Shown: positions 1 to 64,000 of the stretch, in pieces
Numbering within the stretch: position 1 is the stretch's first letter
How the letters are laid out: each line of letters opens with the position of its first letter
NCBI GenBank assembly: GCA_038727095.1
Contig: JAVYWK010000003.1
Span: 1 to 64,000, forward strand
Reading direction: 5' to 3'
Source of the DNA: Thermofilaceae archaeon
GTDB taxonomy: Archaea > Thermoproteota > Thermoprotei > Thermofilales > Thermofilaceae
DNA length: 64,000 nucleotides
The notes under the pieces: model-generated
Seen by the model: only the letters and a program-made list of their open reading frames with translations
What the model was told of the DNA's origin: nothing
Database searches by the model: none
Translations under genes and position numbers: made by a program

Positions 1-441
1 AGATAGCCCGGGGATCATCTGCACGGGTAGAGCACCTATAGCAGCTTTATACGAGGTGTACAGCACCGCACAGAGCGCGTTACCGAGTAGGAGACAGAGT
101 AGCGAAGCAGCGATAAACCTGGGCCAGCGGAACCTCCCCTCTAGGAGCTTGCCCAGAAGGAAGAAGGCAGCGAAATTAGAAGGCACAGCAGCGATTAAGC
201 TCGGGAGGTACAGCGTTCCATGCTTTATGGAGTCGGCAACCAGGGTGCCTAAAGCTGCACCTACGCCGCCAACCCAAAGGCCAAAGAGCACGGCGAAAAC
301 GGATGGTATTACGATCGCAGGCCTGAACTGCCCCATCCCCCACGGGCTCTGTATGTACGCTGTAGCATAGGCTCCGCAAGCGTAGAGAGCTGCGTTCAAG
401 CTAACTAAGGCTGTTGTAAAGGCCACCCCTCGTTTTACCAC
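1..441 (-). CDS. ECF transporter S component-like membrane protein (QueT-like), runs off the window start
   Basis: Manual translation from GTG at 441: MVKRGVAFTTALVSLNAALYACGAYATAYIQSPWGMGQFRPAIVIPSVFAVLFGLWVGGVGAALGTLVADSI. It has the hydrophobic ALY / QFRP / G-x-G-x-A-LG pattern of S components. Not in the ORF track because the stop lies outside the window. Confidence 0.65.
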   Translation of the reverse strand, partial: MVKRGVAFTTALVSLNAALYACGAYATAYIQSPWGMGQFRPAIVIPSVFAVLFGLWVGGVGAALGTLVADSIKHGTLYLPSLIAAVPSNFAAFFLLGKLLEGRFRWPRFIAASLLCLLLGNALCAVLYTSYKAAIGALPVQMIPGLS

Positions 442-499
442 GCGAGCATAGTTATCGACGTCGCAAATATGCATTGTTATAATGATTTAAACATTTAAA

Positions 500-553
500 A
501 CATGAGGAGTGACACCCGGGAGGGAAGAAAGATTGATTAATAGTCTCCTGATG
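500..553 (+). ncRNA. Possible C/D box sRNA (weak; upstream partner of the next one)
   Basis: ATGAGGA (C-like) at 502, CTGA at 548-551, terminal CAT/ATG, AT-rich TATA-like sequence upstream. Internal boxes are degenerate. Confidence 0.3.
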
Positions 554-559
554 TTTCTC

Positions 560-618
560 GCGGCTGTGAAGAAAAAGCGCCTTCTGACTCTTGATGAGCG
601 GAAGTACCACTGAGCCGC
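560..618 (+). ncRNA. C/D box methylation guide sRNA
   Basis: GCGGC stem, GTGAAGA (C), 11-nt guide, CTGA (D'), TGATGA (C'), 12-nt guide GCGGAAGTACCA, CTGA (D), GCCGC stem. Intergenic and of canonical archaeal size. Confidence 0.8.
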
Positions 619-619
619 A

Positions 620-1471
620 CTACCTGCTTAATACCCTTCTCAGAGCGGCGAGGTTGTCCTTCGCGGCCCGAACGCCATCCTCGGGGTACTTGGGCTTTTC
701 CAGGTCTGGGTAGAATTCGGGTGGGCATTCGACGTTGAGGTAGCCGTCGTAACCCCCAACTTCCTTCAGCAGTTTTATCACTTTCGGCCAGTCAATGCTG
801 CCCATACCCACGTGGCGGAAGCCCCTTATGTTGCCCACGTTTACGTCAAAGTCCTTCACGTGGACCATGGCTATCCTCCCCCTCAGCAGTTTGATCCAGT
901 GCTCGTGGTAGCCGAAGGCAACGAGGTTCCCAACGTCTAGGTAGGCCTTCACGTAGTCAGAGTCGATCTCGTCCAAGAACCTTCTGAACTCAAGTGGGCT
1001 GTAGAGGAAGCGGTTCCATACGTTCTCCACCCCGCATGTGACTCCCAGCTCTTCCGCGATCTTTGCGGCCTCCCTGAGCGAGAGCTTAGCGTAATCGTAA
1101 GTCACTTCGTAGGGCACCTCGGGTCTAGCGACCGCCGGTACGACGAGGAGAACCTTAGCATCCAGATCCCTCGCGAGCTCCAGGCCGAGCCTGACGAACT
1201 CGAGAGCCGCCTTACGCTCAGCTTCGCTTGGAGAGCCTAGGTTGTACTTCCAAAAGACCCCAGTTGCAACGCTAGGAATCTCGAGACCCACCTCCCTAAT
1301 CTTTCTCCTCTCCTCCTTTGAGATGTCCCGAGGGTGTAGAAGGCCGTCATCGTATACCACTTCAGCCCCATCGTAGCCAAGCTCCTTCGCCGTCCTCACA
1401 GCTTCAGCCAGATCTGGTCTCTGGGCGTAACCGAAGCCGATCAACGTCCAGAGGTTTAAACCAACCTTCAC
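620..1471 (-). CDS. Sugar phosphate isomerase/epimerase (xylose isomerase-like TIM barrel)
   Basis: GYDGAE, GVENVWN, YLDVGN, VHVKD, G-x-G-x-IDW and GYDGYLNVE motifs. Confidence 0.85.
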   Translation of the reverse strand: MKVGLNLWTLIGFGYAQRPDLAEAVRTAKELGYDGAEVVYDDGLLHPRDISKEERRKIREVGLEIPSVATGVFWKYNLGSPSEAERKAALEFVRLGLELARDLDAKVLLVVPAVARPEVPYEVTYDYAKLSLREAAKIAEELGVTCGVENVWNRFLYSPLEFRRFLDEIDSDYVKAYLDVGNLVAFGYHEHWIKLLRGRIAMVHVKDFDVNVGNIRGFRHVGMGSIDWPKVIKLLKEVGGYDGYLNVECPPEFYPDLEKPKYPEDGVRAAKDNLAALRRVLSR

Positions 1472-2277
1472 GTGTTAATATGCGAGGCTGCCGTATAAGT
1501 GGATTGCCCCACCTTCAGGCTCCAAAATGCTACAGCTGCTGCGGCAACCAACCCGGATAGGAGTGAGATCAGAGCGTAGCTGTTCGTCGTCTGAGCCGTC
1601 ACTTTATTTCCCTCCCGTACAACTTCGACCAGCTCAATCCCCATCAGCTCGATGGACCCTCCAGACATCATCGCTACCGCGATTAGGATCTGAGAAACGA
1701 GAAGAGAGCACAATAGAGCGTAACCAAGGGTCGCAGAAGCGTTAAGGGAAGCCCATGAGAAGCGGGAAGGTTCTTTCCCTACGATTTCGATGGCTTCGCC
1801 CACATCCCTCACCCTCGCTTGACGACCAGCACCTGCAGCAATGATCGCTAGGGTTAGGTCGCCGGCAGAGCCCACCGTGTTCAATAGGCTTAGCCAGATT
1901 AAAAGTCCCCTAATCGCTTCGAACCCCTGGGTGAGCAGCAAAATTACGCAGGAGAAAAGCAGGGGGGTGAGAGCCACCACTAGCCACTTTACGAGCGGTA
2001 GATCACTACGGATGCTAACGTAAAGGCCTAGGGGTAGCGCACCCCTCCTCCACACTCCAATCGAGATTCCGCGAGCCCCTAAGAGGAGAGCGGCGACTGC
2101 GTGCAATAGCTCGTGCAGTACAACGGAGGCTAATATAGCTGCGAGAAACGCTGCCCAATCGGCTTGCATAAATCCGAAGAGGTGGCTGACGAACGAAGCC
2201 CAAGCAACAAAGAGGAGGAAGCCGAGCCCGAACACCCTGCCCAGGACTCGTGAAAGGTTCAGGAGCATGCTAAGCAC
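1468..2277 (-). CDS. Membrane zincin-like peptidase (DUF3267-like)
   Basis: HELLH motif, downstream N-x-x-GSAGD, several TM segments. Confidence 0.65.
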   Translation of the reverse strand: MLSMLLNLSRVLGRVFGLGFLLFVAWASFVSHLFGFMQADWAAFLAAILASVVLHELLHAVAALLLGARGISIGVWRRGALPLGLYVSIRSDLPLVKWLVVALTPLLFSCVILLLTQGFEAIRGLLIWLSLLNTVGSAGDLTLAIIAAGAGRQARVRDVGEAIEIVGKEPSRFSWASLNASATLGYALLCSLLVSQILIAVAMMSGGSIELMGIELVEVVREGNKVTAQTTNSYALISLLSGLVAAAAVAFWSLKVGQSTYTAASHINT

Positions 2278-3019
2278 CCAACTTGACGATGGATCTCAGA
2301 GCCCCCCTGGCAGCCCTGAGTTCGAGCCTCTGCCGAGCCTCAATGTTCGCCTCCATGAACTCGCCTGTGGCTAGATTATCGATCACGAGCAGTGCTGCTC
2401 CAGTCCTCAACCCGCGTAACCTGGCAACTGTGAATATGGTCGCGCACTCCATCTCCACAGCGATCGCGCCGAGAGCGCTCCAAGGCTCGAGGTTCGCCTC
2501 TTCTGCATGGAAGGCGTCGCTCGAAGCCACAACACCCCTGTGCACGTTGAAGCCCTCCTCCCGGAGCGCTTTCTCGAGCTCTAAAACCACCTCCGGGTCC
2601 GCAACCGCCGGGTAGCAGACGTTGGGAGCGTACATGCCGGGAGTGCCGCCTGGCTGGTAGAGCGCTCCCAGCGCTACAACGGCGTCGCCAACCCTCACCT
2701 TATCGGTTAGGCCACCGCACGTGCCGAGCCTCACGATCAGCCTAGCCCCCAACATTTTGAGCTCCTCTACGGCGATCGCGGCTGAAGGGCCACCGATCCC
2801 GTGCGTTGCCACAGTCACGCGAACCCCTTCAAAGAAGCCCGTGTACGTGTTGTAACCCCGGTGAAGGTTAACAGCCTTCGCGTCAACCAGCAGCTCCCGG
2901 GCAATCAGCTCAGCCCGACCCGGATCCCCAACAGCTAGAACCCTTTCAGCCACATCCCCCGGTTTCGCCAGAAAGTGGTAAGGCCTAGTCGCCAAAACGT
3001 GTTTTGAGGGTTTAAGCAT
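2270..3019 (-). CDS. Purine nucleoside / MTA phosphorylase (PNP/UDP family 1)
   Basis: GDPGRA, HGIGGPS, RLGTCG, SSDAF and AVEME motifs. Confidence 0.9.
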   Translation of the reverse strand: MLKPSKHVLATRPYHFLAKPGDVAERVLAVGDPGRAELIARELLVDAKAVNLHRGYNTYTGFFEGVRVTVATHGIGGPSAAIAVEELKMLGARLIVRLGTCGGLTDKVRVGDAVVALGALYQPGGTPGMYAPNVCYPAVADPEVVLELEKALREEGFNVHRGVVASSDAFHAEEANLEPWSALGAIAVEMECATIFTVARLRGLRTGAALLVIDNLATGEFMEANIEARQRLELRAARGALRSIVKLGA

Positions 3020-3048
3020 GGATCTCCTCCCCTATTCACGATTATAGC

Positions 3049-3072
3049 CTTTACTCCAAACTTTACTCCAAA
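3049..3072. repeat. 12-bp perfect tandem duplication CTTTACTCCAAA x2
   Basis: Directly visible at 3049-3060 and 3061-3072, upstream of the phosphorylase gene. Confidence 0.9.
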
Positions 3073-3214
3073 GGGATCACGCGTGCGCAGGCTTGCACGC
3101 TTGCAAACGCGACACTATTCAGAAACTGTACAAAAAAATGCCTCCAACACGCAACGTAGGGTGGAGCACTGGACTGGGGCACCGGGGGCCGGCTGACACG
3201 AGGGGGTTTCCCGG

Positions 3215-4786
3215 TTAGGGTCTTGCTTCAACGAAGAGGCCGAGAGGCGCTCTCAAAGTGCAGCCGCTGGCAAACCTGTAGTAGAGAAGACTCTCCCTAA
3301 CGTAAACTTCAACAGACGAATCCGTGCCACAAACCATCCCGCCTTGGTTTGTGATACCTGCTACGGCTCCTCTTACAATGGGTACGCCGAGGGCTCCGAC
3401 GAAGCTGCGGAAGGCATCGATTGCGGATTCGGCCAGCGGTATCGACAACCTCGGGAGTACAGCATCGGCCACCACCGATATGAACGCGCCGACAGGCACC
3501 TGGAGAATCGTAGCATCACAGGGTACAAGAACTGGGTAGAGAGTACTAGTGCTAAGAACCAGGTTCTCGTCAACGTCGAGCCTTCCATCATCCAGCGGCG
3601 GGAAGCTCGTCAAAACCCTCCTCCACCGAGTCCCCCCGTAGAACCAGTCCAAGATACTGCCGTGCAACAACCAGAACTCGGTACCACCCTGAACAACGTT
3701 CCCAACCGTAAGAACATCTGCAACAAAAGCTTCAACCCGATCTTCAACCCTCCGGCAAACCCTCCCACCACCAGGAGTCAAACTACAGAAGAGAAAATCA
3801 CCAAAGCTTATAGAAAACCTACCCCAAACGAAGATCCAAGACGCCCGTGGCGGGCATACGCTAACTCCGTTACTGTAGGAGACGTAAGCATGGCTACCCA
3901 GGGTTGGGCCTGCAACGTTGAAGTCCACGGGTGGGAGAAGCCCATCGCTGATCCTATTGAAGATTTGGCCCGAAGCCCAGACTAAGCGGAAATTGCTGTT
4001 AAAGCTTAACGCGAAGCCGATCACGGCAGTGAGGTGTGGTGCTTGGCTGGATGGGTTGTTGAGGATGAGGATGGGTATCTTGATGTAGGTTACGCCGCTG
4101 GCGTTTCGGAAGTAGCTGGCCGGTAGAGTGGAGGTTAGGTTTTCCACTCTTACAACCGCTCTAACGTGGTACTCGTACCAGCTCGTGTAAAGGGGTTCAA
4201 CACCGGCAGAACCATCAGCCGGTTGAGGGTCGATTCTCTCCGCTAGCACTGGTTGCAGGTAGAGGGTTTCGCGGTTTACGAGTGGCACTGGCTCACCCCT
4301 CCACAAGTGTAGGATGTACCTGTACGCCTTCGGCTCGAGTAGTTCGCTCGGCTTGTACTCGATTGTTGTAGTACCGTGGTAGAGGAGTTGGCCGTTGGAC
4401 GCGTTGCCAACGTAGGCTCGAACAATCAAAGCTGTCGTGAGGGTTTCCGGGTCTCCACCCCTACTCTCCACCAGGTTGATCCAGCCTTCCGCAATCTTCT
4501 GCAGCTGCTGGTGGCTGATGTAGGCAGCACCCCTACCCCTGTAGCAGGAGTAGAGCAGCTTTACCGTGTCGCCGCCCATCGATGCTGGCGCAACCGCGTC
4601 GATGAATAAGCACCAAACCACATCCCTGCGAGCCAGCAAACCGGTTTCATCGATGTGCGAGTACAAGCGGAGTTCAATGTAGAAGCCCGGTGGAGCCTTA
4701 AGCGCGAGTAGCGCGAGAGCGGTAGCAGCTACAGACGCTAAAACGAGAGTAAGCGGCAGCAAATCAGGCCTACCGAGCTTCCACAC
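3215..4786 (-). CDS. Hypothetical secreted or membrane-anchored protein
   Basis: 523-aa ORF with an N-terminal hydrophobic signal/TM segment and a beta-rich composition. No family recognised. Confidence 0.6.
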   Translation of the reverse strand: MWKLGRPDLLPLTLVLASVAATALALLALKAPPGFYIELRLYSHIDETGLLARRDVVWCLFIDAVAPASMGGDTVKLLYSCYRGRGAAYISHQQLQKIAEGWINLVESRGGDPETLTTALIVRAYVGNASNGQLLYHGTTTIEYKPSELLEPKAYRYILHLWRGEPVPLVNRETLYLQPVLAERIDPQPADGSAGVEPLYTSWYEYHVRAVVRVENLTSTLPASYFRNASGVTYIKIPILILNNPSSQAPHLTAVIGFALSFNSNFRLVWASGQIFNRISDGLLPPVDFNVAGPTLGSHAYVSYSNGVSVCPPRASWIFVWGRFSISFGDFLFCSLTPGGGRVCRRVEDRVEAFVADVLTVGNVVQGGTEFWLLHGSILDWFYGGTRWRRVLTSFPPLDDGRLDVDENLVLSTSTLYPVLVPCDATILQVPVGAFISVVADAVLPRLSIPLAESAIDAFRSFVGALGVPIVRGAVAGITNQGGMVCGTDSSVEVYVRESLLYYRFASGCTLRAPLGLFVEARP

Positions 4787-5650
4787 ATCCGAAAGCAGCG
4801 CTCAAAAAGCTTTATTTCTTGTGTAAACCTGAACCTTTCAAGGCACTCCAAGGATCGACAAGCTACAAGCGTGCGATACCGCCTGTAGCCCTTTTCCCGC
4901 TGCTTGAGGACGGTTACACCGGCTGTAGTAGACTTCCAAACGCCTGGGAGCTGAAGCGGTGTTCTTGTACTCCTCCAACCGCTTGATCAATTCGTCTTCT
5001 ACCCCCCGCTCGACGTGGCGCTGCAGCCCTACAATCCCGTTTTTACCCTTCAGGGGGCTTCCCACCTACGAACCCGTTTGATCGCTACTGTTCTCCCTTA
5101 CTCTTTTTTATTCGAAAAGAGTTTTATAAAACACTTTAACCCTCTCCCGTGTTTAAGTTGAGCTCTAGGCTCGTAGAAGGGCGGAGTGGGACGGCGTAGC
5201 CCACCTTACAGGCGGCTGTTGAAGGCTCAGAAAGGGTCGTGCCTATAGCCTTGGGGTAGAGTTCCCGAGGGAACACTTGTCCGTAAATTCACCTCTTCCC
5301 ACATTCTCTCGATTGCACCTCTCGGGCATGCTCTAGGGAGGGGGTGCTGAGTAAGAGCTAACTGTGGAACACGTGCTGGTGAGAAAAGGGGAGGGAAAGG
5401 GGGATGATTACTGGAGCTTTTCAGGCCGCAAGCCCCCTCTAGATCACTCTCCCCACAGGCTGCTTGCCTAGCCCGTGGACGCAGGCGACTCTCGAGTTCA
5501 GCCTCGACCCCCCAGCTTCCGCGTGAGCCTCTCTAACCCTCTAAACCCTATCTGCACCCCTGATCGCCTTCTCGATCCTCACCCTCAGCCTCTCCTCGAT
5601 CCCCTCCCTACTCTCAACGTCGGAGCCTGCTGCAAGCCCGTGGAGGTGCT

Positions 5651-6052
5651 GCACAGCAGCGCGCTAGCGTGCCCACTCCTCCGAGAGGGACTGAGAGGAG
5701 GGATGAAACCCGGAGGGGATCAGTAACCCCCAAGGCACCGCATAAAAACGAAAATGGGACCGGGGGTTAGGATTACAGGGTCTTCAGAGTACGAATGAAC
5801 AGGGAAACGAGGAGTGCCCTCATTAGCCTTTACAACAGGATTGTGAAAAAGGATCCAAAGCTGCGCGCGAAGAGGGTGCGAACCCCCAACCGGCGCATCG
5901 GCGACGGGGCACTGAAAAGCGTTTAAGCTGCCGTCATAAGGCGATCGTGCCCCATGACCCGCCCCGGTCGTCCATGGCTAAAAGCCGGGAAGGCGGGGGG
6001 CAGTCCCTCGAGGAAAACCATTAAGGGGGAAAATGTGCACCAGGCGCGGATC
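5651..6052 (+). mobile_element. Internally deleted, non-autonomous copy of the TnpB-like element (N-terminal gene remnant fused to the omegaRNA-like right end)
   Basis: Translates as AQQRASVPTPPRG...ETRRGSVTPKAPHKNENGTGG*DYRVFRVRMNRETRSALISLYNRIVKKDPKL, matching both TnpB-like N-termini. Its 3' end CCCTCGAGGAAAACCATTAAGGGGGAAAATGTGCACCAGGCGCGGATC matches the element 1 end CCCTCGAGGAAAACCAGTGAAGGGGGAGATGTGCACCCGGCGCGGAAC. Left boundary approximate. Confidence 0.85.
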
Positions 6053-6067
6053 ATTTAAGCTCAGCTT

Positions 6068-6784
6068 TCAAAGCATGTAGGTTGCATCCCTGGCGGCCTT
6101 CGCAGATGATCGCCTGTCGGCGCTAGCCGTGATCGCTCTTCCCACGATTTCGAAATCGGCTCCAGCCCTGATCGCTGACCCAAAGGGGGCTCCCTGTGCC
6201 CCAACGCCCGGAGAAAGCAGCAGCTTGTCTGGCGCTAACTCTCTAACTGCCTTAATGATGTGGGGTTTCGTGGCGGGCACCACGCAGCCTTCGAGACCCG
6301 CTCTCAAGGCCGTTTCGACGAGCTCGCGGAAGTGCTGATCGATCAGCACAGAACCTCCATGCGTCATGGCGACTAGGCCGAATAGCTCAGGCCTCTCCCG
6401 CGCGCTAGCTACCTCCTCGATCCCTCCCTGGAACAGGTGGATGATTGCGCCGTCAAAGCCCATCCTTTTTATCAGTTTCAACTCGTCGACGACTATCGGA
6501 GGCACGTCAGCAAGCTTGAAGTCGCAGAGCATGTAGAGGCTTCCGCGGAACCTATCCAAGAGGTATTCGACCTCCTCAAGACCCCATTTTAGAACCAGGG
6601 GTAAACCCACCTTCACACCAACTACGAACTCCTCAACTTCTTCAACCACCCCAGCAGGCCTCTCGTCTACAGCATCTAAAGCCAGAATCACCCTGGATTT
6701 CTTGGCCGCGACCAGCTCGCTGAGCTTTGAGGAGATCACAGCCGCCCCAGTAAGCGCCAAATATAACCTAAGCTCCTGAATCAT
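6068..6784 (-). CDS. pyrF: Orotidine 5'-phosphate decarboxylase
   Basis: ILALD, GVKVG, DFKLAD, SPGVGAQG and IVGRAI motifs. True start is probably somewhat downstream. Confidence 0.93.
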   Translation of the reverse strand: MIQELRLYLALTGAAVISSKLSELVAAKKSRVILALDAVDERPAGVVEEVEEFVVGVKVGLPLVLKWGLEEVEYLLDRFRGSLYMLCDFKLADVPPIVVDELKLIKRMGFDGAIIHLFQGGIEEVASARERPELFGLVAMTHGGSVLIDQHFRELVETALRAGLEGCVVPATKPHIIKAVRELAPDKLLLSPGVGAQGAPFGSAIRAGADFEIVGRAITASADRRSSAKAARDATYML

Positions 6785-7246
6785 GTGGACGTTTCACCTT
6801 CAGTGCAGCCCTTCGAAAGAATCTACGAACTGGTGATCCGAAAAGGCGTGTTCGAGGAGATCCTGAGCCACGTGAAAGAGGAATACCCCATTGAGGCTTG
6901 CGGCATCCTATTGGGGCATGTGAGTGAGGGTAAGGGGTTCGCGGAGAGAGCTAAGAGGTTGAGGAACATCCTGGCTTCGAACACGTCCTTTTGGTTCGAC
7001 GTACGCGAATGGATTGGCGCGATACTGGACGCAAGGAGGGAGGGGCTCAGCTACATCGGCCTCTACCACAGCCACGGCAGAGAGAAGCCACTCCCGTCGC
7101 CTAGCGATCAGCACAGGATGCTAGAGTGCCCGGGGGAGGTCTGGCTCATCGTGGCCTATACACCCGATAGCGAGCCGAAAGCAGCAGCTTACAGGATCGA
7201 CGACTTCGGCTCCGCGATAGCTAGAGTTCCCGTGAAGATCATTTAA
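6785..7246 (+). CDS. JAMM/MPN+ (Mov34) metalloprotease
   Basis: EACGILLG ... YHSH ... PSPSD motif. Confidence 0.88.
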   Translation: MDVSPSVQPFERIYELVIRKGVFEEILSHVKEEYPIEACGILLGHVSEGKGFAERAKRLRNILASNTSFWFDVREWIGAILDARREGLSYIGLYHSHGREKPLPSPSDQHRMLECPGEVWLIVAYTPDSEPKAAAYRIDDFGSAIARVPVKII

Positions 7247-7350
7247 AGCGGGCAGGGCGCGATCTACGTTACGCGCGGACCCGCGCACCAGCCCGGTAGC
7301 CGAATCCTAAGCGTTGATCCCATTAACACCCGCTCCGGAATTGGGAAATC

Positions 7351-8322
7351 GTGGTTGAAGCCGTAGTAGAAGCGAGGAGAGAGGTAAGTCTGGACAGGCT
7401 AGAGGTTCTGGTGAGGAGGGCCAACGAGTTGAAAGCTAACCTTGGTGCACTGGTGAGCGCGATCGAATCCAAGTACTCTTCTGACCCGCGGTTGGGCAGT
7501 TTGATCAGTAACGTCCTGAAAGCCGTGAAACCCCCCGAACCACCCGATGAGCAGCTGTTCAGCGTGGCGAGCAGCCTGGAGCGGTACGTGGGCGAGTTGG
7601 AGCGCAGCGTGAAGCTTCTCACGGAGTACGCTGTGACGCTGGACAAGCTCCAGGAGGAGTTCGGAAAGTTAGAGAAAGAGGCAGAGGAGCTTATAGCGTG
7701 GAGCGAGCTACTGAGGGAGGTAGCCCCGCACTTGGCTAACGACGCCTCCAGGTTAGCAGCGAAGGCTCAGAGGCTGATTCTTCAACCTCCGCTCGAGGAT
7801 CTGAGAAGAGCGCTGGACGAAGTCGATTTTCTGCTGAGGGAAGCTAAGAGCCACAACCGCGTCTGTAGGACGGCGTACGTTAACAGGGTGAACGAGCTTC
7901 TGGGCACCGCATCACAGCTCATTAAGGCTGTCAAGAGGGCACACGCGGGGAGCACGCTAACCGAGGCCAGCAAGCTTCTGGCGTTCGAAGAATCGCTAAA
8001 AGAAGTTATGAAGAAGCTAAGCGAAGCCGCGAGGCAGCCGCTCGCGGCCAGGATCGATCTAGCCAAGATTAAGCTCGATCTGGGAAGTATCGAGCGGGAG
8101 GTTTCCCTAATCCTTGAGCAAGTGTTCAACGAAGTGGATAGGGATCTTTCGAGGGAGGTTGAACGCTTGGCGCGAAGCTTGAACGGAAGACCAATAGCGC
8201 TATCCACGCTACTTGAAACCCTTTCAAAGAAGGTGAATCTACCCGTAGAGGCGCTAGCTCTTCAACTCGTATCATTGGAGAAACGAGGCTTCGTCACGAT
8301 ACAGGTGAAACTCGAGACGTAG
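7351..8322 (+). CDS. Hypothetical coiled-coil protein with a probable C-terminal winged helix
   Basis: Long heptad-rich helical ORF. C-terminal LSTLLETLSKK...LEKRGFV resembles a wHTH. Confidence 0.6.
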   Translation: MVEAVVEARREVSLDRLEVLVRRANELKANLGALVSAIESKYSSDPRLGSLISNVLKAVKPPEPPDEQLFSVASSLERYVGELERSVKLLTEYAVTLDKLQEEFGKLEKEAEELIAWSELLREVAPHLANDASRLAAKAQRLILQPPLEDLRRALDEVDFLLREAKSHNRVCRTAYVNRVNELLGTASQLIKAVKRAHAGSTLTEASKLLAFEESLKEVMKKLSEAARQPLAARIDLAKIKLDLGSIEREVSLILEQVFNEVDRDLSREVERLARSLNGRPIALSTLLETLSKKVNLPVEALALQLVSLEKRGFVTIQVKLET

Positions 8323-8329
8323 AAGAATC

Positions 8330-10759
8330 TCACTTCAAAATGGTGAAGGTAACCTCCGGGTACTCTGGAACGCTGTGCTCGCCCCTCCCGTCCCGAACCT
8401 CAAGCTTCGATATCCTCAGAGTCCCCGCTAGATCGCTGCTGCAAGCGCTCAAGATTGTCGAGTAAGCGGGTGGGGCGTAGATGATCACGTGAGGGAGCTC
8501 TTCGCTCAACGCTATGCCAGCCGCGCTCTTCGCCCTCCTGATAGCAGCTATCGTTCGTACAACCAACTCACCCGCTTCAACATCCTTCTCTTCATACTCG
8601 CCGGGCTTCGGCCAGGGCGATACAGTAATGCTGGACCACCCGATTCGACGAGCGTAAATCCTGCTGTAGAGCTCTTCCGCGATGTGCGGCGTGAAAACGG
8701 AGAGCATCTGGAGCAGTTTCAGCAGCACTTCATAGAGCGTTCTGCGAGCTGCTAACCCGCTCTCATCATCCCTGCTCACCCTGTACTTTACGGCCTCTAT
8801 GTAGTGGTCGCAGAAGACGTGCCATACGAAGCTGACCAATTCGTTGGCCGCTCCCATGTAGTCGAACTCCTCCATCCGCTCCGTTACGGCTTTCACGAGC
8901 TGCTCCAACCTGCCCTTGATCCACCGGTCTAGAGGCTGGTATTCGCGAACCTCCTTCTCGAAATCATCATCTCTTACGCACATAGCGATGAAGCGGGCTG
9001 CATTCCACAGCTTTGTTAGAAACCTCTTGGCGAAATCAACGCCCTCCCACGAGAACCTGACATCCGAGCCTGTAGTCGCCGCCAACGCTGTCCAAAGCCT
9101 GAAGGCATCGGCTCCGTACTTTTCTATAACTTCCATTAGGCTAACGTAGTTGCCGTAGCTTTTATGCATCATCCTACCATCTGTTCCTCTAACCATTCCG
9201 TTTATCAATGCTATCTTAAACTGCGGCAAACCGAAGAGAGCGACACCTCTCACGAGAAGGTAATAGTCCCAAGTTCGGATGATGTCGTACCCGTTGGGCT
9301 GGAGATCAGCGGGGAACAACCGGTCATCCAGGTTGTCCGGCCACCCCGCGTGAACGGCAGCTGTAATGCTGGAGTCCATCCACGTGTCCATAACGTCCGT
9401 TTCGCCGGCGAGCTCTCTTGACCCACAGCGCGGGCATGCTTCGATCCTCGGTGGGTCGAAGCGTGGATCCACTGGGAGCCACTCCGGCTCAGCGACGATC
9501 GTCTCACCGCACTTCTTGCAGTACCAGACTGGGATCGGTGTGGCAAAAACACGCTGTCTCGATATCACCCAATCCCAGTCTAGGGAGCGAACCCAATCCT
9601 CCAGCCTCTTGTAGGCGTGCGGTGGAACCCATTTGACCTGCATCGCTGCCTGTAGAACGGCTTCCGAGAGTTCTTTCGTTTTGACGAACCACTGCATCTT
9701 TGGTAGGATTTCGACGGGAGTGTGGCATCTCCAGCACGTCCCTATGCTACTTTCTATCGCCTCCACCTTAACGTAAGAGTCCTCCTGCTTAAGGAGCTCG
9801 ACGATCTTAGCCCTAGCTTCCTCGACGCTTAAACCCTTAAGCGGCCCAGCGGCCTCGGTCATCTTCCCCCTATCGTCGATCACGATCCTGACTGGAAGGT
9901 TGTACCGCTTCTGCCACTTCACATCGACTTTATCGCCGTAGGTGCACACCATCACAACCCCCGTCCCGAACTCGGGGTCCACTTCATCGTCAGCAATTAT
10001 TGGAACCTCATGACCATATATAGGAACGACGGCCGTTTTGCCCACTAGGTGGGAGTAACGCTGATCGTTGGGGTTTACGGCAAGAGCTACGCATGCGGCG
10101 AGCAGCTCAGGCCTCGTGGATGCGACCACAACCTCACTGCCATCTTTCAGCCTGAACTTGTAGAAGTGAAGCTCCCTCTTTGAGCTCATGTGCTCAACTT
10201 CGGCCTCCGCGATCGCAGTTTCGCACCTGGGGCACCATACGACTGGGTGCACCTCCCTGCAGATGAGGCCCTTCCTGTAGAGCAGGATGAAGCTCAACTG
10301 GGTTCTGCGCCAGTAGTCGGGATTCATCGTCATGTACTCAGCGCTCCAATCGATGCTGCACCCCATGGCCTTCAGCGCCGCACGCATCGGTTCGATCCAC
10401 TTCAGCGTGTACTCCCTGCAGAGCCTCAGGAACTCTTCTGTCGGTATCTCCCTCCGCCTCTTTCCCAGAGTCCTTTCAACCCTCACCTCCGTCGGAAGCC
10501 CGTGGCAGTCCCACCCGATGGGGAAGAACACGTTGTAGCCATTCATCCTCTTGTACCGCGCAGCAAAGTCGATGTACGCGAAGTTTAAGGCGTTGCCAAC
10601 GTGCAGCTCGCCGCTTGGGTAGGGAGGGGGAGTGTCTATGCTGAAAGTCGGTTTCTCCCTATCCCCCTTATCAAACCTGTAGATCCCGCTCTTCTCCCAA
10701 AACTCCTGCCACTTCAGCTCGACTTCCCTAAAGTTATACCTCGCAGGTAGGGTTTGCAT
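8330..10759 (-). CDS. valS: Valyl-tRNA synthetase
   Basis: FSIDTPPPY, GWDCHGLP, DWVISRQR, DTWMDS. The HIGH and KMSKS motifs appear as HVGN and MMHKS. Start placed at ATG 10759. Confidence 0.95.
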   Translation of the reverse strand: MQTLPARYNFREVELKWQEFWEKSGIYRFDKGDREKPTFSIDTPPPYPSGELHVGNALNFAYIDFAARYKRMNGYNVFFPIGWDCHGLPTEVRVERTLGKRRREIPTEEFLRLCREYTLKWIEPMRAALKAMGCSIDWSAEYMTMNPDYWRRTQLSFILLYRKGLICREVHPVVWCPRCETAIAEAEVEHMSSKRELHFYKFRLKDGSEVVVASTRPELLAACVALAVNPNDQRYSHLVGKTAVVPIYGHEVPIIADDEVDPEFGTGVVMVCTYGDKVDVKWQKRYNLPVRIVIDDRGKMTEAAGPLKGLSVEEARAKIVELLKQEDSYVKVEAIESSIGTCWRCHTPVEILPKMQWFVKTKELSEAVLQAAMQVKWVPPHAYKRLEDWVRSLDWDWVISRQRVFATPIPVWYCKKCGETIVAEPEWLPVDPRFDPPRIEACPRCGSRELAGETDVMDTWMDSSITAAVHAGWPDNLDDRLFPADLQPNGYDIIRTWDYYLLVRGVALFGLPQFKIALINGMVRGTDGRMMHKSYGNYVSLMEVIEKYGADAFRLWTALAATTGSDVRFSWEGVDFAKRFLTKLWNAARFIAMCVRDDDFEKEVREYQPLDRWIKGRLEQLVKAVTERMEEFDYMGAANELVSFVWHVFCDHYIEAVKYRVSRDDESGLAARRTLYEVLLKLLQMLSVFTPHIAEELYSRIYARRIGWSSITVSPWPKPGEYEEKDVEAGELVVRTIAAIRRAKSAAGIALSEELPHVIIYAPPAYSTILSACSSDLAGTLRISKLEVRDGRGEHSVPEYPEVTFTILK

Positions 10760-10893
10760 CGCACCCTCGGGGGCGCTATTATCCGAGCTAGTAAAAATAT
10801 GCTGTTCCAGAGATCTTACTCTACTTCCGGCAAGATCCCCCCTTCCCCCGAACAAGCTTCACCTTAAAAACCTTAGCCCTTTTCACCGAACGC

Positions 10894-11739
10894 GTGGATC
10901 AGCGGTTCAGAGTTAACAGAGCAGCCGTAGAGCTTGTGGCACGCTACCTGAGTGAACCCTCTTCGAGAGAGCTCGTAGAGAGAGCGGAGCTTGCTGACCC
11001 TCAGCTGCAATCCGTAGCGAGGATCCTTTCGAAGTTCACGCAGCGCAGTGACGCCTTCTTCTTCACGCTAGGAGTCGCTGCTGTAAGTTACCAGCTCACT
11101 ACCAAGGGCGAGGAACACTGGTCCCTTGCGGCGGAGTATGCGGGGGGTGATCCGTGCGAAAGCCTCAGGAGCTTTGTGAAGAGGTCGCCCAGCTTGAAGC
11201 TCGCCAGGAGCGCCCGCCTGGCAAGGGTTGAGAAGCTCGTCGGGTTCTATCCCTTTTTCGCGGTTAAGCTCGACTTCTACCTGCGCGACCTCGAGGCCTT
11301 TAGGAAAGATCTTGCAAAGGCTCTTGAGGCGGATCAGGACGCGAAAACAATAGTTTTCGCAGTAAAGATGCTCTACTACGCGGCCAAGGCTTCCAGCCTG
11401 AGCATTGAGCCGCCCCCCTCCATACCAATCCCTGTCGACCGTAGGGTGTGCCTCATCAGCCTTACAAGCAGGGTAGTAGAGGGGGAACCCCCCACGCTTC
11501 AGGGGGCTAGGCTCCTGCTATCGAAAGCACCGAAACTAGTTGCCGAGGCTTGGGGGCTTGTGTGCGAAAAGAGCGGGGTACCACCCATCAAACTCGACGC
11601 ACTACTGTGGTTGCTGGGCGGTTGCTACGAACGCGCGGGGTCGCCAGAGGGGGCTCTCGATTGCGCCTTTAAGCTGCTGTCCCCTCCCCCGGGAGCAGCG
11701 GTCTCCCTGATGCGCGTCCTGCTCGGGCTCAGCCCGTAA
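10894..11739 (+). CDS. Archaeal 8-oxoguanine N-glycosylase/DNA lyase (AGOG-like)
   Basis: SYQL..KGEEHW, KTIVFAVKM, IPIPVD.RV and SGVPP..LD..LW motifs. Confidence 0.85.
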   Translation: MDQRFRVNRAAVELVARYLSEPSSRELVERAELADPQLQSVARILSKFTQRSDAFFFTLGVAAVSYQLTTKGEEHWSLAAEYAGGDPCESLRSFVKRSPSLKLARSARLARVEKLVGFYPFFAVKLDFYLRDLEAFRKDLAKALEADQDAKTIVFAVKMLYYAAKASSLSIEPPPSIPIPVDRRVCLISLTSRVVEGEPPTLQGARLLLSKAPKLVAEAWGLVCEKSGVPPIKLDALLWLLGGCYERAGSPEGALDCAFKLLSPPPGAAVSLMRVLLGLSP

Positions 11740-11960
11740 TCCGCGGGCGTGAAGTAAGCGACGATTTCACCGCTCTGCCAATCCCTCAACACTATGCGCG
11801 CTGCCTCCTCGACGTTAGGCTCCCCGCCCTTCCTCAGGAGGTTTCTCCTCCTCGCGATTTTCTCGAGCGCAGCATAAGGATCTTCGTCGTCCACTCCATA
11901 CTGCTTCAGAAGCACCTTCGAATCCTTCTTCTTCAGCAGATCTATCAGCTTGACGGCGGC
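11625..11960 (-). pseudogene. C-terminal fragment of a YlqF/RbgA-like GTPase, truncated at the element 1 right end
   Basis: LEKIARRRNLLRKGGEPNVEEAARIVLRDWQSG is the typical C-terminal domain of this family. All GTP-binding motifs are absent and the frame runs into the element at 11961. Confidence 0.75.
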
Positions 11961-12230
11961 GTTCCGCGCCGGGTGCACATCTCCCCCTTCACTGGTTTTC
12001 CTCGAGGGGCCCTCCCTTCCGCCTCCCGTGCTTCACGGCTTCCGCGCGGGGTGGCGGGGGAGGGTGTCATGGGTGGACTCGCCCGCCTTTCCGCGCACCG
12101 TCGCCGGTGCGCATCCCGGCGGGCTCACCCCCTCGTCGATCGCGCGGGCCCCCTGGAGCGCCCCCGGGCTCGACGCCCGGGTGGGTGTCCCGGGAAAGGG
12201 GCCGCCTGGGGGCTGGAGAGCGTGGGCCAT
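11961..12230 (-). ncRNA. Putative omegaRNA/reRNA scaffold of element 1
   Basis: Overlaps the low-complexity 3' end of the TnpB-like ORF. Contains the hairpin GCGCACCG-GCGA-CGGTGCGC (12093-12112) and motifs shared by all three copies. 5' end unknown. Confidence 0.6.
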
Positions 12231-13566
12231 TGCTGTGGGGCTGGTGCACCGGGTTGTTCGGATTGTGGAAGTTCGCTGCTAGCGCTTTAGGGTGCTCTCG
12301 GAGCCACTCCTTCAACCTGGGGAACATCCTCGCTGCGGCTCTAAAGCATGCATTGTAATCCCTGTCAGCGATTATTCCACAGTTACTACAGCCAAAGTAG
12401 CGGTTAGCGACCTCCTCGCACGGTGAATTACACAGGGGGCACCTCTTCCCACTGCTTCGAACTTCTGTGTACTGAGCACCCTCATACCGCGCCATGTTCT
12501 CGATGTATCTGCGGATTCGCCGTAGCGTTCGCTGCAGCTGGGTTCCCCTTAGGCTCCATTCGCTCGGAACGTCGATCAAAATAGCAACCTGCCCGTTGAC
12601 CTCTCGCACCAGATGGCGTAATTCGTTGAGTGTTTTCTCAATCCACACCCTATGTAGCTTCCTTACGTCTCTTTTTACTTTTCGGGCAAGAGCGGAGGCC
12701 CTCTCCGTCGTCAGAGTCCCAAACCGCTTAAGTGCCTTCTCCACCTTCTCTTTCAGTTCTGGGTTGGGAAGCCTCTCAAGGACGGCTTTCGGTGTTCCGC
12801 GCTCGGCGGCGCTCTGGAGTGCAGCGACGATCGCCTCGTGGAGGGCCGTGTTCGGCGGCTGCCAGCGGCGAGGAATCACTCGTAGAACCCTCCCCTCCTC
12901 ATCGAAGTCTATAATCAATCCGGCGAGACCATACGAGCTGTTCAGGTCCAGGCTAATGACCCGCCTAGGGAGAACCCCCGAGGCGGGATCCCTGAAGGCA
13001 ATTATCCTCGCTCGACCGTTACTGCACAGTTGGAACACGAAGGATGGTTTTGGCTGTAGTCTCAAGTCCTCCTCCAGCGCCTTCACTATGCTCGGCTGCA
13101 GCCCTACACGGATCCCCGCGCAGGGGATCCGCAGTTCCGCTCCGGTTAAATCGATCACCACGGGAGCGCTCCTCGATCCGTGGATCAGCGTCCCCCATTT
13201 CATAAATTTCACCTTCAAGTAGTACGGTGGCCTCCTCCACCTTTTCCTTCTTTTCCTGCGCTTTTCCGCCTCGTAATCCATCGCCTTCCAGCTTTCGTAG
13301 TAGAGGAAGCAGCATCGAGGTAGAGTTGGATCCCGATCTATCAACCTCCAGTAGAGCTTTGCAAACTGTCTACGCTCCTCTCTATTTAGTCGAGGCTTGA
13401 ATACCCTGAAGCCGCGGTCGCGATTGCCCACGCCCCCCGATTTTTTATCGTTGGGGACCGGGTGCCGGGGCGTCGCTCCCCCTCCCCCCGCCCCGAAGGA
13501 GGGGGTTGCAGCGTTCGTTAACCCTTGCCCCGCCCCCGGCCGCGGGGCTTCCGGAGGCCCACCCAT
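12067..13566 (-). CDS. Divergent TnpB-like RuvC/Zn-ribbon protein (element 1)
   Basis: RuvC-I VISLDLNSSYG, RuvC-II AILIDVP, SGKRCPLC...CSNC Zn ribbon, RuvC-III DRDYNA. Start ATG 13566 aligns with the element 2 start. Confidence 0.8.
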   Translation of the reverse strand: MGGPPEAPRPGAGQGLTNAATPSFGAGGGGATPRHPVPNDKKSGGVGNRDRGFRVFKPRLNREERRQFAKLYWRLIDRDPTLPRCCFLYYESWKAMDYEAEKRRKRRKRWRRPPYYLKVKFMKWGTLIHGSRSAPVVIDLTGAELRIPCAGIRVGLQPSIVKALEEDLRLQPKPSFVFQLCSNGRARIIAFRDPASGVLPRRVISLDLNSSYGLAGLIIDFDEEGRVLRVIPRRWQPPNTALHEAIVAALQSAAERGTPKAVLERLPNPELKEKVEKALKRFGTLTTERASALARKVKRDVRKLHRVWIEKTLNELRHLVREVNGQVAILIDVPSEWSLRGTQLQRTLRRIRRYIENMARYEGAQYTEVRSSGKRCPLCNSPCEEVANRYFGCSNCGIIADRDYNACFRAAARMFPRLKEWLREHPKALAANFHNPNNPVHQPHSNGPRSPAPRRPLSRDTHPGVEPGGAPGGPRDRRGGEPAGMRTGDGARKGGRVHP

Positions 13567-13820
13567 GGGCCCCCATCCGCTCCCCCACGGGAGCTTGAGC
13601 GTGAAGGATGCGGGGGGCTCACGAGCGGGCCACCGCAACCCCACAGCCGAAGGCAGGCACCCCTCGAGCAGCGCACAGCCGGAAAGCAGCGTCAGCCGAG
13701 CAGAGCATCGATCCGGGAACGAACGCCGAGAAGCACCTGATGGTTGAGCGTCGCAGAGGCCTCTCGAAGGGAGCAGCGGGAGCCGCAGCCTCAAGGGAGC
13801 CGAAGCGGTTGAAGCGGAAC

Positions 13821-14490
13821 GGCCCCAATCCCGGGTGCTCCCGGAAGCCCCGCGCGCCGGCGCGCCCCCAGTAGCCCTGAACGCTAACAGTGCGGTAGAC
13901 CGCCCCCGGGGAGCAGGGGTGCGGCCCTTTCCGCCGGCCCCTGCATTTGGCGGTGACCCCCTTGATTGGATGGGGGCCCCACACGAGTGGGAGCGCAGCC
14001 CGGGGCCGGCCGTTAAAGGCTGCGCCCCGCGAGGGCTAGAGGCCCAGCTTTGCGAGTTTAAGCCCGTATTCCTCCCCTCCAGCAGTCTGCCTGTAGGCTC
14101 TCGGCCTGCAGGCTGGCTGCCCCTCTACAGTTGTAGGGCGCTCGGCCGCTACAACTGCTTCACAGGCACCCCCCTACAAGGGGGATCCGCCTTTTTGGGG
14201 CGGAGGGTGGAGAGGGGAGGGTTACAGGCTGATTAAAAGACTGGGCCTCCAGAATCCCCCCAGTTGCAAGCCGCGCACCGCGCACGGGGTAGGATGCTCG
14301 CTTTAGCGTCCATCCGCTTCCAGTGCCGCTCTAGTGCCGCGTTAGTGTTCTGCTGTCTTAGTGTTCTGCCGCCCCCAAGCCCCTCTTGTCCACCGAGCCT
14401 CAGCGGGGTTTGGGGGTTTTGTTTGCTCGGCCCGGTGGACGCACCTGTTAGGCTTGTGGAGCAATGGTATTTATTCCTAACTCCAGTTTG
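13821..14490 (+). ncRNA. Putative large structured RNA (or ssDNA structure) of unknown class, copy 1
   Basis: Many nested stems, GNRA-type loops, G-U pairs mostly on the + strand, and a compensatory change relative to copy 2. No conserved reading frame. Confidence 0.5.
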
Positions 14491-14509
14491 ACGCTGTGAG
14501 GGGGATGGG

Positions 14510-14737
14510 ATGTGCATTACGGCTTGCAGTCTGAGCTTCTTCACGCTGCTGAGGGGTTGTACGGAGGGGTTTAGGGTGAGCTTGAAGTTGAGCTACTTGG
14601 CGGAGGCGCTGGAGGCGTTCATGATGGCCGGGTTGAGGCCGGGGAGCATTGCGTTCACGCGCGGGGAGGGGCGCGCAGTCTTAATCCAGCTGAGGGGTGG
14701 GTGGCTGAAAGCGTACGTAGCCGCAGCCCTCGAGTGA
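14510..14737 (+). CDS. Conserved 75-aa element-encoded protein, weak resemblance to a sliding-clamp C-terminal half-domain
   Basis: Conserved with 59119-59346 through synonymous changes (AEALEAF), an in-frame indel and the same stop position. G-rich RBS-like sequence and TATTTATT upstream. Confidence 0.6.
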   Translation: MCITACSLSFFTLLRGCTEGFRVSLKLSYLAEALEAFMMAGLRPGSIAFTRGEGRAVLIQLRGGWLKAYVAAALE

Positions 14738-14863
14738 CTCTTTCCCTATAGGTTTATTTCCTATTTTTCCTTGAAGCTTATACGTACTATAGAATATGTT
14801 TTGTAATACTTTCGGTGAACTATTCTTAAAAAGCTTTTAGGCTTACCAAACTTGAGGGTCGGC

Positions 14864-15025
14864 GTGGACTTGACAGGGTTCATCAGGCTTGCGGCGAAGC
14901 GGGGTGAGAAGATCCTAGTCACACCGTGCGACGGTGCGGTGCGCTTCCTAGCGGTGAAGAGCCATTGGGCTGGAAGGGTGGAGGCAAGTAATTTACCGAC
15001 AATGATTACCTGTTGCTTGTGCTAA
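14864..15025 (+). CDS. Hypothetical 53-aa protein
   Basis: GTG-start ORF MDLTGFIRLAAKRGEKILVTPCDGAVRFLAVKSHWAGRVEA... downstream of an AT-rich promoter-like tract. Its stop overlaps the next ATG (TAATG). Confidence 0.35.
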   Translation: MDLTGFIRLAAKRGEKILVTPCDGAVRFLAVKSHWAGRVEASNLPTMITCCLC

Positions 15026-15420
15026 TGAGCCTCAGCCTTGATCATGTTAAGGCGGTGATTTACGTCTCCGGTCTTAGCTCGCCGAAGACACGTAAGGCGT
15101 TGATCCAGGCTTTGCCAGCTAGAGCGAAGGTTCGAAGGGTGATGAATGGCCTCCTGATCATCGAATTAAATCTAAGAGTGGCACCCGAAGGGCACAGGCG
15201 CACGCTCTGCAGAGGGGAGGTGGCCTACTGGCCGCCAGCTTCGAGCCTTGTTGTAGCGCTGTGGAGGGGATGTAGGGAAGTGGCGAGCCCTCTCAACTAC
15301 CTCGGTTTCGTCGTTGATGGGGTTGAAGCCCTTGAGTCGCTCAGCGGAACATTTGATGCCGAGTTACGGTCTTCCGACTGGGAAAATGTAAAGGGGTCTT
15401 TCATCGACTCTCAGCACTGA
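15025..15420 (+). CDS. Cyclophilin-like fold protein (TM1367/DUF369-like)
   Basis: GEVAYWPP motif and SPLN.LG.V.DG. Confidence 0.7.
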   Translation: MSLSLDHVKAVIYVSGLSSPKTRKALIQALPARAKVRRVMNGLLIIELNLRVAPEGHRRTLCRGEVAYWPPASSLVVALWRGCREVASPLNYLGFVVDGVEALESLSGTFDAELRSSDWENVKGSFIDSQH

Positions 15421-16521
15421 GGCTACATCGTCATCGTAAAAGGCTCCCACAGCAACCGTGCCTAGGCCCAGCGACGTGGCCGATAAATAGATGTTCTGAC
15501 CGACCATGCCCGCTTCGAGCTCAGCGTCAGGGCTGTCACTAGGGGTGCATAGCACTATGTTGAGGGGGGCCCGAGCGACCCACTCCTGCCCTAACGCCGC
15601 AGCCGCAAGCCGCGCAGAGACATCCCCTTTCACGATGTTCTCTAGCTCATGCTCCTCTGGCGAGTACCTGTAGACTCCCGGATCCAACCCCTTTATGCTG
15701 CGCGCGGCAAGGTAGCACGTCACTCTGTAGCTCGTCAACGGCTGGTAGGGTCGGACGGGGCCGGAGATGGACCAGAGAAGTATCGACGAGAGCTCGTCCA
15801 AGCGTAGGGGCATGGGACTGTACTTTCTCACCGATCTCCGGTGGACTATCGCCTCTTCAAGCGTGAGTTTGGCTGGTGAAGGTTCAGCAAAGCCCTTTGG
15901 CGGCCTCCGCTCGATCAGCTTGGCCCCCCGCGCGCATATCTCGACGCAGTAGCGTATTCGACCGAGCGGGGGTTCAAGCTTCCTCAGCCGCCCGGCCAGC
16001 CCTAAAGCACTCGCCTCCAGCAAAGCTCCTTGCGCTGCGTGCCCAACCTCCTCGCGGATGTACATGTACCCCCTTTCCCCGTAGACGCCCGTCGTCCTCT
16101 CCGAGACCTCCTCGAAGAGGATCGCAAACGAGCCGCGGCTAGAGACAGAAATGCCCTCGACACGCCTTAAAGCATGCTTGAGCGGGGCCGGGGACTGGTA
16201 GCTGTATACGCCTGGCTCTAGGCCTCGGACAGCTCTAGCAACAACGTACGTCCTCAGCGGGTATGTAGCTCCTGCTGAGGGGGCAGCCCTCAAGCACCTA
16301 CCCCATGCCCTCGCTGTACAACCCTGTGCAGCAAAGACGATTTTCGACAGGGCCTCTAAAGCCACCTCGCTTTCAACGCCCTCGTACAGGAAAGCTGCAT
16401 CAAGCACGGCTTCGGCTATCGTCAAGGAGAGCGTGGGTTTAAAGTCGGGAAGCTCAGAAACCCTCTCCACAAATGGAGGGGGCTGCGCAATCGCTATTAT
16501 TTCTGATCCCTGCAACAGCAT
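15364..16521 (-). CDS. SagB/ThcOx-family nitroreductase with two tandem domains
   Basis: RAAPSAGATYPL, GLEPGVY, EVGHAAQ, RRSVRKY, EAGMVGQNIYL and GLGTVAVGAF motifs. Start reset to ATG 16521 to avoid overlap with the NTPase gene. Confidence 0.85.
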   Translation of the reverse strand: MLLQGSEIIAIAQPPPFVERVSELPDFKPTLSLTIAEAVLDAAFLYEGVESEVALEALSKIVFAAQGCTARAWGRCLRAAPSAGATYPLRTYVVARAVRGLEPGVYSYQSPAPLKHALRRVEGISVSSRGSFAILFEEVSERTTGVYGERGYMYIREEVGHAAQGALLEASALGLAGRLRKLEPPLGRIRYCVEICARGAKLIERRPPKGFAEPSPAKLTLEEAIVHRRSVRKYSPMPLRLDELSSILLWSISGPVRPYQPLTSYRVTCYLAARSIKGLDPGVYRYSPEEHELENIVKGDVSARLAAAALGQEWVARAPLNIVLCTPSDSPDAELEAGMVGQNIYLSATSLGLGTVAVGAFYDDDVASVLRVDERPLYIFPVGRP

Positions 16522-16548
16522 TTTATGTTCGGCCAGACTTAGGGGTCC

Positions 16549-17145
16549 GTGTCGATCAGGAAGGTGTACGTAGTCACAAGGAATCCCGGAAAGCTTCGGG
16601 AGATAAAGTCGATATTGGGTCAATATGGGCTTGCTGTAGAGCCTTGTGAGGCTAAAAAAGTGGAGATACAGTCGGATAGCCTCGAGGAAATCGTAAGATT
16701 CGCCGCCGCTCAAGTGGCTGGTTCCCTGCCGGAGCCGTTTGTCGTAGAGGACTCCGGGCTCTTCATCAAACACTTGAACGGCTTTCCCGGCCCCTACTCG
16801 TCCTATGTTTACAGAACGATAGGGTGCGAGGGAATACTGAAGCTGATGGACAACGTAAACGAGAGACAGGCGTTTTTCTTGAGCGTAGCTGCCCTATGTT
16901 TGGGCGGCGAGATTCGTATTTTTACGGGAAAGGTTGAGGGTACGATTAGCCGTGAAAAAAGAGGATCGCAGGGCTTCGGTTTCGATCCTATATTCATACC
17001 GAGTAATTGCGAGAAAACATTCGCAGAGATGAACCTAGAAGAAAAATGCCGCATCTCGCACCGGGCGAGGTCGTTTAGAGCAATTGCAGAATATTTGTTA
17101 TCCTACTGCAAAAACACTACGAATATTAATGCAAAAGGTGGGTGA
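16549..17145 (+). CDS. rdgB: Non-canonical purine NTP pyrophosphatase (RdgB/HAM1)
   Basis: TRNPGK, VEDSGL, GFPGPYS, GFGFDPIF and SHRARS motifs. Confidence 0.93.
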   Translation: MSIRKVYVVTRNPGKLREIKSILGQYGLAVEPCEAKKVEIQSDSLEEIVRFAAAQVAGSLPEPFVVEDSGLFIKHLNGFPGPYSSYVYRTIGCEGILKLMDNVNERQAFFLSVAALCLGGEIRIFTGKVEGTISREKRGSQGFGFDPIFIPSNCEKTFAEMNLEEKCRISHRARSFRAIAEYLLSYCKNTTNINAKGG

Positions 17146-17222
17146 GGATTATGAACTTCAATTTCTCAACCTCATCAATAAAATTATTTTCAGGCTTTTG
17201 CTTACGCGTAAAAGATATAAAT

Positions 17223-17349
17223 CGAGAGGACGAAGCTGCTCTGGGCGCGGTACCGCTGGCGGGAGTGGGGCAGTGCCACCCGCACTTAGGAGGAAAAGCG
17301 CGCCCCACTTTCACTCCGGCCAGCGGCGCGAAACCCGGGTGACTTCTCG
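17223..17349. other. ~125-nt long imperfect hairpin immediately upstream of the DHH gene
   Basis: Nested complementary pairs CGAGAGG/CTTCTCG, CGCG/CGCG, CCGCTGGC/GCCAGCGG, GGAGTG/CACTCC. GC-rich and preceded by AT-rich AAAGATATAAA. Confidence 0.55.
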
Positions 17350-18297
17350 ATGTATAGCACCCTGCTCAGGCTCATCACGATACTTCACGCGAAGCTCCTC
17401 GGGCGTCCGCTAGCTCTGTGTGATATATCGGATCTCGACGGGATCGCGTGCGCAGCTCTTTTCAAAATGAGGTACCCGGAGGGGCTCGTCGTGCTCGCAT
17501 CTCCCTCCGATGTTCAGAGGGGAAGGCTTCTTAGGTTGGTAGACTGGACTTTCGTAGCTGACCTGCCATGCCCCGGAAAGGCATTGATTAGGGCTGATCA
17601 TCACGCTTCGAACAAGCCTTGCGCGCAGCACGAGTTCTACGACCCTGCAGCGCCAGCAGCAGCCTCCCTAGCGGTAAAGGCACTGGGTCTTGATCACAAC
17701 CCGTTCGCACGGAAGGTGGTAGAGCTGGCCGTTGAAACGGACACGGCCCGAATCGTTTCAGCGGAGGCTCTCGCGTTGAACGATGCGGTTAAGGGTAGCG
17801 GGTACAGGGGGAAGCTGCGTCTCATAGATCTCCTCGCCTCTCGTAGCCTAGAGGAAGTATTAGCGGACGCCGGGGTCAGAGCCTCAATCGAGCGTTACAG
17901 AAAGGTGAGGAAGAGCACGGAGGAGCTGGCCGAGAGACTCCCCCCGAACAAGTTTTTCATCGCGGTCTTCAAGGACGACCTTAAGCTTTCCTATAGGTAC
18001 CTGTGCATACTTATGGAGAGGAGGGGGGCTAGCGTGACGGCCTTGATCGTGCCCAAGGGACTCACATCCCTCAGGATATACCTCGGCTCCGCGTCTCGGG
18101 ACTACGATGTATCGAAAGTGGCAGCGAAATTTGGGGGTGGAGGGCACCCCTATGCCGCCGGAGCCACAGTGAAGTCGCTTCGAAGAGGTTTTGCTGTTAG
18201 GAGGATTCTTGACGAGCTGGCCGACTTCCTAGGCGTAGAGAAACTTAATTACTTGCTCATATCTAAAGAAGGCATCGAAGAGCGCCTGTGGCCTTAG
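17350..18297 (+). CDS. DHH/DHHA1 family phosphoesterase
   Basis: DLDG, ADHH and FGGGGHPYAAG motifs. Confidence 0.88.
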   Translation: MYSTLLRLITILHAKLLGRPLALCDISDLDGIACAALFKMRYPEGLVVLASPSDVQRGRLLRLVDWTFVADLPCPGKALIRADHHASNKPCAQHEFYDPAAPAAASLAVKALGLDHNPFARKVVELAVETDTARIVSAEALALNDAVKGSGYRGKLRLIDLLASRSLEEVLADAGVRASIERYRKVRKSTEELAERLPPNKFFIAVFKDDLKLSYRYLCILMERRGASVTALIVPKGLTSLRIYLGSASRDYDVSKVAAKFGGGGHPYAAGATVKSLRRGFAVRRILDELADFLGVEKLNYLLISKEGIEERLWP

Positions 18298-19943
18298 CGG
18301 GGGCCGGAAAGCAACTTCTCAAGCCTCTCAGTTAGCATTCTGTAGGATTCCTCAACCCACGCTCTGGCTATGGGCTTCATAAGAGCTAGGTACTCGCTCA
18401 AACGCTCTCCATTCAACTGCTGAGCGACGTAGTACAGCGGTATGGAGGGCAGCTTTCTCACGACGCCTATACTCCACTTGTGCTTGAGCCTCTTCAACAG
18501 CGCATGATCAAGCCCCTCGCTCTCCAGCTTTTCGATCAATTCGAGATCCTCTAGTACGAGAAGCTCGGGAAAGACGTGGCTTCGAAGCAAGCCCGGTTCA
18601 TACCACTCCCCTTCGCGAACAACCTCGATAGCGCTCCTCCTGAGCTCCCTAGCGATGCGCTCGTCGACCTCGAAAGAGTAGACAAGATCGAGCAGTTTCT
18701 TCGGCGGACTCGCGTACTTCGACGCGTACTCCAGCCTGTTGATCAACTCGGTCCTCCACGCATCGTACTTGAACAACCTATGACCCCTTTGTAGGAGCTC
18801 GCGAACAATCATTTCCGCTAAACCTTTGGCCTCAGCCACCGCCCCCCAATCGATTGAGGCGGGTGAATCATGATCGGTGTGGTAGAAGTCGACGTACCTC
18901 CAGAGCGAGTGGATAGTCATCGCTGCGACCCCTGCGCTACTGAAGGAGTAGCTGTCGAAGTAGGGGGAGTCCAGCTCGTACTCCACCGCGGGTCCGAGCA
19001 CGGATTTGAGCGCCTCCCTAAACTCTAGACCGCTCGCGCTGATTGTGAGCGGACGTCTAGCGACGACATCCAGATTGACGATCGCCACGAGCTCCTCCAG
19101 TTCACCCGTAGACGCTAAACGCTTCACGAAGTTTCGGGAACCCCACAGCCAGTAGCAGGGATTGAAGTGCGGTGCACCGTACTCCTCAGCCCCAAATAAT
19201 GCGAAGGCGATGCCCCTCAAGTTGTTCAACTCCTCAGCGAGGGAACAAACGAGCGCGACACCGACCGCGTCGTCAGCCGTCCCGGCCAACCATCTGTCGA
19301 CGTGAGCAGTCACGAGAACTCTTGCCTCACCGCTTCCGAAAGCCACGAGATTAGTGGAGCTCGAGTCCTCGGAGTAACGTGTCTTAACCTCAAGCTGGAC
19401 GTAGTGCTTCCCTGTTAGCAGTCGTTGAGCATCCTCGCGTCTTATCGATACAGCGGGTACTGGTGGCGGTAGACCAGGCTCATCTGCGTAGCTCGTGAAG
19501 ATGCCCACCACTATCCTCCTGAGTACGTGGGGGACGAAATCGTAGAACACTACAGCACTTGCGCCGGCCTGCGCGCAGAGAGCGTACTGGGCCGCGACGT
19601 AGTCCGGATCCTCGCTGGTCATCCCGACTAAAGCTACCCTCCCCTCTAACCCGCTCGTAGAGATGTTAACCCCTTCGCCTGCGTAAACTAGCTCCCCTTC
19701 CACGTAGCGGGAAGGTGAGGGGGGCATCGCCGCGGCTTCGACCATCCTACCATCAATGTAAAGCGCTAAGCTTTCCTCGTACCAGCTTGAGCAGGCGAAA
19801 CTCTGCTCTTGAACACTCAACCCGATTCTCTCCAGCATCTCCCTAGCGACTCTAGCCACCCTCGCCTCAGCTTCGGTACCGGGCGCTGCCTCACCCAGGC
19901 TCGCAATCCTCTCTGTCAGCCTTCTTACCCGTAAAACCTCCAT
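18294..19943 (-). CDS. M28 family peptidase with PA domain
   Basis: AHVD, DDAVG, AEEYG, NLD and YHT..D motifs plus a PA insert. Confidence 0.85.
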   Translation of the reverse strand: MEVLRVRRLTERIASLGEAAPGTEAEARVARVAREMLERIGLSVQEQSFACSSWYEESLALYIDGRMVEAAAMPPSPSRYVEGELVYAGEGVNISTSGLEGRVALVGMTSEDPDYVAAQYALCAQAGASAVVFYDFVPHVLRRIVVGIFTSYADEPGLPPPVPAVSIRREDAQRLLTGKHYVQLEVKTRYSEDSSSTNLVAFGSGEARVLVTAHVDRWLAGTADDAVGVALVCSLAEELNNLRGIAFALFGAEEYGAPHFNPCYWLWGSRNFVKRLASTGELEELVAIVNLDVVARRPLTISASGLEFREALKSVLGPAVEYELDSPYFDSYSFSSAGVAAMTIHSLWRYVDFYHTDHDSPASIDWGAVAEAKGLAEMIVRELLQRGHRLFKYDAWRTELINRLEYASKYASPPKKLLDLVYSFEVDERIARELRRSAIEVVREGEWYEPGLLRSHVFPELLVLEDLELIEKLESEGLDHALLKRLKHKWSIGVVRKLPSIPLYYVAQQLNGERLSEYLALMKPIARAWVEESYRMLTERLEKLLSGPR

Positions 19944-19994
19944 CGCGAACCCCTCAACGAACAGCAGAAATACTTGAGCTGCCAAACATGCTCG

Positions 19995-20192
19995 ATGAAC
20001 AGGGAGAAGGGTAGAGGGGAAAGGCTCCTGTCGGATGCTCTAGACCGCATCGATGAAGCTATCCACCTTTTGAGGGAGTACGCCCGTGAGAAGAAAGAGG
20101 AAGCTGAAGCTCTGGAGGACATACTCTACTTCTTGGAGGAAGCCGGTGAAGCACTTGAGCGAATAATCAGATCTCAAGAGCGGGCAGGCTAG
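19995..20192 (+). CDS. Small helical hypothetical protein
   Basis: Amphipathic, acidic ORF with host-like codon use. Confidence 0.55.
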   Translation: MNREKGRGERLLSDALDRIDEAIHLLREYAREKKEEAEALEDILYFLEEAGEALERIIRSQERAG

Positions 20193-20254
20193 CTAGAGAT
20201 CGCATTGCCCGTCAGAAGCCCCGTCTATTCGAGCCTTGAGCCTTTTCTTCAAAC

Positions 20255-20309
20255 AAGTCAGATACCCCAGAAAACGTCACGCCTCGGTCGGCATGACTCT
20301 CATCATCTA
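20255..20309 (-). ncRNA. C/D box methylation guide sRNA
   Basis: Minus strand: ATGATGA, GAGTCATGCCGA, CCGA (D'), GTGACGT (C'), TTTCTGGGGTAT, CTGA. Intergenic with two 12-nt guides. Confidence 0.75.
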
Positions 20310-20365
20310 GGTTCTCTTCCGCGCGCCAGTTTTAAAGTGTTGCTCACCGATCATATGCTGCAGTC

Positions 20366-20773
20366 ATGCCGGCCCCATGGCGTAGGAGAGGGTTTGAAGC
20401 GGAAAGAAGGTTGGTGAAGCTGCTTTCGAAACGCCCTTCAGCTTACGTATTTAGGGTACCAGTGAGCGGGAGCAGGGCTGTACCCAAAGCCAAAACCGCG
20501 CTCCCCGACGTATTCATGGTTGACAACGTGCGCGGTGAGATAGCAGCTTTCGAGGTGAAAGCCACGAGCAAGAGCAAGGTCGCTGTGAAGGCGGAGCAAC
20601 TGGCCAAGCTGTTCAAGTTCCTGGACGCCTTCAAGAGGTACGACAACCGCTACGCTGTCGTAGCTGTATGGTTCTCAAAGGATGGTAAGTGGGTCTTCAA
20701 GTTGGCGCGAGAGGAATTCCCTTTATCCGACATGGTAATCCGCAACTCCGATGAATCGGATTGGGAACCCTAA
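20366..20773 (+). CDS. hjc: Archaeal Holliday junction resolvase (Hjc/Hje family)
   Basis: G..AER.L, FRVPVSGS, PD and FEVK motifs. Confidence 0.85.
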   Translation: MPAPWRRRGFEAERRLVKLLSKRPSAYVFRVPVSGSRAVPKAKTALPDVFMVDNVRGEIAAFEVKATSKSKVAVKAEQLAKLFKFLDAFKRYDNRYAVVAVWFSKDGKWVFKLAREEFPLSDMVIRNSDESDWEP

Positions 20774-20820
20774 GTCAAACCTAAAAGCTGCCTATGAGGA
20801 CGCTATTCTGGTGATGTTAG

Positions 20821-22155
20821 ATGCCCGCTCTAATCCGGTTCGAGAGGGTAAGCGCCCACAGCCATATTAAGGGACTGGGGGTTAGAGATGGCAACCCTCT
20901 CCCTGTCGCTGATGGGCTTGTTGGGCAGCAGGAGGCTCGACGAGCGGCTTGGATTGTCGTGCAAATGATCAAGCAGGGTAAGATGGCTGGGCGCGCTGTA
21001 CTCCTCGCAGGCCCGCCAGGCACTGGTAAGACGGCTCTTGCCGTGGCCATCGCTCGGGAGCTGGGGGAGGATACCCCCTTCGTCGCTATTAGTGGCAGCG
21101 AGATCTACTCAGCCGAGCTGAAGAAGACGGAAGTGCTGATGAGGGCGCTGAGGTCGGCAATCGGTGTAAGGTTGAGAGAGTACCGGCGGGTTTACGAGGG
21201 CCTCGTCAAGAGGCTAGAGGTGAAGTTTGACAGACACCCTTACAACCCCTGGATGCAAGTGCCGGTTGAAGGCACTTTAACGTTGAAGACGACGAGCGAG
21301 GAGAGGACGTTCACAATCGACGGTAGCATCGTCGCTGAGATGCTTGAAAGAGGGGTGAGCGAGGGCGACGTCGTGTGGATTGACGAGGAGACAGGAAGGG
21401 TCTACAAGGTGGGTCGCGGGGCCGAAGCTGAGCGGAGATTCGACCTTTCCTCAGCGAGAAGGGTTGAGATACCGAGAGGTCCTATAGTTAAGGAGAAGGA
21501 GTTCGTACGGACGCTGACGCTTCACGAGTTGGACATGATGCATTCGCGCGGTGGCACGATCTTCTCCCTACTCTTCGGGGGAGCAGAGGAGCGAGAGATT
21601 CCAGCTGAGGTTCGTCGCGGCGTTGATGAAGCTGTGAAAAAGTGGGTTGACGAGGGTAGGGCTGAACTGCTGCCCGGGGTCCTCTTCATAGATGACGTGC
21701 ACATGCTCGACATAGAGGCTTTCAGCTTCCTGTCACGGGCGATGGAGAGCGAGCTGGCACCAATCATCATACTGGCCAGCAACCGGGGCTTTGCCAGGAT
21801 AAGAGGAACCGATTACGAGTCGCCTCACGGCATACCCCTCGACCTCCTCGACAGGCTGCTTATCATAGAGACGAGAGCGTATACAACCGATGAAATAAGA
21901 GAAATCCTCAAGATCCGAGCGGCTGAAGAGAGAGTAAATCTCGAAGATGAAGCCCTTGAACGCCTAACCCAGGTTGGGGTTGAAAGAAGCTTACGTTACG
22001 CTGTGCAGCTGTTGACACCCGCTAAGGTAATCGCAGCCCAGAGGGGGTCGGACTCCGTGAGCGTCAAGGATGTTGAGGAAGCAGCTAAACTATTCGTAAG
22101 CGTTAAGGAGTCCTCCCTTCACTTGAAGCAGTACGAGGAGCTTTTCTTAAGATGA
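20821..22155 (+). CDS. RuvB-like TIP49 AAA+ ATPase
   Basis: AHSHIKGLG, GPPGTGKT, PGVLFIDDVHMLD and SPHGIPLDLLDRLL motifs. Confidence 0.95.
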   Translation: MPALIRFERVSAHSHIKGLGVRDGNPLPVADGLVGQQEARRAAWIVVQMIKQGKMAGRAVLLAGPPGTGKTALAVAIARELGEDTPFVAISGSEIYSAELKKTEVLMRALRSAIGVRLREYRRVYEGLVKRLEVKFDRHPYNPWMQVPVEGTLTLKTTSEERTFTIDGSIVAEMLERGVSEGDVVWIDEETGRVYKVGRGAEAERRFDLSSARRVEIPRGPIVKEKEFVRTLTLHELDMMHSRGGTIFSLLFGGAEEREIPAEVRRGVDEAVKKWVDEGRAELLPGVLFIDDVHMLDIEAFSFLSRAMESELAPIIILASNRGFARIRGTDYESPHGIPLDLLDRLLIIETRAYTTDEIREILKIRAAEERVNLEDEALERLTQVGVERSLRYAVQLLTPAKVIAAQRGSDSVSVKDVEEAAKLFVSVKESSLHLKQYEELFLR

Positions 22156-22555
22156 AGTACAGCTCTACCGCCGTTACAACGATAACTACCTGAGCGAGGT
22201 CGAGGTGGAGCGTCTGCCCTCCAGTGGTCTTGATCGTGTAGAAGAGGGGGTATAGGGCGACTTCCACGTTTCTTGTGAACACTATCAAAGCCAGCTGGAA
22301 GTAGTGAGCGATGGCCATCGCGACCATGCTCATCAGCGTGAACCAGGTGAGAACCATGCGCTCCCTCGAAGCGAAGGAGGCCGCAATAAGCCAGCTGAAA
22401 AACATCACAACTGCTACCCTCCAGAAGGGCATCCAAGGATACTTCGGGTATGGGCAGTACTCGATGCAAACCTTATCTTCAAGCGGTATAGCAGCTGCCA
22501 GCGTGGCGAGCAGCAGTGTTACGAGGGTGGCCGTTACGAGGGGTTCTAAGCTCAC
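22103..22555 (-). CDS. Hypothetical membrane protein
   Basis: Several TM segments. Start uncertain. Confidence 0.55.
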   Translation of the reverse strand: MSLEPLVTATLVTLLLATLAAAIPLEDKVCIEYCPYPKYPWMPFWRVAVVMFFSWLIAASFASRERMVLTWFTLMSMVAMAIAHYFQLALIVFTRNVEVALYPLFYTIKTTGGQTLHLDLAQVVIVVTAVELYFILRKAPRTASSEGRTP

Positions 22556-22607
22556 TCCTCCGAGCTTCACCACGGAGAGCGTAAGTAGCTGAGATTTAAA
22601 AGGGCAG

Positions 22608-23321
22608 CTACTCCAGAGTATAGCGTGAACCAACTCCCGGCACTTCATCGAGGCCAGTGATCTTGCACAACTTCTCCCTAGCCTCAATAGACGTTGAGTG
22701 TAGAGGCACTAGTACGGCATTCCTCGCCCTGGCGAACTTGAGGAGCAGCCGAACATCATGATTATTGAACGTGCTTAGATTGAACCCTCCCAGCAGAGCA
22801 TTTACAACGGAGTTCGTAGCCTCTTCGAATTCTTTGAGCGAGCGGATAACGGAGTCCAAGCCGTAGACGGAGCAAGATACAACCGCAGCATAGCCCCTGT
22901 CAAGCTTTAGCATCACAACCCTTTCGTTGTACAGGGGTGATTCGAGCGGTAATAGAATAATTCCGATTTCAGCGAGCTCTTCCCGGCCCCCGGCCCTAAG
23001 TTTAGGCAAAGGGGGAAGCAATAGCCGGTGGACTCTACCCTCGCGGGCTAGGTCCAGTAAAGCGGCTATATGGTGCGCGCTCCAGACGGTTCCCACAGCA
23101 ACGTTCAAGCGCTCCAGATTCACGCCCAAGGCATCGACGTTGTGAACCATAACCTCCCATAGAGGGCCCCCGTCTATCACTAGGCTGAAACGTTTGCCGT
23201 CCTCACTTTTACCCTCCACGTACAGGCCTAGACCGTGGACCGGTAGAGCACCACGCTTAACCCCTCTTTCGGATATGAAGTCGTCCACCAATACCGTGAT
23301 CCTAAGCTTGGGCAACTTCAC
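22608..23321 (-). CDS. Degenerate MBL-fold metallo-hydrolase
   Basis: ITVLVDD, HGLGLYVE, IDGG, LLGGF and PLHST motifs. The HxHxDH motif is degenerate (WSAHH). Confidence 0.65.
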   Translation of the reverse strand: MKLPKLRITVLVDDFISERGVKRGALPVHGLGLYVEGKSEDGKRFSLVIDGGPLWEVMVHNVDALGVNLERLNVAVGTVWSAHHIAALLDLAREGRVHRLLLPPLPKLRAGGREELAEIGIILLPLESPLYNERVVMLKLDRGYAAVVSCSVYGLDSVIRSLKEFEEATNSVVNALLGGFNLSTFNNHDVRLLLKFARARNAVLVPLHSTSIEAREKLCKITGLDEVPGVGSRYTLE

Positions 23322-23682
23322 CGCCTTGCTTAGAATCCAATTGCTTCAAGTGCTCCTTTATCACCTTCTCCAGTTCAGGCTCGTCTAACCTGTTTGCAAG
23401 CTCCCTACCCTTCTCGCCTAGAGAGATGTACTCCCTGTAGAGCTCCATGAAGTGTGGACCCACGATGTACAGCCGCCTTAGCAATCCCTCGTTGATCATT
23501 TCGCTTAACTGCTGATCAATCAGGAGCGAGTACGGGTACTTACCGTAGAAGCCCAAATCGATTCCCACACTCTGCGATACAGCGTAGAGGATCGCGTGAA
23601 TTGCCCTTCTTTCCATTGGTTTGCCGTAGTTTTTCATAAGCAGCAGTACGAGGCGCCTTGCACTATCCAGTCCCTCCACCAT
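23302..23682 (-). CDS. Hypothetical winged-helix protein
   Basis: F....PYS..I...L..M..EGLL ... LGEKGRE pattern. Confidence 0.55.
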   Translation of the reverse strand: MVEGLDSARRLVLLLMKNYGKPMERRAIHAILYAVSQSVGIDLGFYGKYPYSLLIDQQLSEMINEGLLRRLYIVGPHFMELYREYISLGEKGRELANRLDEPELEKVIKEHLKQLDSKQGGEVAQA

Positions 23683-23782
23683 TAGACCTCACATGGGCGC
23701 GTTAAGCGATGCTTAAAACCTTTAATTCTGCTGCCAACTCAGCGCCTCTGGGTGGTTTCGGATCTCAGTAACCGTTACCGAG

Positions 23783-24031
23783 ATGTGTGAAATATGCCGA
23801 GAGGAAAAAGCTACTCACTACTGTCCCTTATGCGGGAGAAAAGTCTGCGCAGAACACTGGGGTAAGGATCGCTGTCTAGCCTGTGAGATATCAAGCTGCG
23901 AGGAGTGCAAAGAGAGACTAGCCGTCGGATACTGCAAGATCTGTGGCAGCCTGGTGTGCGAGGATTGTTCGATGGAACGGGGGGTGGAGAGATTCTGCCT
24001 GCGCTGCTATCAGGCAAGTCGTACCACGTAA
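23783..24031 (+). CDS. Small Cys-rich zinc-finger protein (B-box-like repeats)
   Basis: Multiple CxxC pairs arranged in two repeats. Confidence 0.7.
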   Translation: MCEICREEKATHYCPLCGRKVCAEHWGKDRCLACEISSCEECKERLAVGYCKICGSLVCEDCSMERGVERFCLRCYQASRTT

Positions 24032-24627
24032 CGCGTCGAAAACCTCCCTGGCTTTCTAACGATTTTAATCCCCGAGTAGTCCGGCACCCACAACCTTAGG
24101 GTGAACGTTTCAAGATCGTACTTCCTAGCTACGAGCTCCCTCCTCAATAGCCTTATGAGGTGGTTAACAACTGCCTTCAGTCTTTCACCTCTTTTCTCGA
24201 GCTCCGGCAGCATCTCAGCGTAGATCGCGTCAACCTTCGCACTTACGTACACTCGCAAGGAGTAAGCCGCATTCACGATTATCAGCGCCACAACTATCAG
24301 CGCTAATGCCATCACATCGAGCAGAAGGCTGGAAAGCCAGAACCTGGCCAGATAAGCGGCGAGCGCCAAGAGCAGGAGGACGAAATTCAGTCGAGTGAAC
24401 TTCGTCGCTAAACGGTCGAGCTTCTCAAGCCTCTTGTACGCAGGGGAGGTTTGGGGTAGCGACAGTATGGCGCGTATATCCTCCTTTATCTCCTCCCAAT
24501 CGTATGGCAGTTTGAGGTTCAACTCAACAATCGCGCGCTCCACTCTCTCTAAGCTCGTATACCGACCGATTCTGAAGCCGTCTAGAGCCTCGATCAACCC
24601 CTTCAGTACCTTCACTTTATCCATCAT
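24010..24627 (-). CDS. Hypothetical membrane protein (two TM helices)
   Basis: Central TM hairpin; operonic with the UDG gene. Confidence 0.6.
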   Translation of the reverse strand: MMDKVKVLKGLIEALDGFRIGRYTSLERVERAIVELNLKLPYDWEEIKEDIRAILSLPQTSPAYKRLEKLDRLATKFTRLNFVLLLLALAAYLARFWLSSLLLDVMALALIVVALIIVNAAYSLRVYVSAKVDAIYAEMLPELEKRGERLKAVVNHLIRLLRRELVARKYDLETFTLRLWVPDYSGIKIVRKPGRFSTRYVVRLA

Positions 24628-25238
24628 AACCACCTGTCGAGACCACCCCTTTCTCCGGATACGAGATCCTTTAACCGTTTAAAGTCCGCCTCCAGCGCAC
24701 CTCTTAGCCTAGGGTTGTACAGTGCAGCAGCGGGATGCAGAGTTGGTAGGCAGAGCACGTCGATGCCAGCAATGCGGAGCCGCCTCAGCGAGCCCCGCAC
24801 CTTCATTATGGATGAGAACTCAATACCTCCCAGCTTAAAGACCGTGCTTGCGCTATGCCTGCCTAGGCACACAAGTATAGAAGGTTTGATGATCCCGATT
24901 TGCATAATCAGATAGGGGGTACATGCATCGATCTCCTCATCCCTCGGATCCCTGTTTTCGGGTGGTCTGCACTTCACGACATTCGTAATGAAGACTTCTT
25001 CCCGCCTTAATCCTGCAAGCCCCAAAAGCTCGTTTAGCAGGTTGCCAGCCGCTCCGACAAAGGGTCTACCCTGCACATCCTCGTTGTAGCCCGGGGCTTC
25101 GCCCACTAGCATCACTCTTGCGTTCGGATTCCCCTCGCCGGGGACAGCATTCCTCCTAGTAGCGTGTAGCGGGCAGCGCGTGCATACTCTGACCTCACGC
25201 GCTACCTTCTCGAGCTCGCTGGCTGCCTCGAGCATCAC
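24624..25238 (-). CDS. udg: Family 4 uracil-DNA glycosylase
   Basis: C..C.L, GEAPG..ED.QGRPFVG, NVVKCRPP.NR and HPAAAL motifs. Confidence 0.93.
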   Translation of the reverse strand: MMLEAASELEKVAREVRVCTRCPLHATRRNAVPGEGNPNARVMLVGEAPGYNEDVQGRPFVGAAGNLLNELLGLAGLRREEVFITNVVKCRPPENRDPRDEEIDACTPYLIMQIGIIKPSILVCLGRHSASTVFKLGGIEFSSIMKVRGSLRRLRIAGIDVLCLPTLHPAAALYNPRLRGALEADFKRLKDLVSGERGGLDRWL

Positions 25239-25659
25239 GCTGCACCCTTAGTACTCCTTTACAACCCTCAATAACTATTTCAGCTTCAAGCCCGTTAATG
25301 ATGCCTTTGAGGCTGAAGGGATCCGGGGTTGGCCTGTCCATCAAGGGAATGCCCCCTAACAGGCATCCTACAACGATTATCGGCTCGCTTTCAGCATTCA
25401 CGATGCCGGCCGGCGCTAAGCCCCTTCTCGCTAGACGAAGGAGCGTGTAGGATCCCACCGTGCTACCCTTCCCGTAGGGGAAAACCAGTACTGAGCCCGA
25501 CACGCTCTCTCCGTACAGCTCATGCCCTCTCTCCACTATCCTCCCGGTCTCGGGATCGATGCCTCCGTAAAACGATATGGGCTCAGTCGTGATGAGGACC
25601 CTTCCACGGCCCCTACCCTTCACGAGACCCCTCCCCACTAGCTCCACGAGCTCGTCCAC
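25195..25659 (-). CDS. Aconitase X small (swivel) subunit, putative phosphomevalonate dehydratase small subunit
   Basis: ISFYGGID..TG and FP.GKGSTVGS motifs (DUF126). Start uncertain. Confidence 0.88.
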   Translation of the reverse strand: MDELVELVGRGLVKGRGRGRVLITTEPISFYGGIDPETGRIVERGHELYGESVSGSVLVFPYGKGSTVGSYTLLRLARRGLAPAGIVNAESEPIIVVGCLLGGIPLMDRPTPDPFSLKGIINGLEAEIVIEGCKGVLRVQRDARGSQRAREGSA

Positions 25660-25695
25660 AAGGTAGGTGCGTGCGCAGCGGCTTAAAGGCAATTG

Positions 25696-26880
25696 TTAAC
25701 CTATGACGTACTCCAGCAGAGCTTCCCTAGGCATCAGCGCGACCTTGTAGCCTTGGCTGGAAAGGTAGTAGGCGGCCTTCGCAGAATCGGTAGCACACCT
25801 GTGTACCCCCAAAGCAGATAGATTCCCAACGACCATGCATGTGTCGGAGTACACTCTAACCCCCATACTCCTCAACTTTTCGACGGCTGCCCTCGCTACT
25901 ACAGCGCTCCATCTCGAGGTGAACACGAAGAGAGGCTTCCTCAGAGTCTTCCCCTTCAGCCTATTTGCCAAATCGAGCAACTCATCCGGCGACAGGTGCG
26001 GGCATCCCAGGACCGCTGCATCGAAATCCTCACACCTCCAGCTCTCAAGGATCTCCGTAAGATCGCTCACCTCAGGCTCGATCCTCTCAAGACCCTCTGA
26101 GAGCGTAAACTCGGGGGAGATCCCTTCGATAAGCACCATTCCGATCGAACTCGAAGCCCCAACGGCGGCTAGAAAGACCCGCAAGTTGCCCTGCTCTTTC
26201 AGTCCTCCCGGCGGATCATGCAAGGCTGGAACCCCCTTCCCCACAACTTCTCCGACAAGGTAGCCGAGCGCCGAGTAGCTCCGGCTGGCTTCGACGAAAT
26301 CCCTGATTCTTCTGAGATCAAGTACCACATTAGGCTTCCTCGCCTCATCAGTGTGAAGGCCTACATAGGGAGCTCTGCCTACAAGGGCCTCCAGCACCGA
26401 GAAAGGACCGCCCTCCCGATTTGACCTCGCGCCGAGCACGCTGTTAGCATAGAGTACTGCGCTGCTTTCAGCCCAAGCTAAATGATCGCCAAAACGGGGA
26501 GGGTAGATTAGGTACGGCGTGCAGCTCAGGGTAGCTTGCGCACCCATCCTAGCTAGGGCCTTCAAAGCTCGCATCTGAAGCTCGTGCTCTCTCACGCCAA
26601 CCCCCATCTCGCCGTAACGCTCCATGTCGAAGCCCGCCGGGTTGATCGTGGTGGGCACGGCGAACCGCAAGCCCTTTTCGGCTAGTTCCTCGAGATACTC
26701 AACACCCTCTACGCCTAAGTTCCTGTACGATATACCGGAGATGTGGGCGCTGACTACCTTAATCAGCCTCGGCGCGCCTAAGATTTCAGCAACCTTAACG
26801 ACAGCTTCTAGAGCCTCCGCTAAACCCTCCCCCCTTGCGCCTTTCAAAATTTCCTCCTCCTCTCTCGTAAGCCACACCAT
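25696..26880 (-). CDS. Aconitase X large subunit, putative phosphomevalonate dehydratase large subunit
   Basis: SCTPY, AWAESSAV.YANSVLGARSNREG, GCPH and DTCMVV motifs (DUF521). Confidence 0.9.
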   Translation of the reverse strand: MVWLTREEEEILKGARGEGLAEALEAVVKVAEILGAPRLIKVVSAHISGISYRNLGVEGVEYLEELAEKGLRFAVPTTINPAGFDMERYGEMGVGVREHELQMRALKALARMGAQATLSCTPYLIYPPRFGDHLAWAESSAVLYANSVLGARSNREGGPFSVLEALVGRAPYVGLHTDEARKPNVVLDLRRIRDFVEASRSYSALGYLVGEVVGKGVPALHDPPGGLKEQGNLRVFLAAVGASSSIGMVLIEGISPEFTLSEGLERIEPEVSDLTEILESWRCEDFDAAVLGCPHLSPDELLDLANRLKGKTLRKPLFVFTSRWSAVVARAAVEKLRSMGVRVYSDTCMVVGNLSALGVHRCATDSAKAAYYLSSQGYKVALMPREALLEYVIG

Positions 26881-27037
26881 CGTTCATGACACCGCTTTCG
26901 GTCGGTCGCCCTCGGGGCTCAGCCTTAATGCTTATCGCAATTTTAAACAGTTTCACCTCGCAGCACTTTACTTTCAGGCTTTTTACTGTCCGTAACTTTT
27001 AAAACTGCATTCCGCGTCTTTCCAGCTAGGGAGCTTA

Positions 27038-28099
27038 ATGAGTCGTAGAAGAGCCAGTGCGAGTAAGCCTACACCACCGGTAGAGGAGGGTAACGTAGAG
27101 GAGAGAGACGTGGATGGGGAAGAGTACGCGCTTCCTGATGCAGAGCCATCGCTTCTCGAAGAATTCGATCTTGAGGACCTAGAGGGGGTTGGAAGGGTCA
27201 CGGCCCAAAAGTTGCGGCAAGCGGGCTACTACTCTGTTAAGGACATAGCTTTCGCTTCAGCTCATGAACTCGCGGCGTTTCTAGGCTCTGAGGAGAGAGC
27301 ACTCAGCATAATCAGAGCTGCACAGCGAGCATTAAGCATGGGTAAGCTGTTCATCACGGCAAAGGAGTTCTACGAGGAGCGGAAGAGGATAGCCTACATA
27401 TCGACCGGCGTTAGAGCTCTCGATGACTTACTAGAGGGTGGGATTGAAACGCGCGCGATCACCGAGCTTATTGGCGAGTTTGGCGCTGGTAAGACTCAGC
27501 TTTGCCACCAGTTGGCTGTGATGGTTCAGCTTCCGCAGGAGAAGGGTGGTCTCTCGGGTAGGGCTCTCTACATCGACACTGAGGGCACCTTCAGGCCCGA
27601 GAGGATCATCAGCATGGCCAGGTACAGAGGATTGGACCCAGAAAAGGCCTTGGAGAATATCATTTACGCTAGGGCGTTCAATAGCGATCACCAAATGCTC
27701 ATTGTGGACGAGGCGAGGAGGATGATAGAGGAGCAAAACATCAAGTTGGTCATTGTGGATAGCTTGATAACGCACTTTAGAGCGGAGTATCCCGGTAGAG
27801 AGAATCTAGCGGCAAGGCAGCAGAAGCTTAACAAGCACATAATGCAGCTAGCAAGGCTGGCTGCGATCTACGATGTGGCGGTGGTTGTTACGAATCAAGT
27901 GCTGGCCGCGCCGGACGTTTTCTTCGGAAACCCGCTAAAACCGGCCGGAGGGAACGTAGTAGCGCACGGGTGCACATACCGCATTTGGCTCAGAAAGGGG
28001 AAGGAGGGGAAGAGGATAGCTCGAATCATCGATTCGCCGAAGCATGCTGAAAAAGAGACAGTGTTCACGATATCAGATGAGGGCGTAATCGACGTTTAA
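27038..28099 (+). CDS. radA: DNA repair and recombination protein RadA
   Basis: [21 protein letters not shown] and HFRAEYPGR motifs. No intein. Confidence 0.97.
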
Positions 28100-28111
28100 A
28101 GCAAATATTAC

Positions 28112-29398
28112 CTATTGCCCGCCCAGCTTCTCTAAACTATAAACGAGTAGTGAAAAGCCGATACTTTCCAAGCTTTTAAGTAAGTCCAGATCGTGAAGGA
28201 CTTCGCCTCTCGCAAGCAGAATCTCCTCTTCGATTATAGTCTTCCCTTCCTGCTTAATCTTCCAGATCACCTTCGCTCTTCTATCCCTGCGGTACAGCTT
28301 CATTAGCGCGCATATGCGATGGCCCATCTTCTCCTCACTGCAGGAGAAGAGGAACTCACTAAACGATGACGTTTCCCCGGTATCGTTGGAGTAGTACTCC
28401 ACAACCTTATCCTTTGAGAGAGTCAAAATCCTGTAGCCATCTCTCGAGAACAGCTCCTTCAGTTTTCGCACCACTAAGTACCCTATCATGTCCTCGAATG
28501 CTTCATCGTCTCTTAACGTTGAGATCGGGATAAAGAACTCCTCTTTAACGATTTTATCACCGCTCCTCGCATTAAGGACGTTCACCATAACCCTTTCGAG
28601 AGCTTTATCCAACTGTTTAAAGCTGAGCTCATGCCGGCTCGCGCACCTCCTGCACAAGGTCCAGTCCGGGGGTAAGTGAACAACCCTCCCGCACTTCGAG
28701 CACTTCTTCCAGAACCCGTTGACGAAACGCCATTTCACGCCTACATTACCCGCCCTGTCAATCGTGATGAGGGCGTAATTCCCCATGTTCCTCCCATCTC
28801 TTCCTAGGCGATCCAGCCTCGCGACGTTCACAAACAGCGTGCCTCCCCTCTTCACCTCGAGACCGCCCAAAGCGTGGCAGTGCCCAAAAACGTGAAGTAC
28901 TGGCTTATAGTAGGAGATCAGGTAATTCACCTCTGGTAGCCCTGTGTATGACCCGTGTGCAGCGACTGCTTCAAGCTTTCTACCCCTATCCAGTATGCTG
29001 AAAGGTGGGTAGTGAGTTACTAAAACAACAGGCCTCTTCATGCTGCGCCGGATAGGCTCTAGGGATGACGCATGGCCAACAAGTGTCACGCCGTTGAGCT
29101 CCACCGGTCCTATGCTCTCTAAATCCGCTACGAGAGGGTCCTCTCGAAGCATCCCAGTCGGCGCGTTTACATCCCAGTTCCCTTTCACGTAGAAAACCGG
29201 TTTACCTAGCTTCGAGATCTCAGCCATTACATGGTGAAATGTCTTAGCATCCTGTGGGTCTCCTATGTCTCCGGCGATAACCACCGCGTCTACCGCTTGA
29301 AGCTCCACAGTATCAATGCTCGCGATAAACTCCCTCACAGCGTTCAATTTCCCGTGCAAGTCCGATAGGCACAGCAGCTGCGTACTTTCTTTCATCAC
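28112..29398 (-). CDS. Calcineurin-like metallophosphoesterase with Zn ribbon and C-terminal extension
   Basis: SDLHG, AGDIG, GNWD, THYPP and GHCH motifs, then CSKC...CRRC. Confidence 0.8.
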   Translation of the reverse strand: MMKESTQLLCLSDLHGKLNAVREFIASIDTVELQAVDAVVIAGDIGDPQDAKTFHHVMAEISKLGKPVFYVKGNWDVNAPTGMLREDPLVADLESIGPVELNGVTLVGHASSLEPIRRSMKRPVVLVTHYPPFSILDRGRKLEAVAAHGSYTGLPEVNYLISYYKPVLHVFGHCHALGGLEVKRGGTLFVNVARLDRLGRDGRNMGNYALITIDRAGNVGVKWRFVNGFWKKCSKCGRVVHLPPDWTLCRRCASRHELSFKQLDKALERVMVNVLNARSGDKIVKEEFFIPISTLRDDEAFEDMIGYLVVRKLKELFSRDGYRILTLSKDKVVEYYSNDTGETSSFSEFLFSCSEEKMGHRICALMKLYRRDRRAKVIWKIKQEGKTIIEEEILLARGEVLHDLDLLKSLESIGFSLLVYSLEKLGGQ

Positions 29399-29566
29399 GT
29401 TACTACCTCCGGCCCCTGATACTACGTAACCCCCCTCCGCAGGAGATCTATAAAAAGTTGCACAGCAACAGAGTACTCTGCGTGGCGCTTAAACAACGGC
29501 TCCCACGTGAGACCTAGCCTTGCCCAGCGGTACTACAACTAGCTAAACCATCAGTGAGCCAGTACG

Positions 29567-29703
29567 TGGAGCCCCGGCCGGGCTTCGAACCCGGGTCCTC
29601 CGTGCGGGAGAACCCGCTCTCCGGCTTTCCTGGCTCTCCATAAGCTCGGCTGCTCATCGAGGCTTACGAGGCCGGCGCTCGTACCAGGCTGAGCTACCGG
29701 GGC
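29567..29703 (-). tRNA. tRNA-Thr(CGT) with two introns (37/38: 29627-29664; 45/46: 29598-29618) and encoded CCA
   Basis: Acceptor GCCCCGG/CCGGGGC, U73, CCA; D-arm GCTC/GAGC; anticodon stem CCGGC/GCCGG with CT-CGT-A; T-arm CCGGG-TTCGAAG-CCCGG. Relaxed bulge-helix-bulge motifs at both introns and a TATTAA box upstream. Confidence 0.88.
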
Positions 29704-29747
29704 TATGGAGAGGTTAAAGCCCCCTCCCTTAATACCTTTACTCTTCC

Positions 29748-31037
29748 TCACGGATAAGCTCGTCGCAGCGTCCGCGGGAAGGGGAGTGCGTCCACGATGT
29801 GATCCAGCCCAGCTATCCACATGACTAACCTATCAACGCCCAATCCGAAGCCGGCATGGGGAACAGACCCATACCTACGCAGATCGATGTACCACTCGTA
29901 GTCCTCTGGTCGCAGCCCAAACTCTCTTATCTTCGCCAGGAGCTCCTCCAGCTTATCGATCCTCTCGCCCCCACCTACGATCTCACCGTAACCCTCAGGA
30001 GCCAGCAAGTCAGCTGAAAGGGTTACCTCGGGCCGATTAGGATCGTTCTTATGGTAGAAAGCTTTCGCTCTAACTGGGAAGCGGTGTACGAAGACCGGCT
30101 TGTCGAACTCCTCTACGATCACCCGCTCCTCGTCAGCGCCGAAATCCTCCCCCCACTGCAGCTTGAACCCCTTTCCCTCAAGCATCTCTAATGCTTCGTC
30201 GTAGCTAATCTTGTAGAAGGGAGGTTCGCAAAGCTCCAGCTTTTTCACGTCTCTGCCCAGCAGCTTCAGTTCTTCTTGGTTCTGCTCCAGAACCTTCTCT
30301 ACAGCGTGCCAAACGAGCTCCTCCTCTATACGCATGATATCATCGAGACCAGCCCAAGCTTCCTCAGCTTCGCAGTGCCAGAACTCGGTTAAGTGCCTTC
30401 TCGTCCGCGACTTCTCAGCTCTAAAGGATGGAGCGATAGTGTAAACTTTCTCAAGACTGAAGATTAAAGCCTCCAGGTAGAACTGGGAGGATTGAGTCAG
30501 ATACACGGTGCTATCATCAACGTACTTAACTGGGAACAGCGTCGCACCACCCTCAACGGCTGCCGTAATGAACATGGGGGCTTGAACCTCGTAGTAACCA
30601 TGAGACCTGAAGTAGTCGTGGATAGCCCCAAAAACGGTGTGCCTGATTTTTAGTATAGCCTGCATCCTCCTGCTGCGTACCCAGAGGTGGCGAACATCCA
30701 GCAGGAATTCGCGGGAATAGTCCTTGGATATCGGGAAGTTCCTAGATGGCCCAACAATCTCAAGAAGATTCCCAACTATCTCCTTACCGCCGGGTGCCCG
30801 CGGATCGCTCTTGACGAGCCCTGATACTACAACAGAGGATTCCACGTCCGCTTCCCTGGCTAGCGGGGCAAGTTTACCACTAAAAACCACCTGAATGATC
30901 CCCGTGGAATCGCGCACTACCAAGAATACCTTCTCGCCGAGATCCCTGTGCCTGTATACCCATCCCCTAACTGTCAACTCCTCTCCATCACCAGCCCGCA
31001 AAGCATCAGCGATCTCAACTACACGCCGATCAGCCAA
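29748..31037 (-). CDS. asnS: Asparaginyl-tRNA synthetase
   Basis: OB fold, YLTQSSQFYLE, FRAEKSRTRRHLTEFWH and PHAGFGLGVDR motifs. Confidence 0.9.
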   Translation of the reverse strand: MADRRVVEIADALRAGDGEELTVRGWVYRHRDLGEKVFLVVRDSTGIIQVVFSGKLAPLAREADVESSVVVSGLVKSDPRAPGGKEIVGNLLEIVGPSRNFPISKDYSREFLLDVRHLWVRSRRMQAILKIRHTVFGAIHDYFRSHGYYEVQAPMFITAAVEGGATLFPVKYVDDSTVYLTQSSQFYLEALIFSLEKVYTIAPSFRAEKSRTRRHLTEFWHCEAEEAWAGLDDIMRIEEELVWHAVEKVLEQNQEELKLLGRDVKKLELCEPPFYKISYDEALEMLEGKGFKLQWGEDFGADEERVIVEEFDKPVFVHRFPVRAKAFYHKNDPNRPEVTLSADLLAPEGYGEIVGGGERIDKLEELLAKIREFGLRPEDYEWYIDLRRYGSVPHAGFGLGVDRLVMWIAGLDHIVDALPFPRTLRRAYP

Positions 31038-31119
31038 AGTTCCTCACCATCGTTAAGTCGCTCACAACCTCCTTAAAAATCAGGCCCCGGGTTAGCGTCA
31101 GGCTTTTCAGCCCACACCT

Positions 31120-31872
31120 ATGGGCGAACTCATGAACGGTCGCATTTCAATGCTGCTGTCAATTATGCTACTCGTGGTCTTCGCCTACCTATCCTCCCAC
31201 TATCCCCAACACCTTGGAACGTTCCTAATGGTGTACCTCCTCGTAGCTCTATCGATAACCCTACTCATGGGCGGCCGTGCAGCATCGACCATGATACGCG
31301 ACCTCGAGTACATTAAGAAAGGTAGAGCACTCCTCTCCGTCGGTAGAGAAGAAGTTATCAAGCTCAAGAGTAAGGATAAAACGTTAAATGATGAAATGAA
31401 AAAGCAAACTTCACTAGTAATCCCTCAGTTTGTAATATTTTTCATAATGTTTACTGTTTTACTTGTTCCAAATATAAGAGATTCTATCATATTTTACTTT
31501 AGTAACTTATTAGCTTCTTATACTTCGAATAGTAATCTAATTAATTTTATATCCTTTTTAATATTCTATGGGATTTTTACATTTGTTTTCCAAATAAGTT
31601 CAATATATTCCAGGAGGAGGATGGATAAGCTAGGGGGAAGATTGGAAGTACCTCTCTTCTACGTAATCACTGAAAACGGGCTGATATTGGAGGAGAGAAT
31701 ACCTTTGAAGGCCCCGTTAAACATCTTAGAATTGAAAGTCGATACTCGGCGCCGCTTTGTAGAGTTTAGAGTGAAGTCACCTTTGAGCGGGATGAACAGA
31801 TACAGGCTTTACTATGAAGAACCCCGAGCCCTTGAAACCTACTTGAAGCGCTTAACCGAACAGCGCAGCTAA
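31120..31872 (+). CDS. Conserved crenarchaeal membrane protein (DUF2208-like)
   Basis: TM segments, a KDK.L..E linker and a C-terminal Y.ITENG beta domain. Confidence 0.6.
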
Positions 31873-32193
31873 GCCTTCAGCGACCTCTTCCTCCGATTCC
31901 TTCTTCTCCTCCTCTTCCTTTCTACTCTCCTTTACCTCTGCCGATTCGGCCGCAGGAGCTGTCGCCGCCTGGCCAGCCGGCTGAGTAGGCTGAGCGGCGA
32001 TTGGTGTCGCTACGGCAAAGCTGGCGCTCTTTATTGCTTCATCGATGTTGACTCCGCGTAAAGCAGCTACCACAGCTTTTACTCTCACTTCATCCACCTC
32101 AATGCCTGCGGCCTCTAAGATCCTTCTCAGGCCTTCCTCTGTGATTGGGTGTTTGGCGTAGTGGAGCAGCAAGCTTGCGTACACGTACTCCAT
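31852..32193 (-). CDS. rpl12: 50S ribosomal stalk protein L12/P1
   Basis: [11 protein letters not shown] ... EGLAALFG. Confidence 0.97.
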
Positions 32194-32227
32194 TCTAAGC
32201 CCCCCGCGCGCTAGGGTGGATGGCTTA

Positions 32228-35032
32228 TTAAACTTTATTCCTACGGGTCGCTGAGGTTGTACGCCTTTCGTGCCAGTACTCCCTGGTTCTCAGGTACTCC
32301 GCCTCAGCTCTTACAACTTCCCGAATTAACTCCTCTTCGCTAATCCCATGACTAAGGATCCTCGCTGCAACAGTGGGACCCACGCCTCTCCCCGCCAAGC
32401 AGAGCAAAGCTTTCTTGCCGTAGCTCATCGTGAGGATCGCGCTCTTCTGAGCGTTTCTAACTATGTTTTCCTCCTCTCTGGTGAGCTTATCACCTCTCCT
32501 CCACTTTCTCAAAACCTGGATAGCATCAGATTCCCAGTAGTTGAATACGGCAACAATCTTTGACCCGCACTTCGGGCATCGAATCTCGTCCGGAGCATCT
32601 TCTACGGATACCTCGCTACTCCACTCTACGCAGTGGAGGCATACGAGTAGGAGCCTTGTCTTCTCCAAGCGTTTCTTTACGTAATCGAGAGCCACAATCT
32701 GTTCGAGGCCTCTGACGAGAAGCCCCGCTTTGAAGGGTTTCTCGAACATGCTTTTAGCCATCGGTGAAAGCTCTCTAACCCTGGCAACGTGAACCTTCAC
32801 CCTCCCCGACTTAAGGTTGTCAGCTAGACGCTCAAGGGTTTCTACGTCAAAACGTGTGCTTAAGAGCTCCTTCACAGCTTCCACTTCTACGACCGTTCCT
32901 GCAAGAAGCTCTGCTAGCCTCCTGGGAGGTACTTTCAATCTCGACCCCTTCCGCAGCACGCCTATACGCTGACAAACATGGAGGAGCTTCCAGAGATAAG
33001 CGCCTGACCCCCTTATGGCTTCCTTCACGTGCGGGAGGAGCTCCTCCTTCAAGTTGAGGAAGACCTCTGCCAGCTCCCCGGGGTCTACGTCCCTCGAGAG
33101 CATGAGCGCTATCCTGTAGGCGTCAAAGATGAACTTCGAGGAGACCCCTTTAACCTTCGCCAGGTAGAAGCTGAGAAGAAGCGCGAGTAGGGCGTTAGCT
33201 CGAGTCCCCAAGCACGCGTGAAAAACGGCGATCCTACCCCCGTACTCCAGAACGATCATCTTATCGGTTGGAACCTCACCAGTCGATGCCTTCTGCTTCT
33301 CCAGGTACTCTCTGATCGTCCCTAGTAGATTCACTTCTACATTATACTCCGCAGCCAGTTTCTCGAGCGGTTCTGCCAGCAAGCGACGCCACAAAGCCCC
33401 TACTTCTCTTGCCACTTTGTAGGGGACGGGTAGATCCTCTCCTACCCAAGTTGGGATGACAGCTTCAGAATCCTCCGAAGACTTAGCGAATAACCTTCCT
33501 TCGTCCAGGGCGACCTTCACCACCTCCCAAACCCTACCCCCAAGCACGAATCTACTCCCCTCCGCTAAGTAAGATGCGGCGAAATCACCATCTAGCACTC
33601 CGATCTTTCGCCGACTTGCGATATCGATCACGTCGAGCGTCTCAACGTCAGGTATTGTTGAAGCTGATTCGTAGTAGTAAGTGAGAGAGCGAGGCCCCCT
33701 GCGAAGCTTATCTCCCTCTAAACGCAGCAGTTTTATGCTAGATAGAAAGTCCGCCAAGTTTCTGAGCTCGTTAAGAGTGAGATTCCGGTAGGGCAGAGCC
33801 CTAGTTATCAACCTCTGAGCCTCATGCAAGTCGACCTCCCCCCTTTCGATAACCAGGCCCACCAACTGATGGGCTAATACATCGTACGCCAGCTCCTCGT
33901 ACTCGATTTCCTCGAGATCGCCTCGTTCCGCCCTCCTAGCAATGATGATTGCTTCCGAAAGCTCATCAACATCTGGGGCGATGATAGCACCCTTCGCTAC
34001 TCCGCCAATGAAGTGCGAGCTCCTACCCACCCTTTGGACCAACCTGTTGACTTGGCGGGATGACATATACTGAACTACGTAATCAACGTAGCCTACGTCG
34101 ATTCCGAGCTCTAGGCTGGACGTTGCGATCAGGCACCTCAATTTACCCATCTTCAGAGTTCTTTCTGCCTCAATGCGTTGCTCCTTGGATAGCGAGCCGT
34201 GGTGTACAGCCACGGCATCACCTAAGTACTGCTTCAATCTCGAGCCTAGTGCTTCAGCAGTGTCTCGAGTGTTTACGAACACTATGACACTTCTGTGCAT
34301 GGCGACGATCTTCAGCAAGTGTTCTGTTCTCTCTTCAACGTCGGAGTACGAGCCAGCGTAGGTAACTTCAACTTCGTACTGCCTCCCTTCCTTCACTTCA
34401 ACTAGCTCGAAGTACCTCCCACCCGTGAGAAGATACCCGGCAGCCAGAGGATTCTTTAGGGTGGCCGAGAGCCCGATGCGTTGAATGTTGTGCGCGCTTA
34501 GCTGCTCTAACCTTTCGAGCGCGATGGTAAGTTGCAACCCTCTTTTGCTCGGGATCAGCTCGTGCAGCTCGTCAACTACGACCCACCGCACGTGCTGCAA
34601 AGCTTTCCTCATCTTTTCGTTGACAAGGAGGAGCTGAAAAGTCTCAGGGGTTGTTATCAGGATGTGAGGTGGATCCTCCGCTATCCTCTTCCTCGCGCTG
34701 TACGGAGTATCCCCATGCCTGACCTCAAGCCTTACTCCTATTTCAGCAGCGAGCTCACTCATCCTGATGAAAATGTCCCTGTTCAGCGCTCTTAGGGGGG
34801 TTATGTAAAGGGCTGAAATACGGCCATCATCGCACCCCTCCCTTAGAAGCGAACTAAAAATCGGGAACAAGGAGGCCTCGGTCTTTCCGTAACCAGTTGG
34901 AGCTGATATTACCGCACTGACCCCTCTACTTAGTACGCTAAACGCCTTCAGTTGCAGCTGGTTAAACGACAGGTACTTGAACCTCCTAGCTACAGCCAGG
35001 AGACGGGGGTGCAGCAGCTCTTCAACATCCAT
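32228..35032 (-). CDS. lhr: Lhr-like SF2 helicase with C-terminal Zn ribbon
   Basis: [31 protein letters not shown] and QRVGRS motifs. Start reset to ATG 35032. Confidence 0.92.
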
Positions 35033-35098
35033 CTCTAGCTTCCTCACTCGCCTTCCGGCATGCGGCAAAAATTTAACGCGGTGCGGCTTCTTCACCCG

Positions 35099-35494
35099 AT
35101 GCCTCTAATCAAGAGGGAAAAACAGTCTAAACCTCCACCAATCCCCCCGGAAGTGATCCTCGCCAGCAGACCTCTGAAGAACCCTGCGATAGCGTGGGAG
35201 AAGACCGAAAAAGGGGAAGTCGTTATTAGGATCCCGCTCGAGACTTCGCAGTCAGGATTGTTCAGCGGCTTCGTGAAGGAGCCCCGTGAAAAGAAGATCC
35301 TGTTAGACCCTATCGGCTCCTACGTGTGGGAATTGATCGATGGTGAGAAAACCATCAACGAGATCGCGGAGCTTGTGGCTCAACGTTTCAAGTTCCACCG
35401 GAGAGAGGCTCAGATGTCCCTGCTTGCCTACATTCAGATACTGGCAGAACGAGGACTTATAACGTTGCTTGCACCTGCACCTACTAGCCGCTAG
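35099..35494 (+). CDS. Stand-alone PqqD-family (RRE-like) protein
   Basis: LD.IGS.VWELIDG..TI.EI ... L.ERGLI pattern. Confidence 0.8.
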   Translation: MPLIKREKQSKPPPIPPEVILASRPLKNPAIAWEKTEKGEVVIRIPLETSQSGLFSGFVKEPREKKILLDPIGSYVWELIDGEKTINEIAELVAQRFKFHRREAQMSLLAYIQILAERGLITLLAPAPTSR

Positions 35495-35503
35495 GTCGGT
35501 GCA

Positions 35504-36232
35504 ATGGACGAGTACGAGCAGCTTCTCAAGGAGCTGGAAGCACTGTTGAAAGCCAAACGCACAATGCAGTGTGAAGACCTGCTAGCATGGGGTAGGGAGA
35601 GGAATGTAGGTCCCGTCACTCTCCTGTCTATAGTCGAAGACCTCTTGCAAAAGGGGATTGCTGAGGCTTCAGCTGAGCAGGAGCTAATCGACGACTTCCT
35701 CGAACTCTCGTTACCGAAAAGACTATCCTTAAAGCAGGTACGAACTTCCGGCTCTTACCAAGCCCCCCGCGCCACGCAGCCCCGACGTAAGAGGAAGAGG
35801 GGGAAAGCCGAAAAGAGAGGTGAACTCTTAAGGTTCTTGTACGAGCAGGAAGAAGGGACTAGAGAGATTGCTGAGGAGAAGAGTGAGGAACTACGAAGAG
35901 GGGAAGAAGAGAGATTAAGACCTCAAGCGTCACTTGAGGAGCCGAGAACAGAGCCCGTAAGAGAGGAGGGAGTGCCGGAGGAGAGAGAATACGTACTAGC
36001 GCTACAGTACCTTCACAAATTCTGGAGCGTCGGTGAACTTAGGTTTGAGGCCGATATGAAGAGCATGGGGGTACGAGACGCGGCTTCTTTGATCAGAAGA
36101 TTACAGAATGAGGGTTTAGTTGAGACTGCTGAGCCTGGTGTGATCAACGCTAAGCGGGAGTTAATCGAGGAGAGATTGAAAGAGCTAAACCGCAGTTTAC
36201 CTCCAAGCCCTCTGGCCGACTTGTTCGGCTAA
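35504..36232 (+). CDS. Hypothetical protein
   Basis: 242-aa ORF with a charged linker between two small helical domains. Confidence 0.6.
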   Translation: MDEYEQLLKELEALLKAKRTMQCEDLLAWGRERNVGPVTLLSIVEDLLQKGIAEASAEQELIDDFLELSLPKRLSLKQVRTSGSYQAPRATQPRRKRKRGKAEKRGELLRFLYEQEEGTREIAEEKSEELRRGEEERLRPQASLEEPRTEPVREEGVPEEREYVLALQYLHKFWSVGELRFEADMKSMGVRDAASLIRRLQNEGLVETAEPGVINAKRELIEERLKELNRSLPPSPLADLFG

Positions 36233-36555
36233 GCTGCTACGGGGACGTAGATTTTCACGCGCCTATTACCGCTCACGAGTTTCAGTAGCCCCTGCTCTTC
36301 TAAAGCCTTCAAAACCCTCTTAGCCTCGCTTATCCTTAAACCGTACTGACTATGCAGCATGTAAGGCGTGATGTACGTCGCTCTGCTAATCTCCTTGAAT
36401 ATCGCATCTAGTGAAGCTTGAGTTACCCTGCCTTCATTGCTGAGAGTGATCTTCGGCTTACCGCGCGAAGCGTCTTGCTGCTTGGAGCTCTTTTCCTGCT
36501 CTTTCCTAACCCTCTTCTCCAGCTGAGAGATCGTGGGCCTTTTCTTGCCTCCCAT
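36229..36555 (-). CDS. rps25e: 30S ribosomal protein S25e
   Basis: MGGKKRPTISQLEK ... ITPY.L...YGL.IS.AK..L. Confidence 0.92.
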   Translation of the reverse strand: MGGKKRPTISQLEKRVRKEQEKSSKQQDASRGKPKITLSNEGRVTQASLDAIFKEISRATYITPYMLHSQYGLRISEAKRVLKALEEQGLLKLVSGNRRVKIYVPVAA

Positions 36556-36586
36556 ACGACCCCCTCTCTCAAACTTGAGGGGATTC

Positions 36587-38755
36587 TTAAACTTCCCGCT
36601 GACCGCTCCCGCTACCTCGCCCTAGGTACGCCAGTAGGAAGCCTGCTACTATAGCGATTACAGCCGGATCCCTCAAAGCATCAAGAATCTCCATTAGACG
36701 CTCTGAAAACGTTTCAGCCAGGTAGAAGACCTCCCCTGCCACTCCCACGCCCACGAACTCCACGTATCCGCTGTTAAGCAGAACAACCGTGGGAAAAGCC
36801 GAGACGTTGAAAAGAGCGGCTAGTTCAGCGTTTCTATCAAGCGCCCATATCCAACTAGTTGCGTTCACTTCTGCAGCATAGCTCCTAAGCGAGCCTTCAT
36901 CATCGTACGTCGTTGGAGCCAGCATGATCATCTCAACGTTGAGCTCCTTCAGCTTTGGTATGAGGAGAGAACAGCCGGTACACTTAGTGTAGAAGAAAAC
37001 CAGTACTCTGACACCTTCATTCAACTCTATCACTTTTCCGTTTATATCTATGACGGAGGGAAGGTTGGAAAGCCTTACCCTTGCATGATCGTACTCAATT
37101 TGCGTGTACTCACGCAGCTTTGAGCGTATCAAGCTAACATTCACCGTGCGCACCTGCCGTTCTTCATCTGGCTGTTCAGGAGAAACTGTACTGCAACCCA
37201 CGGACAGTAGTACGTTGTGTGTTACCCCCGCTAGAACCGTGACGCTTGTGCTGTTGCTGCATTCTTTAACATGGGCTACCACTCGATACTCTCCAGGTGG
37301 TAACTGGAGCAGAAGGCTCTTCAGCGTGCTACTATTTACAGTCCGCCCCTCCTTATCTAGGATCTCTATTGCTACCCCGTCAATCCCGAAAACCGTGATG
37401 TTCAAAAGGCCTTTAAGGGAAAGAGATGTTTCTACTTCCCTTTCTTCTTCTGGCACAAGGTTGATGACAATTCTCTCATCCACGGCTCCGATAACGAGGG
37501 AGGTATGGTTTCGCTTAAAACCTTCTTTCCATACTGCCACTGTATATGTGCCAGGAGGCAGTTTGAGAACTGCTACGCCGTTGTTACCAACTTGTACTGT
37601 TAAGTTTCTTTCCTTTATATTTATAAATGCGTACGGTTCCGTGATTATCGTTACGTTAACTTGACTCTTATCAACAGTTTCAGATCTAACTAAGCTCAGG
37701 ACACTATGACCGTAGAGAACTACCGCCCAGGAAGCACCCTCAGCTACTACGCGTGGCGTCCAAGGGATGGGGTAAGAAGCTACGCTAAAAGTAAGCCCTT
37801 TAACTATGATGAACGATGGAGCAGCCACAGCGGGCTCACGCTCGAAAATGAGTAAAGCGTAACCCCTTTCGCCCTTGGGGGGATCGATCACTCGGATAAC
37901 GGAGTCGCGGTGTACTCTGAAGAGAGAAACAGCGCCGGTGCTGGGGTCTCGAGTAAGCACGTATCCTACACCCTCGCTCATTCGCACATCCAGAGGTCTA
38001 CCGGGAACCTTGAAACTGCTCTTCTGCCCATTAACTAGGTCGTAGTAGAGTCCTTGACCATCAGCGACGCGGACAGCTACCATCGCGCGCGTATCTGCAT
38101 CGATTTTGCACTCGCCGAACCTCTGGATGAAAACATAATCGTAGGTTGTCAAGTCGTAGAGGCTTACAAAGGTGTCATCGAGCTTACAGATCTCGCACGT
38201 GGTGTCAATCCATGTTAGCAGCATAAGGTTGCCCACTATCTTTACGTCAAAAACGTAGACCAGCCTACCATTCTTCAGATCACGTACAAGTGTGATAGCC
38301 TTTAGGTTAGTATCGTAAACTAGTAATCTATCAAGCCTTACAAATCCTTTCTCAGTTCTATAATTATACTTTTGTATAAAAACAACCCATCGACCTCTTA
38401 TGATAGCCCTGTACGCATCTCCATCGAAGGCTATCTCCCTTCTGATGATAGAGTTAGTGAAAGGGTTTAAGTATATTACCGTACCGTTACTAAAGGCGAC
38501 GGCTAGCGTTGCATCATCGAGGAATCCCATGCCTATTGGTAGCGTATCGTAGGACAATCTCACGCTACTAGTAGGTTCGAAGCTAGGCATTGAAAAAGCT
38601 GTAATGGAACCGTTCGCGAAGGCTAGCACCAGCGTTTTATCACTAAAAGCTGTCGCAACAATATTGGATTCCAGCTCAAAAGTAGATACCTTTGGTTGCG
38701 CAAAGGCGAAAAACAATGTAAAAGCTACGGTTGCTAGTACCATCAGCTTCTTCAT
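36587..38755 (-). CDS. Secreted multidomain protein: beta-propeller-like, PEGA-like repeats, thioredoxin-like CxxC domain, C-terminal anchor
   Basis: Signal peptide, LPPG.Y.V repeats, FFYTKCTGC and FNVSAFPT, C-terminal TM helix. Confidence 0.7.
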   Translation of the reverse strand: MKKLMVLATVAFTLFFAFAQPKVSTFELESNIVATAFSDKTLVLAFANGSITAFSMPSFEPTSSVRLSYDTLPIGMGFLDDATLAVAFSNGTVIYLNPFTNSIIRREIAFDGDAYRAIIRGRWVVFIQKYNYRTEKGFVRLDRLLVYDTNLKAITLVRDLKNGRLVYVFDVKIVGNLMLLTWIDTTCEICKLDDTFVSLYDLTTYDYVFIQRFGECKIDADTRAMVAVRVADGQGLYYDLVNGQKSSFKVPGRPLDVRMSEGVGYVLTRDPSTGAVSLFRVHRDSVIRVIDPPKGERGYALLIFEREPAVAAPSFIIVKGLTFSVASYPIPWTPRVVAEGASWAVVLYGHSVLSLVRSETVDKSQVNVTIITEPYAFINIKERNLTVQVGNNGVAVLKLPPGTYTVAVWKEGFKRNHTSLVIGAVDERIVINLVPEEEREVETSLSLKGLLNITVFGIDGVAIEILDKEGRTVNSSTLKSLLLQLPPGEYRVVAHVKECSNSTSVTVLAGVTHNVLLSVGCSTVSPEQPDEERQVRTVNVSLIRSKLREYTQIEYDHARVRLSNLPSVIDINGKVIELNEGVRVLVFFYTKCTGCSLLIPKLKELNVEMIMLAPTTYDDEGSLRSYAAEVNATSWIWALDRNAELAALFNVSAFPTVVLLNSGYVEFVGVGVAGEVFYLAETFSERLMEILDALRDPAVIAIVAGFLLAYLGRGSGSGQREV

Positions 38756-39210
38756 ACCGTTTCGCTCTCCTTGAAGAGCAACTTAAAAGGTATTCCGTTG
38801 AGCGTCTGAACTAGAAGGCTTAGCCCTCCCCCTGCGGTTTTTGCCTCCCTAGCTAAGCGAGAAATCGCATCTCTCACTCTTATCAGCGCGGTTAACGTAT
38901 CTTTAAGAGCCGCGAGAGTTTCTTCAACTACGACGAGTTCATCCACGGCCCTGGCACTGATAACGACCTTTATTCCCATGAAGTCCACTTCGTTTATCGC
39001 CTTGATTTGCTCACCGACGAGCTTGCTCAGCATCTCCTCTAGCATTCTAACCCTCTCCGCTCTACCCTTCAGTACTGCGTACCTCTTTTCAAGGATATCT
39101 ACCTTAGCTTTAAGTTGACTTATCTGCGTGTCTAAGTACTCTAGGAAGTCCTCGACGCTCGTGAATGTCAGCAAGTCATACGACATGTTGCTCAAGTTGC
39201 GATCCAGCAA
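38752..39210 (-). CDS. Hypothetical coiled-coil protein
   Basis: Helix-beta-helix ORF, operonic between uppS and the secreted protein. Confidence 0.6.
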   Translation of the reverse strand: MLDRNLSNMSYDLLTFTSVEDFLEYLDTQISQLKAKVDILEKRYAVLKGRAERVRMLEEMLSKLVGEQIKAINEVDFMGIKVVISARAVDELVVVEETLAALKDTLTALIRVRDAISRLAREAKTAGGGLSLLVQTLNGIPFKLLFKESETV

Positions 39211-39236
39211 GTGCTAAATATACGTAGCGGTTCGCT

Positions 39237-40076
39237 TCACGCACCGAACCGCCTACTCCTCTTCTGGTACGTCCTTAAAGCCCGGAGGAAGTCAATCCTT
39301 CTGAACTCAGGCCAGTAAACGTCTAGGAAAACTAACTCCGAGTAGGCGATTTGCCAAATAAGGAAGTTGCTAATCCTCAGTTCCCCGCTCGTGCGTATAA
39401 CCAGGTCCGGGTACGGGTTCGGCAAGTGCGATGTTTGCAGGTACCTTTCGAAGATTTTTTCATCTATATCTTCGATCTTCAGGACACCCTTTGAAACATC
39501 TTCGGCGATCCTTTTCGTAGCCTCAACGATTTCCGCTCGCCCTCCGTAGGCCAGCGCCACGTTGAGAAACCTCTCATCGAAACTCTCCGTCCTTCTTTCA
39601 AGCTCTCTCACGCCTATCGCGATATCCGGTGGGAGGAGCTCTAGGAAGCCGAGAGCTTTTACCCGAACCTTCCTTTTTACAAGCTCACTTACCTCAAGCT
39701 CCCTTTTAAGGTACTCCCTGAGTATGCCCAGCAGAGTGTTTACCTCTGCTGGATCGCGCCTCATCAGGTTCTCCGTTGATAATGTGTACAGCGTCACAGT
39801 TTTCACGCCCAAGTCGTAGCACCAGTTCAGGAACTCTCTTACACGCTCAGCACCTTCTCTGTATCCCTCTTCGCACGAAACACCCCTCTCTCTAGCCCAC
39901 CTTCTGTTGCCATCCAGGATCACAGCTATGTGTGAGGGTATCCTTCCTGCGCTCAACACCTCCTCCTCTAGTAGCTTCTCGTAGAACTTGTATACGCCGA
40001 GCGTTGCAGCTGTTCTTCTAACCAGTCGAGCGATTCTACGCATCTGGATCCCCGGCAACTTTTTCCTGTGACCCAA
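39237..40076 (-). CDS. uppS: Cis-polyprenyl diphosphate synthase
   Basis: HIAVILDGNRRWA, STEN, YGGR.EI and RTSGE.RISNFL.WQ motifs. Confidence 0.95.
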   Translation of the reverse strand: MGHRKKLPGIQMRRIARLVRRTAATLGVYKFYEKLLEEEVLSAGRIPSHIAVILDGNRRWARERGVSCEEGYREGAERVREFLNWCYDLGVKTVTLYTLSTENLMRRDPAEVNTLLGILREYLKRELEVSELVKRKVRVKALGFLELLPPDIAIGVRELERRTESFDERFLNVALAYGGRAEIVEATKRIAEDVSKGVLKIEDIDEKIFERYLQTSHLPNPYPDLVIRTSGELRISNFLIWQIAYSELVFLDVYWPEFRRIDFLRALRTYQKRSRRFGA

Positions 40077-40087
40077 CTCTACCCGGT

Positions 40088-40396
40088 GTGAGAGGTAGGG
40101 GGTTTGGTATTATAATAATGTCTGCTTCGCTGTGCTTCGGAGCAGTTTACATCGTATCCTTCCTGAGGTGGCTTCGAACAATAGCCGAAACGTTCAAGGG
40201 AGAGGCATGGAGCTGGTGGGTAATCGCCCTGCCGATTCTCGCGATCGTGGTTTTTGCCGTCTTCTTCTCCTCCTGGATAGGGTGGGTAATCGCCTCAGCA
40301 AGCGAGGCTAAAAAGGCTGAACTGTTGAAGCCGCTCAACGACGTTTCTCGGCGATCGAACGGGCAAACTGTAGGAGAAGGTCGTAGTCCTCTCTGA
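40088..40396 (+). CDS. Small membrane protein
   Basis: Two TM helices with a WIGW motif. Confidence 0.55.
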   Translation: MRGRGFGIIIMSASLCFGAVYIVSFLRWLRTIAETFKGEAWSWWVIALPILAIVVFAVFFSSWIGWVIASASEAKKAELLKPLNDVSRRSNGQTVGEGRSPL

Positions 40397-41102
40397 CATG
40401 CCGTGTAGGCAGGACGAGCCCACGCGGCTCATAATCAAGTACGAATAGCCCGTCATAGCCTCTCTCGATAAGCCCCTTGATGATTGCAAATGCGTTGAGG
40501 CTTGCTGCACTCGTGACACGAGTTGCCCTTCCGTCCCGTGTGAAACAGACGAGCTTCACAGCGGCTAATTGCCCAAAGTTGGCTAAGGAGAGCTCGAGCA
40601 TTTCGTCTGTAGTTAGACTTGGAGTTGGGGATAACGAGTATTTAAAAATCCCGCCCAGAAACTTTGACACGAGCGCTGATAACTGGGGCAGAATGTCTTT
40701 TGAAGGTTCTAAAACCACTTTTTTGGCGTATGTTGCAGCCGATTGGAAGACCCGGTTTAACGCATTAACGGTACTCTCGAAGTTCCCTTCATTAACAGGC
40801 ATCACTACGTATTCTGCGCCTACCTCGTCTGCGAGTATCAAAGCTTTTTCGAAACTCTCTTCACCAACAATACCCAAACCTTCAGCGATCTTCACTGCCG
40901 CTATACTAGCCTCCGCATCAGAAAGAGGTTCTGTTACGTCGATGATACCGAGGTTTACGAGATGCTCACTACTGAGCACTAACTCCAGGGGGATGTCTAG
41001 GAGGTACCTCAGCTTCTCCGCGCACGCAGATGTCTCATCGAACACTACGCTATAGCAGATCACGTGTTTGTAACCAAAGGGGGAGCCTATATCCTTTCGC
41101 AC
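40335..41102 (-). CDS. Degenerate xylose isomerase-like TIM barrel protein
   Basis: LA..VGAEYVV, VVLEP and RGYDGLFVLDYE motifs. Confidence 0.55.
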   Translation of the reverse strand: MRKDIGSPFGYKHVICYSVVFDETSACAEKLRYLLDIPLELVLSSEHLVNLGIIDVTEPLSDAEASIAAVKIAEGLGIVGEESFEKALILADEVGAEYVVMPVNEGNFESTVNALNRVFQSAATYAKKVVLEPSKDILPQLSALVSKFLGGIFKYSLSPTPSLTTDEMLELSLANFGQLAAVKLVCFTRDGRATRVTSAASLNAFAIIKGLIERGYDGLFVLDYEPRGLVLPTRHVREDYDLLLQFARSIAEKRR

Positions 41103-41156
41103 GGTCTCGGCTCTGGCACGACACGCTTATAGTGAGCCTGACGGAGGCCTAAACCC

Positions 41157-42053
41157 GTGGCTCTCAGCGATAGCAGTGACGCGCTCAGTATCGAGGATAT
41201 ATACACCGTGCTCGGAAACCCCATTAGAAGGAAAATCGTAGAGATCATTGCGGAGAGGGGGGCCGTTTCGTTCACCGAGTTGAAACGCAGCCTAAATCTG
41301 AGCGTTGGCGCGCTCTATTACAACCTGGATGGATTAAAAGACTTCATCACAAAGGATGAGAACAGGAAGTACGTTCTGACTGCAAAGGGGGTTACGCTCT
41401 ACAAGGCTATGAAGGAGGGGGACGAAGCCATCAAGAGAGCGTTAGAAGAGCAAAGAAGCACTTTTAAACTCCTTGACAGTTACGTTCTCCGCTACCTCGT
41501 ACCCCAGCAGCTGTTTATCCCGTTGTACAGGAACAATACTCTCAGCCTAATCGTTGCTATGGCTTGCATGACCCTAGGTCTACTCACTTCTTTATTCACG
41601 CGGCTTCCTCTTAAAATCCTGGAAGTTGAACAAGTTCCAATAAGTTCTTTTAACGAAGCGAGTTCTTTTATATTAAAACGAGGATATTTAATTTTCCTTA
41701 ATTATACAATAAGTGTCTTAATACTTTTGATCGTAGTACAGCTCAGCACGAGGTTCTTAACTCGTAATAGGCCACCCCTTCTGGGGCTTTTAGCTGGCCT
41801 GCTAGTTGCACAGCTCCCCCTCTACGGCTATATGTTAGTTCAATGGATCATAACGGGATGGAGCTACCCCAACGTTCCGACTCAGACGATAGTCGCTTTA
41901 GCCGTCACATTCAGACTCTTTCAGGTGGTCAGCTTATGCTTGCTCACCGCCGCAATATCGGTCTTCTACAGGTTCAGTAGGGAACGCAGCTTCCTCATCA
42001 CCTCTCTCCTGCTGTACATCAGCTTCTTTGCCAGGCACCTGCTTCCAGCATGA
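41157..42053 (+). CDS. ArsR-type wHTH fused to a multi-pass membrane domain
   Basis: LGNPIRRKI ... FTELK ... G.LYYNL followed by TM helices. Confidence 0.75.
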   Translation: MALSDSSDALSIEDIYTVLGNPIRRKIVEIIAERGAVSFTELKRSLNLSVGALYYNLDGLKDFITKDENRKYVLTAKGVTLYKAMKEGDEAIKRALEEQRSTFKLLDSYVLRYLVPQQLFIPLYRNNTLSLIVAMACMTLGLLTSLFTRLPLKILEVEQVPISSFNEASSFILKRGYLIFLNYTISVLILLIVVQLSTRFLTRNRPPLLGLLAGLLVAQLPLYGYMLVQWIITGWSYPNVPTQTIVALAVTFRLFQVVSLCLLTAAISVFYRFSRERSFLITSLLLYISFFARHLLPA

Positions 42054-43336
42054 GCTTCGAAGGAGTTTCGCCCTACGCCTTCAGGCTGGCCTCCCTCACG
42101 CTGGAGCTCATCGAGAGGAGGAGGACTTCCCTAGAGGTGGCGTTTCAGAAGGCTCTCAACAGCGTTGGCAGAAGCGACCCCCATGCATTGAAGCTTGCCA
42201 GGAGAGCGCTGCTAAGCTTCGCTAAAGCAGACCTTTTGCTCGAGGCTAGCGGGCTTGGGAACATACCATTGAGGCGGAAATGCGCTTACAGAGTCGCATT
42301 CGCTCTGCTGGAGGAGGGCGTTTATGTGGGGCGATTAGAAGCTGGCCTATTAAGCGACCGGTTGCGCGCTCTGCTAACGCGGAGAGCGCTCGAAGAAGTG
42401 ACGCATCTAGTCTCCGGCCTCCCTCCCACGCAACGCCTAGCCGTAGAGAACTCCTTCCCACCCTGGATTATCGATGAGATCTCAAAGCACCTCGGGTTGA
42501 GGGAAGCTGAGAAGCTCGTGAAGGCCTGCAGTAGGAGGACAATCTGGATCAGGATCAACGAGTTGAAGATAAGCCGCGCGAAAGCTCTCAATGCTCTCCG
42601 CAGATACGCTGATTTGCGTGAGGACAAAGAGTTTCCCGAGGTTTTGGAGCTCGTCGGGGTGGAAGATCCCCCGCCCGACGTGTTGAAGATAGCTGAGAGG
42701 GGCCTCATCGTGATCCAGGATAAGGGCAGCGTCGCCGTGGCCCATGCCCTAGGCGATTCGAGGAATCTCCTCGTGATGGACGCAGCTGCAGCACCGGGGT
42801 TGAAAACATCTCTGTTGCAGCAGCTTTCCAGCAACGAAGCTGAAATCGTGGCGGTCGACGTCTCGCGACGCAGGCTAGACGAGATGAGAAAGCTGCTATC
42901 GAGGTTGGGCGTACGCAATGTACGACTGCTGCTCGCGGATTCTAGGATAGCCAAATTTACCAGGAAGTTCGATAAAATCCTTCTAGACGCACCCTGCACG
43001 AACACGGGCGCTATAGCTAGCGACCCTGCGCTCCGCCTTGTACTCTGGAAACCTGCTGGCATCGATAAGTTCCCTCTCCTTCAGAAAAGCCTTCTTACCA
43101 ATACACTCGAACACCTCAAAGATGGGGGGGATCTGGTCTACTCGACCTGCTCTCTGCTCAGTAGTGAGGGTGAATCCCTCATCGAAACTCTCCCGCTTGA
43201 TTGGTTGAGCTCTGAGGGGCTGTGGGGTTTGCCGGGCTATCAAAACTTTGCGTGCAGTAGTAGGGTTCGTAGATTGTTTCCGCATATCCACAGAACCACG
43301 GCTTTCTTCGTAGCTAAAATTAGACCTCATAGTTAG
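42050..43336 (+). CDS. RsmB/NOP family m5C RNA methyltransferase
   Basis: IQDKGS, DAAAAPGLKT, LLDAPCT.TG and VYSTCSL motifs. Confidence 0.9.
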   Translation: MSFEGVSPYAFRLASLTLELIERRRTSLEVAFQKALNSVGRSDPHALKLARRALLSFAKADLLLEASGLGNIPLRRKCAYRVAFALLEEGVYVGRLEAGLLSDRLRALLTRRALEEVTHLVSGLPPTQRLAVENSFPPWIIDEISKHLGLREAEKLVKACSRRTIWIRINELKISRAKALNALRRYADLREDKEFPEVLELVGVEDPPPDVLKIAERGLIVIQDKGSVAVAHALGDSRNLLVMDAAAAPGLKTSLLQQLSSNEAEIVAVDVSRRRLDEMRKLLSRLGVRNVRLLLADSRIAKFTRKFDKILLDAPCTNTGAIASDPALRLVLWKPAGIDKFPLLQKSLLTNTLEHLKDGGDLVYSTCSLLSSEGESLIETLPLDWLSSEGLWGLPGYQNFACSSRVRRLFPHIHRTTAFFVAKIRPHS

Positions 43337-43382
43337 CATAGAGAAATAAGGTAAGAAGAAAGTAAACAAGGAAAAGAAGTTG

Positions 43383-43787
43383 TTAAATTACTGGCCTGAA
43401 CTTTATACCGTATTCTATGATTCCACTCGACGACTGCTCCCTGAACTTCCTGAATACACCCTCGACCTCCATTCCAACCCTTACTTCGTCTGGCCTCACG
43501 TCGGTGAGTTGCGCTAGGATTCTCGCCCCGTTCTCCAGCTCGACGATAGCGATCACGTAGGGCTCCCGCCCTTCAAAACCCCTAGGTGGGTGCCTTATCA
43601 CGGTGAAGATAACCACCTTCCCTCGCCTGGGCAATTCAATAGGTTCTAGCCCTTCATAGCCACAGAAGGGGCACACTAACCTGTGCGGGTAAGTGACGTT
43701 ACCGCAGGAGGGGCATCGACCCCCTATCAGCCGGTACTTCCTAACCCTCTCCCTCCAAACCCTCGGGACACTCTCAGTCCAAACCAT
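43383..43787 (-). CDS. DUF35 Zn-ribbon/OB-fold scaffold of the thiolase-HMG-CoA synthase complex
   Basis: C..CG..YP.R..CP.C motif, OB fold, and gene context. Confidence 0.92.
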   Translation of the reverse strand: MVWTESVPRVWRERVRKYRLIGGRCPSCGNVTYPHRLVCPFCGYEGLEPIELPRRGKVVIFTVIRHPPRGFEGREPYVIAIVELENGARILAQLTDVRPDEVRVGMEVEGVFRKFREQSSSGIIEYGIKFRPVI

Positions 43788-43788
43788 T

Positions 43789-44958
43789 CTACCTCACCCT
43801 TTTCAGCACGTTTACTGCGATTGTTCCAGCTACACCTCCGAAGTTCTGAGCCATACCTATTTCAGCTTCGCTAACCTGGCTAGGCCCTGCTTTACCCCTC
43901 AGCTGGAGCACAACATCGAGGATCTGGTAAACGCCGGTTGCTCCTACGGGGTGCCCCCTCGCCTTCAGCCCGCCCAACGTGTTTGTAGGAATCTTACCGC
44001 CCGGCTCCAGCTCTCCCTCAACAACTAAGCGGCCCCCCTCACCCCTTGGTGCGAAGCCCGTAACCTCAAGGGAGAGAACCCCCAGTATGGTGAAGGCGTC
44101 ATGCACCTCAAGCACGTCGATGTCGTTGACTTCAACTCGTGACATCCTCATAGCGGCTTCTACAGCTCTGCGGAAGGCGGCAGCGTCGAGCGGATCCTTC
44201 CGCTCGTGTACACTTAACACGTTGGTAGCCACGGAGCTCCCGATCACCTCAACGATCTCGTCGTGAGGGTTCCTCTTGAGGAAGTCCTCGCTGCACAGTA
44301 TGAGGGCGGCAGCTCCATCACCGACCGGGGCGCACTCGAGCAACCTTATCGGGTCGGCGATAAGCGGTGAGCTCATTACCTCCTCGAGGCTGACAGCGCG
44401 CCTGAACTGGGCGTAGGGGTTTGCCACAGCCATCTTGTGGCAGTGCACGGCGAATGAAGCCACGTTCTCCTGCTTAACACCGTACTTCTCGAGGTACAAG
44501 CGGTAAAGGAGGGCGTTCAACCCTACGAACGATGCCCCAGTGAATACAACGTACTCCTGGTCCTCAGCTGTGGCTAACGCAGCCGTGACATCGCTTGGCA
44601 GAGCATCCGTCATTTTCTCAGCACCTACCACTGCTACGCAGTCGTACAGACCGGAGGCTACAGCTAGGTAGGCCTGGTGGAAGGCCACTCCACCGCTGGC
44701 GCAGGCAGCCTCGACTTTGCACGCTGCTACGCCGGGGATACCCGCCCACGTTGCAACCAGCGCGCCTAGGTGCTCCTGACCCTGCAGCTGTCCCGACATC
44801 ATGTTGCCAACGTAGAGCGCTTCAATCTCCTTCTTGCTGATACCGGCATCCTTAACCGCCGCTAGCAGAGCCTCAACAGCAAGCTCCCTAAGCGATTTAT
44901 CCCAGTGCTCCCCGATCTTCGTAGCCCCAGCCCCAATAACGTAGACTCTGCCCGCCAT
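43789..44958 (-). CDS. Acetoacetyl-CoA thiolase (archaeal)
   Basis: EAACASG, DGAAA, EVHDAF and GHPVGATG motifs. Start ATG 44958. Confidence 0.92.
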   Translation of the reverse strand: MAGRVYVIGAGATKIGEHWDKSLRELAVEALLAAVKDAGISKKEIEALYVGNMMSGQLQGQEHLGALVATWAGIPGVAACKVEAACASGGVAFHQAYLAVASGLYDCVAVVGAEKMTDALPSDVTAALATAEDQEYVVFTGASFVGLNALLYRLYLEKYGVKQENVASFAVHCHKMAVANPYAQFRRAVSLEEVMSSPLIADPIRLLECAPVGDGAAALILCSEDFLKRNPHDEIVEVIGSSVATNVLSVHERKDPLDAAAFRRAVEAAMRMSRVEVNDIDVLEVHDAFTILGVLSLEVTGFAPRGEGGRLVVEGELEPGGKIPTNTLGGLKARGHPVGATGVYQILDVVLQLRGKAGPSQVSEAEIGMAQNFGGVAGTIAVNVLKRVR

Positions 44959-44960
44959 CT

Positions 44961-45995
44961 CTAAGCCACCTTCAACAGGCCTTTCTGTTTCGCGTACTGG
45001 GCGTAATCTACGTACACCTTCTTTGATAGGAGCCGTTCTAAGGAACTCTTCTTCCTCCCTACGTTCTCGGTTGTAACGAGACATATCGCATCTGACCCGG
45101 CTCCGGAGCCGAAGGAAACCACCAGTATCCTCTGCCCCGGCCTTGCGTGGTCCAAAACCCTAACGAGGCCGATCAAAGAGGCTGCGGCATAGGTGTTCCC
45201 TATCTCACCGCAGACAAGCCCGAGCTTTACTTGCTCCTCTTTGAATCCGAGCATCTGCGCTGCTCTAAGCGGAAACCTCACGTTCGGCTGGTGGAACACT
45301 ACGTAATCGAAGTCGGAGGGCTTAAAGCCGGCCTCCTCCATCAGACCCTTTGCTGCTCCAACAATATGGTGGAAGTACGCTGGAGCTCCCGTGAACCTGA
45401 AAGTATGCCTTGGGAACCTCTCTCCCTCGCGCCTCCAGAAGTCGGGAGTGTCGGTTACGTAGGAGTACGCGTACTCGATGAGGGCGACGGCCGACTCGAC
45501 CTCCCTGGATAGGAGGAGCGCGGCTGCACCGGCACCGGCAGTGTAATCCAACTCATCCCCCGGTCTCGCCTGAGCGTTGTCGGTTCCGACGGCAAGACCG
45601 TGCTTTATCGCCCCTCCGGCGATGAGCCCCGCGACTAGAATCGCAGCAGTCGTCCCAGCTTTGCAGGCGAACTCCATGTCTATCGCAACAACGCGCGGCG
45701 TCAAGCCCAGAGCTTCAGCGATCACAGTCGCCGAGGGTTTAACAGCGTAGGGTGGAGATTCCGAGCCAACGAGGAGCGCACCAACCTCCTCACGCTTGAC
45801 ATTCGCCATCTCCAAGGCCTCCCTAGCCGCTTCGCAAGCCATTGTCAGAGAATCCTCATCGAGCCCCGGCACGCTCTTTTCTCTTACAGGTTCGTCCTCA
45901 CCACTCCAGATGCGCGAGATCTCTGAACCTTTAACCCTGTAAAAAGGTACGTAGGCTCCGTACCCCAGTATTCCGACGCTAGTCGTAAGCTTCAT
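44961..45995 (-). CDS. Hydroxymethylglutaryl-CoA synthase
   Basis: GSES.PYAVKP, EFACKAG, FHQPN, GNTY and SFGSGAGSD motifs. Confidence 0.95.
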   Translation of the reverse strand: MKLTTSVGILGYGAYVPFYRVKGSEISRIWSGEDEPVREKSVPGLDEDSLTMACEAAREALEMANVKREEVGALLVGSESPPYAVKPSATVIAEALGLTPRVVAIDMEFACKAGTTAAILVAGLIAGGAIKHGLAVGTDNAQARPGDELDYTAGAGAAALLLSREVESAVALIEYAYSYVTDTPDFWRREGERFPRHTFRFTGAPAYFHHIVGAAKGLMEEAGFKPSDFDYVVFHQPNVRFPLRAAQMLGFKEEQVKLGLVCGEIGNTYAAASLIGLVRVLDHARPGQRILVVSFGSGAGSDAICLVTTENVGRKKSSLERLLSKKVYVDYAQYAKQKGLLKVA

Positions 45996-46035
45996 CGCCT
46001 ATCGCTCGGGGTGCTGTGCAACAACTATTTGAGGG

Positions 46036-46605
46036 ATGCGCGTCGGTCAGAGTTACGGTATGGAGGAACTGAAGCCCCTCTCGTTCAGGCTAAGGTATTA
46101 CCCGGTGGTACTGGTATCTCTCGTAACCCTAATTGCGGTGGGGGCAAGCCTACCCGTCCCTGAACCATTATTACAGGAAGTCTACACACAGTATCTCGAG
46201 CGCGTGAAAGAGCTTAGGAGCCTACTAATTAACGCGACGATGCGCGAGAAAGTAGTGTACCAGTTCTTCTTCAGCAGCGTGGGCAGCGTCCTCGCTTCGG
46301 CTACACCAGTAGTAGGCCCCTTCTTCACGGCTTACACCTTAACCTCCGTAGGCGTAGGTGTGCGGGCAGTCGCTGCTGCGGAATCAGGGACACCGCTTTA
46401 CCTGCTACTCGCCACGCTCCTTGACCCCTCAGTCTGGATCCTCCTTCTAGCGTACACGGTGGCCGTAGTCGAGAGCGCCTATCTCACGCAGGTTATCACG
46501 CGGAGGAATCGACTCTGGTTTGAGCTAACCTTTGCTATGCTAGCTTTAGCGGCAACCTTAGCCCTGATCTCGGCTACGCTAACTGTGGTGCTCGCCACCT
46601 TATAG
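46036..46605 (+). CDS. Membrane protein (SpoIIM/DUF95-like)
   Basis: Multi-TM ORF with a TPVVGP motif. Confidence 0.55.
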   Translation: MRVGQSYGMEELKPLSFRLRYYPVVLVSLVTLIAVGASLPVPEPLLQEVYTQYLERVKELRSLLINATMREKVVYQFFFSSVGSVLASATPVVGPFFTAYTLTSVGVGVRAVAAAESGTPLYLLLATLLDPSVWILLLAYTVAVVESAYLTQVITRRNRLWFELTFAMLALAATLALISATLTVVLATL

Positions 46606-46683
46606 GCGCCGGCTTCGACCGTTAGAGTCTACAAAGAGGGTCTTTAAATAAAGTAAATTTTCCTCCCTTTCACGGGAGCCTGG

Positions 46684-47916
46684 ATGCTCGAGGAGTACGG
46701 GATAAAGACTCTAGATGACGTAGAGGTGGCAGATAAATGGACCTTCGTTAGGGTGGATGTAAACTCGCCGATAGATCCTGCGTCGAAGAAGATACTTGAC
46801 GATAGCAGAATCCGTGAGCACGCGGAGCACACGATCAAGGAGCTGGTTACGAGGAGAGCGAAAGTCGTCATAATCGCCCACCAGGGACGCAAGGGCGACC
46901 CCGATTTCACCAGCCTCAGGGAGCACGCGGAAGTTATGGCAAAGATCCTGGGCGTTAAGGTCCACTTTGTGGACGACATCTTCGGCGATAAAGCGCGCCG
47001 AGCGATCGAAGCCCTTAGGGAGGGCGAAGTGCTCGTTTTAGAGAACGTTAGGATGTGGGACGGCGAGACTAAGAGCGCAAAGGCCGAGGATCATGCGAAA
47101 TCGGAGCTTGTGCGCAATCTCGCTCCTTACGTGGACATCTTCGTGGTTGACGCATTCGCAGCCGCGCATAGGGCTCACGCCTCCCTCGTCGGCTTCATGC
47201 CTGTCGCAAAGCACGTAGTAGCTGGCAGAGTGATGGAGAGAGAGCTGCGAGCCTTAGCTAAGGTGAGGGCGAAGCCGGAGAGGCCTTGCGTATATGTTCT
47301 TGGGGGCGCGAAGGCCGAGGATGCCGCCGACATATCCGAGGCTGTTCTCGGCCAGGGTATTGCAGACTACGTGCTCACAGGAGGTCTTGTAGCAAACCTC
47401 TTCTTAGCGGCCAAGGGCTACAACTTAGGCGCTCCCAACGTTAAGGTTTTAGAAGATAAGGGTTTCATGCCGCTTTTGCCTCGCTTCAAAGAGGCCCTTA
47501 ACAAGTTTGGTGAGAAAATCATACTGCCCGTTGATTTAGCGATCGATGTTAACGGTAAGAGGGAGGAGATCAGCCTCGAGAAACTTCCTACAAGCCACCT
47601 GATAAAGGATGTTGGTTCCGAAACGCTCAAGATTTACGAAAAGGTGATAAAGGGGGCTAAGAGTATCGTAATGAACGGCCCGCTCGGCATTTTCGAGGTT
47701 GACGAGTTTGCCACGGGAACACGTAGGGTGTTCGAGGCCATAGCCGTCTCGAAAGCTTTCAGCGTCATAGGTGGAGGGCACACCATTGCTGCTGCCGCGA
47801 AACTAGGCTTCACTGACAAAGTGTCCCACGTCAGTACCGGCGGCGGAGCTCTAATGGAGTTCCTGAGCAAGGGTACACTGCCCGTAGTAGAGGAGCTCAA
47901 GAGGTTCAGCAAGTAA
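46684..47916 (+). CDS. pgk: Phosphoglycerate kinase
   Basis: RVDVNSP, LENVR, DAFAAAHR, LGGAK and STGGGA motifs. Confidence 0.97.
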   Translation: MLEEYGIKTLDDVEVADKWTFVRVDVNSPIDPASKKILDDSRIREHAEHTIKELVTRRAKVVIIAHQGRKGDPDFTSLREHAEVMAKILGVKVHFVDDIFGDKARRAIEALREGEVLVLENVRMWDGETKSAKAEDHAKSELVRNLAPYVDIFVVDAFAAAHRAHASLVGFMPVAKHVVAGRVMERELRALAKVRAKPERPCVYVLGGAKAEDAADISEAVLGQGIADYVLTGGLVANLFLAAKGYNLGAPNVKVLEDKGFMPLLPRFKEALNKFGEKIILPVDLAIDVNGKREEISLEKLPTSHLIKDVGSETLKIYEKVIKGAKSIVMNGPLGIFEVDEFATGTRRVFEAIAVSKAFSVIGGGHTIAAAAKLGFTDKVSHVSTGGGALMEFLSKGTLPVVEELKRFSK

Positions 47917-47970
47917 AGGGGACGGATCTCTATAGGAAAATTTATTTCCCCTTTATCCCCGTATTCTCTA

Positions 47971-48726
47971 ATGAAGGAGTGGAGTTTTCACGAGTTTAAG
48001 CGCATACCCCGGGCAAACCACCTGATCGTAGGGATGCCCGATGTTGGCCTCGTCGGCCTAATCGCTTTAACACATATCGTGCGATCGCTGAACGCCGAGA
48101 TTATGGCCTACATTGATTCTCCCCACCTCCCTCCCGTGATAATGTACCATGAGGGACGCCCCTACCCTGTCATGAGAATCCACCACTACTCGCTGGATAG
48201 CAACGGCTACCTCATGCTTGTCAGCGATGTACTCATGAACGTAAGGGGTATGCGATCCTTCGCGCAGATGCTCATTGAGTGGGCCCAGAGCAAGGGCATC
48301 GAAAGGGTGTTCCTGCTGGGAGGCGTGCCAACGCCGCAGCGTATGAACTTGGATAAGCCAGCTGTGTACGCAGCTGGTGTGACGGAGAGCGACATCGAAA
48401 TTATCGAGAGAGCTGGTGTGCAGTTGTTCAAGGAGGGCTTCGTGAGCGGCCCATACGCCATGATATTGAAGGAATGCTTCGTTAGGTCGGTTAAGGGCAT
48501 TGCTCTGATGGCGGAGTCATTCCTCAATTACCCCGACCCGGGAGCTGCAGCGGCTGTGGTCTCCACGCTAGCCCCTCTGGCTGGCTTAAGGATCGACGTG
48601 GAGCCGCTACTCAAGCAGGAGGAGGAGATTAGAGTTAGGCTGCGCGAGACCATGAGGAGGACGATGGAAGCCATGAGGGCAAGTGGAAAAACCTATGAGT
48701 ACGCTGTCCCGGCTATGTACATATAG
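47971..48726 (+). CDS. Proteasome assembly chaperone (PAC2) family protein
   Basis: GMPDVGLVG.IA and YPDPGAAA motifs. Confidence 0.88.
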   Translation: MKEWSFHEFKRIPRANHLIVGMPDVGLVGLIALTHIVRSLNAEIMAYIDSPHLPPVIMYHEGRPYPVMRIHHYSLDSNGYLMLVSDVLMNVRGMRSFAQMLIEWAQSKGIERVFLLGGVPTPQRMNLDKPAVYAAGVTESDIEIIERAGVQLFKEGFVSGPYAMILKECFVRSVKGIALMAESFLNYPDPGAAAAVVSTLAPLAGLRIDVEPLLKQEEEIRVRLRETMRRTMEAMRASGKTYEYAVPAMYI

Positions 48727-48741
48727 CGTGGGGTGGTTGCT

Positions 48742-49161
48742 ATGGAAGAGTGGTTTGAAAGGGAGATGAGGGAGCTGAGGAGGGAGATTAGAAGATTCAT
48801 CAAAGAGTTTGAAAACCTCTTCGAACCGGTTTTCGATATTGAACGGGGGGAGGTGGAGCCTTTGCATGAGGTGCATGATGCTGGTGACAAAGTGATCATC
48901 AGGGTTGATCTTCCGAAAGCGGCTAAGGAAAGTGTTGAAGTTCTAAGGATGGGGAACCGGTTGCTCGTGAGAGCTAAGATGAGGGAGCCCGTAAGGCTGT
49001 GCGACGTCCCCTTCTACGCTAGATGCGAAGTTTCAGGCTACAAGCTTGAGCTTGAACTCCCGCCCGACGCGAACCCTGAGGAGATCACAGCCTCATTCAA
49101 AGCTGGCTTCCTCGAGATAATTGTTCCCAAGCAAAAGGTTTACAGAGTTAAGGTAGAGTAG
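48742..49161 (+). CDS. Small heat shock protein (Hsp20)
   Basis: EPL.EV, DLP and A.FK.G.LEI..PK alpha-crystallin motifs. Confidence 0.9.
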   Translation: MEEWFEREMRELRREIRRFIKEFENLFEPVFDIERGEVEPLHEVHDAGDKVIIRVDLPKAAKESVEVLRMGNRLLVRAKMREPVRLCDVPFYARCEVSGYKLELELPPDANPEEITASFKAGFLEIIVPKQKVYRVKVE

Positions 49162-49881
49162 CTACAGAGCACGCAGTGTTTTTATCAGTTCTTCGACGCT
49201 TTCCACCATGCAGACCGCCAGGGGGATGTTCTCCCTCCTAGCTATTTCAACCGCCAGCCTATCAACCTTCTTTACCCCATGCATAACCACTAAAGCAGGC
49301 TTTAACCCGCCCATCCCGGCTTGCATAGCCTTAACGGCTACAATCGGGCTTCTCCCTAAGGTAACTCCCGTGAAGATTGCGGCTCTCTGCGTTGTAGCGC
49401 CGTAAAGCCTGATGTATTCAACAGCTGGAACCTCTACTACAAGCTTCACACTATCCACGACAGTGTAGCCTAGAAGAAGCTCTTTCCCAGTTCCGACTAT
49501 GAGCTCAGCTCCTATCCTCTCGCAGAAGTCCTTGGAGGCTATCGGTTCATCGAATTCCCTCATATCGATAACAGCTTCCCTAAGCTTAGAGGAACCAATC
49601 ATGAGGAGAGATAAGCTGCGTAAAGTGGGTGCCCCCCTCCTCTCATCGATTTCGATTAAACCGGATACGAACCTCTTCAGAAACCTTGTGCCAGGGGATC
49701 TTCTACGGCCGCTCTCGTAATCGCTGAGTACGGATGAGGAAACGCCCATGATCTCCGCCAACTCGGTCTGCGTCACTCGGAACTGCTCGCGCCACTTACG
49801 CATCGATTTACCGGGTGAGGGCGACAGTACAACATCACCGATGATCCTTGCTGCAACCTCCTTCCAGGCTTCCAGGCTCAC
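49162..49881 (-). CDS. XRE-family HTH regulator with conserved archaeal C-terminal domain
   Basis: KWRE.F..TQ.ELA, SDYESGRR.SPG and GRSP.VAVK motifs. Confidence 0.85.
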   Translation of the reverse strand: MSLEAWKEVAARIIGDVVLSPSPGKSMRKWREQFRVTQTELAEIMGVSSSVLSDYESGRRRSPGTRFLKRFVSGLIEIDERRGAPTLRSLSLLMIGSSKLREAVIDMREFDEPIASKDFCERIGAELIVGTGKELLLGYTVVDSVKLVVEVPAVEYIRLYGATTQRAAIFTGVTLGRSPIVAVKAMQAGMGGLKPALVVMHGVKKVDRLAVEIARRENIPLAVCMVESVEELIKTLRAL

Positions 49882-49933
49882 GGGAGCATCTTCCAGCAGC
49901 AGCTATTTAAGGGGTGCGCATCTCAAAATGTTC

Positions 49934-49996
49934 GGGCCGTTGTGATGATGCTCGAAAGGTATGAAGAATGATGCTCCCGGGCAAGTCTGATGGCCC
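49934..49996 (+). ncRNA. C/D box methylation guide sRNA
   Basis: GGGCC stem, GTGATGA, 12-nt guide, ATGA (D'), ATGATGC (C'), TCCCGGGCAAGT, CTGA, GGCCC stem. Confidence 0.8.
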
Positions 49997-50067
49997 AACG
50001 GGTTTAGCAATCGCTTCCTGGTGATTTAGTGACAAAGTTTTAATGCCCGCTTTCCGGGAGAGGCACG

Positions 50068-51096
50068 ATGAAATACAGACTAGCCATTAACGGGTTTGGA
50101 AGAATAGGGAGGCTGTTCTTCCGCGCGGCGTTGAAAAACCCGAAGTTCTTCGACACGTATGAGGTCGTAGCCATAAACGACATCGGTTCCCCGAAGATGC
50201 TCGCATACTTGCTGAAGTACGACTCAACTTTTGGAAAGCTTCCAAACGAAGTTGAGGCAAAAGATAATAAGATCATCGTCGATGGTAAAGAGCTTCTCGT
50301 CCTTAATGAGCCGAACCCCGAAAAGCTACCTTGGAAGGACTTAGGCATCGATGTTGCGATGGAGTCTACCGGTAGGTTCACGGACAGAGAGAAAGCGGCT
50401 CTTCACATAAAAGCTGGAGCAAAGAAGGTGCTTGTGACAGCGCCTTCCAAGGGTGCAGACGTGACGATCGTTATGGGCGTAAACCACGACATGTATGATC
50501 CGAAGAAGCACGAGGTTATCTCCAATGCTTCCTGCACTACTAACTGCCTTGCCCCGGTAGCTTACGTGCTCCTAAAGAAGTTCGGGGTGCAGTGGGGCTT
50601 CATGACCACTGTTCACGCGTATACTAACGACCAGCGCGTGCTCGACTTAATACATCCCGAGGACTTCAGGAGAGCGAGGGCAGCCGCTATGAACATCATC
50701 CCAACGACTACTGGTGCTGCTAGGGCCATCCACCTGGTCATACCAGAGCTAAAGGGCAAGATGGATGGCATGGCGATGCGAGTACCAGTGCCAAACGTGT
50801 CCGTCGTCGACCTCGTGGCCCTCCTCGACAAGGAGGTCACAAAGGAGGAAATGGATGCTGCCTTCAAAGAGGCCTCGGAAACCTACCTGAAGGGGATCCT
50901 CGAGTACGTGGATGAACCGATAGTCTCCTCCGACATACTGGGCAACCCGCACTCCGCGATCTACGACGCTCAGGCGAGCATGGTGCTCGGCGGCAAGAGC
51001 AACAAGGTGAAGGCTATCGCCTGGTACGACAACGAGTGGGGCTTCAGCTGCAGGCTCGTAGACTTGCTGCTCCACATAGCTAGCAAAGGTATCTAA
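50068..51096 (+). CDS. gap: Class I (bacterial-type) glyceraldehyde-3-phosphate dehydrogenase
   Basis: AINGFGRIGR, ESTGRF, SNASCTTNCLAP, NIIPTTTGAA and WYDNEWG motifs. Confidence 0.95.
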   Translation: MKYRLAINGFGRIGRLFFRAALKNPKFFDTYEVVAINDIGSPKMLAYLLKYDSTFGKLPNEVEAKDNKIIVDGKELLVLNEPNPEKLPWKDLGIDVAMESTGRFTDREKAALHIKAGAKKVLVTAPSKGADVTIVMGVNHDMYDPKKHEVISNASCTTNCLAPVAYVLLKKFGVQWGFMTTVHAYTNDQRVLDLIHPEDFRRARAAAMNIIPTTTGAARAIHLVIPELKGKMDGMAMRVPVPNVSVVDLVALLDKEVTKEEMDAAFKEASETYLKGILEYVDEPIVSSDILGNPHSAIYDAQASMVLGGKSNKVKAIAWYDNEWGFSCRLVDLLLHIASKGI

Positions 51097-51120
51097 AGCG
51101 CACTCTAAATCAACTCCCAC

Positions 51121-51378
51121 CTACTTTTTGTATACGGTTTCCCCTGTTGCTAGATTCTTCACCATTACAACTCGATGAAAAGGAACGTAGACCAGTTTAG
51201 CTCCGAGGCGTACCTCGAAACCTCTTAGGTACACTTTTTCTACCGCGCTTCCACGTACTGTCTCAACACCGCAACAAGACCCACGGGAAGTAAACGAGAT
51301 TACGAAATCGTCAGCGTTAATGTTAGGGTTCCAGCGGAGCCCGAGGAGCAGGTTTCTAAGCGGGTTTGCCCTCGACAA
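51121..51378 (-). CDS. DUF504-like small protein
   Basis: LRW.P ... VPFHRV motif. Confidence 0.65.
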   Translation of the reverse strand: MSRANPLRNLLLGLRWNPNINADDFVISFTSRGSCCGVETVRGSAVEKVYLRGFEVRLGAKLVYVPFHRVVMVKNLATGETVYKK

Positions 51379-52573
51379 TTTCTATCCTCCTCCTGTACAC
51401 GGTCTCGAGCATTGCTTTAAACCGTCTTTTCCTCCTCAAATTCCTTAAAGCTTGCCTTGCATCATCAACCGCGATCAATAGGCTATAGCCGCGCTCTTCT
51501 ACTCTACGTGCATCGACGTTCAAGAACTCTTTAACCGCCCACTTCACCTCATCGCAATCCAATTCCACTTTAACACTTCTACAATCGACGGGGCACCCTG
51601 CGCAGAAGCGCCCATCGATGAAGTCGAGCCCTGCACATGGTATTCGATTGCCAGTCCTCAGGTACACGTTAAGCGTGTTAGCGCAGCATGCACTGTAAAG
51701 CGGAATAATCCCAAGAGTTTTCGCCTCCTCTGCAAGCCTCCTCTTAACGTCATTCATGGGTACGCTAAGCTGAGCCCTGCCTTCGGGCGGACGCCTGAGC
51801 CTGGACAGTATTCGATCTACGCCAATCCCCGATTTTTTCAGCCTCACAATGGTGCTCGCTGTAACTCTAAGGCTGCCCAACACGGTGGCAACCGCCCCCC
51901 GCTTTTTCGCCTCCCGCATCACCTCGATAACCTCCTCCTCTAGGCCTGGGATCAGTGGGCGCAGAGAAAGCATCGGGAAGAGCCTCGCCTTCCGTAGGAT
52001 GAAGATGGATTCAAGCCTACTCTCCGGGTTAGGCGCAGCGGGCTCAAGTTTGCTCCAGTTCTTTAGAGCGATTATCGTCACCAACGGGTTTATGGGAGCC
52101 CCCGAGACTCCGCCAAGCCTCTGGGCCACTTCCTCGCTCACCACGGCCTTCGTCGATAGCTGGAGAGGGTTGTGCAAGTGCCTGGCGAAGGCCTCCACGT
52201 ACTCGAGAGTCCTCCACGCACCAACTGGGTGCAGAGGTTCGCCGAGGCTACCCAATGCAATGTATGTTCCGTGTAGGCCGGGAAGGAAGAAGGGGTTGGA
52301 AACTAGGGCCAAGACCATCTCCTCCCCGCTCAAAGCGTAGGGTTGAGCCCGGGCGAAGCTCACCCCCATGTCGGGTAGGTAGCAGTAAACGCATTGGAAC
52401 GTACACCCCAAAACGCTGTGCACTGTAGCCCCGCAGTGAACGGGGTACTTCTTTGCGTGGTAGTCGCTTCTCGCTCTTTCAGACCTCTCGTAGCCCAGCT
52501 TACTGGAGAGCTCCTCCTCCAACTTCATCTTGTCGTAGAGAAGGTTGCGGATCGAAAGCTTAACAGTGCTCAA
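51356..52573 (-). CDS. Radical SAM protein (SPL-like)
   Basis: GC.FQC.YCY motif, STK, RPLIPG. Confidence 0.85.
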   Translation of the reverse strand: MSTVKLSIRNLLYDKMKLEEELSSKLGYERSERARSDYHAKKYPVHCGATVHSVLGCTFQCVYCYLPDMGVSFARAQPYALSGEEMVLALVSNPFFLPGLHGTYIALGSLGEPLHPVGAWRTLEYVEAFARHLHNPLQLSTKAVVSEEVAQRLGGVSGAPINPLVTIIALKNWSKLEPAAPNPESRLESIFILRKARLFPMLSLRPLIPGLEEEVIEVMREAKKRGAVATVLGSLRVTASTIVRLKKSGIGVDRILSRLRRPPEGRAQLSVPMNDVKRRLAEEAKTLGIIPLYSACCANTLNVYLRTGNRIPCAGLDFIDGRFCAGCPVDCRSVKVELDCDEVKWAVKEFLNVDARRVEERGYSLLIAVDDARQALRNLRRKRRFKAMLETVYRRRIEIVEGKPA

Positions 52574-52588
52574 GCCAAAAGCACCGGA

Positions 52589-54403
52589 TTAGTAACCGGG
52601 CCTCTGAGACAGCCTCACCGGAATCATCATTGGAGCTCGGGGGTACCCCTCCAGCTTCTCCTCCAACTCCTGTACCAGCTTATCGAGCCCCATCTCCTCT
52701 ATCCCGCCGGATCGCCTTCGGACGTTCAGCACTCCTTTTTCAACTTCCTTCGCCCCGACTACGACAATGTAAGGAATCCACTTAACTTCAGCATCCCTAA
52801 TCTTCTTTGATAGACTCTCGTCCCTATCGTCGACGTCGGCCCGTATCGCAAGCGAGTTCAGCTTCTCTGCAACTTCGAGTGCGTACCCCGTGTAATCGGA
52901 GGATACGGGAATCACGCGAACCTGGACGGGGGAGAGCCATAGGGGGAGTGACGGCTTTCCTCCCTTAGCCTCCTCCGCAGCTGCTGTATCGAAGAGCAGG
53001 TAGAGGTAGCGCTCAAGCGACCCGATGATCGCCGTGTGGATGATGACTGGGTACCTTTTAGCCCCGTTTTCATCAGTGTACGTGATCCCAAACCTCTCCG
53101 CGTTGCCCACGTCGATCTGGAAGGTCCCGATCTCGCGGGGCCTGCCCAGCTGGTCTATCACGTTATACTCCACGTTGATCACCCAGTAGTACTTACCCTC
53201 AGGAACGAAGTGCAGGAGAGCTGGCTTCCCCTCCCGCGCTACAAGTTCGGCCAAGTAATCCTGGTTTTCGACCGCGAAGCTGCGCGTCAGATTGTATATG
53301 GAGACGTAGTCTCTACCCACCTTCCTGATCTCTTCGTAGATCTTCTCATGAACTTTGAGAGAGAGGCGCTTAGCCTCCTCCAAGTCGCGGGTTAAGATGT
53401 GTAGGTCCGGCATCAAGAACTTGCGCAACCTGAAGCAGAGGGTGAGCTCGCCCGGCTGCTCGAGCCTGTAGCTGTCGGCCACCTCGAATACCCCGAAGGG
53501 GAGGTGCCTGTAGCTGATGTTCCAGTCCTTCAGCATTGCGAACTGCTGGTGGCAGGCCGCGTACCTCAACACGAACTTCTTCTGCCCGACTTCCACAGTG
53601 TAGAGCCGGTCTCCGAAGAGGTCGGCGTGCTGCTTAACAGCGGGAACGCTTAGATCGAACATGTTCGTACCTTTAACCTTGAAGATTGGTAGACCCAGCG
53701 AGAGGGCGCAACCCCAAGCGTACTCTGATAGCAGGTCTATCATGATCGAGGCTTCAGGGCCGTACCTCATGTGACCCTGATCCGAATATGACTCCCACTC
53801 GATCCCGAACTTCCTGCAGTAGTCCAAGTACCGGGGCTCACCCCCAGCGCCACCCTCACCGTAAACCTCCCTGCGCACGAGTTGCTTGAAGTCTTCCAGT
53901 GCCGAACTTAAATCGAACTCGCGCAGAGGGACTATAGTACCCTCCGGCGTTAAAACCGCGTACTCCTCAGCGGCCTCAGCGGGCCTTATAGTCCTGGAGA
54001 GCTCAGCGAGGGGATGCCCCACGCAGGATATGGTAAAGCGCTTGTACCACCCGAAGGGGGCCCTCACAACCTCGAAACCGCGCCCCTCGAGAGCGGAGGA
54101 TAGCTCCCTTAAAGCCTTTACCGCTACAGCGGGCTTCGCCAGATCGCTCGAAAGGTGCGCATAGGGGTAAACCACAACCCTTTTTACGGCGAGCTTCTGG
54201 GACACGCTCTCGATCTCCTCAGCGGCCTTAGAGACTACCCAAGCCAAATTGGCCTCGTCAACCCCCTCAACAGTGACGAAGCAGACGAGCGCGTTCTCAA
54301 CGCTCCCCCTCCCGCCGTTCTCGCTCAGCTCCTCTGCCTCCTCCAGCGCTCTCTGTCGAGCTTCGTACTCGAAACGCTCAGCGTGTATCAGCAGTAGCTT
54401 CAA
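52589..54403 (-). CDS. thrS: Threonyl-tRNA synthetase (archaeal, with N-terminal editing domain)
   Basis: LLLIHA, YPYAHLS, APFGWYK, GHPLAELSR, LRYAAC and IIH.AIIGS.ER motifs. Confidence 0.96.
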   Translation of the reverse strand: MKLLLIHAERFEYEARQRALEEAEELSENGGRGSVENALVCFVTVEGVDEANLAWVVSKAAEEIESVSQKLAVKRVVVYPYAHLSSDLAKPAVAVKALRELSSALEGRGFEVVRAPFGWYKRFTISCVGHPLAELSRTIRPAEAAEEYAVLTPEGTIVPLREFDLSSALEDFKQLVRREVYGEGGAGGEPRYLDYCRKFGIEWESYSDQGHMRYGPEASIMIDLLSEYAWGCALSLGLPIFKVKGTNMFDLSVPAVKQHADLFGDRLYTVEVGQKKFVLRYAACHQQFAMLKDWNISYRHLPFGVFEVADSYRLEQPGELTLCFRLRKFLMPDLHILTRDLEEAKRLSLKVHEKIYEEIRKVGRDYVSIYNLTRSFAVENQDYLAELVAREGKPALLHFVPEGKYYWVINVEYNVIDQLGRPREIGTFQIDVGNAERFGITYTDENGAKRYPVIIHTAIIGSLERYLYLLFDTAAAEEAKGGKPSLPLWLSPVQVRVIPVSSDYTGYALEVAEKLNSLAIRADVDDRDESLSKKIRDAEVKWIPYIVVVGAKEVEKGVLNVRRRSGGIEEMGLDKLVQELEEKLEGYPRAPMMIPVRLSQRPGY

Positions 54404-54406
54404 AAC

Positions 54407-54724
54407 CTACACCTCACCCTCGTAGTCAAGCCCCACCCTCTTAAGCTTCCTCCGGAGATCCGCGTACCTCGTCTCCATTTTCGCAGCCTCCTCATCGATC
54501 GGCGGCTTCCTGTCCTTTCTCTCGATCATGAGGCTACAGGTTCCGTCAGGCAGCAGAGCATGCCTAATGCAGACGGCAAACTGGCACCTCCAACCGATAC
54601 ACCTATCGCCAGTCCACTCACAGAGTGCCTCCAACCGATCCCTCCTCCTCCTAATAACGAGAGAGTTCTTAGTGCACTTGAAAGCCCGGAAGGGGCATTG
54701 GGGGGTGCACTCCGTTGAAAACAC
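54407..54724 (-). CDS. Cys-rich hypothetical protein
   Basis: C.W.GD.C.G..CQFA.C..HALLPDG.C pattern; operonic with thrS. Confidence 0.65.
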   Translation of the reverse strand: MFSTECTPQCPFRAFKCTKNSLVIRRRRDRLEALCEWTGDRCIGWRCQFAVCIRHALLPDGTCSLMIERKDRKPPIDEEAAKMETRYADLRRKLKRVGLDYEGEV

Positions 54725-54762
54725 TCGCCCCCACCTCTCCTGTTACAGCCACTCCTCCTGCT

Positions 54763-55707
54763 TCATCTGTTAAAACTTTCGCTCAGAGAGCACAGTAGGG
54801 AGGCAAGTTCGGCGAACCCTCTCGCTTCGAGGAACTCCAGCGCCTCGGCCAGCGTGGGTCCGGACTGAGCACCACGCCGGGCGACTTTTATCGCGGCGCA
54901 CGCGTTTGCGAACGTCAAAGCGTCGCTGCACTCCAGCCCCAGTAACACGGCCAATGTGAACGCTGCGTCGAAGACGTCGCCCGCGCCCGTAGTGTCTACA
55001 GCAGCAACCCTAAACGCTTCAGCCTCGCAAAACGCCCCTCTAACCCAAGCCATCGAGCCTCGCGAACCCCTCTTCACAACGACTATCGGAATTATACGCC
55101 TTAGCACCTCCAACTCGTTTCCAGCACCGCTGCTGGCCAATACTGATGCTTCGACCTCGTTCAGGAAGAAGATGTCGACTAGTTTCACGGCTTCGAGGAT
55201 CCTATCGAAGCCTGATCTTACATACGTCCCTCCCGGATCGTACGAAACGCGGGCCCCTGCCATCTTCGCCTCGCTGAAGACTTCAGCGGCTAGGTCCGGC
55301 GCTACAGACGCTGCGTGAACCCAATCTGAGGGCGGGAGGCGCCCTTCCCTGACCGCTTTTCGGAGATAGGCGTTGGCCCCCTTGTGGATAATCATCGTGC
55401 GCTCCCCCTTTGAGTCTACGATCACGATGGCGGTGCCGGTCTGCCCTTCCACGCGCTTGACGCAGGAAGTGTCAACTCCAGCCCCCTCTAAGAGCTTCAG
55501 GAGCCGTTCGCCCTCTTCGTCGCTACCCACGCAACCGTAGAGCACCGCTCTCGCTCCCAGCTTTGCAGCCGCGACTGCGTAATTGGCTGCGGCGCCTCCA
55601 GGGCTCCTCGCGATGGCCTTAGCCTCCACTCTCCCACCCGCTTCCGGAAACTCGTCAACGTACACGAGCAGGTCGATGTTGACGTTGCCAACCGATACCA
55701 CTCTCAC
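54763..55707 (-). CDS. PfkB family carbohydrate kinase
   Basis: GGAAAN.A, G.VG.D and VDTTGAGD.F motifs. Confidence 0.92.
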   Translation of the reverse strand: MRVVSVGNVNIDLLVYVDEFPEAGGRVEAKAIARSPGGAAANYAVAAAKLGARAVLYGCVGSDEEGERLLKLLEGAGVDTSCVKRVEGQTGTAIVIVDSKGERTMIIHKGANAYLRKAVREGRLPPSDWVHAASVAPDLAAEVFSEAKMAGARVSYDPGGTYVRSGFDRILEAVKLVDIFFLNEVEASVLASSGAGNELEVLRRIIPIVVVKRGSRGSMAWVRGAFCEAEAFRVAAVDTTGAGDVFDAAFTLAVLLGLECSDALTFANACAAIKVARRGAQSGPTLAEALEFLEARGFAELASLLCSLSESFNR

Positions 55708-55788
55708 GCGTCAATCAGGCTGAGGGCGGTATTTACGCTTGCCCGCCTAGAGCTCAGTTTTTATACTCGGTGAGCGCATGAAGGATCC

Positions 55789-56361
55789 GTGGAGGACCAG
55801 CGTCTAAGGCGTCTAGCTGAGGCAAAGTCCTACCTCCAAAGGAGGATCGAGGAGCTGGAGGGGGAGCTCGAGCTGCTCAAGCTTCTAGTAAACATCGTTG
55901 ACGCGGCACTCTCTCAGGAGAGCTTCGTGCGAGCCTCCGAGCTCCCACGCGAAGCGCCAGCCGGCTACGAGGCCCCAACCCGCCCGGAGCCCTCTGGTAT
56001 GGGTTCGCTGGTCTCGGAGTCGTCGATCGTGTCGAGAGAAGGGCGTGAAATGGCGAAGTTCTCGGTGTACGAGAGGGGCATCGTGGTAAAACCCGTAATA
56101 GAGCTACCGCTGGATTCACCGCCCCTGAGGAGCTTCTTCGTCGCGAAGATCCTCGACGGGTACAAGAAGAAGGATGAGGACCTCGTCCGAGCGGGGGAGC
56201 TGGATAGTGAGGAGGCATTCGATTACGGGATCGAGGAGGAGGGCGGACTCGTAAAGGAGATCAGAATCAGGAACTACAGGGATAAGAGGAGGCTTGACGA
56301 GATCAGGAGCGCGCTCCGCTGGACCCTAAACAGGGTGCTGGAGAGAACGACCGGCTCCTAA
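55789..56361 (+). CDS. Hypothetical protein (N-terminal coiled coil)
   Basis: 190-aa ORF. Its stop codon is supplied by the second unit of the 32-bp duplication. Confidence 0.7.
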   Translation: MEDQRLRRLAEAKSYLQRRIEELEGELELLKLLVNIVDAALSQESFVRASELPREAPAGYEAPTRPEPSGMGSLVSESSIVSREGREMAKFSVYERGIVVKPVIELPLDSPPLRSFFVAKILDGYKKKDEDLVRAGELDSEEAFDYGIEEEGGLVKEIRIRNYRDKRRLDEIRSALRWTLNRVLERTTGS

Positions 56362-56391
56362 ACAGGGTGCTGGAGAGAATGACCGGCTCCT
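56325..56391. repeat. 32-bp tandem duplication (one mismatch) abutting the element 2 right end
   Basis: CCTAAACAGGGTGCTGGAGAGAA(C/T)GACCGGCT at 56325-56356 and 56357-56388, then CCT. Confidence 0.95.
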
Positions 56392-56393
56392 CG

Positions 56394-56720
56394 GTTCCGC
56401 GCCGGGTCACTCCCCCCTTCATTGGCTTTGGCCTCTGAGGGCCCGCCCCCCGGCCTCCCCAGCCCCGATTTGGGGCCGTGGATGGCCGGAGCGGGCGTCA
56501 TGGGGTCGGCCGCTTATGGCGGCCTACTCGCCCGCCTCCCGGCGCACCGTCACCGGTGCGCCGAACGGCGGGGTCGGTAGGCCCCTCGGTTGGCGCGCGG
56601 AAGCGCCCGGGCACAGCGCCGAGCGCCTGGAGGCGCCCAGCGGCGTCCCGGGAACGGGGCCCGGAAAGGGGTTCAGGATGCGGGGAACCCGGGGGGCCTA
56701 GGCCCCAGGGGTTCTTCGCG
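56394..56720 (-). ncRNA. Putative omegaRNA/reRNA scaffold of element 2
   Basis: GC-rich noncoding tract after the stop codon. Hairpin GGCGCACCG-GTGA-CGGTGCGCC (56541-56562), shared CCCATGAC and AAGGGGG motifs, end GGCGCGGAAC. Confidence 0.65.
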
Positions 56721-58163
56721 TTAAGGCAGCTTAGGTGGTGGCGCTGAGCCTAGGAGATCTGTGGGGTGGTTGCGCAACCACCCCCGTAGCTCCTCAGCGA
56801 GCCACGGTAGCGCTGTAACAGGGGCTAGGAAGGAGCTGCAGTAGTCGCGGTTCCACGCTATGTTGCAGTTACTGCAGTAGAAGTAGCTTGGCCTTTTCCT
56901 CCTCTCCCCCTCGGGGGAGTAGGGCGCACCCCGCTCCCCGCAGAGGGGGCAGCGCTTCCCTGACGCTCTTGTTTCCTTGAAGTAGCCGCCCTCGTACCTC
57001 ACCGTCACTCTCATCCTCCTCGTGACCCGCAGCAGGCTCTGCTGCCATGGCTTCCGCTGCAGGCTCTCGGGGGAGGGCTTGTCCACGAGGACGACCACCC
57101 TCCCCCCGTAGGCTCTTGCCAAGTTTCTGACTATTTCGGATAGTTTACGTTCTTTCCTCATGACTCGGGCCCCGTGGGCCCTGTGGATGATGCGCACGAT
57201 CTTTTCGGCGTTGCTCGGAGTGGGCGGCAGCTCCGGGAACTCCTCCCGGAGCCTCTCGTAGGCCTCGTGAAGCCGTGCGTAGGTCTGCGCTGACTGGCGC
57301 CCCTTATGTACGCCGGAAGCGAGGTCAGCGCAGCTTTGCAGCAGTTTTATCAGCCTCCACTCCTTTTTGTGAAACTTGATCCTTCGGCGTAGAACCCTTC
57401 TCACTCCTTCGTCGCCGACCTCGAAGGCGAGCACCGTAATGCCATGCCTGCTGTTCACGTCCACCCCCACGGCCACGAACGGCCGCGGGAAGTGGACGTC
57501 CCTGAAGTCCGTGCATTCTTCGCGCACAACCACCCACCACCTCGGCGGAGTTCGGTGCGCCACTAGCCGGAGCTCCCCGCTCTGGCAGAGGAACAGCGTG
57601 AACGTTGGCGGGGGAGCCAGCTCCAGCTCCCCCCTCAGCGCCTCGCACAGCTTCGGAGGCAGTGGCACCTCGAGGAGTGTGCCGATCCTCAGGACGCAGC
57701 GGTCAAGATCGACGATGCAGACTGCGTTGTGAGCACCGTACTCTCGCCCGCCAAACCGGAATCGAACCAGCAGGGGTATGGGCGGGAGCCTCTTCGGCGG
57801 CGTCCGCTTCCCTGCCTTAATTCTATTCTCAAAAGCGGCGAGGCGCATTTTCTTCCATTCCTCCCCATAGTACAGTAGTCCCTTTAGAATAGCGCTCCCG
57901 CCCCCCAAAATCGCTTTCACAATCATAGTGTAAAGTTCTTTTAGTCTCTCCCGGAGTACCGCATTCGTTTCAATCTTAAAGACCCTGTACCCCTCCCCCG
58001 GGGCCTTCTTGTTTTTACGCGAGGCCTTGGGGGTTGCTGCCCCCCTCCGGGTTTCACCGGGCAGAGCCCGGATCCCCCCGGAAGAGGTGGGCACCTTAAC
58101 GCCCTGCTGTTTGGCCCTTTCCTCCCCCCGCCCCCATCGGGGGGTTTGGGGCTCCGGCGCCAT
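56721..58163 (-). CDS. Divergent TnpB-like RuvC/Zn-ribbon protein (element 2)
   Basis: RuvC-I AVGVDVNSRHG, RuvC-II VVLVDKP, ASGKRCPLC...CSNC, RuvC-III NRDYCS. Confidence 0.8.
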   Translation of the reverse strand: MAPEPQTPRWGRGEERAKQQGVKVPTSSGGIRALPGETRRGAATPKASRKNKKAPGEGYRVFKIETNAVLRERLKELYTMIVKAILGGGSAILKGLLYYGEEWKKMRLAAFENRIKAGKRTPPKRLPPIPLLVRFRFGGREYGAHNAVCIVDLDRCVLRIGTLLEVPLPPKLCEALRGELELAPPPTFTLFLCQSGELRLVAHRTPPRWWVVVREECTDFRDVHFPRPFVAVGVDVNSRHGITVLAFEVGDEGVRRVLRRRIKFHKKEWRLIKLLQSCADLASGVHKGRQSAQTYARLHEAYERLREEFPELPPTPSNAEKIVRIIHRAHGARVMRKERKLSEIVRNLARAYGGRVVVLVDKPSPESLQRKPWQQSLLRVTRRMRVTVRYEGGYFKETRASGKRCPLCGERGAPYSPEGERRKRPSYFYCSNCNIAWNRDYCSSFLAPVTALPWLAEELRGWLRNHPTDLLGSAPPPKLP

Positions 58164-58444
58164 CCGGACCCCCATCCGCTCCCTCAGCTACACACCCCTC
58201 CGCGGGAGCTTCATCCAGGGCGGAGGGATGCGGGGGGCCGGCACAGCCGGAAACCCTAAACCCCCGTAGGGGGCTGGGGAGCGTTGAGCGCGGTACTTCT
58301 CGGCAGCTTTGAGCGAGCTCGAGCGGCGTACAGTTCAGCGCGGAAGCAGACTCCGGCAGCCGAGCGAAGCGGGAGCGAGCAGCACAGTCGAGCAGCCGAG
58401 GTGAGCAGCCCCTTAAAGATAGCAGTAGCCGCAGCTTCAAACCA

Positions 58445-59100
58445 GGCCCCAATCCCGGGCAGCCCGGGAGCCCCGCGCGCCGGCGCGCCCCCCAGTAGCG
58501 CTGAACGCTAACAGTGCGGTAGACCGCCCCCGGGGGAGCAGGAGTGCGGCCCTTTCCGCCGGCCCCTACGCTAGGCGGCGACCCCCTTAATTGGATGGGG
58601 GCCCCACGCGAGTGGGAGCGCAGCCCGGGGCCGGCCGTTATAGGCTGCGCCCCGCGAGGGCTGGAGGCCCGGGTTTAAGCCCGTATTCCTCCCCTCCAGC
58701 AGCCTGCCTGTAGGCTCTCGGCCTGCAGGCTGGCTGCCCCTCTACAGTTGTAGAGCGCTCGGCTGCTACAACTGCTTCACAGGCACCCCCCTACAAGGGG
58801 GACCCGCCTTTTTGGGGCGGAGGGTTGGAGAAGGGAGGGTTACAGGCTGATTAAAAGACTGGGCCTCCAGAATCCCCCAGTTGCAAGCCGCGCACGGAGC
58901 GGGGAGACCGCTTTAGCGTCCATCCACTTCCAGTGCCGCTCTAGTGCCGCGATAGTGTCCTGCTGTCTTCGTGTTCTGCCGCCCCCAAACCCCTCTTGTC
59001 CACCGAGCCTCGCCGGGGTTTGGGGGTTTTGTTTGCTCGGCCCGGTGGACGCACCTGTTAGGCTTGTGGAGTGCATGTATTTATTCCTAACTCCAGTTTG
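58445..59100 (+). ncRNA. Putative large structured RNA (or ssDNA structure) of unknown class, copy 2
   Basis: Near-identical to 13821-14490 with structure-preserving substitutions. Confidence 0.5.
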
Positions 59101-59118
59101 ATGCTGTGGGGGGATGGG

Positions 59119-59346
59119 GTGTGCATTACGGCTTGCAGTCTGAGCTTCTTCACGCTGCCGGATTGCATGGAGGAGTTCAGGGTGAGCGTGCGGTTGAGCA
59201 ACGTAGCGGAGGCTCTTGAAGCGTTCATGATGGCCGGCTTGGTGCCGGGGAGCGTTGCGTTCACCCCGGTCGGGGAGGGGCGCGCAGTCTTAATCCAGCT
59301 GAGGGGAGGGTGGCTGAGGGCGTACATAGTCGCGACAGCCGAGTGA
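59119..59346 (+). CDS. Conserved 75-aa element-encoded protein, copy 2
   Basis: GTG start aligned with ATG 14510: CITACSLSFFTL...AEALEAFMMAGL.PGS.AFT..GEGRAVLIQLRGGWL.AY. Confidence 0.6.
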   Translation: MCITACSLSFFTLPDCMEEFRVSVRLSNVAEALEAFMMAGLVPGSVAFTPVGEGRAVLIQLRGGWLRAYIVATAE

Positions 59347-59530
59347 GCGGAAGCTGAAACGCTTCACTTACCTTTATTTACCTTTTCTCTCGCTCGGCCC
59401 CCTAAGCCGCGGAGGAGCGGGTGAGCGCAGGCCGGGTGTGGGGGAGCGGAGGGGACGGCCAGGAGCGCGCAGCCGGGGGGAGCGGGTGCGCTCGAGCGAA
59501 ATTAATGAACAAATGTGAACCCTCGGGGGC

Positions 59531-61354
59531 TTAAGCGGCTTCGCTGGGTGGAGTCTTGGGTAGTGCGACCTTCTTCTGCCGCTTGTACATTTCCACCAGC
59601 TCCTCCTCCGTTGTCGCATCCTCCGGGCTCTTGTCAAACCTGTACCTTCCCGTAAACCTGGGGAAGCGGATGGCGAGGCCCGCGTCGGGCTTCACTTCGC
59701 CCAGCGCGCACGTGTGCATGGGGCTGAGCGTTATCTCCGCGCCCACGATCTCCAAGACGATGGTAGGGACGAACCAGACGTCAGCTTCCATCTTCGATAC
59801 AACTCTGGGGTGCTTGTGGTCTATCCTGTAGGGCTCGAGGATCTTGGGTAGCTGGAGCAGATCCTCGTCCGAGAAGCCGCTGCCCACCTTGCACACAGTC
59901 TTGAAAACGTCCTCCTCCGGGCTGTATGCTGCCATCAGGAGTGCTCCGTAGGTCCCCGCCCTCTTTCCCCTGCCGTAGAACGCCCCGACCACGACGAGAT
60001 CAACGGTGTCGGTCATCTCGTACCTGTAGTCCCTCTTGAACTTGATCCAGAGCCAGCCGCGCGCCCCCATCTGGTAGATCGATTCCCCGCTCAACGATTT
60101 GCACATGATGCCCTCGCAGCCCTCGGCCACAGCCTCCTCAAAGAACCTCATCAATTCCTCTGAGTCCTTAACGATGGACGACTTGGCCAGCCTGAACCGC
60201 TCGCTCTCCTCGATCACCTCAGCCAGCCTCCTCCTCCTTTCCGCTAGCGGGGTGTCGATTAGGCTCTCTCCGTCGACGTAGAGGAGGTCGAAGAGGTACA
60301 CAGCGACGGGGTACTTCTCCATGGCTTCCTCGATATCGTACTTCCTCCTCCTATGCATCAGCTCCTGGAAGGGTAGCATCTCGCCGGTATCGGGGTTCAG
60401 CGCGACGATCTCGCCCTCCAGGATGGCCTCCTCCGCCCTCACGTAACGCCTCACCATATCGACAACGTCCGGGTAGTGGCTCGTGATGTTCTCCAGCCTT
60501 CTGCTGAAGAGTTTGACTTCCCCGCGCCCCTTGTGGGCCTGGACCCTCTCACCGTCGTACTTGTACTCGGTGATGCAGGAGCCCCCCAGCTTGGCGATGA
60601 TCTCGGCGGGGTCGCTCAACCGCTCAGCCAGCATCGGCTTCACGGGTATGCCCACGCTGATTTTAACCTCCTTCAAACCTTCGGGGCCGCGCTCCGCCAG
60701 CAGCTTAGCTATGTAGCCCAGGTCGGGGTGAACGTTGTAAGCCCTTTCAACAGCCGCTCTCGCCGCCTTGGAGCCCGTGAAAGCTGAAGAGAGCGCGTCC
60801 AGGATCGTCATGTCTGCAACGCCCAGCCTCAGCTTCCCTGTAACCATCCTCAGCAGGTACCTCGCCTCCTTCGGACTGGCGCTCTTCAGCAGTGCGGCGA
60901 GCGTCGCTATCTTCGTGTCCTGAGCCCCGGGGCCCGCGGCTCGGGCGATCTTGAGGAGAGAATCGTACACCCTACCAACGGTTAGAGCTTTAGCCTGGAG
61001 CTCCTCTCCCACGCCGAAGAAATCGAGAATTGAGGAGGGCCTACCCCTCTTCATCAGCTCTTCAGCCGCTAGCCCGAGGTCTCCCAACCTCTTGTAAGCG
61101 GCTTCCACCTCCTTCAAGCCCAGGCCGAGAGCTAGGGCAACCGCTCTTATCGCCAGCTTCTCCGCTACGCCCAGCTCCGGTGCCTCGTAGTCAGGGCCCA
61201 GGGCGCCGCGCGTAAGGTACACCAGCTTATCGATCACCTCGGGAGGAGTCTTCTTGAAGAGCGAGACGAGTAGATCCGTCATTGCAAGCCGGCTGCTCGT
61301 AGCCTCAATACGCTCGTAGAACTCCACCAACGTTGAAAACTCCAGATCAGCCAT
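59531..61354 (-). CDS. lig: ATP-dependent DNA ligase
   Basis: [30 protein letters not shown] and IRFPRF motifs. Confidence 0.97.
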
Positions 61355-61403
61355 AGGATCCCATTGGTTCAATGAACACTCAAGCTCTTATCCTTAACTC
61401 TGC

Positions 61404-61874
61404 TCACCTCCTCTTCCCGCAGGGAGGGTTACCGGGGTCGGCCACAGCCACTCTGAGCAGAAGGCACCTCGACGCCTTGGCGTCGTAGAACAGGCAGCCC
61501 GCACAAACCCCTGTCGCCGGCTCAGGGGGGAGGGAGGGGGGCGGAGCCCTCCTGGCAACCCCGAAGAGTTCTTGGAGCTCCTCCTTCGTCGGGAAGCGGC
61601 CCTCGAACAGTTTCTCTCCGCCAACAACTAGTGCTGGCAGCGAACCCACTCTGTACTTTTTGAACTCCTCAACGTACTGGCTCCCGTAAAGCCCCTCCAG
61701 GAACTCTAGGAAGGATGGGTACTCCCTTGGATCGGCGATTCCGGCGGTAACAACCCTCAGCTTCGCCTGCCTCCCCGAGGCTTTGAGAACCTCGTAAACG
61801 TCCTTCACCAGCTGGGCGCAGCGATCCCCCTTATAGACGAACAGTACGACCTGCTCGACGCTTGCCTCTCCCAC
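61404..61874 (-). CDS. Thioredoxin-like fold hypothetical protein with a Cys-rich tail
   Basis: Y.V.SLPALVVGG...FEGRFP motif; C-terminal C..C.FY....C. Confidence 0.6.
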   Translation of the reverse strand: MGEASVEQVVLFVYKGDRCAQLVKDVYEVLKASGRQAKLRVVTAGIADPREYPSFLEFLEGLYGSQYVEEFKKYRVGSLPALVVGGEKLFEGRFPTKEELQELFGVARRAPPPSLPPEPATGVCAGCLFYDAKASRCLLLRVAVADPGNPPCGKRR

Positions 61875-61904
61875 TCTAGCTCCAGGATAGGCGGCGATTC
61901 ACCC

Positions 61905-63089
61905 TTATAAAGCTGCACCAGCTCGCTTGAGCGCCGCTTCAGCGATTGCCCTGTCGCCCCTGTACTGGCTCAGCTTGCTCGCGAGATCCTGGGCCGCCGC
62001 CCAAGCCTCGTCGCTTAACGCCCAGCGCAGCGCCGAGCAGAGGTCTCCTTCATCCACTATGTGGGTCTTCGCGACCCCTAATGCTTCAGCGGAGAGGGAG
62101 CAGGCGAGCCGCTCCGTGTGGGTTCTCCGCACCACGTGCACCGCAGGGATGCCGAAGGCCATGGCCTCCATCACCATGGTGTGACCCCCGTGCGTCACGA
62201 GGGCATCGGCGGCCTTAACGTACAAGTACCGATCGGGGAGCCAGTCGCAGACAAAGACGTTCCTACCCACCTTTTCCAGCCGGTCGGACCCTGAAGGTAC
62301 CCCCCTTGAGACGATCACCACCACCTCGTCGCTCAGGTCGCAGCCCCCGAGCTCGGCCAGGAAGGCTTCGCAGAGCTCCCTCCCCTCGCCGCTCACCCCG
62401 GTGAAGCTGGCAACAACGAGCTTACCCTCAACCCCCAGCCTCTCTCTAACCTCCTCGCGTGGTGGTAGTTCATCGGGCCACACGGGTGGAGAGGGGCCGA
62501 CAAACCTGGCGCGGGGGAGTAGCTTCTCGACCATCGCGTTCGCTCTTGCAACCGTGTAGGGGGGCGGGTAATCGGGGATCAGGATTTCATCGGCGAGCGC
62601 CCAAAGGCTGCCCAAGAGACGGTGCAACCCCTCCTCCGCCAGGTCCTTTGCGCCAAGCTTCACACGCGTTGGATTCTTCACGGGTATTATCACTCTCAGC
62701 TGGTGTATCACGAGAACCGCCGGAACTCCCAACGCCTTCGCCGCAAAGAGGGATGAGAGCCTGCTGTCCGAGATGACGACATCCGGCTCCAGGATCCCCA
62801 TGTAGTAGAGCTCGTCGCCGACCTGGCGCGCGAACCGGTACAGGTTCAGGGGCCCCTTCGCTATGGTCCTCTTCACGTCAATGTCGCCCTGCTCATCGAC
62901 CTCGTAACCTATGGGCCTCGTCCTGAGGCAGCGGAAGCCGCTGCGCTCGATCATCTCGGCCGCCCTGCCGTAGGAGGAGAAGACGACTTCTACGCCAGCC
63001 TGCCTGAGCCTCCTGGCCACTGATAGCATTCGGCCCGCGTGGCCCAAGCCCATCCCGCAGGGAGCGAGGTAAGCCAGCACGGGAGCCAC
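61905..63089 (-). CDS. GT-B glycosyltransferase (GT28/MJ1255-like)
   Basis: CGMGLGHA.R, PDVVISD and THGGH.MVMEA..FG.P motifs. Confidence 0.85.
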   Translation of the reverse strand: MAPVLAYLAPCGMGLGHAGRMLSVARRLRQAGVEVVFSSYGRAAEMIERSGFRCLRTRPIGYEVDEQGDIDVKRTIAKGPLNLYRFARQVGDELYYMGILEPDVVISDSRLSSLFAAKALGVPAVLVIHQLRVIIPVKNPTRVKLGAKDLAEEGLHRLLGSLWALADEILIPDYPPPYTVARANAMVEKLLPRARFVGPSPPVWPDELPPREEVRERLGVEGKLVVASFTGVSGEGRELCEAFLAELGGCDLSDEVVVIVSRGVPSGSDRLEKVGRNVFVCDWLPDRYLYVKAADALVTHGGHTMVMEAMAFGIPAVHVVRRTHTERLACSLSAEALGVAKTHIVDEGDLCSALRWALSDEAWAAAQDLASKLSQYRGDRAIAEAALKRAGAAL

Positions 63090-63097
63090 CGCGGTTG

Positions 63098-63751
63098 CTA
63101 GACGCTGAGCACCCGCTCCACCACTTCACCCTCCGGGTACACTTCGGCGAAGATCCTCGCCGTGAACGTGTAGACCTTGATCCTCGCCGTTCTCCAAGCG
63201 TCCGGGGGGAGCCCGGCCTTTATGCAGGCGTTCTCCAGGTATTCCTCAACGTTCCACTCGTACTCGACGGGAACCTGGGGGAGGAGGAGGCCCCTCAGTA
63301 CCCCCTTCTCGATGATGACTCCGTCGCGCCCCACCTTGATCTTCTCGAGCAGCTCCTCCGGCTTCGAGTACTGGACGAGCTGGGGCGGTGAGAGGACGCT
63401 AACCTCGAAAACCACGCTTTTCAGCTCGTCGGGCGTCATCGGCTCGAACCTGGGGTCCTCCGTCGCAGCGGCTATGGCCGCCTCAATCGTCGCCTCCACC
63501 AGCGGTAAGACGGGCTCGGGGAAGCCGATGCACCCCCTCAGCGTCCTCCTGGGGATGCCCGCAGCGTCCCGAACGATCTTCTCGATCGTGACGAAGACCC
63601 CCGCCTTCTCAGCGAGCCTCTCAGGGCAGCCCTCCGGGGGCTCCATCCTCACGAACTCTGTGAGGTACTTTACCACCGCCTCCCTCGCCAGCTTGACGAG
63701 GAATTCTCCATCCCCCTTCGTCAGGCTTGATAGGTCCAGAGCCACAGTCAA
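63098..63751 (-). CDS. AMMECR1 domain protein
   Basis: GVFVT, LRGCIG, DPRF, EVSVL and GLLLPQV motifs. Confidence 0.93.
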   Translation of the reverse strand: MTVALDLSSLTKGDGEFLVKLAREAVVKYLTEFVRMEPPEGCPERLAEKAGVFVTIEKIVRDAAGIPRRTLRGCIGFPEPVLPLVEATIEAAIAAATEDPRFEPMTPDELKSVVFEVSVLSPPQLVQYSKPEELLEKIKVGRDGVIIEKGVLRGLLLPQVPVEYEWNVEEYLENACIKAGLPPDAWRTARIKVYTFTARIFAEVYPEGEVVERVLSV

Positions 63752-63766
63752 CCCTGAGGAGCGGGG

Positions 63767-64000
63767 CTAAAAGCGTTGCCTCACGTTCCCCAGGAACTCC
63801 CGCATCCTCCTGAGGTGGCTCCCGGGCCAGTAGACCTGGCTGCAGCGCTCGCAAACCAGGAAGAGGTCGTAGCGCTCCGCCACTCCCTCTGGTAGCCTGC
63901 CCTCAACCTCGCTCCGCGAAGCAGCCCTCAGCCTGCCGTTGCAGCGGGGGCACCTGGTGTCGCTGAGATCCACCTCGAGCCTCAAGCCGAACCTCCTGCT
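63767..64000 (-). CDS. Mut7-C RNase domain protein, C-terminal part (5' end outside the window)
   Basis: RCP.CNG.L ... C..C.QVYWPGSH motif. Confidence 0.85.
   Translation of the reverse strand, partial: SRRFGLRLEVDLSDTRCPRCNGRLRAASRSEVEGRLPEGVAERYDLFLVCERCSQVYWPGSHLRRMREFLGNVRQRF

Follow-up and report, generated by a model that had tools for sequence, protein, structure and literature searches.

A conserved folded domain in the left-end module of TnpB transposons of Thermofilaceae archaea

The structured stretch described here corresponds to non-coding sequence within a TnpB-only IS200/IS605-like transposon of ~2.8-3.0 kb. Its core belongs to a family of conserved folded domains that is new and of narrow distribution and is carried in a portable left-end module of TnpB transposons. 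The window analyzed was a stretch of 64,000 nt from a Thermofilaceae archaeon (GCA_038727095.1, contig JAVYWK010000003.1, positions 1 to 64,000), and the archaeal host genome from which it comes (G000) consists of 1.86 Mb in 52 contigs. The domain family was found in three species belonging to two genera. The anatomy of the element, the statistical support for the fold, its conservation with compensating base changes, and its linkage to tnpB were all observed directly. With regard to molecule, strand, and role, we infer, at about even confidence, that the domain acts as a folded single strand of RNA. The coordinates of the features are collected in Table 1.

Table 1. Coordinates, in the window, of the structured stretch and of the transposon features around it
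Feature	Position	Strand	Details
Right end (RE), copy 1	11961..12066	-	Conserved, strongly folding, 3' of tnpB; conservation continues into the ORF to 12203
tnpB t1	12067..13566	-	PF07282 Cas12f1-like_TNB (E 5.2e-8), the only Pfam hit; alignment with three paralogs
Hairpin CCCCCATCCGCTCCC...GGATGCGGGGGG	13570..13618		Immediately 5' of the tnpB start codon; in 4/4 copies, with variable loops
Spacer	13620..13820		Purine-rich (GAGC/GAAGC); poorly conserved between copy 1 and the others; folding z ~0
5' flank of core	13821..14035		~90% identical across copies; many local hairpins
Core domain	14036..14254		219 nt; folding statistics and conservation in two other species
3' flank	14255..14447		Four imperfect direct repeats (C/T)AGTG(CC/TT) at 14322-14372
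TATA-box-like TATTTATT	14468..14475	+	35 nt before the small ORF; predicted promoter
Small ORF, 75 aa	14510..14737	+	Transposon left end; also in short deletion derivatives
Right end and tnpB t2, copy 2	56391..58175	-	t2 at 56721-58175; RE region at 56391-56720
Structured stretch, copy 2	58445..59101		Core domain at 58661-58872
Small ORF, copy 2	59071..59346	+	Copy of the ORF at 14510-14737

Transposon anatomy and exchange of the left-end module

The repeat proved to be longer than the interval flagged in the earlier note (13821-14260), spanning 13766/13821 to 14737. Further copies were located at C3:58445-59346 (89.5% identity) and C38:6421-7387 (90.5%), and pieces of the repeat were also present at the ends of contigs C25, C52, and C41. 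Copy 1 of the transposon extends from 11961 to ~14800 and copy 2 from 56391 to ~59405, the latter being flanked by the stop codons of a convergent ORF pair (55789-56361 on the plus strand and 59531-61372 on the minus strand). A TnpB gene (PF07282), shared termini, multiple copies, and deletion derivatives were found for this element, as expected of the IS200/IS605 family. Approximately 900 nt of non-coding DNA separate tnpB on the minus strand from a small divergent ORF on the plus strand, compared with ~200 nt in related elements. This transposon context, with the stretch lying between tnpB and the divergent small ORF, was absent from the earlier note.

The terminus of the RE was common by BLAST to C3:56391, C38:4416, C41:2117, C34, C21, C1, and position 6050 of the window. 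The RE folded with z scores of -2 to -3 in copy 1 and -4 to -6 in copy 2, and the guide (omega) RNA is expected at this position, 3' of tnpB. The start codon of t1 is likely the ATG at 13566, although the ORF is open to 13794. One tnpB gene each was found on C38 and C41, also carrying PF07282, and a fifth PF07282 match in G000 was a fragment. The structured stretch lay upstream of all four full-length tnpB genes of G000, with the C41 copy being cut by the contig end ~115 nt in.

The small ORF was in frame in all four transposon copies (pN/pS 0.14-0.70), and in most of them the left-end module continued ~60 nt past its stop codon. No Pfam family and no Atlas hit were obtained for its product, which showed a weak likeness to the corresponding G010 ORF (E 0.008-0.025 in a search of four sequences). 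The putative promoter motif TATTTATT precedes this ORF, and relatives without the insert have the same ATAAATA in the interval that separates the small ORF from tnpB. In the deletion derivatives on C21 and C1, the RE was joined directly to the small-ORF module; these two were ~70% alike over 580 nt and had unrelated flanks. The same joint, connecting 12112 to 14661, was present in all four hot-spring DNA runs examined. Taken together, the derivatives and the recurrent joint indicate that the unit from the RE to the small ORF has moved as one element, and that the mobile unit extends just past the small ORF, with the structured stretch inside it. Parts of the stretch occurred in public sequencing runs (18 rows from seven hot-spring studies), which were DNA runs, and no RNA run was among those listed as containing it. 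The hot-spring contigs were short unitigs, and no variants beyond the copies of G000 itself were found in them.

The tnpB genes of G000 fall into three old lineages that are 30-44% identical to one another, whereas the left module is ~90% identical. The tnpB genes t2 and that of C38 were 76% identical to each other and 69-75% identical to a gene of G020 (a genome from another genus of the same family); the C41 gene was 61-63% identical to other G020 genes; and t1 was 43-46% identical to the C41 group and 30-32% identical to t2. The breakpoints of the left module varied, being at ~13766-13821 in copy 1 and at about codon 60 of tnpB in C41. Differing breakpoints combined with a shared module of ~90% identity point to exchange between copies rather than repeated insertion. 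In G020, a divergent small ORF of 151 aa was located ~200 nt from tnpB, around ATAAATA, and in some copies this ORF was reduced to its last codons. The structured stretch is thus an insert that related elements may lack, and it spreads in modular form. The left-end module, which comprises the leader of tnpB together with the domain and the small ORF, is near-identical within the genome despite very different tnpB genes.

Beside tnpB in G000, neither the TATA-like motif nor the start codon known from the G020 relatives appears to be retained, and the ORF seems now to start ~30-45 codons further upstream, behind a strong hairpin. As judged from this arrangement of the sequence, the displacement of the start and of the TATA-like motif suggests that tnpB expression in G000 may depend on the inserted module.

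Fold of the core and its relatives in other genomes

The core comprises an interrupted closing stem of ~40 bp around four hairpins, in which GAGGCCCAGCTTT...AAGCC...CCTCCCCTCC is paired with GGAGAGGGGAGG...GGCT...AAAAGACTGGGCCTC. Identity across the three full copies was 97% in the core vs ~89-90% in the flanks, and in the copy 2 core the closing stem has lost 8 nt from its 5' arm. When the core was compared with shuffled sequences, z scores of -8.44 (plus strand), -7.75 (minus strand), and -7.21 (DNA parameters) were obtained, and none of 200 shuffles was as stable. The whole 631 nt gave z scores of -3.6 (plus) and -4.7 (minus) against 20 shuffles. The large multi-stem structure claimed in the earlier note for 13821-14260 thus holds for 14036-14254 alone, as the flanks folded no better than shuffles. 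For the 5' flank, which includes the tetraloop hairpins and GCGCAGCC/GGCTGCGC, the z scores were -0.44 and +0.20, and as many as 69 and 119 of 200 shuffled sequences were as stable; for the 3' flank, they were -0.85 and +0.33. The 3' flank contains two overlapping inverted repeats (14375-14417 and 14390-14443) and TTTTGTTT on the plus strand at 14419-14426, and the C25 copy lacks one of its direct-repeat units. On the minus strand, the interval 13500-13699 gave a z score of -5.0.

The individual helices listed in the earlier note were all located. The hairpin CAGTTGTAG-GGC-GCTCG-GCC-G-CTACAACTG was found at 14128-14157, with a double change from G-C to A-T in copy 2 (58745-58774); the G-C pair was retained in the C38 and C25 copies. 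The GCAGTC/GGCTGC version of another helix occurred in copy 1 alone, with GCAGCC in both other full copies. CCCAC-(A/G)CGA-GTGGG was present, with GCCA as its loop in the C38 copy, as were CCC-GCGA-GGG, GCGCAGCC/GGCTGCGC, and the long-range closers GAGGCCC/GGGCCTC (14039-45 / 14245-51) and CCTCCCCTCC/GGAG-GGGAGG. The covariation that these changes had been taken to indicate was thin within G000, with one or two two-sided changes, and became evident once diverged relatives were included. In the three-copy consensus fold of the plus strand, 21 variable pairs comprised one two-sided change, 12 one-sided changes, and eight broken pairs; in that of the minus strand, 32 variable pairs comprised two, 18, and 12, respectively. 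One-sided changes that keep pairs and changes that break them were about equally frequent within G000.

A protein-coding origin of the stretch was considered and rejected: the ORFs at 13835-14236 (plus) and 14233-14544 (minus) had no Pfam family, and their frames were broken by indels among the copies (one of 8 nt and several of 1 nt).

With only the three copies of G000 as input, a covariance model (R1) was constructed for the core and searched against 41 genomes. It matched G001, a genome of the same genus, at C104:613-825 with 45 bits (E 2e-8 per genome), and no other full-length match beyond G000 had E <0.03; a partial match of 19.7 bits was found in G015. In the G000-G001 alignment, 97.1% of cells were paired and 23 of 84 pairs were changed on both sides, a figure that is an upper view since the alignment was fitted to the model and favors pairing. 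Shuffled controls gave 8.3 +/- 2.3 two-sided changes (none of 500 reached 23) and slid controls gave two to five. The compensating changes between the two genomes were from Watson-Crick to Watson-Crick pairs, and the four internal hairpins and the closing stem all kept their pairing through two-sided changes. When folded by itself, the G001 copy adopted the same architecture (z -6.65 and -8.89).

Using a second model (R2) with laxer filters followed by BLAST, four full and two partial copies were identified in G010, which belongs to another genus. By BLAST, the G010 sequence occurred at these six places in G010 and at none in the 22 other genomes of the family. The G010 copies folded with z scores of -6.7 and -8.2, had model scores of only 23-33 bits, and shared with G000 and G001 the block TCACAGG...ACCCCC(C)T.ACAAGGGGG...CC(G/A)CC. 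No pair count was taken from G010 because the model aligned three of its copies inconsistently. All four full copies lay ~430-500 nt upstream of a divergent tnpB gene, and no tnpB was found within 1.5 kb of the two partial pieces. The neighboring genes were two classical OrfB_IS605-like tnpB genes (~30% identical to each other), a third that was 63-66% identical to one of these, and one of the t1/t2 family; together, the linked genes make up at least three lineages, between which identity is ~30% or no alignment is obtained. The left module of G010 runs from the first tnpB codons via the domain to an ORF of 154 aa and was 90-94% identical even where the adjoining tnpB genes could not be aligned as DNA, which is the same mosaic as in G000.

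The tnpB gene next to the G001 domain differs in type again, and BLASTP showed no similarity of its product to those of t1 or t2. Six sister copies in G001 shared with the C104 copy only positions 1488-2884, i.e., the gene itself, so that 660 nt separate the domain from the shared part and it is less closely tied to the element in this genome, where one domain was found among 13 matches of the neighboring tnpB family. The 5' flank could not be aligned with the G001 locus (score of 28 vs 29.6 +/- 6.8 for shuffles), and a covariance model of the 3' flank (R3) matched nothing in the G001 locus or in four of its sister loci. Across species, conservation is confined to the core.

BLAST of the stretch against 41 genomes of the order recovered the small-ORF part alone, in G002 and weakly in G020; against 400 other genomes of the phylum, it gave matches of 22-49 nt only, in 13 genomes (E 8e-4 to 8e-3); and against phage and plasmid collections, it gave no match. 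A search of the regions upstream of 26 tnpB loci from relatives with the whole stretch (nhmmer) returned the G000 copies only. When R2 was run over 120 genomes of the class, G449 alone was added (E 0.009), with no tnpB nearby. A 20-mer was found in two metagenome_contigs records having nothing else in common with the stretch, a degenerate 24-nt motif in one record of genome_contigs (L082) and none of viral_contigs, and a TnpB-based locus search of genome_contigs gave 78 pattern matches, none of which was confirmed.

Known RNA families and comparable elements

The earlier note had recognized no RNase P, SRP, group I, or group II core in the structure, and the Rfam searches likewise gave no known RNA family. 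At gathering thresholds, the scan of the whole window (release 15) yielded one tRNA (29570-29703) and nothing else, and at E<=10 the region 13300-15000 yielded five chance-level microRNA or viral matches (16-18 bits vs cut-offs of 58-84). The G001 locus gave snoR9 at 25.7 bits vs a cut-off of 90 and no ribozyme family. Models of group I introns, group II introns, and small ribozymes did not match either strand of 13300-15000 at E<=10. Group II introns are marked by domain V/VI and a 5' GUGYG boundary, and by reading of the sequence this boundary was absent from the limits of the repeat; inspection by eye of the predicted core fold revealed no bulge-helix-bulge splicing motif in the closing stem.

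IStrons combine a group I intron with a tnpB-bearing IS200/IS605 or IS607 element. Like them, the present element combines in one mobile element a large folded non-coding part 5' of tnpB with a separate guide-RNA region on the 3' side. Unlike them, it has no detectable group I core (P3-P9 with the G-binding site), and the insertion of copy 2 is intergenic, whereas an IStron would interrupt a host gene in sense orientation and leave it restored on splicing. The order of structured RNA, tnpB, and 3' guide-RNA region is that given for IStrons in a preprint (bioRxiv 10.1101/2023.11.20.567912), and a 2014 survey reported no IStrons from Archaea (PMC4227781).

Folded sequences in the left part of the element are also known from IS200, as left-end and 5' UTR hairpins. 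The domain resembles these hairpins, PATEs, and MITEs in being a folded left-part sequence for which short deletion derivatives exist; it differs in being a much larger, multi-branch fold of 219 nt that is absent from the derivatives and from related full elements. Like the omega RNA of IscB/IsrB (HEARO RNA), it is a folded element, 200-300 nt in size, that precedes the gene of a transposon nuclease, but the protein is TnpB-like, no Rfam match was obtained, and the transposon end, next to which a guide would need to be placed, is not adjacent to the domain. The omega RNA (reRNA) of TnpB starts from the 3' part of tnpB and extends as far as the right end (PMC10691335). Although the domain is likewise an RNA-like structured element tied to tnpB and carried by the same transposon, its identity with this RNA was considered and rejected: it lies 470 nt upstream of the tnpB start codon, and the 3' position is already occupied by a separate folding region, the right end, whose conserved sequence is different. 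In those parts of the literature on TnpB, archaeal IStrons, and Thermofilum non-coding RNAs and insertion sequences that were covered, no such element was described; the supplementary tables of PMC10691335 may include TnpB clades that have non-coding regions upstream, which would bear on its novelty.

RNA or DNA, strand, and role

The earlier note favored an RNA of the plus strand, and this preference was not borne out. In G000, the plus (element) strand was more stable by 6-8 kcal/mol in three copies, whereas in G001 and G010 the tnpB-sense strand was more stable by 15-20 kcal/mol. As the bias in stability differs by species, the plus strand is unsupported and single-stranded DNA is a live rival; the inconsistency counts against RNA, because selection on an RNA of one strand should bias all species in the same way. 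The statement that most non-Watson-Crick pairs are G-U on the plus strand was weakly upheld (30/23/22 on plus vs 22/21/18 on minus, with equal energies), and G-U pairs were uninformative on strand: among 85 pairs predicted by both strands, two variable pairs fit the plus strand only and two the minus strand only. Runs of T can stop archaeal transcription, and those of at least five inside the domain were a T5 on the element strand in G000 and a T6 and a T7 on the tnpB-sense strand in G001 and G010, respectively. No TATA-like motif was found just outside the domain in G001 or G010. A folded single-stranded replication origin, also proposed in the earlier note, found no support.

As an RNA, the domain would belong to a long leader or a non-coding transcript made from the internal divergent promoter region of the transposon, and may act in cis on the expression or processing of the transposon genes. 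The broader proposal that it represents a new class of transposon-borne structured RNA, a common partner of many unrelated TnpB proteins in this archaeal family that serves as a second RNA beside the guide or as a processing or regulatory ribozyme-like element and is swapped as a host-adapting cassette, is speculative and, in our view, rather doubtful.

Elements of the IS200/IS605 family transpose in single-stranded form, and it is as folded DNA that their ends are recognized. The domain could be such a single-stranded DNA signal, an enlarged left end read by transposition machinery acting in trans, which is a tenable if less probable reading. Machinery of this kind would explain the uniformity of the module within a genome across different tnpB genes, and both the left module and the right end are homogenized within genomes. 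Folding with DNA parameters gives the same significance (z -7.2), the G-U bias is consistent for neither strand across species, and changes from Watson-Crick to Watson-Crick pairs are explained by any single strand. On the other hand, the Y1 (HUH) transposase model PF01797 had no match in G000, whose completeness of 92% leaves absence unproven (the control search was positive in six of 14 known genomes). The deletion derivatives, which went on moving, keep the RE and the small-ORF module without the domain, and the G020 relatives also lack it, so that the domain is dispensable for mobility; in G001, moreover, the other copies have in common a part that does not include it. These observations, along with TnpA not being found, argue against a role in transposition.

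That the domain is a functionless relic of a small palindromic MITE-like element, which landed in the divergent promoter region and was spread by recombination, is quite unlikely. Its size of ~200-220 bp, its ends forming a long imperfect inverted repeat, and its optional presence among related transposons would all agree with such an origin, and the copy-specific recombination breakpoints show that the module spread by exchange. However, no solo copies were found, with the full model matches in G000, G001, and G010 all being beside tnpB and two partial G010 pieces apart from it. Neutral decay would not preserve pairing, yet the closing stem and four hairpins were retained by two-sided changes, and the core is the best conserved part (97% vs ~89-90% in the flanks). 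An archaeal counterpart of the IStrons or another ribozyme, in which a self-splicing or self-cleaving RNA of tnpB sense would free host transcripts of the transposon or process its RNA, has very little probability. The layout of a structured region 5', tnpB, and a guide-RNA region 3' agrees with that given for IStrons (bioRxiv 10.1101/2023.11.20.567912), and the tnpB-sense strand folds better in two of the three species, but that strand has the T6 and T7 runs in G001 and G010, and neither group I, group II, nor small-ribozyme models matched either strand at E<=10, the G001 locus being likewise without a match. Copy 2 is located between the 3' ends of convergent genes, where nothing needs splicing, and the 2014 survey reported no archaeal IStrons (PMC4227781).

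TnpB nucleases, from which Cas12 descends, serve as compact genome editors, and the RNA partner known for them is encoded 3' of the gene. An RNA that controls or assists TnpB would be a new component of the system, with modules swapped among the transposon lineages of hyperthermophiles. Should the domain instead be a DNA signal or a relic, it would still mark an unusual archaeal TnpB architecture of ~3 kb with a divergent small gene. In either case, a second conserved folded element, near-identical within a genome, is joined to tnpB genes that are <=30% identical, and its placement and orientation recur in two genera.

Small ORF and repeats at the transposon left end

At the left end of the TnpB transposons, divergent from tnpB, a family of small proteins of 75-154 aa was encoded, to which no Pfam family was assigned. 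The motif EALEAF..AGL.PG...GE.RAV was common to its members. The pN/pS of the small ORF was approximately 0.45. Copies of the small ORF outnumbered those of tnpB, and it was also present in G002, a genome of the same order.

The interval between the folded core domain and the small ORF contained two sets of repeats. The direct repeats may be a candidate protein-binding site, and in the copy on contig C25 of the source genome (G000) exactly one 11-nt unit was missing. In the first of the inverted repeats, CCCCCAAGCCCC pairs with GGGGTTTGGGGG, after which comes TTTTGTTT, and in the second, GTCCACCGAGC pairs with GCTCGGcccGGTGGAC; the two may fold as alternatives, or may serve as a + strand terminator.

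Coordinates of the features (window positions unless a locus or contig is named)
Feature	Position	Strand	Remark
Small ORF	14510-14737 and 59071-59346; L055:851-1306; L092:3949-4410	- (L055)	Divergent from tnpB
Four imperfect direct repeats, (C/T)AGTG(CC/TT)...	14322-14372		~100-140 nt upstream of small ORF's TATA-like motif
Two strong inverted repeats, overlapping each other	14375-14443		Read from sequence
N-terminal parts of tnpB genes t1 and t2	13045-13566 and 58040-58175
G020 transposon copy with apparent flanking host-gene halves	L047 (G020:C2) 1056-1463 and 3099-3410
Deletion derivatives of transposon	5642-6050; G000:C21:15903-16345; G000:C1:101924-102324
117-aa ORF	11625-11978	-	Start inside transposon right end
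tRNA	29570-29703	-	Rfam, 39.1 bits

TnpB N termini, an apparent host-gene insertion, and deletion derivatives

The tnpB ORFs of G000 carried N-terminal extensions of ~30-45 codons compared with their relatives in G020, a genome of another genus of the same family, and at the site of those relatives' ATG the G000 ORFs read R/G. Across the G000 tnpB alignment, the D of VDKP/VDNP/IDVP was invariant; we take this to be the acidic residue that the second RuvC motif usually carries. In one G020 copy the transposon seems to interrupt a host gene in the sense orientation, the flanking halves looking like a single protein when their translations were judged by eye.

Y1 transposase (PF01797) was not found in the whole G000 genome (92% complete), although TnpB elements numbered four there and several deletion derivatives were also present. 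The derivative in the window consisted of a tnpB N-terminal fragment and the right end, and those on contigs C21 and C1 consisted of the right end and the left-end module. The C21 derivative adjoined an apparent tRNA gene.

Other features of the window

The Rfam tRNA match was stretched over 134 nt, which implies an intron; unlike Rfam, ARAGORN reported zero tRNAs in the whole window. The 117-aa ORF, to which no Pfam family was assigned, overlapped the AGOG glycosylase gene (10894-11739) at that gene's end and may be a gene fragment.
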